From a virus (lineage: Duplodnaviria > Heunggongvirae > Uroviricota > Caudoviricetes): 5,496 nt of DNA. The translations under genes and the position numbers were made by a program. How positions within the stretch are numbered: the first letter of the stretch is position 1; every line of letters starts with the position of its first letter. A model generated the notes under the pieces. It saw nothing but the letters and a program-made list of their open reading frames with translations. It was not told where the DNA came from and made no database searches. Location: IMG/VR virus record IMGVR_UViG_2698536476_000006. One strand, given 5' to 3'. Shown piece after piece: positions 1 to 5,496 of this stretch.

Positions 1-117
1 GATGGAAATGGTCAGGAAGGATGGCCTCCAATGGATGGTAGTGAAGGAATAAGAATTACCGATATCGATACATCAGGAATATTTGATTCAGATGATATGA
101 CTATCAAGGCCGCCTGA
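1..117 (+). CDS. 3' end of upstream early-left gene (lambda ea10-like); 5' end lies outside the window
   Basis: Frame 1 is open from the window edge to TGA at 115-117 and translates to ...DGNGQEGWPPMDGSEGIRITDIDTSGIFDSDDMTIKAA*. It sits immediately upstream of cIII, where lambda has ea10. The identification rests on position and recollection only. Confidence 0.45.
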   Translation, partial: DGNGQEGWPPMDGSEGIRITDIDTSGIFDSDDMTIKAA

Positions 118-177
118 GCGCGGCGTTACCGCATACCAATTACGCTTCACTCGAGGCGTTTTTCGTTATGTATAAAT

Positions 178-183
178 AAGGAG
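178..183 (+). promoter_or_regulatory. Shine-Dalgarno sequence of cIII
   Basis: AAGGAG lies 6 nt upstream of the cIII ATG at 190. Confidence 0.7.
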
Positions 184-189
184 CACACC

Positions 190-354
190 ATGCAATATGC
201 CATTGCAGGGTGGCCTGTTGCTGGCTGCCCTTCCGAATCTTTACTTGAACGAATCACCCGTAAATTACGTGACGGATGGAAACGCCTTATCGACATACTT
301 AATCAGCCAGGAGTCCCAAAAAATGGATCAAACAATTATGGCTATCCAGACTAA
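190..354 (+). CDS. cIII: CIII, protease (FtsH/HflB) inhibitor that stabilises CII; 54 aa
   Basis: ATG at 190 follows a strong Shine-Dalgarno AAGGAG (178-183) with 6-nt spacing. Translation [53 protein letters not shown] matches my recollection of lambda CIII. It is below the ORF-track size cutoff and in a different frame from the 197..466 track ORF. Confidence 0.92.
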   Translation: MQYAIAGWPVAGCPSESLLERITRKLRDGWKRLIDILNQPGVPKNGSNNYGYPD

Positions 355-466
355 ATTCACTATCGCCACTTTTATTGGCGATGAAAAGATGTTTCGTGAG
401 GCCGTCGACGCTTATAAAAAATGGATATTAATACTGAAACTGAGATCAAGCAAAAGCATTCACTAA
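323..466 (+). CDS. kil: Kil, host-killing / FtsZ-ring inhibitor; 47 aa
   Basis: The C-terminal 47 codons of track ORF 197..466 ([47 protein letters not shown]) start at ATG 323, preceded by AGGAG. It overlaps the 3' end of cIII out of frame and the 5' end of gam. Matches lambda Kil from memory. Confidence 0.85.
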
Positions 467-837
467 CCCCCTTTCCTGTTTTCCTAATCAGCCCGGCATT
501 TCGCGGGCGATATTTTCACAGCTATTTCAGGAGTTCGGCCATGAACGCTTATTACATTCAGGATCGTCTTGAGGCTCAGAGCTGGGCGCGTCACTACCAG
601 CAGATAGCCCGTGAAGAGAAAGAGGCAGAACTGGCAGACGACATGGAAAAAGGCCTGCCCCAGCACCTGTTTGAATCGCTATGCATCGGTCATTTGCAAC
701 GCCACGGGGCCAGCAAAAAAGCCATTACCCGTGCGTTTGATGACGATGTTGAGTTTCAGGAGCGCATGGCAGAACACATCCGGTACATGGTTGAAACCAT
801 TGCTCACCATCAGGTTGATATTGATTCAGAGGTATAA
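421..837 (+). CDS. gam: Gam, RecBCD nuclease inhibitor (138-aa annotated form; internal start at 541 gives the 98-aa form)
   Basis: The track ORF translation ([18 protein letters not shown]...[10 protein letters not shown]) matches lambda Gam. The ATG at 421 has no obvious SD, whereas the in-frame ATG at 541 ([13 protein letters not shown]...) is preceded by AGGAG (529-533), so the short form is probably the main translation product. Confidence 0.95.
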
Positions 838-842
838 AACGG

Positions 843-1628
843 ATGAGTACAGCACTCGCAACGCTGGCAGGGAAGCTGGCTGAACGTGTCGGCATGGATT
901 CTGTCGACCCACAGGAACTGATCACCACTCTTCGCCAGACGGCATTTAAAGGCGATGCCAGCGATGCGCAGTTCATCGCATTGTTGATCGTCGCCAACCA
1001 GTACGGCCTTAATCCGTGGACGAAAGAAATTTACGCCTTCCCTGATAAGCAGAACGGCATCGTTCCGGTGGTGGGCGTTGATGGCTGGTCCCGCATCATC
1101 AATGAAAACCAGCAGTTTGATGGCATGGACTTTGAGCAGGACAATGAATCCTGTACATGCCGGATTTACCGCAAGGACCGTAATCATCCGATCTGCGTTA
1201 CCGAATGGATGGATGAATGCCGCCGCGAACCATTCAAAACCCGCGAAGGCAGAGAAATCACGGGGCCGTGGCAGTCGCATCCTAAACGGATGTTACGGCA
1301 TAAAGCTATGATTCAGTGTGCCCGTCTGGCCTTCGGATTTGCTGGTATCTATGACAAGGATGAAGCCGAGCGCATTGTCGAAAATACTGCATACACTGCA
1401 GAACGCCAGCCGGAACGCGACATCACTCCGGTTAACGATGAAACCATGCAGGAGATTAACACTCTGCTAATCGCCCTGGATAAAACATGGGATGACGACT
1501 TATTGCCGCTCTGTTCCCAGATATTTCGCCGCGACATTCGCGCATCGTCAGAACTGACACAGGCCGAAGCAGTGAAAGCTCTTGGATTCCTGAAACAGAA
1601 AGCCACTGAGCAGAAGGTGGCAGCATGA
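843..1628 (+). CDS. bet: Bet (Red-beta), single-strand annealing protein; 261 aa
   Basis: Track ORF translation [66 protein letters not shown]... matches lambda Bet. It starts 5 nt after the gam stop and its stop overlaps the exo start (ATGA at 1625-1628). Confidence 0.97.
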
Positions 1629-2305
1629 CACCGGACATTATCCTGCAGCGTACCGGGATCGACGTGAGAGCTGTCGAACAGGGGGATGATGCGTGGCACA
1701 AATTACGGCTCGGCGTCATCACAGCTTCAGAAGTTCATAACGTAATAGCAAAACCCCGCTCCGGAAAAAAGTGGCCTGACATGAAAATGTCCTACTTCCA
1801 CACCCTGCTTGCTGAGGTTTGCACCGGTGTGGCTCCGGAAGTTAACGCTAAAGCGCTGGCCTGGGGAAAACAGTACGAGAACGACGCCAGAGCCCTGTTT
1901 GAGTTCACTTCCGGCGTGAATGTTACTGAATCACCGATCATCTATCGCGACGAAAGTATGCGTACCGCCTGCTCTCCAGATGGTTTATGCAGTGACGGCA
2001 ACGGCCTTGAACTGAAATGCCCGTTTACCTCCCGGGATTTCATGAAGTTCCGGCTCGGTGGTTTCGAGGCCATAAAGTCAGCTTACATGGCCCAGGTGCA
2101 GTACAGCATGTGGGTGACGCGAAAAGATGCCTGGTACTTTGCCAACTATGACCCGCGTATGAAGCGTGAAGGACTGCATTATGTCGTGGTTGAGCGGGAT
2201 GAAAAGTACATGGCGGGTTTTGACGAGATGGTGCCGGAGTTCATCGAAAAAATGGACGAGGCACTGGCTGAAATTGGTTTTGTATTTGGGGAGCAATGGC
2301 GATGA
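1625..2305 (+). CDS. exo: Exo (Red-alpha), 5'-3' dsDNA exonuclease; 226 aa
   Basis: Track ORF translation [73 protein letters not shown]... matches lambda exonuclease. Translationally coupled to bet. Confidence 0.97.
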
Positions 2306-2484
2306 AGCATCCTCACGATAATATCCGGGTAGGTGCGATCACTTTCGTCTACTCCGTTACAAAGCGAGGCTGGGTATTTCCCGACCTTTCTGTTATCCAA
2401 AATCCACTGAAAGCCCAGCGGCTGGCTGAGGAGATAAATAATAAACGAGGGGCTGTATGCACAAAGCATCTCCTGTTGAGTTAA
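2302..2484 (+). CDS. Small early-left protein, lambda orf60a-like; 60 aa (alternative start at 2296 gives 62 aa)
   Basis: ATG at 2302 overlaps the exo stop (ATGA). Translation [60 protein letters not shown]. Position and size match lambda orf60a. Confidence 0.7.
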
Positions 2485-2648
2485 GAACGAGCATTGAGAT
2501 GGCACATAGCCTTGCTCAAATTGGAGTCAGGTTTGTGCCAATACCAGTAGAAACAGACGAAGAATTTCATACGTTAGCCACATCCCTTTCACAAAAGCTG
2601 GAAATGATGGTGGCGAAAGCAGAAGCAGATGAGAGAGACCAGGTATGA
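2457..2648 (+). CDS. Small early-left protein, lambda orf63-like; 63 aa
   Basis: Track [66 protein letters not shown]. It overlaps the 3' end of the previous gene by 28 nt, as lambda orf63 overlaps orf60a. Confidence 0.7.
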   Translation: MHKASPVELRTSIEMAHSLAQIGVRFVPIPVETDEEFHTLATSLSQKLEMMVAKAEADERDQV

Positions 2649-2658
2649 CAACCACTGA

Positions 2659-2940
2659 ATGCATTTTTCTGGCAGCGGGCTTCATATTCTGTGTGCTTAT
2701 GCTTGCCGACATGGGGCTTGTTCAGTGACACCTCAGCAAGAAAACGCCCTTCGCAGCATTGCCCGTCAGGCTAATTCTGAAATCAAAAAAGCCAGACAGC
2801 AGTTTCCGGATAAAAACGTCGATGACATTTGCCGTAGCGTACTGAAGAAGCACCGCGAAACGGTAACGCTGATGGGATTCACACCGACTCATTTAAGCCT
2901 GGCGATCGGCATGTTAAACGGCGTCTTTAAGGAACGGTGA
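2659..2940 (+). CDS. Hypothetical protein; start uncertain (ATG 2659 gives 93 aa; GTG 2725 gives 71 aa)
   Basis: Track ORF ...TPQQENALRSIARQANSEIKKARQQFPDKNVDDICRSVLKKHRETVTLMGFTPTHLSLAIGMLNGVFKER. No convincing SD before 2659; a weak GGGG lies about 9 nt before the GTG at 2725. A competing 27-aa hydrophobic ORF (2645..2728) overlaps its 5' part in another frame. I could not match it to a lambda gene. Confidence 0.4.
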   Translation: MHFSGSGLHILCAYACRHGACSVTPQQENALRSIARQANSEIKKARQQFPDKNVDDICRSVLKKHRETVTLMGFTPTHLSLAIGMLNGVFKER

Positions 2941-3038
2941 GCATGAAAAGCAAAATCATCAGGGAGCTACAGGCTCCTTTTTTATTGTTCGCATTCACCC
3001 TCAAGCGTATTAACCAACAATTCAGGGATTAATGGAAG

Positions 3039-3260
3039 ATGGCAGACATCATTGATTCAGCATCAGAAATTGAAGAATTACAGCGCAACACAGCAATAAA
3101 AATGCGCCGCCTGAACCACCAGGCTATATCTGCCACTCATTGTTGTGAGTGTGGCGATCCCATAGATGAGCGAAGACGCCTGGCCGTTCAGGGTTGTCGG
3201 ACTTGTGCAAGTTGCCAGGAGGATCTGGAACTTATCAGTAAACAGAGAGGTTCGAAGTGA
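3039..3260 (+). CDS. TraR/DksA-family C4-type zinc-finger protein; 73 aa
   Basis: Translation MADIIDSASEIEELQRNTAIKMRRLNHQAISATHCCECGDPIDERRRLAVQGCRTCASCQEDLELISKQRGSK contains CxxC-(14 residues)-CxxC. Size and layout resemble F-plasmid TraR (73 aa), which has the same type of C4 motif with a slightly longer spacer. Confidence 0.75.
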   Translation: MADIIDSASEIEELQRNTAIKMRRLNHQAISATHCCECGDPIDERRRLAVQGCRTCASCQEDLELISKQRGSK

Positions 3261-3412
3261 GCGAAATTAACTAGAAGCCAAAGATAAAATCATCGCTGAG
3301 CAGGAGAAAATCGCTAACGGAGAAAAGACAGTAAGTCAGTATATGAAAACCGCATGATATCATCAGATAAAAATCGATCGTAAAGCGAAATATTAATACC
3401 AGAATAAACGAG

Positions 3413-3436
3413 TCGAGGTAAATTATATTACCTCGA
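3413..3436 (-). terminator. Candidate hairpin terminator downstream of the minus-strand membrane-protein gene
   Basis: Perfect inverted repeat TCGAGGTA (3413-3420) / TACCTCGA (3429-3436) around an AT loop. On the minus strand it is followed by CTCGTTTATT, a weak U tract. It lies 35 nt beyond the stop codon of the 3471..4073 gene. Confidence 0.35.
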
Positions 3437-3470
3437 TAAATTAACTAAAACTTGCCCGCTATATACTATC

Positions 3471-4073
3471 TCATTCAGTATCATCACGCGCGGTCTGTGC
3501 ATATGTTACTACCGCACCTAATGTATTAATTTTCTTTTCAACATAGATAATATTATCGTACTCATAATTGCCATACGGATAGCAAATGCGAATATTCTCA
3601 TGTAGATCGGGGTCATCCACCTCAGCTCCAGAACAACTTTTTGAACTACCGGAAGTATACCGATACGGTGCAACATAAGACGATGTCTCTCCAGGCAAAA
3701 AATAAGTTAGTGTTGTAAGGGGTATAATCAGAAAAAATCCAGCAAATATGCACATCCCTGCATAAACCTTAAGGTATGCTGACAGACTCTTCCAGCCGCT
3801 TTGTTTTACTATCCCCTTCTTAACCCAAAACAGAGATAACAGAAAAGCTATTCCCATGCTAAACAGAATGTAATAGTGGGATATACTCTGATTAAGAAAC
3901 GTGACCCTGTAAATATCTGCCCGCCACCAGAAGAAAAGGAAAATAAAGATCAGGCCTGAAACTGTCATGCAAATCAAATAAGGATACGAATCTTTTTTCA
4001 TGTTTAGCGTCCATAAAATTTTTCCTGCCCCGGACAAATTTACCATCCATTTTTTGCGCAGAAAATAGCTCAT
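3471..4073 (-). CDS. Hypothetical integral membrane protein (about 3 predicted TM helices plus a roughly 70-aa Cys-containing C-terminal domain); moron-like cargo gene, start codon uncertain
   Basis: The only long minus-strand ORF not shadowing a recognised gene. Hydrophobic stretches YLICMTVSGLIFIFLFFWW, HYYILFSMGIAFLLSLFWV and MCIFAGFFLIIPLTTLTYFL, followed by a polar C-terminus ...SKSCSGAEVDDPDLHENIRICYPYGNYEYDNIIYVEKKINTLGAVVTYAQTARDDTE. Candidate starts are ATG at 4073, 4046 or 4001 (MKKDSYPYL...); none has a strong SD. The gene is visibly AT-rich relative to the flanking recombination genes and antisense to the operon. Confidence 0.6.
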   Translation of the reverse strand: MSYFLRKKWMVNLSGAGKILWTLNMKKDSYPYLICMTVSGLIFIFLFFWWRADIYRVTFLNQSISHYYILFSMGIAFLLSLFWVKKGIVKQSGWKSLSAYLKVYAGMCIFAGFFLIIPLTTLTYFLPGETSSYVAPYRYTSGSSKSCSGAEVDDPDLHENIRICYPYGNYEYDNIIYVEKKINTLGAVVTYAQTARDDTE

Positions 4074-4245
4074 TACTTACTGCACAATAATACACAAAAT
4101 TGCGTAAATTTTTTGCATGGATTTTAGCTCTTTCAGCCGACGTTTAAGGGGTAAATAGCATTTCCTAAAAGCAACTGCACCAACCCAACAGAATGAGCTA
4201 CCGCTTACGTTGAGAGCAAAAAAGTGTATAGCAGCAATGAACAGC

Positions 4246-4272
4246 ATCCTCGCACTGACGAGGATTTCTTTT
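4246..4272 (+). terminator. Intrinsic (rho-independent) terminator-like hairpin
   Basis: ATCCTCG (4246-4252), loop CACTGA, CGAGGAT (4259-4265) form a perfect 7-bp stem, followed by TTCTTTT (4266-4272). Confidence 0.5.
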
Positions 4273-4315
4273 ATCTGAACTCGCTACGGCGGGTTTTGTT
4301 TTATGGAGATGATAA

Positions 4316-4483
4316 ATGCACTTCCGAGTCACAGGTGAATGGAATGGAGAACCATTCAACAGAGTTATCGAAGCAGAGAACATCAATGACTGCTATGACC
4401 ACTGGATGATATGGGCGCAGATAGCACATGCAGACATAACCAATATTCGAATTGAAGAACTGAAAGAACACCAAGCCGCCTGA
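4316..4483 (+). CDS. Hypothetical small protein, 55 aa, immediately upstream of xis
   Basis: ATG at 4316 is preceded by GGAG (4304-4307). Translation MHFRVTGEWNGEPFNRVIEAENINDCYDHWMIWAQIAHADITNIREELKEHQAA-like (55 codons). The TGA stop (4481-4483) sits in the loop of the downstream terminator hairpin. Below the ORF-track cutoff; the overlapping 61-aa track ORF 4224..4409 in another frame has no SD and is less plausible. Confidence 0.45.
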   Translation: MHFRVTGEWNGEPFNRVIEAENINDCYDHWMIWAQIAHADITNIRIEELKEHQAA

Positions 4484-4498
4484 TGGCGGCTTTTTCTT
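4473..4498 (+). terminator. Intrinsic terminator between the 55-aa ORF and xis
   Basis: GCCGCC (4475-4480), loop TGAT, GGCGGC (4485-4490), then TTTTT (4491-4495); flanking A/T could extend the stem to 8 bp. Classic GC-rich stem plus U tract. Confidence 0.6.
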
Positions 4499-4522
4499 GC
4501 GTGTAATTGCGGAGACTTTGCG

Positions 4523-4741
4523 ATGTACTTGACACTTCAGGAGTGGAACGCACGCCAGCGACGCCCAAGAAGCCTTGAAACAGTTCGTCGATGGGTGCGC
4601 GAATGCAGGATATTCCCTCCTCCGGTTAAGGATGGAAGAGAGTATCTGTTCCACGAATCAGCGGTAAAGGTTGACTTAAATCGACCAGTAACAGGTAGCC
4701 TTTTGAAGAGGATCAGAAATGGGAAGAAGGCGAAGTCATGA
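4523..4741 (+). CDS. xis: Xis, excisionase (recombination directionality factor); 72 aa
   Basis: Track ORF MYLTLQEWNARQRRPRSLETVRRWVRECRIFPPPVKDGREYLFHESAVKVDLNRPVTGSLLKRIRNGKKAKS matches lambda Xis. GGAG (4511-4514) lies 8 nt upstream. The 3' end overlaps the int start by 23 nt. Confidence 0.95.
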   Translation: MYLTLQEWNARQRRPRSLETVRRWVRECRIFPPPVKDGREYLFHESAVKVDLNRPVTGSLLKRIRNGKKAKS

Positions 4742-5337
4742 GCGCCGGGATTTACCCCCTAACCTTTATATAAGAAACAATGGATATTACTGCTACAGGG
4801 ACCCAAGGACGGGTAAAGAGTTTGGTTTAGGCCGAGACAGGAGGATAGCAATCACTGAAGCAATACAGGCCAATATTGAGTTATTTTCAGGACACAAACA
4901 CAAGCCTCTGACAGCGAGAATCAACAGTGATAATTCTGTTACGTTACATTCATGGCTTGATCGCTACGAAAAAATCCTCGCCAGCAGAGGAATCAAGCAG
5001 AAGACACTCATAAATTACATGAGCAAAATTAAAGCAATAAGGAGGGGGCTGCCTGATGCTCCACTTGAAGACATCACCACAAAAGAAATTGCGGCAATGC
5101 TCAATGGATACATAGACGAGGGCAAGGCGGCGTCAGCCAAGTTAATCAGATCAACACTGAGCGATGCATTCCGAGAGGCAATAGCTGAAGGCCATATAAC
5201 AACAAACCCGGTCGCTGCCACTCGCGCAGCAAAATCAGAGGTAAGGAGATCAAGACTTACGGCTGACGAATACCTGAAAATTTATCAAGCAGCAGAATCA
5301 TCACCATGTTGGCTCAGACTTGCAATGGAACTGGCTG
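4719..5337 (+). pseudogene. int: Integrase (lambda Int, tyrosine recombinase) interrupted at codon 207 by an IS insertion; only the N-terminal arm-binding and core-binding portion is contiguous
   Basis: From ATG 4719 the translation MGRRRSHERRDLPPNLYIRNNGYYCYRDPRTGKEFGLGRDRRIAITEAIQANIELFSGHKHKPLTARINSDNSVTLHSWLDRYEKILASRGIKQKTLINYMSKIKAIRRGLPDAPLEDITTKEIAAMLNGYIDEGKAASAKLIRSTLSDAFREAIAEGHITTN.VAATRAAKSEVRRSRLTADEYLKIYQAAESSPCWLRLAMELA matches lambda Int residues 1-206. From about 5338 the sequence becomes the IS terminal repeat, and the expected VTGQR(212)VGDL is absent. Confidence 0.9.
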
Positions 5338-5496
5338 TGAACCGCCCCGGGTTTCCTGGAGAGTGTTTTATCTGTGAACTCAGGCTGCCAGATCATCGTT
5401 TCCGATGGAAGCATAATAAGCTTTTTCTGCTTCTGCCGGGGGAGTATGGCCCAGCCTTTCCAGCAATCGTCGATTGTTATACCAGTCCACCCACGT
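5338..5496 (-). mobile_element. Terminal 159 bp of an IS3-family insertion sequence (IS629/IS1203-like), transposase on the minus strand; element continues beyond the window
   Basis: The sequence starts with TGAACCGCCCCGGG, which I recall as the IS629-type terminal inverted repeat. The reverse complement encodes the C-terminus of an IS3-family OrfB transposase. The boundary is ambiguous by 1-2 bp because of shared bases with int. Confidence 0.85.
5380..5496 (-). CDS. 3' end (last 38 codons) of IS3-family transposase OrfB; 5' part outside the window
   Basis: The reverse complement of 5380..5496 reads TWVDWYNNRRLLERLGHTPPAEAEKAYYASIGNDDLAA*, a typical C-terminal tail of IS3/IS629-group DDE transposases, with the stop codon 41 nt inside the IS end. 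Confidence 0.8.
   Translation of the reverse strand, partial: TWVDWYNNRRLLERLGHTPPAEAEKAYYASIGNDDLAA

Follow-up and report, generated by a model that had tools for sequence, protein, structure and literature searches.

The exo-xis region of a 434-type lambdoid prophage: collinearity with lambda through orf73 and a non-homologous module beyond it

The early-left accessory region of lambdoid phages contains a block of small genes, running from exo to orf73, that has been described as conserved in published work (PMC8614690, PMC4195576), and ea22 has been counted within this exo-xis block in the order orf60a-orf63-orf61-orf73-ea22 (PMC8614690). In the same study lambda Orf61 was described as 'truncated' relative to its counterparts in Phi24B and 933W, residues 24-93 of the 93-aa Stx-phage form were modelled as a three-helix, homeodomain-like fold, a 31-aa orf2313 detected by ribosome profiling was reported within the block, and the hallmarks of TraR/DksA proteins were given as an N-terminal acidic DxxDxA motif and four zinc-binding cysteines (PMC8614690). 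A terminator, t2, has been predicted between orf61 and orf73 in both lambda and Phi24B (PMC4195576).

The stretch of DNA analysed here, which we refer to as the window (5,496 bases), is the early-left (pL) arm of a lambdoid prophage from cIII to int, of the phage 434 type, and Shiga-toxin E. coli prophages matched it at 100%. Among cultured phages 434 came closest (99.1%), with 2B8 and mEp332 next; lambda covered only 79% of the window. The sole match in an Rfam scan of the window was the cIII thermoregulator at 177-235, with none in 2629-3300. We are highly confident that the window represents a 434-type pL-operon accessory ('exo-xis') region in which, relative to lambda, one non-homologous module has been replaced. 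The arrangement is already known in the form carried by phage 434, which was sequenced long ago, and is ordinary lambdoid mosaicism. The features discussed below are collected in Table 1.

Table 1. Positions of genes, signals, and alignment landmarks in the window.
Feature	Position	Strand	Details
gam	421-837		preceded by the end of ea10, cIII, and kil
bet	843-1628		
exo	1625-2305		
Patch of allelic divergence from 434	1693-2757		36 mismatches; flanks 1-1692 and 2758-4435 identical
orf60a	2296-2484		
orf63 (DUF1382), 63 aa	2457-2648	+	Pfam PF07131, E 7.7e-31; 59/63 residues identical to lambda Orf63
Start of the lambda 'orf61' frame	2629-2658	+	ATG, 8 more codons, TGA at 2656-2658
27-aa hydrophobic ORF (MTTTECIFLAAGFIFCVLMLADMGLVQ)	2645-2727	+	ATG overlaps orf63 stop (ATGA)
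orf61 core, 71 aa from GTG 2725 (93 aa if from ATG 2659)	2725-2940	+	phrog_303, E 4.7e-36
A6 run	2785-2790	+	A7 in lambda (alignment; sole gap in 1-3272)
31-aa ORF from GTG 2937 (29 aa from ATG 2943)	2937-3032	+	29/31 residues identical to a lambda ORF in the same place
Terminator-like hairpin, then T run, between orf61 and orf73	2961-2979	+	hairpin scan
orf73, TraR/DksA-type C4 zinc-finger protein, 73 aa	3039-3260	+	72/73 residues identical to lambda orf73
ea22 remnant, GTG AGC GAA ATT AAC then TAG	3257-3274	+	first 16 nt of ea22 only (3257-3272)
Replaced module, 434-type cassette, 973 bp, AT-rich	3273-4245		no alignment to lambda
Terminator-like hairpin just downstream of the antisense gene	3413-3436	-	scan: 9-bp stem, then T-rich tail
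Antisense membrane-protein gene, 176 aa from ATG 4001	3471-4001	-	frame open to ATG 4073 (200 aa)
TTGT-N6-TTGT, CII-site consensus match upstream of the membrane-protein gene	4084-4097	-	CII site in OL657226 from consensus alone
Terminator hairpin, annotated tL4 in 434 record M60848	4246-4265	+	lambda homology resumes at its first base
orf55 (lambdap35, NP_597778), 55 aa	4316-4483	+	54/55 residues identical to lambda; phrog_676, E 1.7e-39
xis	4523-4741		ATG 4523
int	from 4719		cut at 5338 by an IS3-family element

Comparison of the window with lambda (NC_001416; locus L001) by blastn gave two blocks of homology, the first covering window 1-3272 at 97.7% with a single 1-base gap and the second covering 4246-5338 at 97.4%. 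Mismatches per 200 nt were flat, at 1-8, throughout the first block, with no step at 2629-2648, and orf60a, orf63, orf61, and orf73 lay within this one continuous alignment in the same order as in the lambda block. The window is collinear with lambda at about 98% from cIII to orf73, and likewise from the hairpin at 4246 through orf55, xis, and int. The initial annotation had correctly noted that the ATG at 2629 overlaps orf63 by 20 nt and that its frame closes after nine codons, and the ORFs that it listed downstream are present in the sequence. It had also read the stop as a mosaic junction, with the resemblance to lambda ending just after orf63, a series of ORFs that could not be matched to lambda, and lambda-like sequence back at xis, and here the alignment gave a different picture. 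The stop proved to be a single G-to-T difference at 2656, the sequence from 2629 to 3272 followed lambda orf61-orf73 throughout, differing only by point changes and a single 1-base indel, and lambda homology was back at 4246, 277 nt before xis.

Most of the ORFs that had been left without lambda counterparts could be assigned to known genes. The TraR-like gene is lambda orf73, with matches to Pfam PF01258 (zf-dskA_traR; 35.8 bits versus a gathering cut-off of 24.9, E 7.7e-9) and phrog_54 (E 2e-25), and its product carries D3-I-I-D6-S-A8 together with the cysteine pairs C-E-C and C-A-S-C within HCCECGD...CRTCASC. The 55-aa ORF is lambda orf55, and the 71-93 aa ORF is orf61 in the untruncated form found in 933W and Phi24B. 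The small ORF that follows orf61 is probably lambda orf2313, a match made on size and position only; the 29-aa form had no match in Pfam or PADLOC.

For orf61, the conserved protein starts downstream of the ATG at 2629, at 2725 (or 2659), and is intact in the window. Residues 1-71 of the core aligned on positions 23-93 of the phrog_303 profile and the gene lies between orf63 and orf73, while the first 24 residues also matched the small phrog_26061, the lambda orf61 family. The 71-aa form is the one called by PGAP and by the 434 annotation, and the 93-aa form is annotated as 'similar to lambda ORF61' at the same coordinates in 933W (L0070), VT1-Sakai (H0064), and 1H12. In the 93-aa form, residues 1-22 are encoded by DNA shared with the 27-aa ORF in a different frame, and this N-terminal part may go untranslated. 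The extra A in the lambda homopolymer run shifts the frame and cuts lambda orf61 to 61 aa. A7 was found only in lambda and in L075 among the 69 IMG/VR loci that cover this site (42 haplotypes; one locus not scored), and all other scored loci had A6, so that lambda, because of this +1 A frameshift, carries a defective orf61 allele. The annotated orf61 of lambda is a poor reference for this gene; it lacks a conserved start and carries a frameshift at the 3' end, with the result that intact genes look broken when they are placed beside it.

The stretch between orf63 and the orf61 core holds a 27-aa hydrophobic ORF that was listed in none of the five annotations examined, had no match in Pfam or PADLOC, and ends in a stop codon that shares bases with the start codon (GTG or ATG) of the 71-aa core. 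The encoded peptide is intact and identical in lambda (27/27), 933W, VT1-Sakai, and mEp332, and all differences between 933W and the window within this ORF are synonymous in its own frame and amino-acid-changing in the orf61 frame. When variable sites in 2648-2724 were pooled and tested against a 25% synonymous expectation, 10 were synonymous and 6 non-synonymous in the 27-aa frame (binomial P 0.0016), and 5 were synonymous and 11 non-synonymous in the orf61 frame (binomial P 0.37). On these substitution patterns the conserved frame over the orf61 start stretch is the 27-aa ORF, which looks like the real coding frame in 2645-2727 that is translationally coupled to orf63. It is a small unrecognised item, present in lambda itself too, and it matters for how the published phenotypes of orf61 deletions are read, since such deletions would take out the 27-aa ORF as well.

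The junctions of the replaced piece were found at 3272/3273 and 4245/4246. On the left, the window and lambda share ...GAAGTGAGCGAAATTAACT and then part; on the right, homology is back at ATCCTCGCAC, exactly where a hairpin with a trailing T run begins. From these two junctions the replaced piece is therefore window 3273-4245, and the exchange does not run from about 2629 to xis. Thus, the earlier view that a segment between exo and xis had been exchanged was right in that a non-lambda segment is present, but wrong in its placement and extent, and the left junction does fall within the interval 2629-3300 that had been singled out, although at its far end and not at the orf63 edge. That such exchange is typical of lambdoid mosaicism also holds, for this part of the exo-xis accessory region. 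The cassette stands in for lambda ea22 and ea8.5 only (locus L001 3574-4597, 1,024 bp). Its GC content was 0.35-0.39 compared to 0.45-0.50 in the flanks, and the abrupt loss of homology at gene boundaries together with the shift in base composition is the pattern looked for in a moron-type insertion.

The cassette was 100% identical to that of phage 434 (OL657226, OL657227), 99.9% to that of 2B8, and 98.7% to that of mEp332, with no match beyond these three in 50,697 phage records, and it was present in 906 of 5,426 complete E. coli genomes (17%). We compared the 80 IMG/VR loci with orf73 at 97% identity or more, of which 23 carried the 434-type cassette contiguously. For the other 57, homology to the window was lost at 3270-3273 and was followed by a full ea22-family ORF, and these loci and lambda agreed fully or almost fully over the first 16 nt of ea22. 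The modules downstream of the shared breakpoint in the 80 loci were of at least ten lengths, ranging from 1,024 to over 2,985 bp, and re-entry to window homology, which took place in 41 IMG/VR loci, occurred at 4246 (20 loci), 4269 (8), 4437 (8), 4235 (3), 4262 (1), and 4220 (1). Based on the shared point of loss, the many module lengths, and the recurrent re-entry points, we concluded that the slot after orf73 is a hot exchange point, with the start of ea22 acting as its shared left boundary. As a mosaic junction the site is of little importance, module exchange after orf73 being the rule in lambdoid phages. The 434 type does show that the 'conserved' exo-xis block need not contain ea22, which is replaced there by a widespread membrane protein; in this the 434 type departs from the block as it has been defined (PMC8614690), with no conflict with the alignment.

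Two further candidates were considered and set aside. One was that the cassette's leftmost 85 nt (frame from 3274, EAKDKIIAEQEKIANGEKTVSQYMKTA) might be the tail of a deleted ea22-like gene, but tblastn of this frame against 83 loci and all phage records found the same cassette only, which lends the idea no support. A locus in E. coli beside a YqaJ pseudogene (L091) was examined as a second, independent context for the cassette; it proved to be a remnant of the 434 type that had undergone a secondary deletion (2075-3278), and not a new context.

Several alternative readings of the region can be weighed against these data. A mosaic junction just after orf63 (about 2629-2648), with all sequence from there to xis foreign to lambda, might be suggested by the early stop in the lambda orf61 frame, and breaks at the edges of orf63 do occur in a few other phages, with homology breaking at 2459 and resuming at 2645 in L009, breaking at 2447 and resuming at 2743 in five loci, and breaking at 2459 and resuming at 2905 in another set of five. 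For the window, however, lambda aligned straight through this interval and the orf73 and orf55 products are nearly identical to the lambda proteins, so that this reading is already refuted by the alignment and we give it virtually no credence. The same stop could instead be taken at face value, as truly inactivating a functional orf61 that starts at ATG 2629 and leaving a pseudogene in the window. The frame from 2629 reads ATG AGA GAG ACC AGG TAT GAC AAC CAC TGA, with the lambda GGA at codon 10 changed to TGA; about 10 of the 69 loci covering the stretch have GGA for TGA and then read 103 aa from the ATG equivalent to that at 2629, and lambda orf61 has been treated as an expressed gene (PMC6213356). 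Yet TGA was the majority state at this codon, being found in most haplotypes among these loci, the ATG itself is ACG in 933W, VT1-Sakai, and 1H12, the changes in 2648-2724 were largely non-synonymous in the orf61 frame (11/16) and largely synonymous in the 27-aa frame (10/16), and the 71-aa core was intact, with its own ATG or GTG, in all scored loci except lambda and one other. Because the ATG is ACG in relatives, TGA is the majority state, and the 27-aa frame is conserved, the codon-10 stop lies in a frame that is probably untranslated, and inactivation of orf61 in the window seems distinctly unlikely to us. The stop is a point difference, and the frame from 2629 in which it falls is one that lambdoid phages, to judge from the loci compared, do not conserve.

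The direction of the exchange after orf73 also has to be weighed. The GTG at 3257, which overlaps the orf73 stop, is the ea22 start codon and is common to lambda and the window, and in the window it opens only five codons before TAG, with no ea22-family gene directly after orf73. The 57 other loci read into an ea22-family ORF from that start, and the 5-codon stub of the window is therefore best regarded as a remnant. We propose that an ea22-type gene in the ancestor was interrupted 16 nt downstream of the first base of its GTG and that all sequence from there up to the base before the conserved 4246 hairpin was replaced by the 973-bp AT-rich cassette, which would have brought with it the gene for a membrane protein of ~176 aa, on the opposite strand and with its own predicted terminator. 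Since the dead-end stub has been retained, the ea22-type ancestor would have lost this gene as the cassette arrived, a direction (ea22 lost, cassette gained) that we infer from the 16-nt ea22 stub only. It might be argued that the 434-type cassette is ancestral and that lambda and its relatives gained ea22/ea8.5-type modules by later insertion, and the high frequency of the cassette among complete E. coli genomes (17%) would fit such a history. We consider this very unlikely given that the window keeps the start of ea22 as a dead-end ORF, that a full ea22-family gene beginning at the same start is common to the 57 loci, whose downstream modules are highly varied, and that the base composition of the cassette is foreign. 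The loss of ea22 upon arrival of the cassette thus remains the reading that we favour.

The antisense gene in the cassette encodes a membrane protein of an uncharacterised family, which in 434-type phages takes the place of the pro-lysogenic ea22. Homologues at 42-78% identity were found in Salmonella, Klebsiella, Enterobacter, and Cedecea. When these were aligned, the shared sequence began at M25 of the 200-codon frame (4073-3471), and the likely protein is therefore the 176-aa form from ATG 4001, which is also the form called by PGAP in L091. An AlphaFold2 model (pLDDT 86, pTM 0.70) had three long helices and, at the C-terminus, a beta domain of five strands that holds two invariant cysteines. 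The protein matched no Pfam family and no PADLOC-DB v2 defence family at E up to 0.1, and a 56-aa antisense ORF likewise had no match in Pfam or PADLOC. P2-like prophages of Salmonella carry a copy with 70% identity in a variable slot flanked by the portal gene and the replication gene gpA; in P2-like phages this slot corresponds to a hotspot for tin/old and other defence genes. A 42% homologue is chromosomal in Enterobacter. CII might switch the gene on through the predicted TTGT-N6-TTGT at 4084-4097; the consensus gave 3 matches in the window versus 1.44 expected by chance, one of the three being the genuine pI site at 4497-4510, so that the match at 4084-4097 is weak evidence for a CII site and as such is indistinguishable from chance. 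Taken together, the data are consistent with an independently acquired and independently expressed prophage accessory gene whose product would act at the cell envelope, perhaps in exclusion or defence. The more specific proposal, that it is a previously unrecognised prophage superinfection-exclusion or anti-phage defence factor, is one that we put forward tentatively and regard as possible but rather doubtful.

Compared to known systems, the cassette has several traits of morons, which are independently transcribed accessory genes inserted between phage genes. It has a lower, foreign GC content, lies antisense to the operon at a gene boundary, carries a terminator-like hairpin of its own, and encodes a membrane protein; unlike morons, it showed no convincing promoter match, of the sigma-70 type, upstream of its gene in our scan of the window. 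For orf61, the window ORF at 2659-2940 has the same coordinates and length as the 93-aa genes of Stx phages (933W L0070, VT1-Sakai H0064, and Phi24B vb_24B_7c), with no substantial difference between them. [quoted passage not shown]

The closest likeness is to phage 434, with differences in three places. An insert of roughly 420 bp, ORF114, lies between orf55 and xis in 434 and is absent from the window, the window int is interrupted by an IS3-family element at 5338, and the mismatches to 434 are clustered in 1693-2757 (P about 1e-19), with the right edge of this patch near 2757-2800. This patch, which takes in exo, orf60a, orf63, and the orf61 start, is a homologous allelic patch, a recombination trace of a different kind, and not an end of the lambda resemblance. 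Otherwise the exo-xis region of 434 (OL657226, OL657227; partial M60848) has the same gene order as the window, with an overall identity of 99.1% over window 1-4495 and a cassette that is 100% identical over 973 bp.

The orf61 gene of phage lambda proved to be a +1 frameshift allele, with a run of seven A residues (A7, positions 3085-3091 of the lambda locus L001) versus six (A6) at 2785-2790 of the window. Orf61 was intact in the other loci examined, with the exception of the comparison locus L075, which also carries A7, and alignment lengths suggest that HK630, O276, and D2 may have the extra base as well. Relative to phage 434, the 36 mismatches of the window were confined to a 1,065-bp patch (1693-2757) with both flanks identical, and this patch is the signature of a homologous allelic replacement running from exo to the start of orf61.

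Between orf63 and orf61 lies a short ORF whose product is the same protein in lambda, 933W, and VT1-Sakai, and the majority of substitutions across its length were synonymous in its frame; from these comparisons, it may be a small membrane protein overlooked in lambda. The arrangement of this ORF also suggests translational coupling both to orf63, through their overlap, and to the orf61 core.

Features in the window and homologue loci of the antisense membrane protein
Feature	Coordinates	Strand	Remarks
Lambda_thermo (cIII thermoregulator)	177-235	+	Rfam, 88.5 bits; at cIII start
27-aa hydrophobic ORF, unannotated	2645-2727	+	ATGA overlap with orf63
56-aa ORF	4077-4247	-	Upstream of membrane gene; 434 annotation 'putative membrane protein'
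IS3-family element	5339-5496		Breaks int at 5338
Membrane-protein homologue loci	L085-L087, 5001-5531; L088-L090, 5001-5510		Salmonella P2-like prophages and Enterobacter

In Salmonella, homologues of the antisense membrane protein were located in P2-like prophages, where the portal gene and gpA flank them and, in one case, a YafO toxin gene adjoins. In Enterobacter, the homologues occupied a constant chromosomal setting, with genes for a LysR regulator and a GGDEF protein on either side. The 56-aa ORF covers the putative promoter region of the membrane gene, had no family match in Pfam or PADLOC, and may not be a gene. In an E. coli prophage remnant that adjoins torI/dsdC (L091, 2045-3512), exo is fused directly to window position 3279, the result of a secondary deletion of orf60a-orf73 with retention of the membrane gene.

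The IS3-family element within int is IS629-like according to the annotation of matching records. In related prophages (L003), a copy of this element is found at a different place, between kil and gam.

In phage 434, an additional segment of approximately 420 bp (4796-5215 of the 434 locus, L002) lies between orf55 and xis and carries ORF114; this segment is missing from both the window and lambda. Its insertion point is a bidirectional terminator-like hairpin (window 4473-4492, within the region 4473-4510) directly 5' of the pI CII site at 4497-4510.

Follow-up and report, generated by a model that had tools for sequence, protein, structure and literature searches.

The DNA analyzed in this study, a stretch of 5496 bases to which we refer as the window, comes from an E. 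coli prophage of the lambda/434 type. It covers the distal half of the early leftward operon (pL), which runs from left to right here. The gene order starts with the cIII leader thermosensor, a full-length match (88.5 bits) to the Rfam family RF01804 for the lambda cIII thermoregulator RNA element at positions 177-235, which covers the leader and the start of cIII. This is followed by cIII, kil, gam, bet and exo, by homologues of orf60a (DUF1317) and orf63 (DUF1382), and then by a gene for a TraR/DksA-type zinc-finger protein, a low-GC block, orf55, xis and the start of int. The low-GC block (3300-4245, GC content 0.35-0.40) is common only to the phages 434, 2B8 and mEp332. It includes an open reading frame for a membrane protein of 200 residues on the minus strand (3471..4073, phrog_1416), which is antisense to the pL operon and for which no match was obtained in Pfam, NCBIfam or PADLOC. 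The excisionase gene xis (4523..4741, plus strand; Pfam PF07825 Exc, E-value 3.9e-41) has a Shine-Dalgarno (SD) sequence GGAG at 4511-4514 and overlaps the 5′ part of int (4719..5337, plus strand) as in lambda. From position 5338 onwards int is cut by an IS3-family (IS1203/IS629-like) element (5338-5496 in the window), which truncates the gene after about 206 codons, so that the prophage in the window is probably unable to excise. The genomes that match the window have a tyrosine integrase and an IS3/IS1203 transposase annotated at the int end. Prophages that are 99.9% identical over the whole window adjoin ybhC in O103:H2, O121 and O157 strains, and they carry the genes for the N antiterminator, cI (a LexA-family repressor) and cII upstream, in the same orientation and in the same operon. 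The placement of the IS element differs in these prophages, since it is found between kil and gam in O103:H2 and about 21 codons into int in O157:H7.

When the window was scanned for terminator-like sites, 18 were found, compared to 5.4 ± 2.3 in shuffled sequences. One of them (142-159) is located upstream of cIII, and another (2961-2979), located after an orf61-like gene, has a form identical to the predicted terminator t2 of lambda. A further hairpin at 3413-3436, between the TraR-like gene and the convergent membrane-protein reading frame, is AT-rich, has 9-10 bp and folds on both strands. The present analysis concerns the three hairpins around orf55. In a megablast comparison with phage records, positions 4080-4560 were 100% identical to phage 2B8 and 99% identical to phage 434, and positions 4246-4560 were 96.5% identical to lambda 29355-29041, the lambda homology beginning exactly at position 4246, which is the first base of the first hairpin.

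Hairpin 1 (4246..4272, plus strand) consists of the stem arms ATCCTCG (4246-4252) and CGAGGAT (4259-4265), the loop CACTGA and the tail TTCTTTT (4266-4272). The perfect 7-bp hairpin with a U tract that a preliminary description of this DNA had placed here can thus be read directly in the sequence. The folding energies which that description had proposed to calculate for its two hairpins came to −9.5 kcal/mol (shuffle z-score −3.0) for hairpin 1 and to −15.4 kcal/mol (z-score −3.4) for the hairpin at the end of orf55. For hairpin 1, 2 of 200 shuffled sequences folded equally well, and on the opposite strand the tail is weaker. DNA identical to hairpin 1 (cagcatcctcgcactgacgaggatttctttt) is annotated as 't-L4' in the phage 434 record M60848 (1991, int region), and the phage HK022 record X51962 has the annotation 'tL4 terminator' for a lambda-type version. 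Hairpin 1 aligns with the tL4 feature of HK022 and with lambda 29355-29329, and it corresponds to t3 among the predicted lambda terminators (Bloch et al. 2014, PMC4195576, Table 4). The tL4 of 434 and hairpin 1 share not only the sequence but also the location, as they lie where the exo-xis region ends, about 44 nt upstream of orf55, and both present a hairpin with a U tract on the strand that is transcribed from pL. In contrast, lambda and HK022 have a variant stem (ATCCTCGC/GCGGGGAT) with 8 pairs, including one G.U pair, and a loop of 4 nt, whereas the form in the window and in 434 has 7 pairs and a loop of 6 nt. A second difference lies upstream of tL4, where the window has the 434-type block with the antisense membrane-protein gene and lambda has ea8.5. 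Literature searches on tL4 and tL3 gave no relevant result.

The preliminary description had also raised the possibility that hairpin 1 marks the 3′ end of a small RNA made from the AT-rich region 4100-4245, which we considered as an RNA with a promoter of its own in this region. There is a precedent for such an arrangement in lambda, where PreS/LPR1, a small RNA bound by Hfq, ends at another terminator of the pL operon, tL2a (bioRxiv 10.1101/2024.10.31.621285), and one weak promoter-like match (8 of 12 positions) is present at 4081-4110. However, no promoter was found at the scan threshold, a relaxed scan gave nothing convincing within 4100-4245, no Rfam family was matched, and the segment 4100-4272 folds no better than its shuffled versions (z-score −0.5). 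Moreover, the region 4100-4245 belongs to the 434-type block, which occurs in six phage records only, whereas the hairpin belongs to the segment shared with lambda, where it directly follows ea8.5. The RIL-seq study cited above names three lambda small RNAs, none of which is located here; while tL2a defines a functional small RNA, none has been reported at tL4 or t'I. With these data the suggestion of a small RNA ending at hairpin 1 has become highly improbable.

The preliminary description listed two terminators, both of which are present, but it overlooked a third hairpin on the plus strand (4277..4304), which is located between hairpin 1 and the SD sequence of orf55 and thus in tandem with tL4. 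This hairpin 3 has the stem arms GAACTCGC (4277-4284) and GCGGGTTT (4289-4296), the loop TACG and the tail TGTTTTAT; the hairpin at 4277-4296 with its T-rich tail TTTTGTTTT has a folding energy of −11.0 kcal/mol and a z-score of −4.1. Its sequence is that of t4 in the 2014 set of predicted lambda terminators (PMC4195576, Table 4). Hairpin 3 was found in 77 of 80 IMG/VR loci whatever the upstream DNA, the three others (L028, L029 and L032) having unrelated DNA at this place, and a frequent G/A variant converts a U.G pair into a U-A pair.

The gene orf55 (4316..4483, plus strand, 55 codons) begins 44 nt past position 4272 and 19 nt after hairpin 3. Its SD sequence GGAG (4305..4308), which the preliminary description had noted, lies 7 nt before the ATG and is kept in 29 of 30 aligned relatives. 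The protein is a homologue of lambda lambdap35 (NP_597778), to which it is identical in 54 of 55 residues (98%), V41I being the sole difference. In the RefSeq lambda record, lambdap35 is located at 29118-29285, and the 434 record M60848 names the reading frame 'ORF55'. The SD sequence and the neighbors are the same in lambda and in the window, with hairpin 3 before the gene and hairpin 2 and then xis after it. The search of phage protein databases that had been recommended for the 55-residue protein yielded, besides lambdap35, a full-length match to the PHROG 676 profile (phrog_676; residues 1-55 of 55, E-value 1.7e-39), whereas searches of Pfam, NCBIfam and PADLOC were empty and a PDB profile search produced nothing beyond noise. 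The statement that this protein is uncharacterized therefore holds insofar as it has no known function, but the protein is not new, since it is Orf55 (lambdap35) of lambda, which has been discussed in the literature (PMC8614690, PMC3824215).

The reading frame of orf55 is intact in 35 of 35 distinct coding sequences, taken from the 80 IMG/VR loci, lambda and a Klebsiella relative. The polymorphic sites are distributed over codon positions 1, 2 and 3 as 3, 0 and 15, and the pN/pS ratio is 0.05 against lambda, 0.08 in the pooled comparison and 0.25 against the Klebsiella gene, whose product is 74% identical. The intact frames, the third-position bias and the low pN/pS ratios together establish orf55 as a real coding gene. 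Its product is a genuine small alpha/beta protein under selection, for which AlphaFold2 gave a beta-beta-alpha-beta model with a pLDDT of 89.9. An exhaustive profile search of 1.84 billion representatives retrieved only 53 at E ≤ 0.001, which makes the Orf55 family tiny. As to its function, orf55 has been grouped with orf73, ea22 and ea8.5 as four adjoining genes that are implicated in blocking the initiation of host replication (reported in PMC9239242). T7 Gp2, an inhibitor of the host RNA polymerase, has been proposed as an analogue of Orf55 (PMC8614690), and binding to the beta′ jaw of RNA polymerase has been presented there as a docking model, but we found no Gp2-specific structural or sequence similarity in Orf55. 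The lambda CRISPRi essentiality screen had a gene set that did not include orf55. On the minus strand, a reading frame of 117 codons (4301-4654) lies opposite orf55 and the beginning of xis, and it probably just reflects the codon usage of the sense strand. A contig scan retrieved orf55 at 98% identity from Shewanella, Pseudomonas, Kitasatospora, Oceanobacillus and other assemblies, often on contigs of about 48.5 kb; these copies (L005-L026) are almost certainly lambda DNA that contaminates the assemblies. Since the contig-scan matches are mostly such contamination, they added no diversity for orf55.

Hairpin 2 (4473..4498, plus strand) overlaps the end of orf55. It has the stem arms AAGCCGCC (4473-4480) and GGCGGCTT (4485-4492) with 8 pairs, of which 6 are G-C, the loop TGAT (4481-4484) and a T run up to 4495 that is followed by CTT. 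The TGA stop codon of orf55 (4481-4483) is located inside the loop, as the preliminary description had noted, and the 5′ arm contains the codons for the two C-terminal alanines of Orf55. That description had placed the hairpin 28 nt before the SD sequence of xis, but 28 nt after position 4495 lies the ATG of xis (4523), and the SD sequence begins 16 nt after 4495. The cII box of the int promoter pI (TTGC-N6-TTGC, 4497..4510, plus strand) begins within the tail of the hairpin and is identical to that of lambda, as is the entire segment 4493-4560; pI and the cII site are annotated in the 434 record OL657226. The lambda hairpin is the same, with a G.U pair in place of a G-C pair of the window and a correspondingly higher folding energy (−13.0 kcal/mol), so that one T-to-C change strengthens the stem in the window. 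Among the predicted lambda terminators it is t5 (PMC4195576).

In 434, the hairpin just before xis is named "t'-I" in the record M60848, and it is listed as a terminator with PMID 6305007 in OL657226. Both this t'I and hairpin 2 of the window are GC-rich hairpins with a T run that extends right up to the cII box of pI, roughly 30 nt upstream of the xis ATG. The integrase promoter and the t'I terminator of lambda and 434 were reportedly the subject of work by Benedik, Mascarenhas and Campbell in 1983. The two hairpins are nonetheless not the same, because 434 and HK022 have a gene of 114 codons (ORF114) between orf55 and xis, and their annotated t'I is another hairpin (GCCGCAT/ATGCGGC) that follows this gene, whereas in lambda and in the window the t'I position relative to pI is taken by the hairpin at the end of orf55, which it overlaps. 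We apply the name t'I to hairpin 2 provisionally and by equivalent position, the annotated t'I of 434 being a different hairpin after ORF114. The lambda record has no annotated t'I feature. We also considered that hairpin 2 had arisen when ORF114 was lost from between the two hairpins of 434, but rejected this, since the junction does not fit a simple crossover and a single T-to-C change from the lambda form fits better.

Taken together, the region is very probably the far end of the pL operon in a prophage of the lambda/434 type, where the tandem terminators tL4 and hairpin 3 are followed by orf55 and by a strong terminator at the t'I position. Each of the three hairpins has a GC-rich stem and a T-rich tail on the plus strand only or mainly, and all three have been predicted as terminators in lambda (PMC4195576). 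The hairpins, the promoter and orf55 are not new elements, as they were described decades ago as tL4, t'I/pI and orf55 of lambda and 434.

The comparison with 80 close relatives in IMG/VR showed that the cassette of hairpin 3, SD sequence, orf55 and hairpin 2 stays whole while its neighbors vary. The downstream junction is located right after the T run of hairpin 2, and at least five continuations were observed here, namely the lambda-type xis/pI, ORF114, a third common type and two rarer ones. Over the 80 loci and the window, the stem of hairpin 2 has a folding energy of −13 kcal/mol or better in 72 of 81 copies. Weakened stems were found at 4 of 14 loci before ORF114 and at 4 of 34 before the lambda-type xis, but at none of 31 before the third type. 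At the ORF114 loci, which are of the 434/HK022 type (L001 at 520-1000, and L032, L037, L041, L047, L086 and L095), GGAGG or GGAGT breaks the stem in these 4 of 14 cases, and a second hairpin after ORF114 occupies the t'I position. The upstream junction coincides with hairpin 1, of which a lambda type and a 434 type occur. One or more unrelated stems (such as AACCCGC/GCGGGTT) can stand in its place in front of the same T run, and a few loci (L037, L060) have no hairpin 1. In 30 distinct sequences 94% of the stem cells were paired, compared to 38-58% when the partners were slid. Double-sided changes were seen in helix 1 only, at 2 pairs, a value that was reached by 77 of 500 shuffles, and with relatives that are 95% alike the covariation signal is weak. 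The pairing in the relatives is therefore consistent with the structure, but it is not strong proof of it.

More distant relatives show how far the arrangement extends. In a Klebsiella prophage that encodes the 74% identical protein, the gene likewise ends in a hairpin (−13.3 kcal/mol) with the stop codon in the loop, and this hairpin is followed by a TTGC-N6-TTGC box, an excisionase gene and an integrase gene. The distant homologues of Orf55 (L109-L123, about 48% identity) are encoded one or two genes upstream of a different kind of integration module, with an excisionase of the AlpA type and a divergent P4-like integrase, and flanking terminators are absent there. The hairpins are therefore a property of the lambda-type cassette rather than of the protein family. 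The conserved position of the distant homologues may point to a connection with the integration end of the operon.

The variation around the cassette bears on the possibility that the hairpins are mainly module boundaries or stabilizers of mRNA 3′ ends that were left by recombination, with little termination in vivo. The start of the lambda homology precisely at hairpin 1, the junctions at hairpin 1 and after the T run of hairpin 2 with at least five downstream and several upstream partners over the 80 loci, and the lack of hairpin 1 in L037 and L060 would all fit this explanation. Indeed, the hairpins also mark edges where lambdoid phages swapped neighboring modules. However, the roles of boundary and terminator can coexist, and the canonical stems and strand-specific T tails of all three hairpins argue for termination. 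The same holds for the replacement hairpins at the site of hairpin 1, which are non-homologous and nevertheless retain a stem and the same T run, and for the equivalents in 434 and HK022, which the original authors annotated as terminators. A role as boundary or stabilizer with little termination is thus quite unlikely.

The terminators that flank orf55 and the mosaic junctions at either end also resemble the usual layout of a moron, and the gene with its terminators could accordingly be a self-contained unit that is expressed from the repressed prophage by a promoter of its own. This explanation, however, would need a promoter for which there is no room: there is no promoter-like site within 4246-4316, and the stretch between hairpin 3 and the ATG comprises only 19 nt. 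Furthermore, orf55 has the orientation and position of a pL-operon gene in every relative seen, and the GC content (0.44-0.48) is not anomalous. As there is neither room nor a promoter match, we rejected the moron explanation, which must be regarded as extremely unlikely.

If the hairpins are the terminators at the far end of the pL operon, homology and textbook lambda biology suggest that RNA polymerase lacking the modification by N at nutL would stop at tL4, at both of its hairpins, and at t'I. Stopping of unmodified polymerase at the hairpins would keep stray or early transcription from xis and int. After induction, N-modified polymerase coming from pL would pass the hairpins, which would result in the production of Orf55, Xis and Int. 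During the establishment of lysogeny, cII would start transcription from pI just past t'I, and Int would be made without Xis. For these hairpins, the literature searched gave neither mapped transcript 3′ ends nor values for termination efficiency or dependence on N. The preliminary description had claimed that terminators bracket the gene ahead of xis and that, without N-type antitermination, transcription should stop before xis and int. This agrees with the annotation of the homologous elements and with the presence of the N gene upstream in the near-identical prophages, but the claim that transcription should stop was too absolute, because the stop codon of orf55 lies in hairpin 2 and ribosomes are expected to weaken this terminator.

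In the work of Li et al. (PMC4824070), an intrinsic terminator located a few bases after a translated gene was almost fully repressed, and with the stop codon of orf55 inside hairpin 2, ribosomes that finish orf55 would be expected to weaken the terminator in the same manner. tL4, in contrast, is located about 1 kb beyond the last plus-strand gene in the window and should act unhindered. It is conceivable, though on balance rather doubtful, that t'I is a translation-sensitive terminator, in which a ribosome finishing orf55 close behind the RNA polymerase would block the formation of the hairpin. This idea is based on the layout in which the 5′ arm is built from the final two codons of orf55 and the loop contains the stop codon, a layout that is kept in the Klebsiella relative. 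If it were true, the non-antiterminated leak into xis would be set by the translation of orf55, and not by the hairpin alone.

In the prophage of the window, where int is broken by an IS element, the terminators and the promoter may no longer matter, and their local regulatory role is probably moot. In lambda-like prophages, these elements control the transcription of xis and int, and they consequently bear on how stably prophages are maintained in pathogenic E. coli.

Follow-up and report, generated by a model that had tools for sequence, protein, structure and literature searches.

A lambda-family prophage has its integrase gene broken at codon 207 by the end of an IS629-type element

The stretch of DNA analysed here, called the window in what follows, is 5,496 nucleotides long and comes from the virus record IMGVR_UViG_2698536476_000006. 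The list of its open reading frames, together with Pfam searches, showed that the window is the recombination and left-arm segment of a lambda-family prophage. It contains gam (421-837, PF06064), bet (843-1628, RecT family) and exo (1625-2305, YqaJ domain), several small lambda-type ORFs, an ORF with a TraR/DksA zinc finger, and xis (4523-4741, plus strand). The 72-residue Xis matched PF07825 (Exc) with 139 bits over residues 1-72, and its relatives are annotated as excisionase (WP_001303849). The three Red genes and xis are all intact. The ATG of the integrase gene int, at 4719, overlaps the end of xis with its stop codon, as in lambda, the two reading frames sharing 23 bp. A stretch of low GC content was noted at 3200-4400 (36-41%, against 45-54% elsewhere in the window). 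Inside it lies a minus-strand ORF of 200 codons (3471-4073), whose product has long hydrophobic runs; Pfam returned no match for it, and the only match was to phrog_1416, a family of unknown function, over the C-terminal 88 residues. This ORF looks like a cargo gene of the moron type, placed upstream of xis. We observed also a strong terminator-like hairpin at 4473-4510 (AAGCCGCC-TGAT-GGCGGCTT, then a T-run), which stands at the end of a 55-residue ORF (4316-4483) and directly upstream of a TTGCN6TTGC repeat. This repeat (TTGCGTGTAATTGC, 4497-4510, plus strand), read from the sequence, is intact and located just upstream of xis.

Two prophages, those of E. coli O111:H2 12A and UTAK-6, were 100.0% identical to positions 1-5338 of the window, and in each of them int is intact, with 356 residues; phage 434 was 99.1% identical over the same positions. 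In the chromosomal relatives the intact 356-codon int is followed by ybhC, in the lambda attachment region, and intact copies of the int of the window were present in several O157 genomes as well.

The 5' fragment of int is located on the plus strand at 4719-5337, with codons 1-206 and the first two bases of codon 207, and the translation of 4719-5339 reads MGRRR...CWLRLAMELAV. The DNA of this fragment is 100% identical to the intact int of NZ_CP077479 up to 5338. The 356-residue Int of the nearest relative aligned from end to end with the lambda integrase chains of PDB 5J0N and 1Z1G, and since this alignment has no gaps, the residue numbering of lambda Int applies directly. Over residues 1-206 the numbering of the window sequence is identical to that of the lambda chains and a single substitution, H164P, separates the two. 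The proline codon, at 5208-5210 of the window, is found also in the intact Int of O111:H2 12A. The original prediction had Int reading cleanly through residue 206; the comparison with lambda Int bore this out, except that the identity reaches one residue further, to Val207, which is kept as GTG. Thus residues 1-207 match lambda integrase bar H164P, and the overlap of the start with xis is likewise shared.

Pfam searches showed that the arm-binding domain (PF09003, 114 bits, residues 1-69) and the core-binding, SAM-like domain (PF22022/PF02899, residues 81-171) are present in the fragment. The catalytic domain PF00589, which covers residues 179-345 of the intact relative, had no Pfam match in the 207-residue fragment. 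NCBIfam gave no family match for the same 207 residues, and the identification is founded on DNA identity, Pfam and PDB. When the domain boundaries of PDB entries 1KJK (1-64), 2OXO (74-176) and 1AE9 (177-355) were placed on the Int of the intact relative, the remnant in the window was found to retain two whole DNA-binding domains, one for the arm sites (1-64) and one for the core (74-176), together with 31 residues of the catalytic domain. Lambda integrase keeps its catalytic domain, whereas the frame of the window leaves int after residue 207 and runs from residue 208 on through 52 residues encoded by an insertion sequence. The residues Arg212, Lys235, His308, Arg311, His333 and Tyr342 are all absent from this frame, as had been predicted. 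The locus is therefore an int pseudogene and not a functional member of the lambda Int-type tyrosine recombinases.

Megablast alignments to intact int genes stopped at position 939 of the query, which corresponds to 5338 of the window. The intact gene reads ...GAA CTG GCT GTT GTT ACC GGG CAG CGA... at this place, and the window reads ...GAA CTG GCT GTG AAC CGC CCC GGG.... The T at 5338 is common to int (GTT) and to the IS terminus (TGAACC); because this base fits both partners, the true junction lies at 5337/5338, inside codon 207, which by coincidence still codes for valine, GTG replacing GTT. Arg212 would fall five codons past the break, so that the lambda numbering and the end of the alignments agree with the position at which the gene had been predicted to be split. 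A frameshift or a sequencing error was ruled out as an explanation, for the downstream DNA has no relation to int and matches an IS exactly.

IS629, an IS3-family element of 1310 bp, was first described in Shigella sonnei and is the dominant IS of EHEC O157, O26, O103 and O111. Members of the IS3 family have terminal inverted repeats of about 25-40 bp, with 5'-TG at the start and CA-3' at the end, encode an orfA/orfB DDE transposase through a -1 programmed frameshift and leave target-site duplications of 3-4 bp. The predominance of IS629 in EHEC has been described (PMC5567499), and gene inactivation and genomic deletions in O157 are reported to be due to it (PMC9943667). The last 159 bp of the window (5338-5496, minus strand) correspond to the right end (IRR) of such an element, which is cut by the window end and whose transposase is antisense to int. 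IS3-family copies that match positions 5339-5496 at 158 of 158 nt (E = 2e-76) are spread over many chromosomes and plasmids of E. coli. Of the 5,426 complete E. coli genomes, 4,113 carry related copies, in a median of 3 and up to 50 places per genome. The terminus at 5338 starts TGAACCGCCCCGGG... and belongs to a terminal inverted repeat of about 25 bp (5338-5362, TGAACCGCCCCGGGTTTCCTGGAGA), which is imperfect, with 23 matches out of 25 between the two ends of the full copy of strain E203449. This single end fits both an IS3-type terminus, with its 5'-TG start, and the IRR of full copies. On the minus strand, 5380-5496 encode the last 38 codons and the stop codon (5380-5382) of the transposase gene orfB, the antisense frame ending in ...TWVDWYNNRRLLERLGHTPPAEAEKAYYASIGNDDLAA at the OrfB C-terminus. 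The switch at 5338 into the end of an IS629-like element and the antisense transposase tail, both called in the original prediction, were thus recovered, and the resemblance of the 159-bp tail to the IS3 family goes far beyond chance.

E. coli O103:H2 12009 carries a full copy (locus L005, 1600-2909, 1310 bp) that agrees with the tail of the window in all of its first 159 bp. This copy is flanked by a 3-bp duplication, TAC, is annotated with the programmed frameshift, and showed 98.5% identity over 1310 bp to the element annotated as IS629 in phage BP-4795 (AJ556162). Its orfB, which PGAP places 42 bp from the IS end, scored 309.7 bits on NCBIfam NF033516 (IS3 family, cut-off 160), while NCBIfam had no family match for the 38-residue OrfB fragment of the window alone. 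The window shares with IS629 the terminal repeat and the antisense OrfB C-terminus at the same 42-bp offset, and contains just 12% of the element; for the 159 bp visible, these nucleotide comparisons support an assignment as IS629-like, IS3 family. The isoform matches the copies of O103:H2 type and differs at 3 of 159 tail positions from the variant of E203449. Between full copies, the O103:H2-type and the E203449 variant differ at 51 of 1310 positions, i.e. they are about 4% divergent.

IS629-type repeats are multicopy and often break short-read assemblies, and the window ends inside one of them. The contig might thus have been mis-joined, or have ended, at a repeated IS, with the int of the strain being intact. 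We consider such an artefact extremely improbable, because int gives way to the IS precisely where the terminal inverted repeat begins; a random chimera would join at an arbitrary place inside shared sequence. The same TGAACCGCCCCGGG terminus adjoins unrelated DNA at three other loci, in E203449, UTAK-14 and O103:H2 12009, which argues that it is a genuine transposition end and not an arbitrary assembly join. Int and the IS share no sequence at the join but the one T, and a break at the IS terminus is what transposition would give.

The int of E203449 (NZ_CM128603.1, 3356106-3358489; locus L001, 6320-8703) is the same gene and was found to contain a 1310-bp IS629-type insertion in the same orientation, 115 bp further downstream, at about codon 245. 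It is flanked by a 3-bp duplication, AAC, and after the IS come the rest of int and then ybhC. PGAP annotates the region as a 'phage integrase Arm DNA-binding domain-containing protein, missing C-terminus', an IS3 transposase, an integrase 'missing N-terminus' and ybhC. The gene, the type of IS and its orientation are the same as in the window, but the site and the IS variant differ, so that the two insertions are independent events. In UTAK-14 (NZ_CP168998.1), IS629-type copies are located in the kil-gam spacer and in exo (locus L003, 3469-4778 and about 6070-7368); this strain and similar O103:H2 strains carry near-identical prophages (99.9%) with int intact and the two IS629-type copies within about 7 kb. 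These relatives show one type of prophage being inactivated at different genes in different lineages.

Taken with the break itself, the precedent of E203449 favours a simple insertion, since there the same int was hit by the same type of IS and the rest of int follows. We give a probability of about 0.8 to the reading that an IS629-type insertion in a lambda-type int made the gene a pseudogene, with simple insertion as the likeliest layout. An IS629-type copy (IS3 family, 1310 bp) would have transposed into the int of a lambda-family prophage of the type that sits, in close relatives, at the lambda attB site beside ybhC. The insertion would separate base 2 from base 3 of codon 207 and place the transposase gene on the strand opposite to int, and the resulting frame would encode the arm-type and core-binding domains, 31 catalytic residues and 52 meaningless IS codons before a TGA. 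Beyond the window we would expect the IS to be complete, followed by a predicted 3-bp duplication, CTG, and by codons 207-356 of int (TTGTTACCGGGCAGCG..., TTGTTACCGGGCAG...), so that the 3' half of the gene probably still exists.

The IS end might instead be a junction left by an IS629-mediated adjacent deletion, by an IEE-associated deletion or by recombination between two IS629 copies, in which case int codons 207-356, possibly with attR and flanking genes, would have been lost or moved and would not follow 1.3 kb downstream. With just 159 bp of the IS inside the window, there is room for this explanation; the O103:H2-like relatives have two more IS629-type copies in a span of about 7 kb, which would be substrates for recombination, and IS629-linked deletions are reported for O157 (PMC9943667). 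The right junction expected of a simple insertion, with a duplication of 0-8 bp allowed, had 0 matches in the genome and metagenome contig collections. This absence is uninformative, however, as those collections lack the left junction as well. In the sole fully sequenced comparable case, E203449, the IS inserted simply, leaving a 3-bp duplication and the remainder of int in place. A deletion or rearrangement was judged unlikely, yet a real alternative.

As for the left junction, a 100-bp query across it was searched in the 5,426 complete E. coli genomes, with the best place reported for each record; the junction was absent and the sole match was E203449. This match is made of two pieces 115 bp apart, hence a different insertion site, and E203449 was rejected as a carrier of the same allele. 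O103:H2-like genomes 'covering 100%' of the window were rejected likewise, their int being intact and the IS part coming from the kil-gam and exo copies. The junction was absent also from phage records, and an exact 35-mer across it had 0 matches in collections of species-representative genomes, viral sequences and metagenome contigs. The insertion site thus appears to be unrecorded in the public sequence searched. Comparator copies of the element showed 3-bp duplications that differ from each other, AAC in E203449 and TAC in O103:H2 12009.

With simple insertion as the preferred reading, the consequences for the prophage can be considered. We infer that its own int is unable to catalyse Int-dependent excision or reintegration and that the prophage is locked in place, because the active-site residues are absent and the role of these residues in tyrosine recombinases is well established. 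A lambda-specificity Int supplied in trans, or removal of the IS, could lift this block. Excision of IS3-family elements promoted by IEE restores disrupted genes in STEC, as with lacZ::IS600 in O121:H19 (PMC9397093). It would nevertheless be very unlikely, in our judgement, that the int::IS629 allele is anything beyond dead DNA, be it a reversible switch by which IEE-promoted excision would repair int in a subpopulation and re-mobilise the prophage, or a decoy made of Int(1-207) and directed against phages that use the lambda att sites.

Disruption of prophage integrases by IS elements is an already known kind of prophage decay, and the present one is a textbook case that opens no long-standing question. 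In E. coli O157 Sakai, disrupted integrases are among the reported defects of prophages Sp3, Sp11 and Sp12 (Asadulghani et al. 2009, PMC2669165); these are, like the prophage of the window, lambdoid prophages fixed by the loss of Int in IS629-rich genomes. With the window, IS629 is seen once more to ground a lambdoid prophage of pathogenic E. coli, and two separate IS hits in one int, with the IS629 hits in relatives, illustrate how fast prophages are domesticated. For annotation, the label 'Arm DNA-binding domain protein' is less apt for this locus than that of an int pseudogene interrupted by IS629, and the prophage is to be scored as probably excision-defective.

The frame that starts at the int ATG gives a predicted read-through ORF (4719-5496, plus strand) of 259 residues, made of 207 Int residues and 52 IS-encoded residues. 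Joining the window in silico to full IS copies showed that the 52 codons encode NRPGFPGECFICELRLPDHRFRWKHNKLFLLLPGEYGPAFPAIVDCYTSPPT (NRPGFPGECF...CYTSPPT) and are followed by a TGA, the first base of which is at 5496 and the remaining two beyond the window. The TTGCN6TTGC repeat upstream of xis presumably corresponds to the motif that cII recognises at the lambda pI promoter, and this promoter would drive expression of the truncated int. A scan for the sigma-70 consensus found no promoter-like site, which fits an activator-dependent promoter without proving one. Since xis and this motif, a putative cII box, are intact, transcription of the truncated int is plausible.

Such a product could in principle be functional. 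Expressed as a fusion, Int(1-207) would bind arm or core sites and act as a competitor of, or dominant-negative against, the Int of incoming or co-resident lambda-specificity phages, or would modulate recombination at the att sites in some other manner. Isolated N-terminal and core-binding fragments of lambda Int bind their DNA sites in vitro, and in the window both DNA-binding domains are complete, while xis and the TTGCN6TTGC motif are intact. Against this, no sign of selection was seen, the allele was found nowhere else in the searches, the 52-residue tail is a generic one carried by more than 1000 unrelated truncated genes, and the product would end in a stray part of the catalytic domain and meaningless residues, without the C-terminal tail that is used in protomer contacts. 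The truncated protein may moreover be unstable. We regard a functional truncated Int as most improbable, and its role as a competitor as speculation; an int inactivated by simple insertion remains the preferred reading.

An exact look-up of the predicted 259-residue product in protein collections returned no record. Among public gene calls, a HMMER search with 112 residues around the junction recovered the 52-residue tail on over 1000 truncated proteins of unrelated kinds, and none of these matches contained the lambda Int part. The top match, P0001, was not the junction of the window but an internally duplicated IS read-through. The truncated genes that bear the tail include fimD, a sugar transporter and a P4-type integrase, and some products keep the name of the parent, e.g. 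'outer membrane usher protein FimD' or 'integrase'. The tail is therefore a generic by-product of IS629 insertions, which makes the peptide a handy marker of IS629-truncated genes as well as a source of misannotation. One of the matches, P0054 (132 residues), is another integrase lost to this IS: it is of the P4 type, with the PF13356 arm-binding domain, and is truncated near residue 80 by this end of IS629, with the same read-through tail attached.
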